Below are positions 1 through 64,000 of a stretch of DNA of 64,000 nucleotides, piece by piece. The notes below the pieces were generated by a model, which made no database searches, had not been told where the DNA came from, and saw nothing but the letters and a program-made list of their open reading frames with translations. Both the position numbers and the translations under genes were made by a program. Within the stretch, counting starts at the first letter, position 1, and each line of letters opens with the position of its first letter. Origin of the DNA: Eledone cirrhosa (taxonomy: Eukaryota); NCBI GenBank assembly GCA_964016885.1, contig OZ024744.1:72974001-73038000 (forward strand). The letters are read 5' to 3'.

Positions 1-850
1 CTGATTTAGACACAAGGCCAACAATTTTGATGGAAGGGGAAAAATCGATTAAATCAACCCCAATGCATCACTGGTACTTTGTTTCATCAATCATATAAGG
101 ATGAAAGGCAAAGCTAACCATGGCAGGATTTGAACTCAGAACATAAAGGGCCGTTACTGTATGCTGTAAGCCACTAAGCATGTTGTCCAATGCCTTACCG
201 ATTCTGCTATAATGGTTTCTGATCTAATTTAGACACAAGGCCAATAATTTTGATGGAAGGGGAAAAATCGATTAAATCAACCCCAATGCATCACTGGTAC
301 TTTGTTTCATCAATCATATAAGGATGAAAGGCAAAGCTAACCATGGCAGGATTTGAACTCAGAACATAAAGGGCCGTTACTGTATGCTGTAAGCCACTAA
401 GCATGTTGTCCAATGCCTTACCGATTCTGCTATAATGGTTTCTGATCTAATTTAGACACAAGGCCAATAATTTTGATGGAAGGGGAAAAATCGATTAAAT
501 CAACCCCAATGCATCACTGGTACTTTGTTTCATCAATCATATAAGGATGAAAGGCAAAGCTAACCATGGCAGGATTTGAACTCAGAACATAAAGGGCCGT
601 TACTGTATGCTGTAAGCCACTAAGCATGTTGTCCAATGCCTTACTGCTATAATGGTTTCTGATCTAATTTAGACACAAGGCCAATAATTTTGGTGGAAGG
701 GAAAATCAATTTTGACTCCAGTGCATTACTGGTACTTTATTTCATCAACCCTGTAAGGATGAAAAGCAAAGCCAGCCTTGGTGGGATTTAAACCCAGAAC
801 GTAAAGGGCCTTCACTCTATACCATTAAACATGGTGTCCGATGCTCTGCT
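1..850 (-). mobile_element. Tandem array of a tRNA-derived SINE (family A): three near-identical ~223-bp units plus one diverged unit
   Basis: AGACACAAGGCC recurs at 8, 231, 454 and 671 (periods 223, 223, 217). The unit is the reverse complement of the SINE seen on + at 16423 and 50578 (B box GAGTTCAAATCC; GCCTTTCATCCTTA core). Confidence 0.85.
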
Positions 851-1520
851 AATAGTGTATAGTGTATACTAATACATTGTAGTGTAATCATAATGTAAAA
901 TGCCTAGTTGTATGCTGTACAAAAGTGTGCGGCATTGTTTATGTTTTTGCTTTAATATATTTTTTTTAAAGTTTTTATATAAATATTTTTATCTTCATTC
1001 AAAGACCTTATTCAGTCTTTGGTTGGAATGGAATCTTTATTACTTTGCTCTGCATAGTGTCATATCATGTGGTAGTGTGCTGTTTATTTTTTTTTTTTTA
1101 TATATTTTTATTTGTTTTTATATCTTTATTGTTTTAAGGTTATATTTTAGCCTTTGGCAGATTTGGGGTGTTGCCTGATTTTTACAAACATATATTGTTT
1201 CATTTTGCTGGGTGTAATGCTATGAGATACCTTCAGCTTTCATCAGTCATGAATAATGTAGTTTGACTGTATATATATATATATATATACTTATATGTAT
1301 CATATCATTGATGTTCTAGAGCTGTTCTTGTGCATCTTGTAGTTATAGTGTAATAGTGTACTTATCTTTCTTAATACTATATAAGAATACTGTTTGGAAT
1401 ATATTGGTGGGGTTTTTTCCAAGCTTTCTATGGATCAAATTTAGGTCTGGTCCACTAGATGTCTAGGACGGCAATGGAAGATTCCTCCATTACTGCCTAA
1501 CACTAAAACACTGGTTGAAA

Positions 1521-1640
1521 GGTACATAGCTTAGTAGCTAGAGAGTAAGATTTACAATCATGAGGCTGAAAGTTCAATTCCCAAGTCGAGTGATGCATTA
1601 TGTCCTTGAGCAAGACACTTTATTTCATATTGCTCTTTCT
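1521..1640 (+). mobile_element. tRNA-derived SINE (family B, CORE-like domain), 5' part
   Basis: tRNA-like head with AGTTCAATTCCC followed by GTCCTTGAGCAAGACACTTTATTTCA, a motif shared with copies near 31050, 38530, 39880, 57380 and 62290. Confidence 0.7.
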
Positions 1641-2659
1641 GTCAGTATTGAAACTGGTAGATAGTATCAGCAACGAATGACCAATGGATACATTGTTTCA
1701 TTGGTGCAATTTGATGAGTTCTATCCCACTTGGTAAGTAAATGAGGTCAGAGATCTTGTCAATTGATTTCTATATATATGGTTGAAGTGTTTAGTTGTCT
1801 CTCTTGTATGAGGGGTGCCAAGAGCAGCCAGACAGTGAAGCAAGAATTACTCATTTGACAGGATGAGTTTCACTTTCCAGAAACACAGTAAGAGTGTGGG
1901 AGGGATATGGTTTATTAATGGAATGGATTATATTTAATTAATTCTCTGGTGTATTTTGTAATGTGCAGTGGGATGTTGAATGTTGGAGTAGATTTGATAT
2001 TTTAACAGAGAAAGCTTTGACATGGTAGTCTTTCATCATCATCATCATCACTGTTTAATGTCCATTTTCCATGCCAGTATGGGTTAGATGAGCTGTCTCG
2101 TTGTAAGACAATTCAGATCAGATGACCATGTCTTGCTCATACAGAACCGTTTCTGGCTTGGTTTTTATGGTTGGATACCCTTCCTTAATGCCAGTCACAT
2201 TTACTGCGTGGGCTGGGTGCATAGTATATAAATATATCCATGCAAGCGTGGAACACGGACGTTAAACGATGATGATGATGAAGTGGCTGTGAGTTTGTTT
2301 CCGTTTGTGTCCTTTTGAGACAAGACAAAAGAGAGTGAAATATGTATTACTGCTGTTGCAGCAGCAGCTCAAACCACTTCAGCTTTCTCTTTTACCTGTT
2401 ATTCGCACTGCTACATTACTGAAGATGAGGTCTTTGCCTTTCTGCTACATTCATGGCTTAGAAATTATCAGGTCATTACAGATAAAGGATCATAACAAAT
2501 AAATTCTCTCCCATGTATATTCTATATCAATGGTATTGAAACTTTTTCCTCAAACAAATTCTCAAATATTATAGAGAGTCTTATAAACTTGATATTTCGT
2601 ATTATGAAAACTTCCAAATATTAATAAAATATTCCACAGCTCTGATACTATGGACATGT

Positions 2660-2900
2660 GGTTAGAATGTCTCAGGAAAATATTGCTGCACAGATTTTAC
2701 AGGCAAAACCAACGGCAAGGGACCCAGGGGTAGATCCTGAGCTAGATCATTGGATAACATCCATAAGCTTAGCTGGTCGCATTTGGGGATCCAGCTGGAT
2801 CAGTTGGAGACGGTTGGTTCCGACAGGACCCGCTGAAAGGAGTGTTTGAGGACTCTTCCCTCATGACCCTCCCATGAATAAGTGGGCAAAGAAGAAGACT
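2660..2900 (+). mobile_element. RTE-like LINE 3' end with (GAA)n tail
   Basis: Decayed 'RILQAKPT.RRPRGRP..RW.D.I' C-terminus and GAAGAAG tail. Related copies at 11640-11840 (+) and 10240-10400 (-). Confidence 0.6.
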
Positions 2901-5199
2901 TAAACTTGATTTAAGGAAAATAATATATATATAACTCTGTGTGTGTCACTCCCCTTTTTTAAAACTTTTATTAAAATTCTATACCATTTCATAAAAAGAT
3001 AACATTAAGTTTTAAACAGAAAAAATGAAACGAAATTTCATTTCCCACTCTTAGTACGACTGTTACTTAAATATAAGTATGTATACGTAGATACATATAT
3101 GTATACAGACGTACAGTAGTATGTATATATATATATATACATACATGCACACATTAAGTTTTAAGTTTTAGAATATCTGTCAAATTTTACTGACAAAAAC
3201 ATTGTAGGAACCTATTTTTTGGGTTTTTTTTTTTTTTTTTTTTCACAAACCCCCAAAATTTGTGGACACTTATAGAACAGAAACAATTTTTTTTTTTTTT
3301 TGTTTTGTTACCTGAAAAAGATTGCAAGTGAAAGGTATCAACTATCTCAACTAATCGGCTATCAGATTATGAAGAAGACATAGCAAGCAAACTAGTCAAC
3401 CAATTCCACCACTCTGATGTCATTTCATTAGACATTTCACTTTAATCATTTCCTTGTTGTTACTATTTGTTTTTTTATTTTGTTGTTGTTGTTTTATTCA
3501 TACCCCCCCTCCGTGCTTCTGTTGATGACATGTTCTCTGACACCACTATTCTGATTATTATCTGGAGAGACTAAATTTTCAACCAACACATTTTTTCTCA
3601 CCTTCATATCAAGTATCAAGGCCCTTGCATAGATGAGTATCTTTTTCAGTCACTATACAAACAATTCTTTTTCTTTTTTAATTTGATGAGATTTGTGTGT
3701 CCTCTCTGCTTTGATTTGTTGATTTTGTTCTCATGTCAACATGTCTGGCCAGCCATACCCTAATGTATTTTTTTTATGTTTTTTTGTTGATATTTTTCTT
3801 TGTTTTGTTTTTTGTGGTCATGGGCATATCTCACATAATTGCCTTCATTGTCATTATTACCATTATCATCATCATCATCTTCAGCAACACCACCAGCACC
3901 ACTACTAACACCAATATCACCTCCACCTCCATAATGAGAAATAGAGTTGTTTCCTTAGTCATCCTTAATATATTAGTCTTCAAAGCAACAGCTTCTTCTC
4001 CATGATGATAGTGTTGATGATAGTGTTGATGATGATGATGATGTCATGTAATTAATTTTCTGAGGATAAGAGTTTATCTTGCAATATATGCATGCAATAT
4101 GCAAGCAGTTATGTTCAATTAAAAATAAGAACATTTATAGATAATCCAGAGTCCTCAAATCATTTAGATCATCTACCCTTTTGTGGAATCCTTGCCCCCC
4201 CCCCTCTCATCTTCGCCCTACCAATTAAGTTCAACAACAAATAAGCAAATAAATAAATCAATAAACCTGACAATAAATACTAATTTAATAAGTAACTTGT
4301 ATAAGCAAGTTTTATTTTATTGTATTATGAGGTTAGCTTTGCCTTTAATCCTTAATGAGGTTGGTCGATAAAAGTGCCAGTAACAAACTGGAGTCGATTT
4401 AATCGACTTTCCCCATTGCCCAAAATTGCTGGCCTTGTGCTTAAATAAGAAACCATTATTCTATGTATTTTCATTTCTTATACAAATATTAGGTTTTGAC
4501 CACAACATTTTATTTGAACTCCAAGGTAGACCCATCGTCTCTTGGGGATTTATATTGACTACTTTGGGGTTCCCTGATCTAAGCCAATAAACTTGACCAA
4601 TAAAGAAATAATTATTAATTGTGATTAATTGTGATGATGTGGATTGGCAGAATTGTTAAAGCACCTGACTAAATGATTTATGGTATTTTTTCTGGATCTT
4701 TACGTTCTGATTTCAAATTCTGCTGAAGTCAACTTTACCATTCATCAGTAGTAGTCAAGTACTGCAATTGATAAATAAATCGCAGAACACTGCATACTAT
4801 CATGGAAGCTACCATTGAAAGGTCCAGATGGGCAAGAAGCAATCTGACTGGCTGGTATGAAGCCAGCTAATCTTGAAGCTTGTATTATTGGGCTAGTGGA
4901 TCGGCTGAGTCATCTTCTTCGTCATTCAGCTTTTCGTCCATTAGATCAGCCTTGTCATCTCCTAAGGGCTAAATTAGAATCTTTGCTTTTTTTTTCTCTC
5001 AAAATTTGGTACAAATAAACCAGTACATGCTGTAAAGTGGTTAATGACAGGAAGGGCATCCAACCATAAAACCTCTGCAAAAAAAAATAAAAACTTGACT
5101 AGCACAACAAACCAGTTGTGATGAAATACTTAATTATTTAGTCTTTTCTTTATAGAATTAATTTGGTGTTTTGTCAACGTTTTAGAAACCATAGTATTT

Positions 5200-6260
5200 A
5201 CTCTATAACCTTTCCAATCTGATGATCATACCACCACTCTGAGGCTTCTGTATTGAACTGATGGCACATATTCCAGTGGATTACCTATCATGTTGCCATA
5301 TTTTATAACATTTCTGAGCTAGAGCATTGCATTTGCATTCTGCTACAATATATGACACAGTCTCATCTCTGGCACCACACATCTGATACTGTCTTGAAAT
5401 ATCTTCTCCATCAACAGTCTTTCTGGTATAACTTGTTCTCAGTAACTGATCCAAGGCAGCAATGATCATTCCCTCAGTCTCTTACTTTAAGTAACTTTTT
5501 CATATCCAGTTCCAATTTTTTTCCATCTCTAATATATTCAGTTTTCATATAAAAATTCCCATATCAAGTTTTGTTACTGTACTTCTGCAGTCTTTCCTTT
5601 TTGACATCGTTTTCCTTACCTTCTCCTAAGAACTTCTCATTGCTTACTTCTTTGATCAAGATTTCACCATTCTAAGCCACATATTTTCATAGGCTTTCAA
5701 CTTCCATAATCACATACTCCTCTGCACTTATCAAATCCTTTTGAACAATTCACCACAGCAAATATAGTCTGTCAACATCCCTAGTATGATTAAATGCTTA
5801 ATTAATAGTTAATAACCTCCTTGTTTTCCTGTTCATCTTTCTTCCTAAATTGGATGTCTGCCCCATACTTAATCACAGACACAGCCCTTGAATTCAAAGC
5901 AGATATTGTGTTTCCTGCATTTATATTTCAATATATTTCTCACCCATTTGAAGTACTCTCTAACTATATTTTTCATTTCTATATGCTTGATCTTATCTGC
6001 TTCAAAAACTTCAAGATATTTTTATGCATCATTTGTTGACCATTCGGTAGCATTGTTCCCCTACTTTCCCCAGTTTGATAATCATCACAGCATATTTTTG
6101 AACACCAAACTTCATTCCAGTATCCTGACTAAATACACGAACTGTATTGATCAATGAGTCCAGCTGTCTCATTCTTTCCATAGAGTTTTAAGGTCATCCA
6201 TAAACAGCAAGTGATTTATGGTGACCTTCCTCTTTCCTAAATCATACCCTGCTTTACTCT
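5200..6260 (-). mobile_element. Degenerate RLE-type non-LTR retrotransposon (R4/Dong-like): RT C-terminus to CCHC region
   Basis: ORF 5281-5469 (IIAALDQLLRT...CGARDETVSYIVAEC..LAQK.YK.WQHD) resembles the R4/Dong zinc-knuckle/RHD region. Upstream frames give HLLFMDDLKL and GMKFG..K.A RT motifs. Confidence 0.7.
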
Positions 6261-6765
6261 CTTAAAATCATTGTTCCACTTGAAAAAAAGGTGATAGTGG
6301 AGAAGGTGGTGTTCTCCTTTAGTGAATTTTATATAGGATGGGAGACTATGGTGAAAATGGCAAAAGTGAATGGAACTTCTCTCAGCACGAGCCTGAAGAA
6401 GAAAAATCAGAAGAGAGCACTCACCTGTGGTGATCAGCAGCACTGTGCGTTTGTAGGGTTCCTCATTTATCCCTATTTGGAGTTTCTCTTGTATCAGGAC
6501 TGTTTATCACAATCAGCCATACTATGTATGCCTTTTTCTTGTTTTCTCATCTGATTTTTATGTAAATCCTCAAACTTTCAAGTTAACTCTCACCACTTCT
6601 ACCCAGGCCTTCCTTCCTCTACTGGGATTTCTTGGAATTTCTTTACCCAGAAATCATTATAGTCATAAAAATCGCTTGCTTTTTTTATGTTAATTTTTTT
6701 CTTCTTTCTTAATTTTTTTTATTTTATATTATTTATTTTCCTTTTTTTTTTTTCTTTTTTTAAAG

Positions 6766-6848
6766 AGCCTCGATCTGGATTTAGAATCGCTTTCAACATG
6801 TTTGATGCTGATGGCAATCAAATTGTTGATAAAAGAGAATTCTTGGTT
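6766..6848 (+). CDS. MICU3: MICU3 internal exon encoding EF-hand 1: (K)PRSGFRIAFNMFDADGNQIVDKREFLV
   Basis: Long T-rich tract with AAG| acceptor (phase 1) and GTT|GTAAGT donor (phase 0). Canonical 12-residue EF loop DADGNQIVDKRE. From memory, closely matches vertebrate MICU3 KPHAGFRIAFNMFDTDGNEMVDKKEFLV, and matches it better than MICU2. Confidence 0.92.
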
Positions 6849-7435
6849 GTAAGTAGAATTTTGTCAATATCTGCACCCTTTTGATTACTACTTGGTAATC
6901 TTCTATCTCATTGCAATATATTTTTCCCTTAATAAACACATACTCACACATACACACATATACACACATACACACACACACACATATGTATGTGTGTGTG
7001 TGTGTGTGTGTATCTACATTTGTTTGGCTAAAGAATTAAAACTAGGTGAGATAATTTACTTCCTAAACTATTTACAAAATTATACTAAATTCTGTAAAAA
7101 GCATTTTTGACCTAATTTCCGTAACCTTTTGAAAACCCATCATATGAAATTTATGTTAATAGGTAAATCTCTCCCAATCTTCCTGTTTCCTCTAATTCTA
7201 TAATCAAGCATTTATAATTCTTTTGGTGTGACAAATGTACAATAATTCCTGTAACAAAAGCCTTTTGTCACAATCTAGCACTAACTCACCTCTTCAAGGA
7301 TTATTTCTCTTGTTTTCTGCAGGAAAACATATCTCAGGGGAAAATAATTCTTGAAACCACAAAACAATTTCTTTTCTATCTGTTGTATCAGTGTTTCTAT
7401 GTATGTTTTCATCTTTGTATGTATATGTATGTGAG

Positions 7436-7493
<58 letters not shown>

Positions 7494-8243
7494 ACATACT
7501 TTCTCTCTACAAGCACATATATGTGTGTGTGTATATACACACACACACACACACGTATATACATATACAATATATACATATATATATACAGTCTTTCTTT
7601 CACATACATGCACATCTAACAAAGAATGAATGCACAAAAGAAGTAACTATTGTACTTCGCATTTCTGAAGTAATAGGAAGACACTTGATGCCCCAATTCT
7701 ATGACCCAGTCTTACCCACTCTGTAAATAATAGTTAACTCCCTAGAATCTTGAGAATGGAAGGTAAACCATTGTTAATTACTTATTATCAAGTAATGACA
7801 ATAGTATTTAGAGAAAATAAGACTCAAAAATATTTGTTCTTTGCAAGGTTTGCTAGATTATATACCAAAGTCCTGCTTTGTTCAATACAAAATTACTTCA
7901 ACAATCATATGTACTTCTTGACTCTGTTAATAACTTTGTAGATACAAAATTATCTATGGTTTATCTAAGTTAAATGTTTAGCTTAGTTGTATAAACCAGT
8001 TAGATGAAATATATGAAGCTAGAATTAATTGTGATTTAAAACTCTACCTTCTGTAAGTGTAGTATTGGACTGCTTCAGATCTGTAGGCAGCTAATGTTAT
8101 TTATGGTTCTACACCAAGTATTTAGTTCATCATTATTTCATCTCACCTAGCTATCAGGAATATGATAGCTGCAGTTATTTAAAAGAAATTAACCTGTGCT
8201 AGAATTTTATTTTAGCTAAGGATTGAGTTACCTCACATCTTAA

Positions 8244-8467
8244 CCCTTTCGCGTTTACATTATTCCATATTTACTATTGTATTTTCACACTAAACACTTT
8301 ACCTCACATAATTATCCCACATAATATCAAATTATGAGATTTTGATATTATTTATTTTGATTGAGAATAATACCTTAACATCAGTATGAGTGGTTGGTTA
8401 TGGTCGGTTTAAACAGAAAGAGATGAGAGAATACTGACCAGATACAGCCGGTTTAATTGCTAAAGGG
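8244..8467. mobile_element. piggyBac-derived MITE
   Basis: TTAA|CCCTTT ... AAAGGG|TTAA termini. Internal sequence is shared with the other copies. Confidence 0.85.
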
Positions 8468-8957
8468 TTAATTAATACAACTAATATTTAATAATGTTAA
8501 TCATCAGTTTTTCTGCAGAATTGATCTAAAATAAATATTTGTTTCTACTTTTGGCACAAGGCCAGCAATTACTCACTGCATTACTGGTACTTTATTTTAT
8601 CGACCCCGTGAGGATGAAAGGCAAAGTTAACCTCGGCGGGATTTGAACTCATTTGATCTAAAATAAATATTGTGATCTAATGATCAGTATATTAATCACA
8701 AAAAGAATTACAATAGTGATAAAAATAATGTATCAGAAACTTTCAGATATTTTTTTTTAAATGTTTATCTTATGTTTATAATATTTGAAAAAATCAGATA
8801 TAGAGTTAAATTTCATGTCCGCTGGTTTTATTTCTGAATCAGTTGTTTTCTGTATTACTTCATTAGATCAAGCCTTTACATTACATGATAAGACCCTCTT
8901 CCTGATGAGATCTTGTTCCGTCTGAATATCATTGTTTGCCGAGGTTAACTTTTGCCT

Positions 8958-9258
8958 ATCGGTAGAGTGTCGGACGCCATGCTTTCCAGCATAGTTACGT
9001 CTCTTTACGGTCTGAGTTCAAATCCCGCCGAGGTTAACTTTGCCTTTCATCCTTACGGGGTCGATAAAATAAAGAACTAGTAATGCACTGGGTAATTGCT
9101 GGCCTTGTGCCAAAAATAGAAACAATTATTTATATATCGGTGGTTTGGCAGTATCGGTAGAGGGTCAGACACCATGCTTTGCAGCATAGAGTTATGGCCC
9201 TTTACGTTCAGAATTCAAATCCTGCCGATGTTAACTTTGCCTTTCATCCTTACGGGAT
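8958..9258 (+). mobile_element. Two SINE family A copies, head-to-tail
   Basis: A-box-like TGGCAGTATCGG, B box GAGTTCAAATCCC, conserved core and ATT tail. Confidence 0.8.
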
Positions 9259-9576
9259 CATTTCTTCCCAACTCTCACATCAGAGTAAACATATATATTT
9301 ATTTTTTACTTTGGTAAATGACAGTCAAATTCTTCTAATAAATTGGTATTTCCATCCATTTTATTATATCTTAGTTTTTTTATAGTAGTCTTATTTTCTA
9401 AATCACACTACGTACTATTACTACTGCACTTTCAGCATGCATTCATTCTTATTCTTTACCTTATAATACATATGTGTCACTTATTTTGTCATTACCTTGT
9501 CCTTATTTATCATTCCTCCATTCACAATACCTGTAACATATTTCCTATTATTATTGGTGTTGCCATTATTACTATT

Positions 9577-9610
<34 letters not shown>

Positions 9611-10389
9611 TATTATTATTACTAGCATTATTATTGTTATTATTATTACCATTATTATTGTTATTATTATTATTGTTGTTGTTATTATTAAACATTAAAA
9701 ACATAATTTTGTCATTTAGTTTGTTATTCAAAAGGAAATATAATATCTATTTAGAAAATTATCATTTTTATGCACCTTCATAAGCATATATTTTATACAT
9801 GCATCTACAAACATTTTTGCATGCATTCATAAATAAACAACTTTTACCTGCATGATTTAATATAGATTCATGACAAAATGGAGTAGGAACACCATAAACA
9901 ATAAATTAACAGAAGTAATGTTTCTTGTAACTGATAGGTTCAGTAGCATTGTAGATCAGTGTTTTTTAATTTGGTTGATATTTCTAGCAGACCAATCAAC
10001 CACTGTGAAGCTCCATCTTTGATGCAAGCTGCTTTTTATCTGGCCTCAGATTTTTGTTTGATCTTAGCAGTACCTTAGTTTTATTTGTTTGACCTGTTAT
10101 TTCAATCTCGTAAAACTAGCTCCAATAACAATTGTATATATAATAGATGGTATGAGTTTCTTCTCTAATGCATGCTTTAGAACCCAAATATTATTTCACT
10201 TTAAATACTTTTAAAAATAAATTTTTTCAGGACTCTTCAATCCTTTTCTTTTTCACCTACTTAATCTTGAGAGGGTTGTGGGAGCAAAGTCCTCAAACAC
10301 TCTTTCCAGCAAGTCCTCTTAGAAGTAACCATCTCCAATTAATTCAGCTGGATCCCCAAGCACATCAATATTATACAACCATCTTGCTC

Positions 10390-10960
10390 GGGTTTACCCT
10401 TGAGTCTCTTGTTGATGGATATCTTTGTGCTGGAAGGTGTTCATAATAGATAGCCCATTACTAGGACATAAGTCATTCCTTGCAATCACCTTTTTCCATG
10501 TCAGGTGATCAGTGCCAACATGTACTTCAATGTTTCCCATTAGGATATATGGCTCAGTCTTAACTGCATTTAACACTGCAGTGACATCATTAGAGAAGGA
10601 TCAGTATTTGGACTCTTTGTTTGATGCATAAACTTGCTCTACCCACAGAGACCTTTCTTTCAGCCTAAGCATCAAGAGGTAAATCCTCCTTACCAATGGG
10701 ATCCAGTCCATAACAGATTTCGACAACTGGGTACTTATGAGTATCTCCACTCCCACCAGTGCAGTCATTTCTAACATCACATCTGAATAGTGAAGTATCC
10801 ATCTTTCATTCAAATCTACTTCACCAGAGCGTTGGAACTTTGGTGAGTAAACCCTGGCTATATCTAGTTGGTAACATTTGGTCTCCTCGACTAGCTCCTG
10901 CTCCTTACCCATAAGGGTTGCAATGTTCCAGTTGCCAATTATTACAATTTGCTCTTTTCT
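10390..10960 (-). mobile_element. RTE-like LINE AP-endonuclease fragment (decayed)
   Basis: ORFs 10601-10912 (KEQELVEE..YQLDI...WILHYS...QVYA.N) and 10394-10576 (ILMGN..HVG.D...W..VI.RN...GLSIMNTFQHK) resemble RTE APE domains. Confidence 0.7.
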
Positions 10961-12638
10961 GCGCCCATTTTAGGTCTCAGGATAAGCACATTTGTTATGT
11001 CTATCCGACACCTTCCAGGACAGATCCCAAGTACATGACCAGTTTTCATGAAGCTGATATATTTTTCAAAAAGGCAATATATTTTTTGAACAGGCATCTC
11101 TATCTAAAGCCTGAATACATTCCTTCTTACCTCATGCAAAGGATGATTGCTTTTATGATATCTGACCATACTACAGTATTTTTGTTTCTTTTTTGGGTGG
11201 GTGGGTGGGTGGGTGGGGGGCTCTTATTTGCGCCATCACCAATTTGATAATTTCCTCAAACCCACGAAGACCAGGCTTTTTAGAGGCAGGTTTTACTCAC
11301 CTCGTAGTAACTACATCACTGGGGAAACTTTTCTTGAGAGCTAACAGTGTCACCAATTGTTCCATCTTCTCTAGTATTTTACTGCTGTTGCTTATTCATC
11401 TGGCAGGAGCCTTCTTATATTGCAAGTAACTATCATATCTGGTGGTTGCATCATTATCTGCCACTTACAATCTGTTCTCTATTAGAACAGCTCTGCAAAA
11501 GTGATGGAAGATTTTAAGAAAATAAATATAAAGCTTTCTTTGTAGAACCACGGGCAATTTTAATTGGTTTGGTATTAAAAGGGGTCTTCTACAGGTTGGT
11601 ATTTGCCTGTACAAATCTGTCAAGCGATTCTTTCCTGAGACATTCAATGAACTGATAGGTAACCCAGGAGTAGACCCCGAGCAAGATGGTTGGATAACAT
11701 CCATGAGCTTGGCTGGTCTCGCTTTGGGATCCAGCCGGATCAGTTGGAGATGGTTGCTTCTGACAGGACCCACTGGAAGGAGTGTTTGAGGACTCTCCCC
11801 CCATAACCTTCTCAGGAATAAGTGGGTGAAGAAGAAGAAGATTAAAAGGGGTAAAGATTGTACTTGAAAAGTACTATTTTTGAAATGATGTTAAGAGCAA
11901 TAGTTTCAAAAATGTTTCATTTTTCTGTATCCTTAATTTTACACTTCTCTCTGTGTGTCATCTACTTTATAAATTTTACCATTGAATGAGCCTTTAGATG
12001 ATTTCTCAATTTCCTGGAAATATCATTGAAATTCACCTTCATCATGAGAAAAAGGTATCTAAAGTTTAGATACACAGCAAACCCCACCAATTTTACATAT
12101 CAAAGTTAGCTTAGAACACGTAATTGGAATTGAAAAGTTATACATACAGGTATTAAATTAAAAAATTCTAACCTCCTAAAACTAAAAAGCCTAGCCAAAG
12201 GCACAAATAAATTACTATGGCCATTGCTGGTGGCACTTCCCATTGCAGGGACCCGGGGCATTTCCCCACACCTCCCTTGGTCCTTTCCCCATTAAATCCA
12301 ACCCTGATCTAAACATCATTGATGTAGCATTAAATATTATTAATAGGTGCTAGCAAACTACTTCCCACCCCACCCAAAATTGGGGTTATCATGACTGGAA
12401 CACATTTGATTATAGACATATCCAATTGGTGTTGATTTGTGACTGAAAAGCAACTCACAACAACTAGAAGTACATGACTGAAAATGAAAGCAGCATAGGG
12501 ATTTCCAAAGAAGTTACAACAAACTCAGTATTTCTTGGGCTAGAATTACACATCTAAAACACCTTAAACACTCTTAATGATCCCTGAAAGACAGTGAAGC
12601 TCTTATGGAAACTACTATTCATTTATGGAATTGCTTAA

Positions 12639-13093
12639 CCCTTTAGCCTTTAAACCGGCCATAACTGGCCATAACTGGCCAGAATTCTCTCACCTCTTTC
12701 TGTTCAAGCCAGCCATAACTGGCCGCTCATACTTATGTTAAGGTATTGTTCTCAAAATAATATCAACATCTCATAGATTTGATATTATGTGAGATAATTA
12801 TGTAAGATAGAACCTTTACCATGAAAATACAATAGTGTAGACTTTACCATGAAAATACAAAAACATGTAGGCGCCACGGAAAAAAGCATCCAGCACTCAC
12901 TGTAAATGAGGTTGGTGTTATGAAGGGCATCCAGCTGTAGAAATCAAGCCAAAATCAGTTCCTGTATGAGCAAAGCATGGTCAGCCGACCAGACACTGCC
13001 CACAACAGGACAACCCGTCTAACCCATGCTAGCATGGAAAAACGGATGTAAAATGGTGATGATGATATATAGAGTAATATAAATGTTAAAGGG
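12639..13093. mobile_element. piggyBac MITE interrupted by an RTE/SINE 3' fragment (~12864-13065)
   Basis: TTAA|CCCTTTAGC ... TAAAGGG|TTAA termini. The insert ends in a GATGATGAT tail and matches 33266-33478. Confidence 0.8.
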
Positions 13094-13583
13094 TTAAAGG
13101 TTTCTAGAGAAACAAACAGTCAATTTTCAAAAGTATTTGAAGTCAAACTGTATTTGAGCTCTAAAGCATGTAGTAGAGAAGAAATTCATGCCATCTATTA
13201 AATATATAACTGTTATTGGAGCTAGTATTGAGAGACCAGATAAAAAGCAGATTGTGTGGATGATGGAACCTTAAGGTAGTCGCTTGGTCTGCTAGAAATA
13301 TCAATCAAATCTTTATCTGATCACACCCCCTACTATTTAGGAGAAAGGGAAAGGATATGTTGGATAATGTAATCTGAGATATGCTACTTTTGATAAAAAG
13401 TATATTTTGAACTTTGCTGGAATGTAATTGATCATTTATCTAATAAAGTAGACAAGGCAAACTTTGTTTATCTTTCAAACATTTGATGTTAACTCAAGAA
13501 AGGGATGGCATGAATTTCATTGTTTTGATAATATCCTGTCCAAAATCACTCCTGTTTCTATGAAAGAAAACCACCCATTGTAA

Positions 13584-13791
13584 CTCTTTAGCATTTAAAC
13601 CGGCTGTATCTGGCCAGAATTCTCTCACCTCTTTCTGTTCAAACTGGCTATAACTGATGTTAAGGTATTGTTCTCAAAATAAATAATATTAAAATCACAT
13701 AGATTCGATATTATGTGAAGTAATTATGTGAAGTAAAGCTTTTACTATGAAAATACAATAGTAAATATAGAGTAATGTAAATGCTAAAGGG
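13584..13791. mobile_element. piggyBac MITE
   Basis: Degenerate left TIR (CTCTTTAGCATTTAAACCGG) and intact right end GCTAAAGGG|TTAA. Confidence 0.8.
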
Positions 13792-14489
13792 TTAAAGGAT
13801 TCCTATTTAAATAAAAATCTTCCAACTTAACATTATATAAAAACATTTTGTTATGTTACTGATACCATTTTAATAATGATATAGTTCAAATCCAAAACCA
13901 AATCCTTCTCGCTGCTGTTGGAGGAACCCTTTCCTGGTTGACCTCCACCACTTTTGGTTTTGGTCATGTTAGAGGCGTAGCTGTCCTCTCCATGCTTAGC
14001 CAATTACAGGTTGGTGAGGCTAGTTGGGGTGGAGGGTCATTGACTCTGAGGAGTTCATCCGCCCTTTAACAGCTCTTGTTTCTTTTCTTTTTTCTGCTGC
14101 TGAGGTTCCACTTATTCTCCTCACCAGACCAGTGAGTAGTGAGGGAGTTGTTTTACTTGCCGACCATTCGACTATGAAGCAGGTTGTGCTGAGTTGGTAC
14201 CAGTAGCAGACAGAAACTTGATCTGACCATGAAATAGTAATTTAAATAAATCCTTCAAAATTCTCCATTAATAAAAATAGTGTATTTCATTAGAAATATG
14301 GCCATAGGTCGATTAAAGAATTTAAAATTCTATACATACAATATTCTGTTTGCCATGACTATTAAAATGAAAAAGGATAATATAACAATATTAATAATTT
14401 AGAAATATTGTCAATTAAATTGATCTTACAGTACTACAGGTCACTGAGGAAGTCTCTAAATACAGATCTGGACTTTGGGTAAAAGAAAA

Positions 14490-14640
14490 TACAAGAGGAT
14501 CAGTTAATTATGATTTTATTCAGCATATTCCCCTCTCAGATGTACAAACTTAGTGCAGCAGTCCTACCTCTCCTGTAATGGTAATAGGACTACTTTTTCG
14601 CAATATCCTTAAGCCAGGAACTCTTCAGCACCCCGGTATA
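14490..14640. mobile_element. Tc1/mariner-type remnant
   Basis: The right end reads TACCGGGGTGCTGAAGAGTTCCTGGCTT on the - strand, resembling a mariner TIR. The left TIR is not recognisable. Confidence 0.4.
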
Positions 14641-15619
14641 CCAGAAAAGTATACTAGTCAGATAACAATTAGTCACAGATATCCACAACAGCTGAACTTG
14701 TACTACTATACATCTGTGGATTACACCTGGTCATTTGCTTGAACACCCATATGCCAGGATCTACTCAATAAAATTTAACCTTTTCTTTAGCATATAGCAA
14801 ATGAAATACACTTAGCATGTGTTAAAATGGATTTTGAAAATAAGCAAAAATTTGGATGGGTTTATTAAAATAATTAACCTTTTCATTAATAAGATAGTTT
14901 TTGGAACTTATCACCAGAAAATGTTCTTACTTAAAATTATAATGGAAATTTTAGATTTAGATATGAATAATTTACAATTGGAGATATTATATCTATCAGC
15001 TAAATATAATTTATTAATAAAAATTAAAAAAATCCTAAACAAAACTATTTCAAATAACAACACTACAGATATTTAAAAACAGGAAAGGCAAGGGCTCTGG
15101 GGTCACTGAAGAGGGCAAAGAGGGAGAGAGGGTGATGGGCTTTAGGCCTAGGGGGAGGCAGTGTTGGGGCTGCACCCTGCAGACTAGACCTCAAAAGCAT
15201 ATATGCAATTTCAAGCAGGTTGGTATCCAAATTAAAGGACCACCTACATGCCAGAATCTGTTCAAGGTCTACTTTGTGGTAGCACAACAAGAAAAACAAA
15301 AACACAATTGGTACATATTAATGATCAGAGAAATAAAAAACATACAACTCTAACTGAAATGGAATTCAGAATGTCCATGTACAAGACTAAGTACATGAAG
15401 AAATTTAATCCAGTATTCTATGTTTGGTAATTTGTCTAGCTACTAACAACAACAACTGCATGACCAGCAACAATATATTTCAAAATGATTAAGCATTAAT
15501 GTTTAAAACTCGATATTTTCATATTAAGAAAAAAAAAAACCTCTCTAATCTTTACTCTCTCTCTCTCTCTCTCTCTTATCATTTAGTTTTTGTTTATTAT
15601 GTGGAAATGTGTGTGTGTG

Positions 15620-15686
<67 letters not shown>

Positions 15687-16422
15687 ATATATCATCATCA
15701 TCATCATCGTTTAATGTCCATCTTCCTCGCTAGCATATATATGTATATCTATACAATATATATACTATATATATACATACAATATATATATATATATATA
15801 ATGTGTGTGTATGCGCATAGTATGTAGAATCTACACACACACACACACGTGCAAACGTGCAAATGTACACACGCAGCTCTCCCTCCCTTTTTTTGTTTTC
15901 TTTCTTCTACTTGTATGATGTTTATAATCATCTACTTTCATTTAGTGATTTCCATAATTGGTTGTCAAGAATGAAGAAAGATTATGCACTAGAAAATAAC
16001 AATAATTTAATCATGTCTTCATTAACAATGATGATAATGATGATGATGATGATGATGATAGTGGTGGTGATGATGATGATGGGGATGATGGTGATGGCGA
16101 TGGTGGTGATGGTGGTGATGTTGTTGGTGATGATGGTGGCGGCGGTGGTGGTGATGATGATGATGGTGGCAATGGTTAGTGGTGATGATGGTAGTGGTGG
16201 TGGTGGTGGTGGTGGTGGTGATGGCGATGGTGATGATGGTGACGATGATGATCTTCTCATAAGCAGTTGCTTACAAGTATTAGTCATAGACATTAGACAT
16301 ATATTTTGTTTTGTTTTGGAGGGGAGGGGGGTGAGAGGGGGGTGGGTTGTAGTGGGGACTAGCATTGAAAGATGGTGGCAGAATGATACTACAACAGCAT
16401 TCAATAGTTATTATTAGTATTA

Positions 16423-16620
16423 GGGTAGCGGATTGGCAGTATCGGTAGAGGGTCGGACGCCATGCTTTGCAATATAGAGTTACGGCCCTTTATGGTCTGA
16501 ATTCAAATCCCGCTGAGGTTAACTTTGCCTTTCATCCTCACTGGTGTTGATAAAATAAAGTACCAGTAATGCATTGGGGGGTGATTGCTGGCCTTGTGCC
16601 AAAAGTAGAAACAATTATTA
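16423..16620 (+). mobile_element. SINE family A, full length
   Basis: tRNA-like A/B boxes, core GCCTTTCATCC...GATAAAATAAAGTACCAG, and 3' GGCCTTGTGCCAAAAGTAGAAAC followed by an ATT tail. Confidence 0.85.
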
Positions 16621-16654
16621 GTATTTGAAAAGTTACTGTAAAAAGATATAATAA

Positions 16655-16875
16655 TAATGATTGCTACTTCAGGCACAAGGCCAGCAATTAGAAAGAGAGG
16701 GGAAAGTTGATTAAATTGACCCCAGTACATTACCGATGCTTTATTTAATTGACTCCATAGGGATGAAAGGCGAAGTTAACCTCAGCGGGATTTGAACTCA
16801 GAGTGTAAAGGGCCGTAACTCTATGACGTGAAGCATATTGTCCAACACTCTGCCAATTCCGCCAATCCACCGTCC
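16655..16875 (-). mobile_element. SINE family A, inverted relative to its neighbour
   Basis: Reverse complement of the family A consensus. Confidence 0.8.
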
Positions 16876-17086
16876 TTAAAAAGACATAATAATTTTAGAA
16901 ATTCAAGTTGTTGGTGTTGGTGGTGAGGGTAAGAGTGGTGAAAGCATATTTGTTGACCGAACAATTTCACAACTCAACTAATGATCACATAATTGAATCA
17001 AGCAATCTAACCCAACCAACAATTTTACAATTAAATTAACAATCTCACAACTCAACAATTCTACCAACATTCTTACTACTCAACTG

Positions 17087-17345
17087 ACTATCTCACACCT
17101 CAGCCAACTATCTCACATCTCAACCAACTATCTCACACCTCAACCAACTATCTCACACCTCAACCAACTATCTCACACCTCAACCAACTATCTCACACCT
17201 CAACCAACTATCTCACACCTCAACCAACTATCTCACACTTCAACCAACTATCTCACAACTCAACCAACTATCTCACAGCTCAACCAACCATTTAACAACT
17301 CAACCAACTACCTCACAACTCAACTGACTATCTAACAATTCAACC
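17087..17345. repeat. 20-bp minisatellite (CAACCAACTATCTCACACCT)n, ~12 copies with degenerate flanks
   Basis: Direct tandem repeats visible in the sequence. Confidence 0.95.
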
Positions 17346-17964
17346 AACAATCTCGTACTCAACCAAATATCTCACTTCTGAACCAGAAATTTTAAGACTC
17401 ATTTGATAATCTAACAAAACCAAACAAAAACCTCACAATTTAACCATCAATTTCACAACTAACTAAACAATCTCAAAACTAAATGAACAATTAGAACAGA
17501 AACATCAATATTACAATTTAATCAACCCCCATTAACCCCAATAGTGGACCCAACTATTTTAGCAGTTTATTAACATCATATATCATAAATACATGCTATG
17601 AAGGTTCACCTTATATAATACTCTCTCCTCCCTCCAATTCTAAATGTAATCAAGTTAACCTTTAACATGCTGAATTTTTAAACAAATTGCTTCCCTTGAC
17701 ACTTTATCATGTTTAAGGGAAGATTATTACTCCATTGGCGACATAATGCATCTAGAGCACCCAAAAGCTTAATATGAAAAAGTAAATAAGAAAAAAGAAT
17801 CTACATTATATTTCCTTTTGAAAACTGATTATAATTTTTCGTGTGTTTTGGTTGTTGTTCTTGCTGTTGTTGCCTTTATTTCACTGTATTTTACTCACAG
17901 CCCCATTACCTTTTCATTTTGTTGTTTTTTTTTCTCTTTTTTTTTGTATTATTTGTAATTTCAG

Positions 17965-18045
17965 TTGGAATCTTTCTTCGCTTTGCCCCGTTCTGAGCAA
18001 AAGTTTATTCCACGACCAGAAAAGACACTAAAGTTTCTGCTCAGT
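17965..18045 (+). CDS. MICU3: Candidate MICU3 alternative (cassette or mutually exclusive) exon: LESFFALPRSEQKFIPRPEKTLKFLLS
   Basis: Long pyrimidine tract, TTTCAG|TTGGAA acceptor and AGT|GTATGT donor. 81 nt, phase 0-0, no stop, non-repetitive. It has the same boundary sequences and LExxF start as the exon at 58088. Confidence 0.6.
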
Positions 18046-18302
18046 GTATGTCAGGTGTTTTATTTTTTGGGGTTATGTTTTGTTTTTGATTTGATTTGAA
18101 TTTAGTTTATTTATTTATTTATTTTTTTCATTTGATTTTCTTATGATTATTGCCCCCCTCCCCCTTCTCTGTGGAAGAAAAAAAAACTCAGCTTCATCGA
18201 AAAAGAAAAAATATATTTAGAAATATGTGTGTGTATATATATATATATGTACATACATATATATATGTGTGTATATATACGTGTATATATATATATATGT
18301 AC

Positions 18303-18350
<48 letters not shown>

Positions 18351-18420
18351 GTATATATGTATATATATATGTATATATATATATATTATGTATATATACA
18401 TTTATGTATTTATATATATA

Positions 18421-18461
<41 letters not shown>

Positions 18462-18659
18462 ATATATATAATGAAAATACTATTTTCATGCTAAGAACGC
18501 ATCATAGCAAAATGTTTGATGAATATAAAATGGTTAGAGAAGTAATAAATTAAAATTTAATGATGGCTAAAATTCAAGGGCTTAAGAAAATAGAATTATT
18601 TTATACATATTAAAGTAAATACATGCATATTAAAGTAAATACATACATATATTTAATAT

Positions 18660-18694
<35 letters not shown>

Positions 18695-18735
18695 CCTACT
18701 AGTGATGTTTCACATACTTACATATATATATATAT

Positions 18736-19236
18736 CATCATCATCATCATCATCGTTTAACGTCTATCTTCCACACTAGCATGGGTTTAGACAGGAATTA
18801 TCCCACTTGAGGCAAGATTGGTTATCTTGCTCGTGTAAGACTGTCTGGCAGGTTTTCTACAGCTGGATGCCCTTCCTAACACCAACCAACGTTTACAGTG
18901 TGGACTGAGAGGTTTATACCGTGTTACCTACACGGCCACATTACAGCGTGGACTGTGTGTTTTTGTTTTTGTCGTGACACCTACACAACCTCATTTATTT
19001 AGGACTGGATGTAGCGGTACCAACATAACTTTACAGTGAAAGGGGTGGGGTGATGGTGGGTGTATTTTGGTTAAGAAGTGCCTACTGACTGTAGGTTTTG
19101 CTTTGTACTTAGGCAAGGCGGGTCTTCTGTATTACTGAATAGCGCCAAAGATCTCGGTCCAGTGACATTGTCTTGAAGAGGTGTAAGTGTGTAAGGTCGG
19201 AATTTATTAAATCGTCCCAGGTTTTTCTGGGTCTGC
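18736..19236 (-). mobile_element. RTE LINE 3' end (ORF end, 3' UTR and (GAT)n tail)
   Basis: Colinear with 40004-40525; GRPRKTWDD-type C-terminus. Confidence 0.8.
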
Positions 19237-19931
19237 CTATATATATATATATATGTGTGTGTGTATATTATCATCATACTCATCATTTAACGTCCACTTA
19301 CAATGGTAGCAAAAGTTGGACAAGTCTTCATAGAACATATCAGTACTTATCTGGGACTATTGACCTCCCAGGCAGGTCGGGAGTTCATATGTTGCTTGCA
19401 TAGGGTTCCACATTTTACAAGTGCATTTATTGTGGCACCAGCACTAGAGAGGTTGTTATGTCTTTCACACAGCTGTAGGATCCTACCAACCCTTTGTTTG
19501 ACAAGCTTTCTACTGCTGGATGCCCTTCCTAAAGGGTAAATGGTAAAGATCCACTTTGGTACATAGAAAGTACCCCCTCTGAGGCACAAGCCTGGGCAAG
19601 GTTATTTTCTGGAAGACCAGAAGTCACCTATGTACACCACTCTCCTTTATCCATGCCACCAATGTTGTCCAAAGGATAGGCCAAGGCCAGTACAGCTTGA
19701 CACCAGTGACATCTCAAATCACTTTATCCAGCTGAGTGAACTGAATCCATTTTAAATAAATGACAACACACCACCCATTCTGAGACTCAAACTTACAACT
19801 TCACGATTGTAACCCTATGCCCCAACCACTAAGCCACGCACCTTTACATGCATATATATATATATAAATACACATGCACACACACACACATTTTCATGCA
19901 TACATACACATGCCCCCCCCCCCCTATATAC

Positions 19932-19963
<32 letters not shown>

Positions 19964-19967
19964 GTAA

Positions 19968-20612
19968 AAATATAAATTAGCGAGAATCGTATTTCGGCTT
20001 TGGAATTAGCGAAAAACAACTTCCGAGATGTGTGGCAAGCGCTCAATAATTCTGACGAACCAGAGCTACAACATACGTTAAAGGCCAAACACACTGAGAC
20101 CATGGTTAAACCATCATCCGCACAGCCATAGAAACGACCAAGTAATTCGGGTCAAACAAATAAAAAAATATGTGATTGAAAAAATTTACCCGGACCCCTG
20201 GATGGTTGGTAAAATCCAGCATTTGGGTTTCTGCGACTCCTAAATCAAGTACTGTCCGCTTAGACAAATAATGTTAGGCTTCTGGTAAGATGATTGAACA
20301 AGGAAGTCACTTTCTCAACAGGTTTTAGTTCAAGTGCCAGGGCAAGGAATGACCGTTACCGATACCCACATGGGACTCAACAAGGGAGGCAATCCTTATT
20401 TTTGGCGGATGAAATTCAGTATGTGTATATTGCAAAAAGGCAAAATATCACAAAACGAATTAAGCTCTCAACAGAATGGTTATAAGTTAACAAAAGCTAT
20501 TCATCAGTCAATAGAATCAACTAAAAAAATCAAGAAAATTAACTGGTCAATAGCTCGACTCTGGAGATTAATACAAATATAAATTAGCGAGAATCGTATT
20601 TCGGCTTTGGAA
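19968..20612. repeat. Unclassified ~645-bp insertion bounded by perfect 38-bp direct repeats (period 607 bp)
   Basis: AAATATAAATTAGCGAGAATCGTATTTCGGCTTTGGAA at 19968-20005 and 20575-20612, inside a (TA)n tract. Confidence 0.75.
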
Positions 20613-20628
20613 ATGTATATATGTGTAT

Positions 20629-21775
20629 ATATTGTTATACTTTGGGAGGTTCATACTGCCAATAAAAACACACACCTGTTGGCTTTCACTTCAATCATAG
20701 GGACAAGATCAGGGTATATAAAGGGGCCAGGATGATTGGGCAAAGATTGTAGAAAATGGTGTGAATAGGATTTGCCCCATATATGGGAGCAAACTTTGGA
20801 ATAGAATAGAAAAGATTAAGAAAAAGACAAATAAACTCAACTCTTGGTATGATAGCAACAAATACCAGAGAATAATGTTTATCAATGCAACCCACAGAGG
20901 CGAACTAGCTTACAGATTTAGAAGGGCTCTAGACAAGCTGAAATTAAATATTGAGATAGTTGAAAGACCAGGTATACCCATAAAAACCTTAATTAGTAAA
21001 ACATATCCATTTCAAAGAACCCCTTACACTGATAGGAAATGCATAGTCTGCAAACTAAGCTTGCAAACTAACTGCAAAGCTAGAAACGTAGTATATAATA
21101 TAAGATGTACTGAGGGACAGTGGAGGATAAGAACACAACATGCATAGGGGAAACAGCCCTTAGCATAGGAAAAAGGATAAGTGAACACTGGTGAGAACTC
21201 CAGGATGGGAAAAAACTCATCAGTACTCCACCAACATGCCAAAATAGAACATAGGGGCACATTAGAGAACATAGAGATAACAATTTTATCCACACACCGA
21301 AAACATGCAATACTCAGACAAATTACAGAGGTGACAAACATAAACGAACTCCAACCAAAATTAGTCAGAAAACATGAGTGGAATAGTATCATGACAACTA
21401 GTAATTAAGGACAAAATGAAGACATACAGACACACACAAAAACTAAACTAATATAATAAACCAGACACACACACTGATAGAACAACCAACCAACTAGTGA
21501 CAAGTAAATAAACACGCCCCAATGTAACGCATGCGCAAACCAAACATATAACACACAAAAACAAAATGGTGTAGGAGAGAACAAAGGAGAGACACAAAAA
21601 GAAATCCCAGTCACTGAGGAGGTCACAGAATGTATGACGAAAGAGCTTTGACTATATATAAACAATCATCCGGTTATCGAACCAACCAACGAGAATTTTA
21701 TAATAAAATGATGTGAAAACCAACAGGTGCATGTGCTCTTATTGGCAACATGGCCCTCCCAAAGTATAACAATAT
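20629..21775 (+). mobile_element. 5'-truncated Penelope-like element (GIY-YIG endonuclease relic) with inverted pLTR segment
   Basis: Frames 20761-21408 give CIVCK...NCKARNVVYNIRC, (C)IGETA...R.SEH, SSVLHQHA and LRQITEV..I....P.L.RK.EW. Region 20629-20692 is an inverted copy of 21712-21775. Confidence 0.85.
21609..21653 (+). ncRNA. Minimal type I hammerhead ribozyme motif in the PLE pLTR
   Basis: AGTCA-CTGAGGA-G-GTCA(CAGAATGTA)TGAC-GAAA-GAGC-TT-TGACT. Stem I is AGTCA/TGACT, stem II is GTCA/TGAC, the CUGANGA and GAAA boxes are present, and stem III is short with a CUU cleavage triplet. Confidence 0.7.
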
Positions 21776-22094
21776 CTGTTTCAATGCACATTATCAGATA
21801 AAACATCTTGCAAAACAAATTCAAAATTGAAATATATATACCGATATATATATATATTGATTGTTGATCAACAAGATCCCAGACTTCATTCACTTAACGA
21901 GATGGAGCTCGTCAAATCAGACTGAAGAAACAATGTTTCCATTCATCTATCCAATCGCTAATACTATCTATTGGTTGCAACTCCAGGTACAAGGAGCAAC
22001 ATAAATAAAGTGTCTTGCTCAAGGACATCGCCCGCCTGGGAATCGAAATCACACCACACGATATGAATCCAATACTTGAACCACTCAGCCATGT

Positions 22095-22655
22095 GCCTTC
22101 ATATATATATATCTAGGGCGGGTAAAATTCCCAAGATCCATGGACAAGTTCTCTCCAGCGGTCTCTGTCCCTCATTATTGCTGCCATGTCCTGCGTCTCC
22201 AAGAGACCAGTGTCTGTCCTTTGGACATCAACATATGTCAACCTCAGTCTCCCTCTTCCAGTGTGTCCATGCAGGGGCTCCCACAAGAGCACTGAGTGCA
22301 GTGTCAACTCTGGATGTCGGTGAGCATGTCCAGCTAACCTCAGTCTCCTCTGTGCCACTCTCGAGCTGACTTTTGGGAGGCTCCCATATAGGTCTGAGTT
22401 CTTCATCCTCAGTGTTTACTGATTAATGTTCAGAGCCATCCTCAGCATTCTCGTGTAGCACCCATCCACCATCTGAGTGAGTTTATTGGTCAGTGTCCAA
22501 GTCTCAGACCCGTACAGCAGCACAGACTCCACTACAGCAACGAAGTGACGGATCTTCAGGTCTTTATTATGGTTTGACTTCCACACCGCTCTCAAGCTGT
22601 GACATGGTGCCCAGGCTTTGCTCTTCCTCTCGACCACATCATCTTCCATGTTCCC
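22095..22655 (-). mobile_element. RTE-clade LINE C-terminal fragment (second family)
   Basis: ORFs 22416-22769 (VESVLLYGSETWTLT...DGCYTRMLRMALNI) and 22113-22406 (RRLRLAGH..RHPE...LLWEP.HG...RGR). Confidence 0.85.
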
Positions 22656-24834
22656 AATCTTATATAGTGAAAGAGTGAAGAACAACATGGTTGGCTGTAC
22701 AAAAAGAGTTTTATTTACTGTATTAACAATCGTTTCATTGATCAAATAAGTATAAAGGCTGCTAATCATTAGAAATTATGTCACTCGATCTTATACAGTG
22801 TGTGTCTCTGATCAAATCATCAGAAATATATATATGTATATATATATATATGCAATTAAATCTTTAAAAGCACTTTATTTATTGCTTTGTCTGTGTGTAT
22901 TTTAAGAGAGGAATAAATGAAAATGCCATGGTTCGGTGGGTAATTAGTGTAAAAACCTCAGACAGAGCCCACTTGACCCTGCTTTAAGATCATGCCGACT
23001 GTATCGGTTTGGACATGTGGGCCATAGAGGTGGGTTGATACATTGATGTACCAAGATTGTAGCCCCTGTTAGAGAGGGAAGGGGTGCCTATGTAAAACCT
23101 GGGAAGACATAATCAGGGATGATCTGAAAGACTCAGAACCTGGACCAAAACATGTCCCTGAGATGAACATTCTAGAATGAACACTTTGAAAGAGGCTACC
23201 AAAATATCCAATGCTTGTGACAAGTAAAAAAGACGTTAAACCTGATGATGATGATGATGATAGATTTTTTTAAAAGAAATATCTACATCAAACTTTTTTT
23301 TTTTCTTTCTGTAATAATATAACCAATATAAGATCCTATCAGATATTGTATCAAACTTATATTTGCTGTGAAAATTTTATGAGTCTTCACCAAAATATAT
23401 CTCTTTTGTATCAAGAGAATTTTTATTAATTTTTTTCTTTCTCCCTCTAGGCTGAGTTTATACTTAAATGCTATGTCTTTATGTATGCTGTATGGATTAT
23501 TATTGTTATCTTGAAGTATAGAATGAAAATGCAAAATTTATTGTTGAACCAATGATAGGTGTATTACGCGAAATTGGTCACACAGCTTGTTTTTAACAAT
23601 TGCTTGGGAGCATACACTGTATTTCTTTTGTTGTTTTTTCATTTTCCTTTTTACATCATTATTTTTGCAGGTTTAGATTAGTGTTGTCTTCTGTATCAGA
23701 GAAACCTTAAAAAAAAAACTAGTTTTCTTTACTACACTAGGAGTATATATTCAATTAGAGGACATTTAAAGAATTTTAATTCAGAAATATATTCAGTACC
23801 AGTGGATTTGTGCTCTCTATAATTATGGCAATAGCATTGAACATATTTATTTTTTAGGCACCAATATTGGTATGCTATATTTACCAGGGTTAAAGGGTAT
23901 ATGAAAAACCATATGTACAAATGACATGCAGGATTAAATGTATAAGTAACTTTGGAGAACTAACTGTTTACAAAGTCGAATGTAGGATTAGACCGCAGAA
24001 CTTTGTGATTAGAAAGTGAACTTCTTATTATAGCAGCATGACTAAGATAGGAAATACATTGTGTGTTGTTTGTATGTGTGCATTTGAAAGTGTTACAGAC
24101 AGAAATTTATATAAATAAGTATACAAATACACATGGTATATTATTATGGTTGGTCTTCTTTAAAAAGAAAACAAAAATATGCAACAGATATTCCATTGTC
24201 CAAGACATCAATCTGTAACAAAAGATACATTCAAGCAATAGAAAGTCCTGTTTCTCAATATTTCATAAATCAGCTACAATATTAAGTTTTTATAGCTTAG
24301 TTATTGTAAATGTTACTGGTAGTATAAACTCCAAATGCAGACAAATCTCAATGTTTTCACTTTCATTTTATCTTGTAGCAGTATTATATATTATTATACA
24401 TGAAGTCTTTCATTGTACATCTACAAATCTTGTCATTGATACCTCATTCCATTGTATCAATGAACAGGTTGTAGGCGTACTACAATGTTTCAATAATCTA
24501 TAGGATGGAATAAAGTTACAAAATAAAAGTGAATATAACAATCTGTAAACAATTGCGTCATGAAATAGTTATTTTATTACATCATGAAATAGTTATTTTA
24601 TCCAACCATCCCCCACTCCTCCCCTAAAAGAAGATCCCACAAAAAGTGTCATATCTATTGGTAGAGGGTCAGACGCCATGCTTTGATGCATAGAGTTACG
24701 GCCCTTGCCATTCTGAGTTCAAATCCCGCCGAGGTTAACCTTTCATCTTTACGGGGTTGATAAAATAAAGTACCAGTAATGCACTGGGTAATTGCTGGCC
24801 TTGTGCCGAAAGTAGAAACAATTATTATCATTTA

Positions 24835-25600
24835 CTAGCAGAAAAACCACCCTGCGGGTGGTTTTCTTCTAGCATGTGTAGTGTGTATATTGATATTATA
24901 CACAAGTAGATATGATACATCAAATAAAATCGCAATTGACAATATACACAGAAATTGAATGAAACTGTGTTACACTGTCTTATGTAATCAGTAGCGTAAT
25001 TCATGATACATTAAAAAAAGACGATATTATATATAAACTGCATTAGGAGAAAATTAGTGACAGAAATATATGAATATTTATTTAAGTCATCACTAACCGG
25101 AAGTGTTGACATTTGAAAATTTTAAAGAAGTGAATTTTTAAATAAGTAATAAAATATATTTAATGAACAGCCACGAAATTTAGTAGATAAATTATGTAAT
25201 ATTCATTCATTATTTATTCAAAGTAATGCAACTTATTTTACTAATGTATAGTATTTATTATAGTTTAGATTTTTATACAACTGAGTTTAAAAAAAAAGTT
25301 AAACTGTGTTGTTAATAAATAAATACTTGTTTTACTCTCCCGTTTCCAATCCACCGAACGATATCATGACTGTTTGTGTGTGTTTGTGTAAATGTATGTG
25401 TGAATGTGTGTTTGTGTGAAAGTATGTGTATTTATCTGAATGTATGTCCGTGAGGGTGTATTTTTATAAAAGTTTGTGTTTGCGTGATTATAGTTATATA
25501 CTCATAATAGTTATATACTCATACATATAGATGTATGTATGTGCACAATCATACACGTCAGCGTGTAGAAAGTCATAATCTCTCTATCTCTCTCATCACA
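24835..25600 (-). mobile_element. Non-autonomous Helitron-like element
   Basis: The - strand ends with hairpin ACCACCC-GCA-GGGTGGT, then CTAG|T. An internal TCTAAACTATAATAAA 5'-type terminus lies near 25269. Confidence 0.7.
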
Positions 25601-25986
25601 ATAAGTGATTAAGAAATAATGTTAATAGTAAGGTCAGAGTTACACTATAACTGATTCAATGACCAGGTCACAGAAAGTTGTAAGGATGAAAGGCAAAGGT
25701 AACCTTGGTGAGATTTGAACTCGGCAGAATGTAAAGGGCCGTAACTCTATGCTTCAAAGCATGTAAATGTTAATACAAATATATGTATGCATGTGTATAT
25801 ATATATATATATATATACTCTTTTACCTGTTCCAGCCATCTGGCTGAGGCCATGCTGGGGACCGTATTAGTACAGATTTTAGTTTAAGTAAGGAATTTCT
25901 GCTTTCGCCCTATTACCATGATAGGGTGAAATCAGAAATTTTTTGCTTAAACTCTAATCTGTTCTAATAATAAATATTTGCTCTAT

Positions 25987-26040
<54 letters not shown>

Positions 26041-26047
<7 letters not shown>

Positions 26048-27197
26048 AATAAAGGAAGGTCTGCGGGATTGCGTATGGTTTATTTTTTTTATCCCGTTTG
26101 TAAAATAAGTTGGATTACTTTGAATAAATAATTAATGAATATTACATAATTTATCTACTAAATTTCGTAAACCAAAATAATTCCGTAAAAATAATTTCAA
26201 ATTGACTTCTTTTCAAAGTTGCACTTCTGGTATATTGTCGCCACCACCACCACCACTTCAACTACCATATATATAAAAAGAGAGAGTTTGTGATGAGAGA
26301 GATAGAGAGATTATGATTTTCTACACCTAACGTGTATGATTGTGCACATACATACATCTATATGTATGAGTATATAACTTTAATTGCGCAAACACAAACT
26401 TATAAAAATACACTCTCACAGACATAATTCACACAAATACACATACTTTCACACAAATATACATACATTGACACATACTTTCACACAAACATACATACTT
26501 TCACACTAATATACATACATTCACACATATACTTTCACACATATACATTTTCAGTCATGATAGTGTTCGGTTTAATTGGAGATGGGAGGGTATACTTTCA
26601 CACAAATATACATACATTCACTCATACTTTCACACAAATATACATTCATACATACATTCACACATATACATTTACACAAACATACATACATACATTCATA
26701 CATATACATTTACACAAACACACACACATTCAAACATATACATTTACACAAACACACACATACAGTCATGATAGCATTTTGTTTAATTGGAAATGGGAGG
26801 GTAAAACAAGTATAACGTTTTATTTATTTATTAACTCTTTTTTTTTTAAACTCATCTAAACTATAATAAAGTAAGGAGCGCGGGACTTCTTTAAAATTTC
26901 TGAAATGTCAACACTTCCGTTGGCCATCGCTTAAATAAACATACTAATTTTCTGTCACTAATTTTCTCCTAATGCAGTTTATATATAATATCGTCTTTTT
27001 TAATGTATCATAGATTACGTTACTGATTAAATAAGACGGTGTAACACAGTCTTCGTTCAATTTCTGTGTATTATATATTGTCAATTACGATTTTATTTGA
27101 TGTATCATATCTACATGTATATATACCTGCGTATAATATCAATATACACACTACACATGCTAGCAGAAGACCACCCAAAGGGTGGTTTTTCTGCTAG
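26041..27197 (+). mobile_element. Non-autonomous Helitron-like element (composite, same family)
   Basis: Ends ACCACCC-AAA-GGGTGGT...CTAG|T. 5'-type motifs AAACTATAATAAAG occur at ~26041 and A|TCTAAACTATAATAAAG at ~26856. Contains internal (ACAT/ACAC) repeats. Confidence 0.7.
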
Positions 27198-28049
27198 TAT
27201 ATATAATGATGATGATGATGATACAATCCTTATCGGACCCTCTTCAGATTTTGGTCTTCATAATTATTATCACTTATATTACATTATATGTAATAAATAA
27301 ATGATAAATGTAGACAGTTATTTTTTGTTTTTGTTATTTAATGGGTAAAATAACTCTTCCCATTATGTAATTGCTTTAGTTTCGACACATGTTCTCAGAT
27401 CAAATCTCTTGCCAGACAAGTACACCCAGTATATGGTATTCATTAGGTATTATATTGAACTGGTAATTATGATTTTACAATAAAGTAATCATTTCGGTTT
27501 GAACAATTGGAAATCAAATGAATTACAAAATATTTACAAACTCCAAAATAGTTACTGGTATCATTCAACTAAAAAGACCCCAATGTGCTCATAGGCAAAC
27601 CCCTTTCTCATAGAAGTCACGCTGAATAATACAATTTCCATACACACTCACTCACTCACACACACACACAGGTGCACATGGCACATACATACACACACAC
27701 ACACGTGCACAGACACACACATATTATCTGTCAACAGTGAAGAACCGTTTTAGTATCAAGGTCAAATTGCAAGTATGAAACATCTGTAATAAGAAAAAAA
27801 CAATAAATCTTAAATTTTACAAATTCATAGTTATGTAACTTATAATAAATCACTATTTGGGTTTGCTTCTAAGATTTGAACCATTCATTTCACACAAGGA
27901 GTTTTAAAGACTTTGTCAGTTGACAGACCAACATTTATACGGGAGGAGAGGTGGGGGTGGGGGCTTTTTTTTTTCTCACATACAACTGTTTTCTTACTCA
28001 TATATATAATTCATGCACATGTAAAGATACACACACACACATACACACA

Positions 28050-28127
<78 letters not shown>

Positions 28128-29265
28128 TCTTTAGTGATGTTCATCCATTTACATAATAATCAAAACATCTGATACAGAAGACAATGTATAGTAGTTAGTA
28201 GTGAAATGTGCGTTATTGCTTCATATTAAGGGACATTTTCTATATCTTTGCTGCTGCCAGTGGTATAATTCCTGGTTTTTATTTCTTGTTAACAAAAAAA
28301 AAAAATGTTTGTTGTTTTCTATTCCAATGCTTCCTGTTAGAAATGAAGATTTTTTTTTTTCAATGCCAGAAAATAAATGAATTCCTTCTGGCGTTGCTGC
28401 AGTGATATTTACACCTGTCTTTCTTTATTCCCTCTCTTCCTCACACCTCAGTCTTTCTTTATTCCTTATCTCTCCCCTCCCTCCCCCTCTCTCTCTCCTC
28501 TCTCTCTCCTCTCTTTCTCCTCTCTTTCTCTTCCTCTCTCTTTCTCTTCCTTTCTATCCCTCTCTCTTACTCTCTATCCCCCCTCTCTACCACCCTTTCT
28601 CTCTCTATTCCTTATCTCTCTCTCTTCCACTCTTTCCAAACATCTCACTCTTTTTTTTCTTTTTTTTCCATTGTGAATCTATTTACTTCTGAGTTTGTAT
28701 GCACATAGCCTGAAAGAAACCAAACCAAACCAAACCAAACCTTTCTATCTACTGTTAAAAAGCATGAAATGTTTGCTAAGCAGTAGCTGTAAAATGGAAA
28801 TGAGTCAAACCCTTCTATCTACTGTTAAAAGCATGAAATGTGTGCTGAGCAGTAGCTGTAAAAAATATTATACCCCCTAGGAGATTTTTCAGTTTTCCTT
28901 TTTTTTTTTTTCCATGTTTGTGGAGGTGGTGGAGGTGATTTCTTTTTTTTTTTTTTTTTTTTGTTTTTTGAGGTTTCTTTTTGTATTTTTGTTTTACATT
29001 GTTTGATTTTACATTTCAGATTTGTCTTTGCTTTTTCTTTTTTTTTTTTTACTTTCCTATGAGTGAGATTTCTCTCTCCAACATAGTTTAGGTCTAGTGG
29101 ATATGGTAGCTGTTTCATCAATTGTCATGTGAAAATACTTTCTATCTCTCTATCTCTCTTCTCTGTCTCACTCTCTCTCCCTCTCTGATTTTGTACATTA
29201 TTCATCATCATCATCATCATCCTCATCATCATCATCATCACCACCACCATCATCATTACTATTGC

Positions 29266-29307
<42 letters not shown>

Positions 29308-29848
29308 TGTTTTGTTGTTTTGTGGGGGTGGGGTGGATTGGAGTTGGGATGCAGAGAGTAGGATTCTTTTATTTATATATTTTTAATATTTTCATACCCT
29401 TTTTTCAGCTATCAAATAGTCTCATGGTACATGATTTTTCACTCCTTTAAGTAGGTTACAGCTCCTTATAGAAAAAAAGGGGAATGATAATAAAATAAAT
29501 AATGATGATGATAATAATGATATCTTCATTAGTTATGAGGGCTTTCACATATAATACAGCAAACATTTTTAACATAGGGGCTATAACACATGTGGGTTGG
29601 ACAAACAAAGTTATATAACAATGAGGATGGAGGGAAATGTCTTTATACAATAGATGGATAAAATTTGATAAAGGTATGAAATAAGTTATAAAATACACAA
29701 TAATTAAGACGAGATCATCGTCATCATCATCATCACCATTTTACGTCCATTCTTCCACACTAGCATGGGTTAGATGGGTTGTTCTGTTGTGGGCAGTGCC
29801 CAGTCGGCTGACCTTGTCTTGATAATATAAAATATGAAAAACATTTAA

Positions 29849-30038
29849 CCCTTTAGCATTCACATTATTTCATGGTAAAAGCTTTACCTCACATAATTAT
29901 CTCACATAATATTGAATCTATGAGATTTTGAAAGTATTTATTTTGAGAACAATACCTTAACATAAGTTTGAGCGACCAGTTACAGCCAGTTTCAACAGAA
30001 AGAGGTAGAGAATTCTGGCCGGTTTGAACACTAAAGGG
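29849..30038. mobile_element. piggyBac MITE
   Basis: TTAA|CCCTTTAGCATT ... ACACTAAAGGG|TTAA. Confidence 0.85.
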
Positions 30039-30664
30039 TTAAGGTTTACTCACCTACACATGATTGGAACCTAATAGTTAAGTCAAGTCAGAGCTTCCCA
30101 TGTTTCTGCTTGCCTGCCATGCATTACATATTTCCTGAGTCTATTCTAGTCTAAAGTTTGTCTTAAGCCAGAAGACTTGTTAAGCCAGTACTTATTCCGG
30201 TTTCATGGCTTGAAACGACTTAGAGTACAGTACAACACTCCCTCTCTCCCTGGACAGGACGCCAGTCAATCACAAGTTTAAACCCACAGCTATTGCTAGT
30301 ACTCTTTTTCAGCTGAGTATACTGGAGCAACGTTAAATGAAGTGTTTTGTTCGAGAACACAACATGCAATCCAGCCTAAGAATCGAACTCACAACATTAT
30401 GATCATAAGTCCAACAACCTTACTTTTTCTGAGCATCACTGAAATCATCCATGAACATTTCTTTAGTGGGTTCATCAACAACACAATCCACATTTCCTAA
30501 AAGTAGCCTATCTCTTTTTATACTTCTTTCTTTTGTCATATTACAATTAAAAATCAATCACCTGTGAGCTCTTCTTCCATGTCAACTTCCATGTCAATCC
30601 TCAACTTCCATGTCAATCCATATATTACATGGGTTTGTCTCCTCCAATTCTTACACTTTATTAA

Positions 30665-30879
30665 CCCTTTAGCATTTAAACCACCGTATCTGGCTAGAAT
30701 TCTCTCACCTCTGTCTGTTCAAACCGGCCATAACCGGCCGCTTATACCAACGTTTAGGTATTGTTCTTAAAATAAATAACATGAACATCAAAATTTCATA
30801 GATTCGATATTATGTAAGATACTTATGTGAGATAAAACCTTTACCGTAAAAATACAATAGTAATGTAAATACCAAAGGG
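30665..30879. mobile_element. piggyBac MITE
   Basis: TTAA|CCCTTTAGCATTTAAACC ... AAAGGG|TTAA. Confidence 0.85.
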
Positions 30880-31726
30880 TTAAACAAACCAATGCTGCTC
30901 ATTCTGATAACTATTTATTTAAATATCATCATCATCATCATCATCATCGTTTTTACATCCATTTTTTCATGCTTGCATGGGTTGGACAGGTCCTTCTCAG
31001 TACAGCATTTCTCCACTTGACACATTCCTTCATCACCTCCTCTGCTGTCAGGTTGTAAGTTCGATTCCTAGACCAGATGGTGATCTGTGTCCTTGAGTAA
31101 GACACTTTATTTCACGCTGTTCCAGTTTACTCAGCTGTAGAAATTAGAGAGGAGAGATTGCTATGCATGGGCAACTGCTCATCTTCTACAAACAACCTTG
31201 CCCAGACTTTGTGCCTCAGTAGGGAACTCTAGGTGCAAAGCCCATGGTCATTTGTGACCGAAGGGGTTCTCTACCTCTCTCTCTCTATATATATATATAT
31301 AGCGTGGAAAGTGGACATTATACAATGATGAATATGATGATGATGATGATGATATATATATATACAATAATCATCATCACTATTGATCTATTTTCCATAC
31401 TGGAATTTTATAGTGACTCCGGGATGCACTTGGTGCTTTTCGTTGTGGCACCAGAACTATCTCATTAAAGCACTAGGATACACATTGTACTTCATCTTGC
31501 TGGGCAAGTATTCGTGTGTTTGGGTCTGGGGTACAGATACTGCACTGTTGGAGGGGACAGGCAGAGGGCTCATGCTGGTGACTTTCAAGCAAGTAGTGAA
31601 TGGTGTCTGACATTGTGAAATGTGCCCAGCTTCCCATCGTAGCTTTAAAAGGGGCATTTATATACTGCTGGCAGTAAGGGGTGGGGTTTGGAGCAAGTTG
31701 GTGGGAAGGTGGCTCATATATATATA

Positions 31727-32233
31727 CAGGGTGCGGACGATATTTGTTCGCAAGATTACTGTCTAGGAAAAAATAACACAGTAGTTTTATTTGTTAAGAT
31801 TTATTTATCAAACTTGGGTCAGTTTGTCTTCATGACTTGTTCTTTCGATCTCACTCGATAAACCCGCCATTGGCTTTGCTGATGGCCTCAAGGCGGCCTC
31901 AGAACTGGCTACAGGCCTTCATTACTGTCCCCCGACTTAGGCCCCTAAAGGCACTTGTGATCCTGGCCTTCAGATCGTCTTTCGTATTGCAGCTAGATCT
32001 GTTGGTGTCTCGTTCCACTGCACCCCACACAAAGAAGTCAAGGGGGTTGCAGTCAGGCAAGCTGGGAGGCCAGATGTCAGATGAATGTGGTCGATGAATT
32101 TCTCTGACAGCCAGGCTTGGATCTTTCGGCTGGTATGGCAGGGCGCTGAGTCTTGCTGCCACACGTATGGCCTAAAAAAAATGTGCATAAAATTAGCAGT
32201 TGAAAATTGCAAACAAATACCGTCCGCACCCTG
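31727..32233 (-). mobile_element. Tc1/mariner DD37D (maT) internally deleted element
   Basis: TA TSDs and ~27-bp TIRs CAGGGTGCGGACGATATTTGTTCGCAA / TTGCAAACAAATACCGTCCGCACCCTG. Transposase relic WQQDSAPCH...WPPSLPDCNPLDFFVW has 37 residues between the last two Asp after repairing one frameshift. Confidence 0.85.
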
Positions 32234-33070
32234 TATATATATATATTAATAAATTTACGAAATCACCTTACCATGAGATGCTTTGCACATCCATTGTATT
32301 GTAACACCATGCCATACACTATCTTACTCAATGCTAACTGAAATGAATTCAGGAAAACAGAGTACTCACTTGCAGAATCAGTGGTGTAGTGGCAATATTG
32401 ACCAAATCAATTATATATATATATATATTATATATATATATATATATATTATATATACAAATAAAATACAGAGTTACTAACTCATGTTGATACCCTGGCG
32501 TTCTCTACCCTCGTAATTTTAGACACAGGATTCACTGTGTTTATTTATATATACAGAGAGAGAAAGAGCCTTATATCGCACAAGGGACATGGTATATTGT
32601 ATATATACCAAATACATATTCTATGGAAGAATATGTACACAGGTGGAATCATAAATGAAACCTTATAGCACTATTTCATACCTGGAGAGTATGGCTAAAA
32701 ATCAATCTCTCTAATCAATCATCTCTTTATTTGGTTATATATATAGATATATATATATATAGGAAAAGAGTCAGGACCCCAACGGCTAAGCTCCAGCCAT
32801 TTCAACAGCTAGATCTGAACTATATCTATATATATATATGAAAAAAGGAAAAGAATGACTTCACTTGTAATTGGTACTCTATAACAATTTAATTTTATGA
32901 TTTTATAATTTTATAATTTTGCTATTAGATCTACATATCAAAATTATGAAATTATAAAATTAAATTGTTATAGAATACCAACTACATGTGAAGTCATTCT
33001 TTTCCTTTTTTCAAATATACCTAACTGAACTAGGATCTCATGTATTTTCCAATATATATATATATGTGTA

Positions 33071-33102
<32 letters not shown>

Positions 33103-33474
33103 CGACCGTGACTTCTGGCGTCACGCAGTAATACAGGGTACCCGACCTCCCATGGGTACATGCTGAAGCATATAAACAATATGCCCCCCCCCCCCCCCCC
33201 CACCGCAAGGTGGTCGTGGAGGTGCCACGGCAAAAAAGCACCCAGCCCACACTGTAAAGTGGACGTGTAGGCGCCACGAAAAAAAGCACCCAGCACTCAC
33301 TGTAAATGAGGTTGGTGTTAGGAAGGGCATCCAGCTGTAGAAATCAAGCCAGAATCAGTTCCTGTATGAGCAAGGCATGGTCAGCCGACCAGACACTGCC
33401 CACAACAGGACAACCCGTCTAACCCATGCTAGCGTGGAAGAACGGACGTAAAACGGTGATGATGATGATGATGA

Positions 33475-33478
<4 letters not shown>
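33103..33478 (+). mobile_element. RTE LINE 3' UTR fragment with (GAT)n tail
   Basis: Reverse-complement match to 34515-34880 and 47861-48200. Confidence 0.8.
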
Positions 33479-33508
<30 letters not shown>

Positions 33509-33949
33509 AGAGAGAGATACTTACACACACACAATATTGTTAGAAACTCTTAATCACACAGCCATAACTCTGCTTATTTTTTTTTAGTGTTATAATAAAC
33601 AGTGAGCTGAACACAATACATAAATTATATCTACACATATTTGTTGTTGTTGTTACAGCTCACACCCTGCAGGTATAGCCAGCTTTCTTTGAGGTTTCTT
33701 GGGTACTTTATCAGTAAGGGGGTCAAGTCCTATCATATATATATTATAACAGTTAGGGATTTAGGCACAAGGCCAATAATTTGGGTGAAAGGGAGGAAAG
33801 TCGATTACATTGGCCACAGACAACAGATATTGGTGCTTTAATTTGTCAAAACTGTAAGGTTGAAAAGCAAGGCTTACCTTAGCAGAATTTGAACTCAGAT
33901 CCTAAACGGCGCACTACTGATACTGCCAACCCACTGCCATTATATATTA

Positions 33950-34297
33950 TGCGGTAAATTGGCAGTATCGGTAGAGGGTTGGACGCCATTCTTTCTAGCA
34001 TAGTTACGTCCCTTTACTGTCTGAATTCAAATCCCGTCAAGGTTAACTTTGCCTTTCATCCTTACGGGGTCGATAAAATAAAGTACCAGTAATACACTGG
34101 AATAATTGCTGGCCTTGTGCCAAAAGTAGAAACAATTATATATATTATAAGGTGGATTGGCAGTATTGGTAGAGGGTTGGACGCCATGCTTTGTAGCGCA
34201 GAGTTAGGTCCCTTTATGGTCTCAGTTCAAATCCTGCCGAGCTTAACTTTGCCTTTCATCCTTACAGGGTCGATAAAATGAAGTACCAGTAATGCAT
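33950..34297 (+). mobile_element. Two SINE family A copies, head-to-tail
   Basis: Family A consensus motifs. An inverted copy lies at ~33755-33940. Confidence 0.8.
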
Positions 34298-34298
34298 T

Positions 34299-34331
<33 letters not shown>

Positions 34332-34484
34332 GTAGAACACTGGAAGGTAATATCCGTAGTGGTCGAGCACTCAGTCCATGGGACGAGTTAGGTAGAAGTG
34401 GTAACACAACAGTTAGTTCACCATACCGAGAACAATTGTTTCACCTTAGCGGATCTTCAGCTTGTACTTATATATATATATTTA

Positions 34485-34514
<30 letters not shown>

Positions 34515-34515
<1 letters not shown>

Positions 34516-35226
34516 CATCATCATCATCGTTTTACGTCCGTTCTTCCACACTAGCATGGGTTAGACGGGTTGTCCTGTTGTGGGTAGTGTCCGGTCAGCT
34601 GACCTTGTCTTGCTCATACGGGAACTGATTCTGGCTTGATTTCTACAGCTGGATGCCCTTCCTAACACCAACCTCATTTACAGTGAGTGCTGGGTGATTT
34701 TTTTCCGTGGCGCCTACACGTTCACTTTACAGTGTGAGCTGGGTGCTTTTTTGCCGTGGGGCCTCCACGACCACTTTTCAGTGGGAGGGTCTGGGGCATA
34801 TTGTCTATATGCTTCAGCTTCGACTTGTACCCATGGGGGGGTCGGGTCTTCTGTATTACTATGTGACGCCAGAGGTCACGGTCGTGTGTCATCACCTTTG
34901 AGAGGTGTAATTGGGTAAGGTCGGCTTTTATCACCTTATCCTAGGTCTTCTTGGGTCTCCCCACTCCGCGGTTTCCATCGACTTCTAGTGCTCTGAACCT
35001 TTTTATGCAGCTGTCATCCTTCATATGCATCACATGTCCATACCAACGCAACCGCCTCTCCTGCACACAGCGTTTGATTCCTCTTATGCTCAGTCTCTCT
35101 CTCAATTCATTTATGCTTTGCTGTTCGCGTATATTACTATTACACATCCATTGGAGCATGCAGGCTTCGTTTCTTTCTAATCTACGCAAGACTTCCACAG
35201 TCAGCACCCAGGTCTCACTACCATGT
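34515..35226 (-). mobile_element. RTE LINE 3' fragment
   Basis: ORF 34941-35207 (RRLERNEACML.WMC...RRLRWYGHVM...GRPKKT) followed by 3' UTR and (GAT)n tail. Confidence 0.9.
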
Positions 35227-35773
35227 AATATTTATATGCAACCAGTCACATGGTTATATGCTGACTCGTCACCGAAGTAAATAACTCGTGTGACTGGTTG
35301 CATATCGGATATTTACTTCTGTGGATTTTATCTGAAGAGAACATGTTGGCAGATGTTATACAAATACCATACATCTTTGAAATATGTATAATAAAATAAA
35401 TAGGTATGGACTAGCGTAACCGTCTTATTTGTTTATTATTATTATATATATATATATCACATTGCCCACAACAGGACAACCCGTCTAACTCATGCTAGTG
35501 TGGAAGAACGGACGTAAAACGGTGATGATGATGATATATATTTAGTTGTCATGTAACATTGAATTCATTATTCATTGCATGCTATATGATTTTGATTTAT
35601 CACCAACTAAAAGGCCTCAAATTTTGTCTTGTGGTCATCAAGCCTCATTGTTTTTTAGTATTGTAGTTGTTTTTAATGAATATGTAATATATCGTCATCA
35701 TCATACGTCCGTTTTCCCTGCTTGCTATATATATATATATAGGCTTTAAGTTGGAATTTGAAGAAATTCACTA

Positions 35774-35973
35774 NNNNNNNNNNNNNNNNNNNNNNNNNNN
35801 NNNNNNNNNNNNNNNNNNNNNNNNNNNNNNNNNNNNNNNNNNNNNNNNNNNNNNNNNNNNNNNNNNNNNNNNNNNNNNNNNNNNNNNNNNNNNNNNNNNN
35901 NNNNNNNNNNNNNNNNNNNNNNNNNNNNNNNNNNNNNNNNNNNNNNNNNNNNNNNNNNNNNNNNNNNNNNNNN
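35774..35973. other. Assembly gap (200 N)
   Basis: Run of N. Confidence 1.
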
Positions 35974-36049
35974 CAATTGTTTTAAAGTAGGATTTGGTTA
36001 TTGTGATTTATAACCACAAAATTTAACCCCACCTCTCTTTTTCTTTCTT

Positions 36050-36193
<144 letters not shown>

Positions 36194-36344
36194 ATAATTG
36201 TTTACTTTTGGCACAAGGCCAGCAATTATCCAGTGCATTACTGGTACTTTTATTTTATCGACCCCGTAAGGATGAAAGGCTAAAGACATACTATATATAT
36301 ATATAGTAATAATAATAATAATATATTATATATATATATATATA

Positions 36345-37344
36345 CTAGCAGCAGTACCCAGCATTGCCTGGGTAGGTAAAATATCTGCTTTGATGAAAAG
36401 GTGTTGATCTTAGCAACTGCTTCTCGATGACTCATCTATAGTCACACACAGGCCATGCGGGGGGGGGGGGGTGATAACCCCTATCACTGAGAAACTGGGG
36501 TGACTGACGAAGGGGCATGCTGGGGGAGGGAGGTAATGACCTCTAACACTAAGCCAAATTTCCTCACGCTACTTGATTGGAAACTGATGAATTCTCAAAT
36601 ACACAACTAAAAGCTCAGACGACATCAGTGGCCATCGTTTTGCATTTGACCATCTATAAGATGTGCAATGATAGGTTCTATCGTAGTATAAAAGTTGAAC
36701 CAAATAAATTGATTTATGTGAGAGGTGGAGCCGAAGTTTCGAATTAGAACAAAATCGGTTGAAAAATGTTGGAGCTAGAGCCGAAAAGGCGGAAATTTGA
36801 GTGAAAAGGTGGTATTTTCGAATATTTAAGTGGCTGCCACGCCGTTCCTGAACAAAAAATCCAAGATGTAAAGCCACTTTAAGACGTGAAATAATCAGAT
36901 CTAGTGTAGTGTAAAATTTAAACAAAGTAGGCTGATTAACGTGGGAGCTAGAGCCGAAAATTGAGTCTAAAAGTGGTATTTTTGAATATTTAAGCGGCTC
37001 CCACGCCGTCCCTGAACAACAAATGCAAAATATAAAACCATTACAGGATGTGCAATGATAAATTCTCTTTTGCTTTCAAATTTGAACAAAATCGGTGGCA
37101 AAATGTGGGAACTAGAGCCAAAAATCTTATTTTTTTATACCTAAAAAAAGGTGACCCACCTATTGATTTTTATCTGCAGAATGACCCTGGAATAAAAAAA
37201 AAACGATACGCTGATATATAGAAAACACTCCCCGATGACTAATCTATGAGCATGTAAAGTTTCATGAAAATCGGTCATAAGATGTAGGTCCTATAGGTAA
37301 TACACAGACACACACACACATACTTAATTTTATATATATACAGA
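36345..37344 (-). mobile_element. Non-autonomous Helitron (~1 kb, second family) with internal tandem subrepeats
   Basis: The - strand begins A|TCTGTATATATATAAAATTAAGTATGTGTG and ends with hairpin TACCCAG-GCAATG-CTGGGTA, then CTGCTGCTAG|T. GGA(G/A)CTAGAGCC recurs at ~36771, 36944 and 37108. Confidence 0.8.
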
Positions 37345-38068
37345 TATATATATATCCCTCTTTATGTCTCTCCATGTCTTTCTATGTTTCTATCATTATC
37401 TCTGTTTATGTCTTTCTATGTTTCTATCATTATCTCTCTTTATGTCACTCTCTCTCTACTCTCCATCTCTCTCTCTTTATCGCCCTCAATATCACTCTGT
37501 CTTTTTCTCTTTCTCTCTATTTTTCTCTGTCTTTCTCTTCCTATTCTCTTTTTGTAATCCACCCGAAATTGCTTCCATTAAAGTGTTAGTCTAAATTCAA
37601 ATCTTGAATTGAAATCTCACTGTTACACCGACAGAGAGTGTTAGGTTGCACTAGTTAAATAGTTGTCTTTCATTTATTAAATTGAAAGTTAGTCATTTCA
37701 CGTAAAACCTCTCATAATTCTTGATTATTTTCATAAATAAAACACAAAAGGGGGTAGTATATTCTCAATAGAAATATGTTCATAAACGGGTTGACTTCAT
37801 ATAATTATTTATTTTATTTAAACGTCCGTATAGAGCCAGTAAGCCATGACAGAGTAGGGGAAATTTTGAACATTTCTTTCTGTCTTCTATTACAGAATCT
37901 TAGCTGTTATGTTTTGGTGGGTTTTTCTGCATATTGTAAAGTTCTTTAAGAAAACATTTTCCCCGTCCCACTTTAATTTTCCATGAAGTTTTTAATTCTT
38001 TTGATACTACTTGAAACTGCTCTTCTTCTAATATATCATCATCATTTTACGTCTTCTTTTCCTTATAT

Positions 38069-38235
38069 ATTATACTTTGGGAAGGTCATGCTGCCAATAA
38101 AAACACACGCACCTGTTGGTTTTCTCTTCAGTTCATTATATATTTCCAGTTGGTTGGTTTAATAACTAGATGGTTGTTTACTTATTGTCAAAGCTCTTTC
38201 ATCACACATTCTGAGACCTCCCCAGTGACTAACCT
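38069..38235 (-). mobile_element. Solo pLTR of the Penelope-like family, with a mutated hammerhead
   Basis: Reverse-complement match to 21609-21772. The - strand reads AGTCA-CTGGGGA-GGTCTCAGAATGTGTGAT-GAAA-GAGCTT-TGACA. Confidence 0.75.
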
Positions 38236-40003
38236 GTTTGTCTTACAACATCTTGTTTTTAGTATTGTGTCAAAAAACAAAAATGAAGTACATATATATA
38301 TATATATATATATACGCATAGTGGCATTCTGTCAGTTATGACGATAAGTATTGCTATTGACATGATCAACAGAACAGCCTGCTCATAAATTAATGTGCAA
38401 GTGACTGAGCATTTCACAAACATGTGTACCCTTAATGTATTTCTTAGGGAGATTCAGTGACACAGAATATGAAAAGGTTGGCCCTTTGTATTACAGGTAC
38501 AACTCATTTTTGCTAGTTGAGGGGTCTGGATCAACGTGAAATAAAGTGTCTTGCTCAACAACACAGTGCACCACTGGGAATCGAACTCATGACCTTATGA
38601 TAATGAGCCAAATACCCTAACCACAAAACCAAGCACCTTCATATATATATATGAGGTGGGGTGCCCCAGCATGGCCTCAGCCGGATGGCTGGAACAGGTA
38701 AAAGAGTAAAAGATTATATATATATATATATATTTATATGTGTGTGTTTGCGTGTTTATTTTAAATTATCTATATTCATCTAAACATCTTCTATCATAAC
38801 AACCTTTGTGATGTAATGCTCCAAACATCAACTTAATAATGAAAAAGTTAGTTATTATTAAATCCTTCTAAATTATTGATATTTCAATTTATTTGAAATC
38901 CATAGGCAATGTCTTTCATTAGAAATATGGTAATGAAAGTATATAAGCTAAAATTTCATCATTCTTGCCATTTTGCTTCTAACCTGGAACTCACAGTAAC
39001 AAATGTCAATGTTTCAGCTGAAAAAAAAAAAATAACAAAATCGTTTATTTCATTTATTTTGTTAATTACCTCAGACAGATGTAGCGTTTATCTTGAACTT
39101 ATTTAATTTCTTAAAACAATTTTTATAACTTCAAATATAAGTATATACAGTGATTAGGGCTGCTTTATTGAGAAATTTTTCTGATGTCAAAATAAAAATC
39201 AAACAATCCTCTTAAGGTGTTGGAATATTTCATCACACAAAGTATTTATAAGGTGAATTATACATAGTATGGCAGTTGACATTATTATTATCATAATTAT
39301 TTTTTTGTCTTAACCTTTAACACACTAGGAATTTTTATGAGTTGTTTTCCTTGACACTGCATTATCTCTTAAGGGGAGATTACTCAAATGGTGCATTTTG
39401 TCGCCTGAAGTTTGCTGAAGGTTAATAGTGTACCAATGTCAAGGTGCAAGGCCTAGTGATTAGAGAGGTTTGACTTAGGATCATAATATTGTGGATTTGA
39501 ATCCTGAATCTGATGATCATTATGTTCTTAAGTAAAAGCACTTCATTTCACATTCCACCAGTATATTCAGCTGGAGGTTAACTCTTAGGGGGAAATCTTG
39601 TAATCTCAGTCACTTAACGCTAATGAAAATTGAAACTGAGGATAAGCACCAGGCCGATGGGCTTAATGGCTTGGAACAGAAATTAACTGTTAACTAATAG
39701 TACGAATGAGGTACTGGAGTCAGTTCTCTCAGTTTCTGTCTGCCTGTCTCTCTACACCATCTCTCTCTATATATATACATATATATATCTATATATCGAC
39801 AGTCAATCGACTTTCATCAAATAGGACGGAGGAAACAATGTTATAATACTATCTATCGGTCGCAACTCCAGGTAGAAGAAGCAACGTGAAATAAAGTGTC
39901 TTGCTCAAGGTCATAACGCATCACCCGGTCTGGGTATCGAACTCACAACCTCACGATTGCAAATCCAATTTTCTAACCACTGAGCCTCACACCTTCACTT
40001 ATA

Positions 40004-41562
40004 TCATCATCATCATCATCAACGTTTAACGTCCGTGTTCCACGCTTGCATGGGTTTGGACGGGGGTAGTCCCACTTGAGGCAAGAGTGATTGTCTTGCT
40101 CGCATAGGACTGTCTGGCAGGTTTTCTACAGTTGGATGCCCTTCCTAACACCAACCACATTTACAGTGTGGGTCTGGGAGGTTTTTACCGTGTTGCCTAC
40201 ACGGCCACATTACAGCGTGGACTGTGTGTTTTTTTGTTGTGACACCTACACGATCTCATTTGTTTCGGCCTGGATGGTGTGGCACCAACATAACTTTACA
40301 TAGGAGGGGTTGGTGTGGATGGGGTGGGGGTGGTGGAACGGGGGTGTATTTTGTTAGAGATGCCTACTGGCTGTAGTAGGTTTTACTTTGTATTTAGGTA
40401 AGGCGGGTCTTCTCTATTACTGAGTACCGCCAAAGGTCTCGGTCCAGTGACATTGTCTTGGAGAGGTGTAAGTGCGTGAGGTCGGAGTTTATCAGCTCGT
40501 CCCAGGATTTTCTAGGTCTGCCTATTCCGTGGCTACCGTCTATCTTTATTGCCCTGCACTTTGTTATACAGCTATCGACTTTCATGCGCATCACGTGTCC
40601 GTACCAATGGAGCCTTCTCTCGAGTAAACAACATCTGATCCCTCTTATTTCTAATTTTTTCCTTAGTTCGTTTATGCTTTGCCGTTCACGTATATTACTA
40701 TTACACATCCAGCGGAGCATGCAAGCTTCGTTCGTCTCTAGTCTGCATATATCCTCTGCACACAATGCCCAGGTCTCACTGCCATGCAACATTGCTGTTC
40801 GTATGCAGGCATCATACAACCTGCCTTTCATTTTTAGGGAGAACCCTTTCGCGGCTAATAGTGGTATAAGCTCTCTGAACTTTTTCCATCCAGTTCTGAC
40901 TCTAGCTACTGTACTTTCAGAGCACCCTCCCCCACTGCTGATTTTGTCACCCAGGTAACGGAAGCTGTCCACTATTTCTATAGAGCCCTCTGCGTAGTTG
41001 TAAGAGCTAGTATTTTGTGGGCACTCGCTGCTACTTATTGCACCAGAACACCGGCCATATGTAAAATCTAAGTTCTTAGTTAGCTTACCTGTGATCCCAC
41101 TACATCTTTTATGCACCCATACTTTGCATTTGGGACATAAAATGGAGTTTCTACCTACGCCTTTCCTACACACTGAGCATGGCCATTTCCCGGAAGGGAC
41201 TGCCGCCTTATTTTCTTTCCTACAAACTAGAACTTTAGTCTTAGCCAGGTTAATTTTAAGGCCTTTTGATTCTAGGCCGTGCTTCCATGTTTGGAATTTC
41301 TTCTCTAGCTCGGCCATTGATTCAGCTATGAGTGTCAGGTCGTCTGCGTATAGGAGTTCCCATGGGCAGCCGGTCTTGAACTCCTCTGTATAGCCTGAAG
41401 GGCAATAATAAATAGTAGGGGGCTGAGAACAGAGCCCTGATAGACGCCAACTTTTACGCTAAACTCTTCACTATATTCGTTGTTAATTCTAACCTTGCTG
41501 ACTGTTTCTTTATACATGGCTTGTATAGCTCTCACAAGCCATTCGTCGACACCTAGTTTTCT
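40004..41562 (-). mobile_element. 5'-truncated RTE LINE (RT C-terminal half, Cys-rich insert, 3' UTR, (GAT)n tail)
   Basis: ORF 41335-41535 (GVYQGSVLSPLLF), a frameshifted LLYADD, and ORF 40394-41317 (KINLAKTK...CSVC...C.KC..WVHKRC...FRYLG...LHGSETW...RLHWYGHV...GRPRKSW). Confidence 0.95.
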
Positions 41563-41854
41563 ATATGTGTGTGTGTGTGTGTGAATCAGCTATATTACAC
41601 TATTAGAATGATCATGGAAGGACCATTCACATTATCCCATTCTCCAGAAATATCTAAGGGCCATGTGACAGACTAGCAATCTTTTTTTATTGAAAAACTG
41701 CTGCGCTACTGTAATTGTTAAAGGATAGTCTGTTGTGCAGTAAGTACATTATGGATCGGAAATTGGACAAATTAAAAGAATAGAGGTATATATTTAGGAA
41801 TACGTGACATATTTATGTATAATAAATTATATATGTCTCATTGTGAATGTTTAA

Positions 41855-42928
41855 CCCTTTAGCATTTGCATTAATTTTCAAACGTCATGCTTATCTGTTT
41901 GCATTATTTTCAGTTAATCATACTCAAAAGGGTTATCAATTTTATTTGTTTGTAATTTTCTTAATTTTCTATGTGCAGGCTTGAAATTTTGTCAGTAGAT
42001 GTTTAAATATCAATAATTTACAATTATATAATTTTAACTGATTTTTTTGGTCAAATTTGACTTTTATGGGCAGGTGAAATTAATTAATAGGGGCATTTGA
42101 AGTATCAACCAGGTGCAAATACTGGTTTAATTTTAAATATGTTGTTTTTGGCATAATACTTGATATATAAGAATCATTAAACCTTATATCAGTGTTCCAG
42201 TAATTCCACAGTCTTGGAAATTGTTTTATACCGAACATAATATTTACGCTAAAAAATGCTTGCATTTCCGCAGCATCTGTCGGTCGCCATAACAGATCGG
42301 GTTTTCCTTGATTTGAAATCTGTTGTTGGGCATATCGATTAATCTCTTCTGCCACAACTTCGAAGAAAGTTTGTGGTAAAAACAAAAAGAAATAATCCAG
42401 TGCTTTAGCATTGGGAGCTAATGTGTGTTGTGGGCCAGTATTTTGAATAAAATCGGGAACATATATTGGTGTGGTATTTTTCAATGGCGTCCTGGAGACC
42501 TCCTTCATTTTCACTTTCAAAATAACAATCATCCTCGGACGAAATTTCAGAAATATAAACATCAGATTCATTTGAAGATAAATCACTAATATTATCGTTT
42601 GTTTCTTGTTTATTCTGAAAGTCGTCATGTGTAAAAACTTCAAAGTCGGTATCACTACTTTCATAAGCCATGTTGATACAAAAAAAAAATTGTTGCACTT
42701 TCAAAGTTAAAAAAACACTTGTTTTAAGTTGTTCCACTATATTAAGTGTTAATTTTCACGGTAAGGGCCTAATCTCGCAGCAGTCTTGAATTGACAAGAT
42801 TTTGATGATGGTTTGTTTATTTTTAGAAAGATTTTTTAGTGTGAGTGTTTTCGGGCGATTTCGGGCGGTTTGAACAAATGAAGGTGAAATAATTCTGGCC
42901 GATTTAGGGTGGTTTGAACACTAAAGGG
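41855..42928 (-). mobile_element. piggyBac internal-deletion derivative
   Basis: TTAA TSDs and CCCTTTAG TIRs at both ends. Carries a transposase N-terminal fragment. Confidence 0.9.
42080..42671 (-). pseudogene. Frameshifted piggyBac (PGBD4-like) transposase N-terminus
   Basis: Acidic N-terminus MAYESSDTDFE..., then ALDYFFLFL...NRYAQQ...W.PTD..EMQAF...MFGI...YW...IMP...Y..L...LHLVD, typical of piggyBac transposases. No DDD catalytic domain is present. Confidence 0.85.
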
Positions 42929-44569
42929 TTAAAGTAGTGATCATATCATAGTTAGCTCAATACCAAGTAGGATACTGGTCTGGAATTTGTCCAGAAACTG
43001 AAGATAGCTATGGTTGGCAGAGAAGTTTGGAAACCATTTTTTTAAAGTTCTATATTTCCTTCGTTTGGCTTAGTTAGCAGATGTTGTTCATCACATGTGG
43101 GTTTGCAGTGATTAAGAATCTGTTAGAAAGAAAAGGAGGGAAGAACAACTCCTGGCTTTAAAAGCAGCACATCAATATTTCAAGTTATTTTTGTATCAAA
43201 GATTTGCTCCAAATACTTGCAGCAGAATGAAATCTATTAAATTCACTAAAGGGTTATATTGTTAAAGATGTTGGATTAGGTTTACCTCTGAAGAATGAAT
43301 ACAGTTGTATGGGCTTTCAGAGACTTTCCATCTCTTATGGCTTGGATCGATCAGAGCTAAGGTTGAAGACACTGGCCCAAGATGCTGCAAAGTGGCATCG
43401 AACCCGGAACCACTTATGATTATAAAGTATGGGGGGGGGGGTTCACTGATAGTCATACATTACTGAAAATTTCTTTTTGTGTTCCCCGAATTTCTAATTC
43501 AATCAGGAATTCCACTGACAAATGTACACAATATGATACCAACATTGCTTTTTTATTATTTTGATTCAATACTATACTTCAAAGGCAGATATCAATTATG
43601 AAGACAATCATCCATGTTCACAGTTACTAGTGGCTGCTCAAGCACCAAGAAATGGAGAATTAAATGTTGTAGTTTGGTTTGTTGTTGAAACATACACCTC
43701 ATTAGACAGTCAAGTAAATCATCCCAACTGTACAGTTTATTCTTTTGAAGATATTCACAATGTTACAACACAATTACTACATTCACCATGTATCTGCACA
43801 TCTGTGTGTGTGTGTGTGTGTGTGTATGCGAATGCATACATGAATGTGTTTTTGTGTGTGCATGCGTGTGCAGAGAGAGAGAGGGGTGGGAGGACAGGGA
43901 GTGGCTTGTCATTCTGAATAAAGCTCACTCCATTTATCTTCCAGTCAACAGTGACAAGTAAGAGTTATACACAAAAATACTGTGATGTCATCTGATACCA
44001 CAACTATAAGCAAAGATGTGCTTTGTAGTATTTCTGTATAATGGAGTGAACCTCCCCAAATTGTTCTATGGTGACTTCATAGGTACCTAAATGCTTACCA
44101 AATCAGTCATTGCAAGGAGTTTTGGTAGGATGTTATCTGCACAAATACCCCGACCCTTAATCTGCCATGTTTTATAATTTGCGGTCATATATACAGAATA
44201 ATGTGTATCATACAAATATACTGAACTCGGTGAACCAAATAATACTAAGCAGTTTTTTGTTTTTTTCTATGAAAGAAACTGATAAATATAATAATGTAAT
44301 AGTTTAATTGAACAATTTTAGTAGCAGTTTATAAATTCACATAAAATATAGATTTTGAAATATTGCTGACTTTTGATATCCTTTTTTTACGTTTTCTTTT
44401 CTATGTTGGCATGGATTTGGAGAGGAATTTTCTGAGAAAGTTTTTATATAGCTTAATACCATTCCTACCTCCAGCATTTGCATTCTTTCAGTTAACTCTT
44501 ACAGTGCACACAGGATTATAACATACATGCTTTAAAAGCTGGGATAGACATGATTCTGTGTGTATTATA

Positions 44570-44608
<39 letters not shown>

Positions 44609-45420
44609 TGAAAGCTACATTTACACAACTCATTTTATTACAAATTTGTTGAAATGCATATTTCTGTGGTGTTATTCTTAATTACATAATACTTCCATCA
44701 CACAATCAACCTATTGATATGGAGACAAACTTATTTTCAATGTTGCTCTTTAAAAACCCATACACAAGTATATATATATATATATATATATACATACACA
44801 CACATGATAAAGTTATATCTGTGTAAGTACAGAGTGGCTCTGAAATAGACATACTAATTTGCATATGATTAGTGCTCGGGTTGGTAATTAATTAAGATTC
44901 AAAGTAAGAAGTGCACTAGCAGTCAAAGTGTATGATAAAGTTATGTCTGTATAATTACAGAACGTTCTGTAATTGTATACACTGCACCAACATGTATAAA
45001 TATACACTTATCTAATATGTAGTCATGTAAACATGCCAGAAAATACGAATTTCCCTGTAATTTGATAAACTGATAAACATCTTTAATCGATTTAAGGATC
45101 TAACTGGAGCCTCATGAGAAGACATGTATATATCATCCAATCAACTGCAAGGAAACATTTATTTGATGGGTATATATACCCATTCACTCTTAGTATTATT
45201 CTGAAATGGACGTACTAATTTGTATATAAATGGATGGGTCTTTTTCAGCATGTCACATTCCTTTGTCAATTCCTCTGTGTGTCTCAGTGGTTTGACATCA
45301 GCTCTCACCTGCACCACCCAAGTTTTTCTAGGTCTACTTCTACTGCATCTTTCTTCCACTGGGATTTTCTGGTACTACTTCACCCAACGACCAATCATGC
45401 ATTCTAATCATCATTTTAAG

Positions 45421-45457
<37 letters not shown>

Positions 45458-47860
45458 GAGAGAGAGAGAGAGAGAGATTTTAAAATAACAGAAGACAAAA
45501 CTGGAAATAACTCTTTAAAGTTTCAATGTTGCAAAAAATGCTATACATATTTCAATCACCTAGTTACATCATCTGATCATGATGTAAGACCCTGGCAACA
45601 TCATCAGGTGTGGATTATATAATTAGTTAATCAATAAAAGAATTACGGCAAAGACAAACAGAGAATAGAGAATATACATGATTAGGAGATGGCCTGCCAA
45701 TTTTGTGTTATTGTTGTGTTGAACCATCTGTGCCTCATCTATATATGCAGTGAGTTTCTCTGCTTTAAGTATCAGGAAGACACTCTGCAAGAAATGGAAA
45801 CCAAACTAAAGGAAGAGGAAAAGCACTATTAATAATAATAATTGTTTTTACTTTAGGCACAAGGCCAGAAATTTGAAGGGGAGGGGAAAGTCGATTAAAT
45901 CAAATCCAGTGTATTACTGGTGCCTTATTTTATCTACCACGTAAGGATGAAAGGCAAAGCTAACCTCAGCGGGATTTAATAATAATGATAATAATGAGTT
46001 CTACTTTAGGCACAAGGCCAGCAATTTGGGGAAAGGGAAAGTTAATTATTTGACTAGTATTTTATTTTCATTGAATGAAAGGCAAAGTTGACTTCAGTGC
46101 CATTTGAAACCAGAATGTAGGTCATAACAAAATACTGCAATGCATTTCATCCTGTGCCTTAACAATTCCACCAATCCACCAATACACCACCCTCCTTTAA
46201 TAAAATAATGATGATATTAACAACAACATCAACAAAAACATTTGTTCTGCCAAACAACCATAAATGCATAAAGGTATATAGCTAGATATTTACAATGTGA
46301 ATATCAACCACTTTATAATAAATCAGCTTAGTTTTGTTGTAGTCTATGTGATCAGTGTAAATAATGATATTCATTATTATTATTACTATCATCATCATCA
46401 CCACCATCAACATCATCACCACCACCACCACCACCACCATCATCATTATCATCGTCGTCGTCATCATGCAATGCACATGTTTAGTCCCAAAAGTGAGCGT
46501 AATTCTGCTAGATATTACCTTAGTAATATTACCATCATGCAACATTCAAACACATACATGCACATATATGCACACACACACACATATGTTCATGTACACA
46601 CACATGCTCATGCACACACACACACACACATACATACATGGCATTATTCCTTCACATTTCTTCTTTCTCTGCAGCAAAGCAAATATTTGTCAGGATTAAT
46701 TTAAATGACAAGAAAAATATGTACATGTTATATTATTTTAATTTAATTTTAAAGCTTATTCTTTATCGGAGTATTCATTCCCTTAACAGAACGGAATACA
46801 AATTTTTGTAACTTTTACATTGACATGATTATTGTTGTTCTTGTTCTTGTTGTTATACTTATTATTATTGTCGTCATCATCATCCCCATCATCATTGTTA
46901 TTATTATCATTATTATTATTATTATTATTATTTCCTGCCAATAATTATATGAGCATTGATATTTTTGTATTATATTTTAATTTCCAAAATTGCCTTTAAT
47001 CAAATTATTTTCATATGATATAAGTACAATTTAAAGTGAAGGAGATTTTATCAAAATTATGGCAATAGAAAGTAATTTATAAGCAGGGAGAACATGCTAG
47101 ATAGCACTCTATAACACAGATTATCTTTAATGTCTTTGGAACCTGGCTGGAAGAAGAAGAAACATTCAAATCTTGATTAAATTGTTTTAAACTAAAATAT
47201 CATAGTAGCTTCTGTTTTGGAATGAAATATATTAATCTTGTCATAAATTGTTATGTTGACCAAACATTTATTTTTAATTTTTTATAGTTATTTTTTTCTT
47301 TTTCTTTTCTTTTTTTTTTAGTTTTATAATGTCATTTATGAAGATGATGGATCATCCATCAGTTTCAACGATGAGCAAGCATTCAGTTGTTGTTAGCTAG
47401 TAGAGGGAGAGGGGGATGAATATTCTATAGGCAAATGTAACCTTAATATAATTCCAAAGATGGTTTAGTGTAACACAATATATTACATGGTTTGGTCTTT
47501 GAATTACAAGAGTAATCCACCTGGCAAGCTTCCACAGTTTCTGTCTACCCACTTTCACACACATAGGCTTGGATTGACTCAAGGCTATGGTAAAGAAACT
47601 TGCCCAAGATACAATATTGTGTGATCGAATTTGAGACATCATGATAGTGAAGTAACCTTATTTTATATATATATATATATATATATCTACACACACATGC
47701 ACACGCACAACGTTTTCTATTGCTAAGGGTATTTTACCTGATTTTCTAATTATTATTATTTATATCGATGAACTATTGTTACAGTTTTTTTTTCTTTTTC
47801 TATATTTGGATTTCAAATATATATATGTATGCACATATGTACATGTATATGTCTGTATAA

Positions 47861-48617
47861 TCATCATCATCATCGTTTTACGTCCATTCTTCCACACTAG
47901 CATGGGTTAGACGGGTTGTCCTGTTGTGGGCAATGTCTGGTTGGCTGACCTTGTCTTGCTCATACGGGAACTGATTCTGGCTTGATTTCTACAGCTGGAT
48001 GTTCTTCCTAACACCAACCTTATTTACAGTGAGTGCTGGGTGCTTTTTTACTGTGGTGCCTACACATCCACTTTACAGTGTGGACTGGGTGCTTTTTGTT
48101 GTGACACCTACATGACCACTTTACTGTGGCGAGTGGGGTATATTGTCTATATGCTTCAGCTTGTACCCGTGGGCAGTCGGGTCTTCTGTATTACTGCATG
48201 ACGCCAGAGATCAAGGTCCTGTGACATTGCCTTTGAGAGGTGCAATTGGGCCAGGTTAGCTTTTATCACCTCATCCCAGGTCTTGTTGGGTCTTCCCACT
48301 CCAAGGCTTCCATTGACTTTTAGTGCTCTACACCTTTTTATGAAGTTGTCATCCTTCATACGCATCACATGTCCATACCAACACAACCTCCTCTTCTGCA
48401 CACAACATTTGATTCCTCTTATGCTTAGTCTCTCTCTCTCAATTCGTTTATACTTTGCTGTTTGTGTCTATTACTATTACACATCCATCGGCTTTGTTTC
48501 TTTCTAATCTACGCAAGTCTTCTACACACAACGCCCGGATCTCACTCCCATGTAATGTTGCTGTTCGTATGCTCGCATCATACAGTCTGCTTTTCATTTT
48601 GAGGGAAAAGCCTTTCA
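47861..48617 (-). mobile_element. RTE LINE 3' fragment
   Basis: ORFs 48448-48729 and 48156-48401 match the 40394 RTE family. (GAT)n tail present. Confidence 0.9.
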
Positions 48618-49037
48618 CAAAGTTTAAGCAAAGAATTTCTGCTTTAATCCTAAGTGGGATCATCTGTAACTGAGAAATATAAGTCTGTAGATGCAGGAGT
48701 AAATATTTCAAAAAAGAAATTACAATCAAATATTGCCGTTAGAAAATAGAATGACATATCAGTAGCACGTGAGGACGTTTTCTTGGGATAAGCAAAATAT
48801 ATGCAAGGAGAATTATATCATAATGTGAAGTGCGATGAACAAATTCTTGCTATGAAAGAATCAGGAGACTAATATTGTTTTTAGAATAGCTGAATAATTC
48901 CCAGTGGATTTCTAGATAAGGTAGAAGCACAAAACTAAGAAAAATAGATCCAGACACATTATATGGTATAAATCACTGTATAATATTGAAGTGGTAGTAC
49001 AGGCTGTTTGACACATTGAGTATCACATCGAGGAAAT

Positions 49038-49330
49038 TCACCACAGATAAGTTGCATCAACATGAATGGGAAGGTTGAAACCTTTGAAGAAAGCAATAAG
49101 CTCCTTTCTAAACCTATCAATAGCTCGAGGTCCACACTTAGTCATAGTCAAAAGACCAAGATCATGCTTCAGACCCCCCACATACATTGAGGAATTCATC
49201 CTTAATGGAAAAGAGTAAAAACAGACCAATAACGTCTGTGACCTCTGCCAAATCGTTGGGACCCATGCCAACTTATGAGCATTTAAGATAACATCAACTT
49301 CAAAACCCTTAATCTCCATGAGCGTTTTGA
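49038..49330 (-). mobile_element. Highly decayed Penelope-like RT fragment
   Basis: GGLKHDLGLL...GPRAIDRFRKELIAFFKGFNLPI resembles the PLE 'GLYRDDGL...GP..DR.RK.L...FK...L.I' RT segment. Confidence 0.45.
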
Positions 49331-50361
49331 TGAAATTAATAGTTTTAAGAAGGAGTGGAAGGATAAACAGGTGACTAGGTCCTGCTCATCTGCTTTGTTT
49401 TGGACGGGTGGCGTCTGTCTTTTTAGGATGTACCAGGCTTTCCTAGGTTGGGAAAGTGTTCAACGGAGAAGGGGAATCAGTGAAGGTTCATCTTCACTTT
49501 CCATGCTTGCATGTATTAAGGGAAAACGAGGGAGTTGCTCATCTCTCTACTTCTTCAGGTTTAGGGTGGAAAAAGGGATTGTGAGCATATTTACAAGGAA
49601 TTCAATAGTGCACTGGTAGGTGGTAGATAAGACCTGAGTGTTGTACCACCTCTCTGCTTCTTTTGGTTTAGGGTAGAAGGAGGTAGGGGATTAGACATCC
49701 TCCTTGTGCAGCTTCATTCCACTTACTCACATTAGAAGGCCAGTATTACAGAATATCACCAGTTTTCTTGATTCTGGGTCATCTCCTTTGTGAGGTCCAC
49801 TACATCATCCCAGATTTTTCTAGGTCCTCCCGCTCCTCAACCCTTACTAACTGGGATAGCTGATGTTAAACGATGATGATGATGAGGAGGAGGATAAAGA
49901 TAGTGGTGATGGTGGTGATGTCGATGCTGATGGTAACAAATAAATAGAAACAGGCAGAACAACAAGACTGCTAGCCGAGAACACTGACTTTCTGACATGA
50001 TTAGAAATATTTTAGAACATTACCCCCTACTCATTTTTTTAATGTATTTTAATTATTTCATAAATTCTGAAACTATTTTGTCAGATCATAACATTTATGT
50101 GACAGTCAGACAAAAATGTCTTCTACAATCATAATAATATTGATTTCATATTTTTGCCTCGTGAAACATATTTTCAATTAATATAAAGCTCCATAGAAGA
50201 TGTTCATCTTATAAAACTGAAACTTATTTAATTAATTCACTTGTATATTTTTTTAAAAAGTCATATTAATTTAGAATAAATATATATAATAGAAAATAAA
50301 ATAAATCATCAGTATTATCATTCCGGCCCTTGTGGCCGATAAATGAAACTATTGTTATTAA

Positions 50362-50865
50362 TGGCAGTGGATTGGCAGTGTCGGTAGAGTGTCAGACACC
50401 ATACATTGCAGCATAGAGTTATGGCCATTTACATTCTAAGTTCAAAACCCGCTGAGGTTAACTTTGACTTTCATCCTTACGGGGGTCGATAAAATAAAGT
50501 ACCAGTAATGTACTGGGGTAATTGCTGGCCTTGTGCCAAAAGTAGAAACATTATTATTATTAGTAGTAGTAGTAAATGGCGGTGGATTGGCAGTATCGGT
50601 AGAGGGTCGGACACCATGCTTTGACGCATTGAGTTACGGCCCTTGCCATTCTGAGTTCAAATCCCGCCGAGGTTAACTTTGCCTTTCATCCTTACGGGGT
50701 CGATAAAATAAAGTACCAGTAATACACTGGGATAATTGTTGGCCTTGTGCCAAAAGTAGAAACAATTATTATTAGTATTAGTAGTAGTAGTATCATTAAG
50801 GCAGTGGATTGACAGTGACGGTAGAGTGTCGGACACTCTGCTTTGCAGCATAGAGTTATGGCCCA
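50362..50865 (+). mobile_element. Head-to-tail SINE family A array (3 units, last one truncated)
   Basis: Units start at ~50362, 50578 and 50800, separated by (ATT/AGT)n. Confidence 0.85.
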
Positions 50866-50879
50866 AGGATAGTGAGCCA

Positions 50880-52200
50880 TGCTGATCGATATCATTGTCA
50901 GAAAGTTGTTCTGGGAATCTAACATATAGTGGTTTTGCCTTACATTCACGGTTTAGTTCCTCTCTTTGGAATTTCTTTGCTTTGATCTTCATAGCTAGCT
51001 GTGCAACACTCTGTCGTTGATTTTCTACGGGTATGTCTTGTTCTGTGTTCAGTTTTTGCCAAAGTTTTCTTGTCTCTTTTGTTATTGAGTATAGTTTTTT
51101 TAATCCTTTCATGCTTGAGTACAGGCATAAGGAGTTCATCTCGGGTGTGGTGGAGGTAGCTATCCAATCCAATGGTTTCTGTTTTGTATGCGTTTCTAGT
51201 TGTCGGTGCCCCCCATTCCACCGTCTCCTTGAGATATACAGCCTATTTACATCGGCTTTAGGGTGGTGTATTTTTTCTGTTGTCAATAGTTTCTTTGTCT
51301 TAGTGTCCAACCTTTGTTGTTTTTGCAGATTCTAGTTTATGATGTTAAAGCTGTATGTTACTACTGGTACTGCTAGACTGTTAATGGCTTTGTACTTGTT
51401 GCAGGAGTTTAGCTCACTTTTTGTTACCAATCCCAATCTCCTTATGTATTCCTTCTGTATTTTTTCCTTCATACTTGCATGCTGGATTCCATCTCCTTTA
51501 TTAATTCCAAGATATTCGTAAAACTCTTCATTATTAAGTTCCTTTATTGTTGTTTGATGGTCTATGACAATATCTTTATGGATAGAGAGCAACCGTCTCT
51601 TGAATGTGGCTTTTGCACACTTGTCCAGTCCAAATTCCATATGGATGTCATCACTGAATTGTTTCAGTGTGCAGTAAATCTTCCAGCTGCCTATCATTGT
51701 TTCCAAATAGCTTGATAATATCCATATAAAGAAGATGACTGTATTGTGTGTTTTCTACTTTATATCCATAGCCTGTCCTCCACAGTAACTAACTGAAACT
51801 TTAGCCAACCTTTAGATCTCTTCGAGATAGTACCTAGTGCTCATATGACAATGGGGACGACCTTGATTCATGACAGTCCCAAATCCTTTCCAGTTTCCAC
51901 TTTAGATCTTAATATCAGTTAATTTCCTCCTCCTTCTCTTGCTCTCTTGTGTCAAAGGGATAAGCTACATCTAAAATCAAGCAAGATCTTTTTCCTTGTC
52001 AAAAACCACCAGGTCAGGCCTGTTGTGTTCGAATTCTTTAGCTGTTTGTATCCTGAAATCCCACAGCACCTTCACCTGATCATTTTCTATCACTGACTTT
52101 GGTTTATGCTCATACCACTTCTCAGAGTGGGGTAAATTATTTAGTTTGCATAAATCGCTTTTCCGATGATATCATGCCTCCATCCTTTATAATGACTCCA
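50880..52200 (-). mobile_element. R4/Dong-like RLE non-LTR fragments
   Basis: HL LYMD, MEFGLDKCAK, YEYLGI, KAINSLAVPVVTYSF and HHPKADVNRLYISR in 50880-51780. WYEH, LWDF.IQT, NRPDLVV and VVPIVI in 51790-52200. Confidence 0.8.
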
Positions 52201-52220
52201 GGCTATTATTATTATTATTA

Positions 52221-53375
52221 AGGATGGTGGTTTGGCAGTGTCGGTAGAGCATTGAACAACATGCTTTGTGGCATATAGTTATGGCACTTTATGTTCTAAG
52301 TTGAAATCCTGCTGAGGTTAGCATTGCCTTTCATTCCTAAGAGGTCAATAAAATAAAGCACCAGTAATCCACTGGGGTCGCTTTAATCAACTTCTTCCCC
52401 CACCCCCAACATTGTTGGTCTTGTGCTTAAATCAGAAACCATTATTATTATTATTAGGGCGGTGGGCGGTGGATTGGCAGTATCGGTAGAGGGTCGGATG
52501 CCATGCTTTCCGGCATAGTTACGTCCCTTTACGATCTGAGTTCAAATCCCGCCGAGATTGACTTTGCCTTTCATCCTTACGCGGTCGATAAAATAAAAGT
52601 ACCAGTAATGCACTGGGTAATTGCTGGCCTTGTGCCTAAAGTAGAAACAATTATTATTATTAGGGCAATAGATTGGCAGAAATTTTAAAGAATTTTTTCT
52701 ATCTTTTTACATTCAAATCATTCTGAATTCAACTTTATCTTTCATCCTTCCAGGGGCAATAAAATAAAGTACCAGTCCTCTCCCCACAAATTGTTGGCCC
52801 TGTGGCTAAATTAGAAATCATTATCACTCTGAGTTCAAATCCCACCGAGGTTAACTTTGCCTTTCATCCTTACGGGGTCGATAAAATAAAGTACCAGTAA
52901 TGCACTGGGATAATTGCTGGCCTTGTGCCTAAAGTAGAAACAAATATCATTAATATTAGGGAAGTGAGGGCAGTGGATTGTCAGTATTGATAGAGCACCG
53001 GACACCCTTCTTTGCAGCATAAAGTTACAGCCCTTCACATTCTGAGTTCAAATCCCGTTAGCTTTGCCTTTCATCCTTACAGGATCAATAAAATATGGCA
53101 CCAGTAATGCACTGGGGTCGATTTATTCAACTTTCCCCTCCCCTTCAAATTGCTTGCCTTGTGCTTAAATTAGAAACAATTATTATTAGGGAGATGGATT
53201 GGCTGAGTCCTCAGAGCATTGGATAAATACTTAGCAGTATTTCTTCCAGCCCCTTATGTTCCCTCTTAGTTCAAATCCTGCAGAGGTCATCTTTGCATTT
53301 CATCCTGTCAAGTTCAATAAAAGTAAATACTCCTCCAACAAATTGTTGACCTTGAGCCTAAATTAGATACCATAA
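52221..53375 (+). mobile_element. Head-to-tail SINE family A array (~6 units of different ages)
   Basis: Units begin at ~52221, 52464, 52662, 52828, 52968 and 53190, mostly joined by ATT repeats. Confidence 0.85.
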
Positions 53376-53423
53376 TTTAATAGCTGTAGTAGTGGTAGTT
53401 GTAGTAAGATGATGTTTTGTTAA

Positions 53424-53847
53424 CCCTTTCATGACAGTATTTCTAATGAAATACACTCTATTTTAATTAATTAACCCTTTAGCATTTAAACTGGTTGTAT
53501 CCAGCCAACATTCTCTCACCTCTTTCAGTTCAAATCAGCCGAAACCGGCTGCTCATACCTATATTAAGGTATTGTTCTCAATATATATAATATCAACATC
53601 TCATAGATTTGAGATTATGTGAGATAATTATCTGAGATAAAGTGCTTACTGTGAAAATACAATGCTAAATGGTTAATGAAGAATTTTGAGGGATTTACTA
53701 AAATTATTAATTATTTCATCACTAAGATAGAAACTTAATGAAAGGTTCTTATATAAAATTATGTTGGAAGATTTTAATTTAGATTGGAAACCTTTAAAAT
53801 GGATGGCTTTATTTCATAGAACCAGAGCCAGGCTGGTAACTGTAGGG
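53424..53847. mobile_element. piggyBac-type MITE containing a nested MITE (53475-53672)
   Basis: Outer termini TTAA|CCCTTTC ... TAGGG|TTAA. Inner termini TTAA|CCCTTTAGCATTT ... GCTAAATGG|TTAA. Confidence 0.7.
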
Positions 53848-54651
53848 TTAAAGACAGTGTATGTACTTCATACTACTGGAAATTGTTTTTATCTGTCTAA
53901 ACTGATAATAATTCTATTGGTAATATATCAATTGTAACTAGAATACTGTCTTCTGATCTTACAGTAGAAATATATTTCTTTATTTGCCACAAGGACGCAC
54001 AAGAAAAGGAGACAATACAAAGATACATACCGGGGATTTTACATACAGTCGTGTAAAATTATTGAAACAAACAATTATAACAATTGAAATCCCCAATAGG
54101 GGGGAAGCGCCAGAAATGGGTTGTTTAATATCCCGTCGATAGAACAACCCTCAACTTCAGGAGCGTGTTGTGCCTAGAATTTGTTCAGTTTCTTCTTGTC
54201 AACATGTTTCACTGCCTCCAACAATGTCATCATTATCATCATCATCGGTGTTGTCATCACCATTATCATCAACAAACATTTGATGATGTAAGTTACATCA
54301 TCTTTACTCATGTCTTTCTTGATTTTTTCCCCTTCCTCTACTTCATTTCACAATTATTCCCATCACTTCTATCACCCAGTCACTTTCATCCTTTTCAGCA
54401 CATGACCCCCACCATCTCATTCTCTTTCTCCACACCATTCATCACTGGCTCTATTTCCAATCCAATCATATTCTGCAATTTATTGCCCCCCCCCCCCTCT
54501 CAATGAATTATTCTCATAATTACTATATTGTATGTGATATAGCCTATAACTGCACCATGTCATATGTAAAATGCCATGAGAATTATATCTACCTTATACT
54601 GAAAAGAATCACTCTTGCTTTCAATTTGATGATTAATTTCATTAATATTTA

Positions 54652-54819
54652 CCATATTTCCCTGTACCGAAGACGCTTTGTCCTCGAGGACACACCCTAA
54701 TTTTGACAACCGAAAATTTGAAAAAAAATAATAAACAACCTTCGGCCTCCATGACGCATGGTAGATTTTTGAGACTTATTTTAGGAAAAAAGTAGCATCT
54801 TCGATGCCAGGAAATACAG
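54652..54819. mobile_element. Tc2/pogo-type MITE
   Basis: TA|CCATATTTCCCTGTACCGAAGACGC ... GCATCTTCGATGCCAGGAAATACAG|TA imperfect TIRs. Confidence 0.6.
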
Positions 54820-55454
54820 TAGTTATTCAATTTAAGAAATAAATCTTTATTGTATAAAATGTGTCTTTTGTGGTTATGAAAATAGAAAAGGAAGGGAAAG
54901 GCAAGAGCTCTAGGGTCACAGAATAATGGGGAGGGGAAGGGTGATGGGCTCTAGGCCTAGGGCGTGGCAATATTGGAGCTGCACCCTGCGGTCAAGAGTG
55001 CAAAAGTATTCCCATGGACAATGGCCAGCAACACCCACTGCAACAGCCACCTTGCAGGGTGCCTTATTTAATTCAAGCTTTTAAACAATAGGCTTTTTAA
55101 ACAATAGCTATTCCTATTGTTTAAAAAACCAGCAATTAACCCAGTGCATTACTGGTACTTTATTTTATCACCCCTGTAAGGATGAAAGACAAAGTGTTAA
55201 CCTCGGCGGGATATGAACTCAGGCCGTAAGGGGCCGTAACTCTATGCTGCAAAGCATGGCATACGACTCTTTGCCAATACTGCCAATCCACCGCCTTATT
55301 ATTGAAGATTATTGAAGAATAATACCCATTCTTAGTATATTATTACCTTCACACCAACACTCATAATGTTCTGTCCTATATTGTTCTTACTTTTTTTTTT
55401 GTTGTTGTAAACCTTTCATTTTTAATAAAGAAATTGTTATTATTTTTGTAATAC

Positions 55455-56115
55455 AGGCTGTGGATTGGCAGTATTGGTAGAGCATCAGACAACTTCTGTG
55501 CTTTACGGCATAGAATTATGTCCCTTTACGTTCTGAGTTCAATCCTGCCAAAGTTAGCGTGATCTTTCATCCTTACGGGATTGATGAGATAAAATACCAG
55601 TAATGCAAGGGGATTGATTTAATCAAATTTCACCTTCAAATTAATAGCCTTATGGCAAAAGTAGAAACAATCATTATTATTATTATTATTATTGTTATTA
55701 TTATTAGGGCGGTGGATTTGCAGTATCGGTAGAGTCGGACACCATGCTTTGCAGCATAGAGTCACGGTCTGAGTTCAAATTTCGCCGAGGTTAACTTTGC
55801 CTTTCATCCTTACAGGGTCGATAAAATAAAGTACTAGTAATGTACTGGGGTTGATTTAATCGACATCCTCCTCCCACCATATTACTGACCCTGGGCCTAT
55901 ACTAGAAATCATTATTATTAGGGCAGTGGATATGCACTATTGGTAAAGTGGTCAACAACATGCTTTTCAGTATAGAGTTACGGCCCTTTACTTTCTGAGT
56001 TCAAATCCCGACAAGATTAGCTTTGCTTTTCATACTCACAGGATCAGTAAAATGAGACACCAGTAATGCACTGGGGTCAATTCAATTCCCCATCTACCCA
56101 AAAACTGTTAGACTT
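55455..56115 (+). mobile_element. Head-to-tail SINE family A array (3 units)
   Basis: Units at ~55455, 55707 and 55921 joined by (ATT)n. An inverted copy lies at 55130-55297. Confidence 0.85.
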
Positions 56116-56322
56116 GTGCCTAAATCAGAAGCCATTCTCATCAACATTATTGTCATCATCATCATCATCATCATGTTATTATCTTCCTTTTGATATTTAC
56201 ACCTTTGCTGTATTTACAGACTTGTTTATTTACTCTCGGTTTATATGTATGATTTCTTTTAAAGTTGTATTTGGGATCTAGTTTACAAAGTATGCAGTGT
56301 TTTAAAATCTGGTGTGTGTTTG

Positions 56323-56374
<52 letters not shown>

Positions 56375-56376
<2 letters not shown>

Positions 56377-56494
56377 GGAACGAGTATATATAACTCTGAC
56401 GGCTGAGCTCAAGCCATTTCGACGGCTAATTCTGGACTCAGAATTAGCCGTCGAAACGGCTTGAGCTCAGCCGTCGGGGTCCTACTCGTTCCTA
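56375..56494. repeat. GC-rich fold-back hairpin (37-bp stem, 1 mismatch, 4-nt loop)
   Basis: GACGGCTGAGCTCAAGCCATTTCGACGGCTAATTCTG-GACT-CAGAATTAGCCGTCGAAACGGCTTGAGCTCAGCCGTC. Confidence 0.9.
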
Positions 56495-56609
56495 TTACCC
56501 ACTCTACTACCCTAAGTAGTGAGTACTTTGGTTGGTGCGTTATGGTCCACCTGGTTCCTTACCACATTTCCTTTGTTATATATATATATATATATACATA
56601 GTAATAATA

Positions 56610-56896
56610 ATAAATGTGAAAACTAAAATCTAAAGAGGGCTCGATAAGGATAATATATATATAAAAATATATAAAAACCATAGAGCATATATTTATTAAA
56701 ATAATAGATTAAACTTTAATCAAAGAATTGCTGCTTTCACCCCTAACGGGATCTTCTGACTTTCAGAAGATCTCGTTAAGGGTGAAAGCAGCGATTCTTT
56801 GCATAAACTTTAATCTGTTATTTTAATAAATATATGCTCTACGGTTTTTATATATATAGTATCCTTATCGAGCCCTCTTCGGATTTTAGTCTTCAC

Positions 56897-56902
<6 letters not shown>
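56610..56902. repeat. ~290-bp palindrome (arms ~145 bp, 3-nt loop)
   Basis: Arms pair from TAAATGTGAA/TTCACATTTA inward to GATCTTCTGA-CTT-TCAGAAGATC. Confidence 0.9.
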
Positions 56903-56935
<33 letters not shown>

Positions 56936-57143
56936 GAAAGAGAGAGAGAGAAAGTGGAACTGGAAATAGCACAACAAATATATTTAAAGGATCTGTTTTT
57001 CTTTTTTCCTTCTTTGATTCGTCAAAATGACATTGAAAAGATGAGAAGAACAATTTTTTTTTTTAAATGGGAGTTTTATAATGTATATAAAATATAACCG
57101 ATTTCTATGTATCAGTGTAAATCCGTCTTATCAAATGTTGAAT

Positions 57144-57493
57144 CATCATCATCATCATCATCATCATTTTACATCCGCTTTTCCCTGCTTGCAAGGGTGG
57201 GACGGGGACTGATTCTGGCTTGATTTCTACAGCTGGATGCCCTTCCTAACACCAACCTCATTTACAGTGAGAGTGCTGGGTGCTTTTTTGCCGTGGCACC
57301 TCCATGACCACTTTGCAGTGGAATGATAGGGACCCGCAGTCCCTATCATCTCATTTCTACAGCTGAGTAAACTGGAGCAATGTGAAATAAAGTGTCTTGC
57401 TCAAGGAAACAACACATCACCCGGTCTGAGAATTGAACTCACAACCTTTTGATTGCAAGGCCAATGCTCTAACCACTAAGCCATGTGCTTCCA
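57144..57493 (-). mobile_element. Full-length SINE family B (tRNA head, CORE-like domain, RTE-derived 3' tail)
   Basis: Near-identical reverse complement of 62228-62557. The 3' part is shared with the RTE 3' UTRs. Confidence 0.85.
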
Positions 57494-57658
57494 CTATTGA
57501 ATATTACAATTAAAAAGAATTAAAGAGGATTAAAAATTAAAGATTTAAAATTAAGTGTTGAAGCAGTTCTGTTCATCTTTCTTGTTGAGAAGAAGACTGG
57601 GTCTAAAATGGAATCTTATATATATATATAGAGAGAGGGGTACAACCATACTCCTTTT

Positions 57659-57714
<56 letters not shown>

Positions 57715-58087
57715 TTGTATACACTCTTGGTGTATAGGTAGAAATTCAACATTTCAACATTGGTTTCTATATTTTCATTTATGACAATTATTGTTGTTGT
57801 TGCTGCTACTATTTCTACTATTATTGTTATTATTGTTGTTGTTGTTGTTGTTGTTGTATTATTTCGTTTAGCTCAGTTCTGTTTCTCTATTGCCAGGTTC
57901 AAGGCGTTGAACCTAGGGCAATAGATGTTTTCATTATTATTATTATTATTATTGCTGTTATTGTTATCATTATCATTATTATTATTATTGTTGTTGTTAT
58001 TATCATCATCATCATCAATTCCTTGTCAGCAGGAGATGTCTAAGTGCTTTCAATATTGATAGTCATTCTTCATATACCTGTTTTCAG

Positions 58088-58240
58088 TTGGAACGTATCT
58101 TCAGTTCACAATCTGATAATGAAAAGAAGAAGGCTGCTGCTGAGAAAGAGTTAGAAGCTTCGACTGAAGGCTCTACTGAAGGCTCTGCCGATGGCTCTGC
58201 TGAAAGCAGAGCAGTCAAACCGGTGGCACCACCTGTCTCC
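58088..58240 (+). CDS. MICU3: MICU3 exon following EF-hand 1: LERIFSSQSDNEKKKAAAEKELEASTEGSTEGSADGSAESRAVKPVAPPVS
   Basis: TTTTTCAG|TTGGAA acceptor and TCC|GTATGT donor. 153 nt, phase 0-0, open. Joining gives EFLV|LERIFS, which matches the MICU3 junction EFLV|LQEIF as recalled for vertebrates, followed by the variable linker. Confidence 0.85.
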
Positions 58241-58706
58241 GTATGTTTCTAAAACTCTCCCTCTCTTTCTCCTATTGTGTTGTCACACTCCCATTGTGTT
58301 CTACCCCTCACACCTTTTTCAATATATATTTCTTATCACGGTACCACTCACCACCTTGCTTATGGTTTCTTATGTTTTCAAATTTATTCCTTTTATAGAA
58401 TTTGTTTGGAGTTTTCATTTTGAGTTTTTGCTGTTTTGCTTTGTTTTCTTTTCTTTGTGTGCCTTTTTGTGTGTTTTTTTTTTTATCAGGCAATATTTGT
58501 ACATTTTTTAATATGCACTGTTCTTTAAGAGTATCTATTTGGTGTGTGTTTGTGTGTATATTTACGAGTTAATATATATGGATAGACATATATATATATA
58601 TATATATATATATTAACTACCCTGATGCTCTTAAATATATGTTAATCACTTGTATTTTATATGGAAAAAAAATCAATACACACATACTCACAAATACTTG
58701 TGTGTG

Positions 58707-58742
<36 letters not shown>

Positions 58743-58753
58743 CACACACATGT

Positions 58754-58804
<51 letters not shown>

Positions 58805-61017
58805 CAAGCATGCCTTTATAATTAGGAACTGCTAATCAATTACATTGTGGAGAATGATCTGTTTTGTTTTTATTTCAATGATTTTTTTCCATATTTTGAC
58901 ATAAAATAATGCTTACTGTATCTTCTATTGAAATTTGATTAGGAAATTGTTATTTTACCCTTTTCCACGGCATGATAAATTATCATTATTAGTTATAGAT
59001 TTCTGCAGCGAAACCTTTTTACTATTTGTTTAATATCACACAATTTCCTCTTGCAAAGAATCTGATTTACTTTTCGCTCTATCTTCCAATTTATTTTATT
59101 TTTGGTCAACCACACTATTTTAGTAGTTATGTCCAGTCATCTTTTGATACCATTCTACCATAGCAAGTTTCACTACGTACTCAATCTATTTGACATAACA
59201 GTTAAATCTCCTTTAACAAACCTTCTGTCATAAGGATAAGGAACATAGAAGTCACAAGAAGATCTCTTTAATAATTATGTGACCTATATAGTCACAGTTC
59301 CTACAGACCTATGTAATTGTAAAATGGTTAGTAACTTGTTTTAAGATATATGGTTTTAGAATAATATATCTCTTAAAGATTTATGGATACAATACAAAAA
59401 GTAATTTGTTAAAATGCCAAGCTGCTGAGGCAACATGTTAATTTAACTCTTAATGTCCTATACCACTTGACACTACACTTGCAAGGTAATTCTTGAAGAG
59501 TACAAAACATTACTATGATTGTATCTGTAGATTCTTCCGATGATGCCCTCTAAAAAAAAAAAAAAAGATACTATAAGCATTTGAATTAACCAATTTGTTT
59601 ATAAATATTTTCATTTTTTGTTAAATCATAATGGATTGTTAAGAGTTGATCGGAATCAACAAGATCCCAGACCTCGTTTACATATGGAGTGGGTGGAACT
59701 TGTCAGATCAGACCAAGGAAGCAATGTTTCCATTGGTCTTTCCAATTGCTAATATTATCTACCAGTCGCAACTCCAGGCAGAAGGTGCAATTTGAAATAA
59801 AGTATTTTGCTCAACGGCATATTGCATTCTCTAGTCCAGAAATCAAATTCAGAACTCTCTAACCACTAGGCCATGTCTCTACTCTCTAAGATTTAAACAC
59901 GCATAATGATACTTTTTATCTAGAAAATTATTACAAAACTGCCCTTAGTGTGACTATATTGGAAATTTAAATTTATTCTTTGTTCTTTGTCATAGTTATA
60001 ATTATTATTATTAGAGGTCAGTTATAATTATTATTATATAGTAGAGATCAGTGAGGTATTCAGATAGTCAGGATTTGACAGTATCGGTAGGGCATCGGAC
60101 GCCATGCTTTGCAGCATATAGTTTCATCCCTTCATATTCTGAGTTCAAATCCAGCCGAGGCTAGCTTTGCTTTTCATCCTAACACACTGGAGTTGATTTA
60201 ATCAACTTTCTCCTCTCCTCAAAATTGTTGGCCTTGTGCCTAAATCAGAAACCATTATTATTATTATTTTAGATATGTTATATTTCCATATAGACTTCAT
60301 ATACGATTGAGATTGAATCCATGGTGTTCTTTTGTTTTATTTTGTTAAATTGATATTATCATTTAATGATTAATATAAAAGTTCAGAGAAGATTATGATA
60401 ATGGTTGGTGTGGTTGGGAAGTCCTAGTCAGCATAACCTTTTAGCATTTACTATTGTATTTTCACAGTAAAGGCTTTATCTCACATAATTTTCTCACATA
60501 TCAAATCTGAGATTTTGATGTTATTTATTTGGAGAACAATACCTTAACATCAATATGAGTGGCTAGTTTCAGCCGGTTTGAACAGACTGGAGTGAGAGAA
60601 TTCTGGTTGGATATGGCCGGTTTAAATGCTCTACAAAGGTGGTCTATTCGTTTAGCCAGCAGAACATCCTATGCTTCTGTCAGTTCAAGAATACTCTCTA
60701 TTGAACAATTGTGCAATGATATGATTATTCTCTTAATTTAATGTAAATCATGAGGGCAATAGAAAACTGAAGTTACTTTCATTTTTGGTACATATTTAAC
60801 ATTAATTGAGTAAGCATCCAAATGCTCTTTGTATGCAAATCAAATTTTCTAGTTTAGTGATGTCTTTAATAGTAGTGACAGAATATACAATTTCTCTAGA
60901 CGAAAAATAAAAAAACAAAAAATAAACCCAGGTGGGTACACAATCTCAGATGAGTTGTCATATGACTGAAACCAGACAATCCAATCACCATTATTCTGAT
61001 ATGAAGACATTATATAG

Positions 61018-61210
61018 ACGGTGGATTGGCAGTATCGGTAGAAGGTCAGACGCCATGCTTTGCAGCATAGAGTTACGCCCCTTTACGGTCTGAGTTCAAA
61101 TTCCACCGAAGTTAACTTTGCCGTTCATCCTGACGGGGGGTCGATAAAATAACGTACCAGTTATGCACTGCGATAATTGCTGGCTTTGTGCCAAAAATAG
61201 AAACAATTAT
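61018..61210 (+). mobile_element. SINE family A
   Basis: Consensus A/B boxes, core and 3' end. Confidence 0.85.
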
Positions 61211-61320
61211 ACACAAGGCTGACTAAACTTGTATTATAATAATGAATATTCTCTACAGCGCCTACATCTCCTCAAAAGTTCAATGCTTAATACATCAATA
61301 ATTAAAATATGAATGTGTGT

Positions 61321-61399
<79 letters not shown>

Positions 61400-61495
61400 T
61401 AAATATAAGATCAAAAGATGGTTAAAAGAGTTCCAAGTATTTTATTATGCGCATTTCAAAAACAAATATCATGGGATGATATCTGTGTTGTCATC

Positions 61496-61530
<35 letters not shown>

Positions 61531-61536
<6 letters not shown>

Positions 61537-61892
61537 TGTAATAAACAACATAAGATAATTATTTCATTTACCAGTGGTTTCTTGAAAGCAACCAAAATTG
61601 CTTTCATTCATCAGGATGAAAAAATCCTGGTGTCTTTATTGACAGTGGATTTGAAAAACAAAAATATAACAGATATGAAAGTGAGGCTGGAGGAAAAAAA
61701 AGGGGGGGAGGAGAATAATAAATAAGAATATATAACAAACACACACGTACACACACACACACTCACATATACACACATATATACATATATATATATAAAT
61801 ATATACATGCACACATACACACAAATATACACAGAGGCACATATACACACACATACACACATATATATATATATCCATACATAAATACACCA

Positions 61893-61929
<37 letters not shown>

Positions 61930-62598
61930 CATACATATATAACCATGTATGCGTATGTGTGTGTGTATGTACACGTGTATATATATATTTAGTTGTGTTT
62001 TTGTGCATTTGCTTACCACGTGCATTTGGTCATTTATTATTATTATTTTTATTTTAAATTTTGCCGTCTTGTATCGCTGTCAACTTAATGTTTTATTTTT
62101 TATTTTTTTATTTTCTTAATCCTTACTTTTTATGTGACGGCCTATTATGATTATTTATTCTTATTTGTGTGTGTGTGCATATGTATCCTTTTATATGTGA
62201 GTACGTATGCATGTGTGTATATATATATGGTTAGAGCATTGGCCTTGCAATCGAAAGGTTGTGAGTTCAATTCTCAGACCGGGTGATGTGTTGTTTCCTT
62301 GAGCAAGAGACTTTATTTCACATTGCTCCAGTTTACTCAGCTGTAGAAATGAGATGATAGGGACTGGGGTCTCTATCATTCCACTGCAAAGTGGTCGTGC
62401 AGGTGCCACGGCAAAAAAGCACCCAGCACTCACTGTAAATGAGGTTGGTGTTAGGAAGGGCATCCAGCTGTAGAAATCAAGCCAGAATCAGTTCCCGTCC
62501 CACCCTTGCAAGCAGGGAAAAACGGACGTAAAATGAAATGATGATGATGATGATGATGTGTGTATGTATGTGTGAGTGTATGTATGTATGTGTATGTG

Positions 62599-62630
<32 letters not shown>

Positions 62631-63015
62631 CATGTATATGTATATATATATATATATATATGTGTTGGTGTATTTATGTATGGATATATATATATATATA
62701 TATATGTGTATGTGTGTGTATATGTGCCTCTGTGTATATTTGTGTGTATGTGTGCATATATATATTTATATGTATATGTGAGTGTGTGTGTGTACGTGTG
62801 TGTTGTTATATATTCTTATTTATTATTCTCCCCCCCCCCCCTTTTTTTTTTTCCTCCAGTCTCACTTTCACATCTGTTATATTTTTGTTTTTCAAATCCA
62901 CTGTCAATAAAGACACCAGGATTTTTTCATTCTGATGAATGAAAGCAATTTTGGTTGCTTTCAAGAAACCACTGGTAAATGAAATAATTATCTTATGTTG
63001 TTTATTACATAACTA
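61531..63015. repeat. Long inverted duplication (arms ~61531-61970 and ~62555-63015)
   Basis: About 200 bp of unique sequence plus the adjoining microsatellite pattern recur in reverse complement with only a few substitutions. Confidence 0.92.
62228..62557 (+). mobile_element. SINE family B
   Basis: TGGTTAGAGC...GAGTTCAATTCTC head, CCTTGAGCAAGAGACTTTATTTCAC core and (GAT)n tail. Confidence 0.85.
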
Positions 63016-63080
63016 ATAAGTTCTGTAACTTACATAGAGCACTCTTTTTTCCTGGACCTTTCCAACGGAATTATTTCATT

Positions 63081-63126
<46 letters not shown>

Positions 63127-63329
63127 GGTAGACCCAGTAGAGGAATACCACAGAAAACATAAGTGGAGGTGGTGAGAGCTGACTTCAGATCGCTGAAGCT
63201 CACAGAGGAGATGATGAAAGACCATGACATATGGAGAGATGCTATGCTGTAAGAGAACCCATCCCACCCTTGCAAGCAGGGAAAAGCAGGTGTAAAATGA
63301 TGATGATGATGATATATATATATTGCGTT

Positions 63330-63683
63330 GGTATATTGTGCTAGTCATGCACAAACAATGGGGCATAGATGAACTGAGAGAAAATCTGGGTATAAGAAGA
63401 ATCAGATGTAGTGTGCATGAGAGAAGACTGTACTGCAATAAACATGTAATGGATATGGATAATGACTGTTGGGTAAAGAAGTGCCAGAAAATTCAAGTGA
63501 AGGGAAGCTGCAGTAAAGGAAGACCTAGAAAAACCTTGGCAGAAGCAGTTAGAACTAATCTTAAAAGCTGAACCTCATATAAAAGATGATGAAGGAATGT
63601 CTTAAGGGGAGAGAGAGACTGTGCTGGAAAGAACCCATCTAACCCATGTAAGCACAGAAAAGTGAATGTAATATGATGATGAT
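63330..63683 (+). mobile_element. RTE LINE 3' fragment
   Basis: ORF 63323-63571 (ELRENLGIR.IRCSV.ERRL...HVM...KGRPRKT) followed by a GATGATGAT tail. Confidence 0.8.
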
Positions 63684-64000
63684 ACATTTTTCAGGGGGAA
63701 CTCCCCTCAAATCAGTCTGCAACATATCACTAAATGACCAAATTTATAGATTGGGTTCAGTAGCTAAGTCCAATCCTCAGTATAGTATCCAAGTTTCATT
63801 ATATAAGTTTACAGTTACAATTCACATGTAATTCCATTACTATTTATTAGTTTTGTAATGTATTGATGGTAACTAATAAGAAGTTTACAAGGATTTACCA
63901 GCACCAATGTAACAAAACACTATTTGTTTTGTTTGGCTTATGTTGAATTAACAATGATGTTCTACATGCCATTTGTAGGCTGGCAGAAGTACTAACACAG

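What the first reader, a model, noticed from the sequence alone, without database searches (positions are those of the whole stretch)
17965..18045. Twin exon in the 51-kb MICU3 intron: a candidate splice switch for the exit helix of EF-hand 1
Seen: the EF-hand exon ends at EFLV (phase 0), and two widely separated exons can continue it. 17965-18045 encodes LESFFALPRS... and 58088-58240 encodes LERIFSSQS.... Both start TTTCAG|TTGGAA, both encode LExxF, both end |GTATGT, and both keep frame. Known: the residues after loop position 12 form the exit helix of an EF-hand, and MICU proteins set the Ca2+ threshold of the uniporter; splice variation tunes this in mammalian MICU1.1. Inference: an ancient exon duplication gives alternative exit helices or linkers (mutually exclusive or cassette use), which could tune mitochondrial Ca2+ gating by tissue, for example neurons versus muscle.
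Basis: partly seen in the sequence, partly recalled or inferred. Interest (0 to 1): 0.75.

Follow-up and report, generated by a model that had tools for sequence, protein, structure and literature searches.

The report
Mollusc-wide splice switch in MICU3
An octopus gene for the mitochondrial calcium-gate sensor MICU3 splices in one of two alternative exons right after its first calcium-binding loop; the exon flagged here is conserved in octopuses, snails and clams and likely tunes how readily mitochondria take up calcium.

Summary
Both exons are real. In run X20, contigs join the EF-hand-1 exon to exon B (58088-58240) and on to the next exon; a second contig covers exon A (17965-18045) exactly, with matching geometry. 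Run X6 shows EF1-A-next letter for letter. Exon A keeps its 27-residue form in 37 of 40 named mollusc species examined, while B is conserved only over six residues. Use is either/or in these contigs but not strictly exclusive: A+B and neither are annotated in Octopus sinensis and other molluscs. Duplication is unproven, since likeness stops after residue 5. All calcium ligands stay in the constant exon. The swap changes the exit helix and following linker: A puts Phe at the position of MICU2 Ile203 (a MICU1 contact) and breaks the helix with two invariant prolines. In human MICU3 this helix bends on calcium binding, for unknown reasons. Ticks show the same four combinations with an unrelated exon. 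A shift in calcium threshold and tissue specificity are inferred, not tested. The isoforms are already in automated annotations; I found no paper on them. It is a new member of a known kind, closest to alpha-actinin 19a/19b.

The parts
6766..6848 (+). Constant exon with the entering helix and the whole 12-residue Ca2+ loop of EF-hand 1; phase-0 donor
   Evidence: Best PDB match is human MICU3 6agi, E 1.7e-10; its last 24 nt are the 5' loose end of the B contig in X20 and, with a few letter differences, of the A contig in X6
17894..17964 (+). Acceptor region of exon A: candidate branch point (CTCAC, 71 nt upstream), U-rich tract and 62-nt AG-free zone
   Evidence: Motif scan; branch point is inferred, not tested
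17965..18045 (+). Exon A: 27-aa alternative exon; short exit helix, proline-bounded basic loop, second helix
   Evidence: Exon-exact contigs in X20 (0 differences) and X6 (2 differences); 26 of 27 residues identical in O. sinensis, O. bimaculoides and Argonauta; AlphaFold2 helices 215-220 and 234-246 in the O. sinensis A-only isoform
58088..58240 (+). Exon B: 51-aa alternative exon; the exit helix of the usual MICU2/3 type plus an acidic, low-confidence linker
   Evidence: Contig EF1-B-next exon in X20, 0 differences; its start aligns to human MICU3 and MICU2; model helix 215-239, pLDDT under 50 at 240-261

Best explanation
Exons A and B are two in-frame alternative exons of the octopod MICU2/3 gene that each complete EF-hand 1, and choosing between them likely tunes the Ca2+ response of the MICU1-MICU3 gate on the mitochondrial uniporter. 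Shown: both are spliced between the EF-hand exon and the next exon, one at a time in the contigs seen; A is conserved across cephalopods, gastropods and bivalves; the Ca2+ ligands do not change. Predicted: B gives a long continuous exit helix and a floppy acidic linker, while A gives a six-residue exit helix, a proline-bounded basic loop and a second helix. Inferred: A replaces Val/Ile by Phe at the position of MICU2 Ile203, which contacts MICU1, and pre-breaks the helix that in human MICU3 bends on Ca2+ binding, so it would shift Ca2+ affinity or coupling to MICU1, most likely towards easier opening. In A+B, A supplies the helix and B becomes linker; the 'neither' form would lose the helix.
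For: X20: EF1-B-next contig, 207 nt = 24+153+30, loose ends shown; A contig 135 nt = 24+81+30, exon-exact, its match running one base into the G that starts the next exon. X6: EF1-A-next with both loose ends shown. O. sinensis RefSeq has A+B (X1, X2), B (X3), A (X4), neither (X5). A is in 33 of 40 named mollusc species and 4 more; positions 1, 4, 5, 7, 8, 13, 14, 16, 17 are invariant in 27 of 27 distinct A segments, while B varies after position 6-8. Position 4 aligns to MICU2 Ile203 (my count on the alignment), listed in interface 2 (PMC7055370 passages). Ca2+-dependent break of the MICU3 exit helix: PMC8353469 section 11. Models.
Against: No functional data. Run kinds are '?' (X20) and a guess (X6), tissues unknown; contigs drop rare paths. 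The loose-end letters of the X20 A contig were among rows not shown. No B contig was laid in 3 of 4 runs (X6, X11, X4) and no A contig in 2 of 4 (X13, X1). Exon A pLDDT is only 63-77 and the two models used different alignments. Both models rank Ca2+-bound MICU3 first by Z (A 32.8 vs 31.2 apo; B 34.7 vs 32.6), so the fold search does not separate them. Fly MICU3-A and -C behaved alike in an eye assay (PMC6506686 passages; which exons differ was not seen). Columns 4, 5, 7, 8 were part of the selecting pattern, though an HMM over 202 other linkers found only 2 further clear matches, both with F-F-x-L-P.
Confidence: 0.65

Rival explanations
1. Exon A matters for its conserved basic loop and second helix, which add a docking site for a partner protein or for cardiolipin membrane; Ca2+ sensing is unchanged.
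For: The strongest conservation outside the helix start is at positions 11-17; all 26 distinct A segments have net charge 0 to +6, against -3 for this genome's B. A+B transcripts keep the motif. The equivalent loop of MICU1 (258-274) can touch the MCU pore mouth (PMC7434445 passage).
Against: A also starts with a conserved exit-helix pattern and an invariant Phe at the MICU1-contact position. MICU2 makes no visible contact with the channel. No partner is identified.
Confidence: 0.22
2. A and B are strictly mutually exclusive tandem duplicates, and annotated A+B and neither forms are noise.
For: Clean two-path geometry in X20 and unbroken A contig in X6; shared first codons (18 of 21 nt across the acceptor).
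Against: A+B is annotated in 22 of 40 species and neither in 6 of 40; A+B occurs in Logan-derived proteins P0040 and P0314; both exons are multiples of 3 and 40 kb apart, so frame and spacing do not enforce exclusion; no likeness past residue 5.
Confidence: 0.1
3. Tolerated, functionless splicing in a flexible linker.
For: The linker is very variable in length across animals; many lineage-specific small inserts occur there.
Against: Fixed 27-aa length and 9 invariant positions across three mollusc classes; A is better conserved than B.
Confidence: 0.03

Closest known systems
Alpha-actinin-1 exons 19a/19b (PMC4435478, passages)
   Same: Two alternative exons in the first EF-hand, used one at a time or both together (the brain form).
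   Different: In actinin the swap removes Ca2+ ligands and abolishes binding. Here all 12 loop positions are in the constant exon; only the exit helix and linker change.
MICU1.1 microexon (PMC8909990, passages)
   Same: Splicing of a MICU subunit that changes the uniporter's Ca2+ response.
   [quoted passage not shown]
   Same: Consecutive exons swapped at one position, old, in an ion-transport regulator. Fly MICU1 is on their D. melanogaster list.
   Different: A-B homology covers only five residues. 'MICU3' and 'CG4662' have 0 occurrences in the one supplementary file searched.
RefSeq MICU3 isoforms of O. sinensis (XP_036367577.1, XP_029648542.1, XP_036367578.1)
   Same: The same two exons and all four combinations are already in automated annotation.
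   Different: No functional or comparative description was found in the paper searches.

Membership tests
MICU2/3 uniporter regulators | Canonical EF-hand 1 with MICU3-type sequence | tested here: met
   Window exon 6768-6848 matches MICU3 6agi best, E 1.7e-10
MICU2/3 uniporter regulators | Full colinear gene and MICU fold | tested here: met
   11 colinear matches on C28 over about 595 kb; O. sinensis orthologue models match 6agi at Z 32.8, rmsd 2.0, 290 aligned and Z 34.7, rmsd 2.9, 308 aligned
MICU2/3 uniporter regulators | Binds Ca2+ and pairs with MICU1 | not tested
   A MICU1-like gene lies on C5; no complex job was sent
Strictly mutually exclusive exons | Never both and never neither | tested here: not met
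   A+B in 22 of 40 and neither in 6 of 40 species' annotations; A+B in Logan-derived oyster proteins. Either/or only in the contigs of X20 and X6
Strictly mutually exclusive exons | Enforcement by steric clash or frameshift | tested here: not met
   40,042-nt spacing; both lengths are multiples of 3. RNA pairing was not tested
Tandem duplicated exon substitution | Exons are consecutive | tested here: met
   242 post-EF1 segments from relatives hit only A and B on the + strand of the window (54 of 55 hits; 1 weak minus-strand hit)
Tandem duplicated exon substitution | Homology over at least seven residues | tested here: inconclusive
   Three of the first five residues identical; beyond residue 5, 1631 of 2000 shuffles score as high; mollusc B segments score p 0.14-0.90 on A columns 6-27
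Tandem duplicated exon substitution | [quoted passage not shown] | tested here: inconclusive
   Distinct in X20 and X6 contigs; annotations list A+B widely; no read counts
Actinin-type EF-hand switch | Alternative exon changes Ca2+ ligand residues | tested here: not met
   Loop position 12 lies before the exon boundary
Actinin-type EF-hand switch | Isoforms differ in Ca2+ affinity and tissue | not testable with these tools
   Needs protein assays and tissue-labelled reads

The most novel reading that the evidence does not exclude
Invertebrates with a single MICU2/3 gene make a gatekeeper form and an enhancer form by splicing the exit helix of EF-hand 1, doing what vertebrates do with the MICU2 and MICU3 paralogues. 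Exon A hard-wires the broken, U-shaped helix that human MICU3 adopts only with Ca2+, and equivalent exons arose separately in molluscs, ticks, insects and ribbon worms.
Probability: 0.2. Interest if true: 0.75.

Novelty: new member of a known kind. Interest (0 to 1): 0.5.

Why it matters
How MICU proteins set the uniporter's Ca2+ threshold in different tissues is an open question, and the role of the Ca2+-dependent bend in the MICU3 exit helix is called elusive in a 2021 review (PMC8353469). A natural pair of exit helices kept across three mollusc classes, with a parallel in ticks, gives a direct test of that helix and of the MICU1 contact. It would also show that splicing can tune an EF-hand without touching its ligands.

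Tried and rejected
Run search: the query held an ATT repeat; 22 of 24 rows were small shares and are not used as evidence. No contig was laid on exon A for X13 and X1 or on exon B for X6, X11 and X4; absence proves nothing. Common origin of mollusc A and the arthropod upstream exons: insect segments gave uncorrected p 0.008-0.12 on columns 6-27, tick p 0.87-0.90, chiton p 0.32, and none reached E below 0.3 in the HMM search, so homology is not claimed. Apo versus Ca2+-bound likeness of the two models: rmsd leaned the expected way (A 2.0 holo, 2.7 apo; B 2.9 holo, 2.0 apo) but on different chains and trims, and Z did not: inconclusive. No TGCATG or GCATG within 300 nt of the three exons. The region search for exon A returned 21 proteins of 24 candidates, all bivalves or one unnamed oyster-like entry; too insensitive to bound its range. 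dN/dS was not computed: no orthologous DNA was available. No complex prediction was sent: one job cannot compare A with B and a pass would follow from solved MICU1-MICU2 structures. Searches used wrong patterns and timed out; they were redone. Xing 2019 and Fan 2020 were not held and are known only through PMC8353469 and PMC7434445. Earlier scan findings: none.

Full report
Observation. They are the only 2 of 1492 YAG sites downstream of the EF-hand exon that open with such a peptide; block shuffles give 2 or more in 2 of 100. The window lies at G000:C28:72974001-73038000. An O. sinensis MICU3 protein finds 11 colinear matches over about 595 kb of this contig, and the next exon starts at C28:73089296.

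Splicing. I laid contigs of 4 runs on each exon. On B, 1 of 4 runs (X20) gave a 207-nt contig with no difference, covering 58088-58241. Its loose ends are the last 24 nt of the EF-hand exon and the start of the next exon. On A, 2 of 4 runs gave exon-exact 135-nt contigs. X6 (another organism, 2 differences) shows the same two neighbours as loose ends. X20 (0 differences) has the same 24 and 29 loose letters by geometry, though their letters were among rows not shown. Both matches run one base past the exon into a G, the first base of the next exon, not the T that starts B. My reading, assuming 31-letter words: both contigs share 30 letters at each end (24 plus the common TTGGAA; 30 of the next exon), which is a simple two-path bubble with no retained A-to-B or skip-both path. 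Contig depths in X20 were 15.1 (A) and 6.5 (B); the tool warns these cannot rank expression, and rare paths are dropped. The run kind of X20 is not on record, but joins across 11 to 71 kb mean spliced RNA.

Conservation. O. sinensis RefSeq lists A+B, B, A and neither. I classified the mollusc proteins among the 120 listed hits plus the cluster members, leaving out 3 unnamed entries, one apparent second Babylonia locus and one protein without a parsable EF-hand 1. Of 40 named species, 33 had A and 34 had B; A+B was seen in 22, A alone in 17, B alone in 23 and neither in 6. These are lower bounds, as only cluster representatives are listed. Cluster members added A for 4 more species, leaving a chiton, Lottia and Potamilus. 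This genome's A matches other octopods at 26 of 27 residues and bivalves and gastropods at 13-16 of 27. Nine positions are invariant in 27 of 27 distinct A segments; B is conserved only at its start. The split of these classes is Cambrian (recalled). A+B is not only a gene-model product: it occurs in Logan-derived oyster proteins P0040 and P0314.

Other animals. Ticks show the same four combinations with a different 27-residue upstream exon. Moth, butterfly, fly, mosquito, ostracod, krill and spider proteins carry other segments at the same boundary, as do a ribbon worm, a chiton, Mytilus, Patella and Biomphalaria. None is significantly like mollusc A. In most of the vertebrate-type and all of the amphioxus proteins seen, the exit helix was constant and the linker behind it varied. 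The site looks like a recurrent splicing hotspot; common descent is not shown.

Structure. AlphaFold2 models of the O. sinensis isoforms (46-sequence alignments) give for A-only a helix at 215-220, a loop and a helix at 234-246, pLDDT 63-77. For B-only they give one helix at 215-239 with falling confidence and pLDDT under 50 at 240-261. Both match human MICU3 best. Counting along the alignment to full-length MICU2, exon position 4 is Ile203, one of four MICU2 residues of interface 2 with MICU1 (PMC7055370, passages). It is Phe in 27 of 27 A segments and Val, Ile or Leu in 29 of 29 B segments (both were part of the selecting patterns). A review states that the EF-hand 1 exit helix of MICU3 is long without Ca2+, breaks into two short helices with it, and that the meaning is elusive (PMC8353469, passages and section 11). 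Exon A's prolines at 8 and 16 would force such a break. The fold search did not show that A is closer to the Ca2+-bound form.

Gene number. Searches with MICU3-, MICU2- and MICU1-type proteins found one MICU2/3 locus (C28) and one MICU1-like locus (C5) (best candidates only). Flies also lack MICU2 (PMC6506686, passages), and vertebrates have three paralogues with different tissue patterns (PMC3567112, passages). This motivates the novel case but does not test it. Against it, two fly MICU3 isoforms acted alike in an eye assay. Fly CG4662 is listed among genes with sex-specific alternative transcripts (PMC1779584, passages; exons not seen).

Known systems. The closest is alpha-actinin-1 19a/19b, including a both-exons form (PMC4435478, passages), but there the ligands change. 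MICU1.1 is a 4-residue insert far from the EF-hands (PMC8909990, passages). Fly MICU1, not MICU3, appears in the supplement of a tandem-exon survey (PMC9741552, passages and one supplementary file). Also seen but not used for claims: PMC11551757 (passages), PMC4895382 (passages), bioRxiv 10.1101/2025.06.25.661581 (abstract and outline). PMC7434445 was seen as passages. Searches listed no paper on alternative MICU3 exit-helix exons (one search listed 20 of 2,692 loose matches, none with MICU3). Subscription papers and unseen supplements of splicing surveys may list the event.

Verdict. A real, conserved, alternatively spliced pair of exons that swaps the exit helix and linker of MICU3 EF-hand 1. 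Splicing and conservation are shown; the structural contrast is predicted; the effect on Ca2+ gating is inferred. New member of a known kind; interest 0.5.

Noticed in passing
P0002 versus P0001, alignment columns 88-96: A further 9-residue cassette near the N-terminus separates O. sinensis isoforms X1 and X2; not looked for in this genome.
   Followed up: no
P0006, P0073, P0090, P0091, P0095, P0096, P0121: A form lacking both exons, which would delete the exit helix, is annotated in 6 mollusc species and a tick; it could be a Ca2+-insensitive variant or noise.
   Followed up: partly
window 58088-58240: Exon B is 9 residues longer than in O. sinensis, with short S-T/A-E/D-G repeats, so it is drifting fast.
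   Followed up: no
window 35774-35973: 200-N assembly gap in the intron between A and B; the intron length is approximate.
   Followed up: no
window 17079-17375: Minisatellite of 14.9 copies of a 20-bp unit about 600 nt upstream of exon A.
   Followed up: no
window 34945-35276, 40572-40800, 48429-48566: Three similar open stretches, probably copies of one interspersed repeat.
   Followed up: no
P0054 and P0088: Babylonia areolata seems to have MICU3-like proteins on two different contigs.
   Followed up: no
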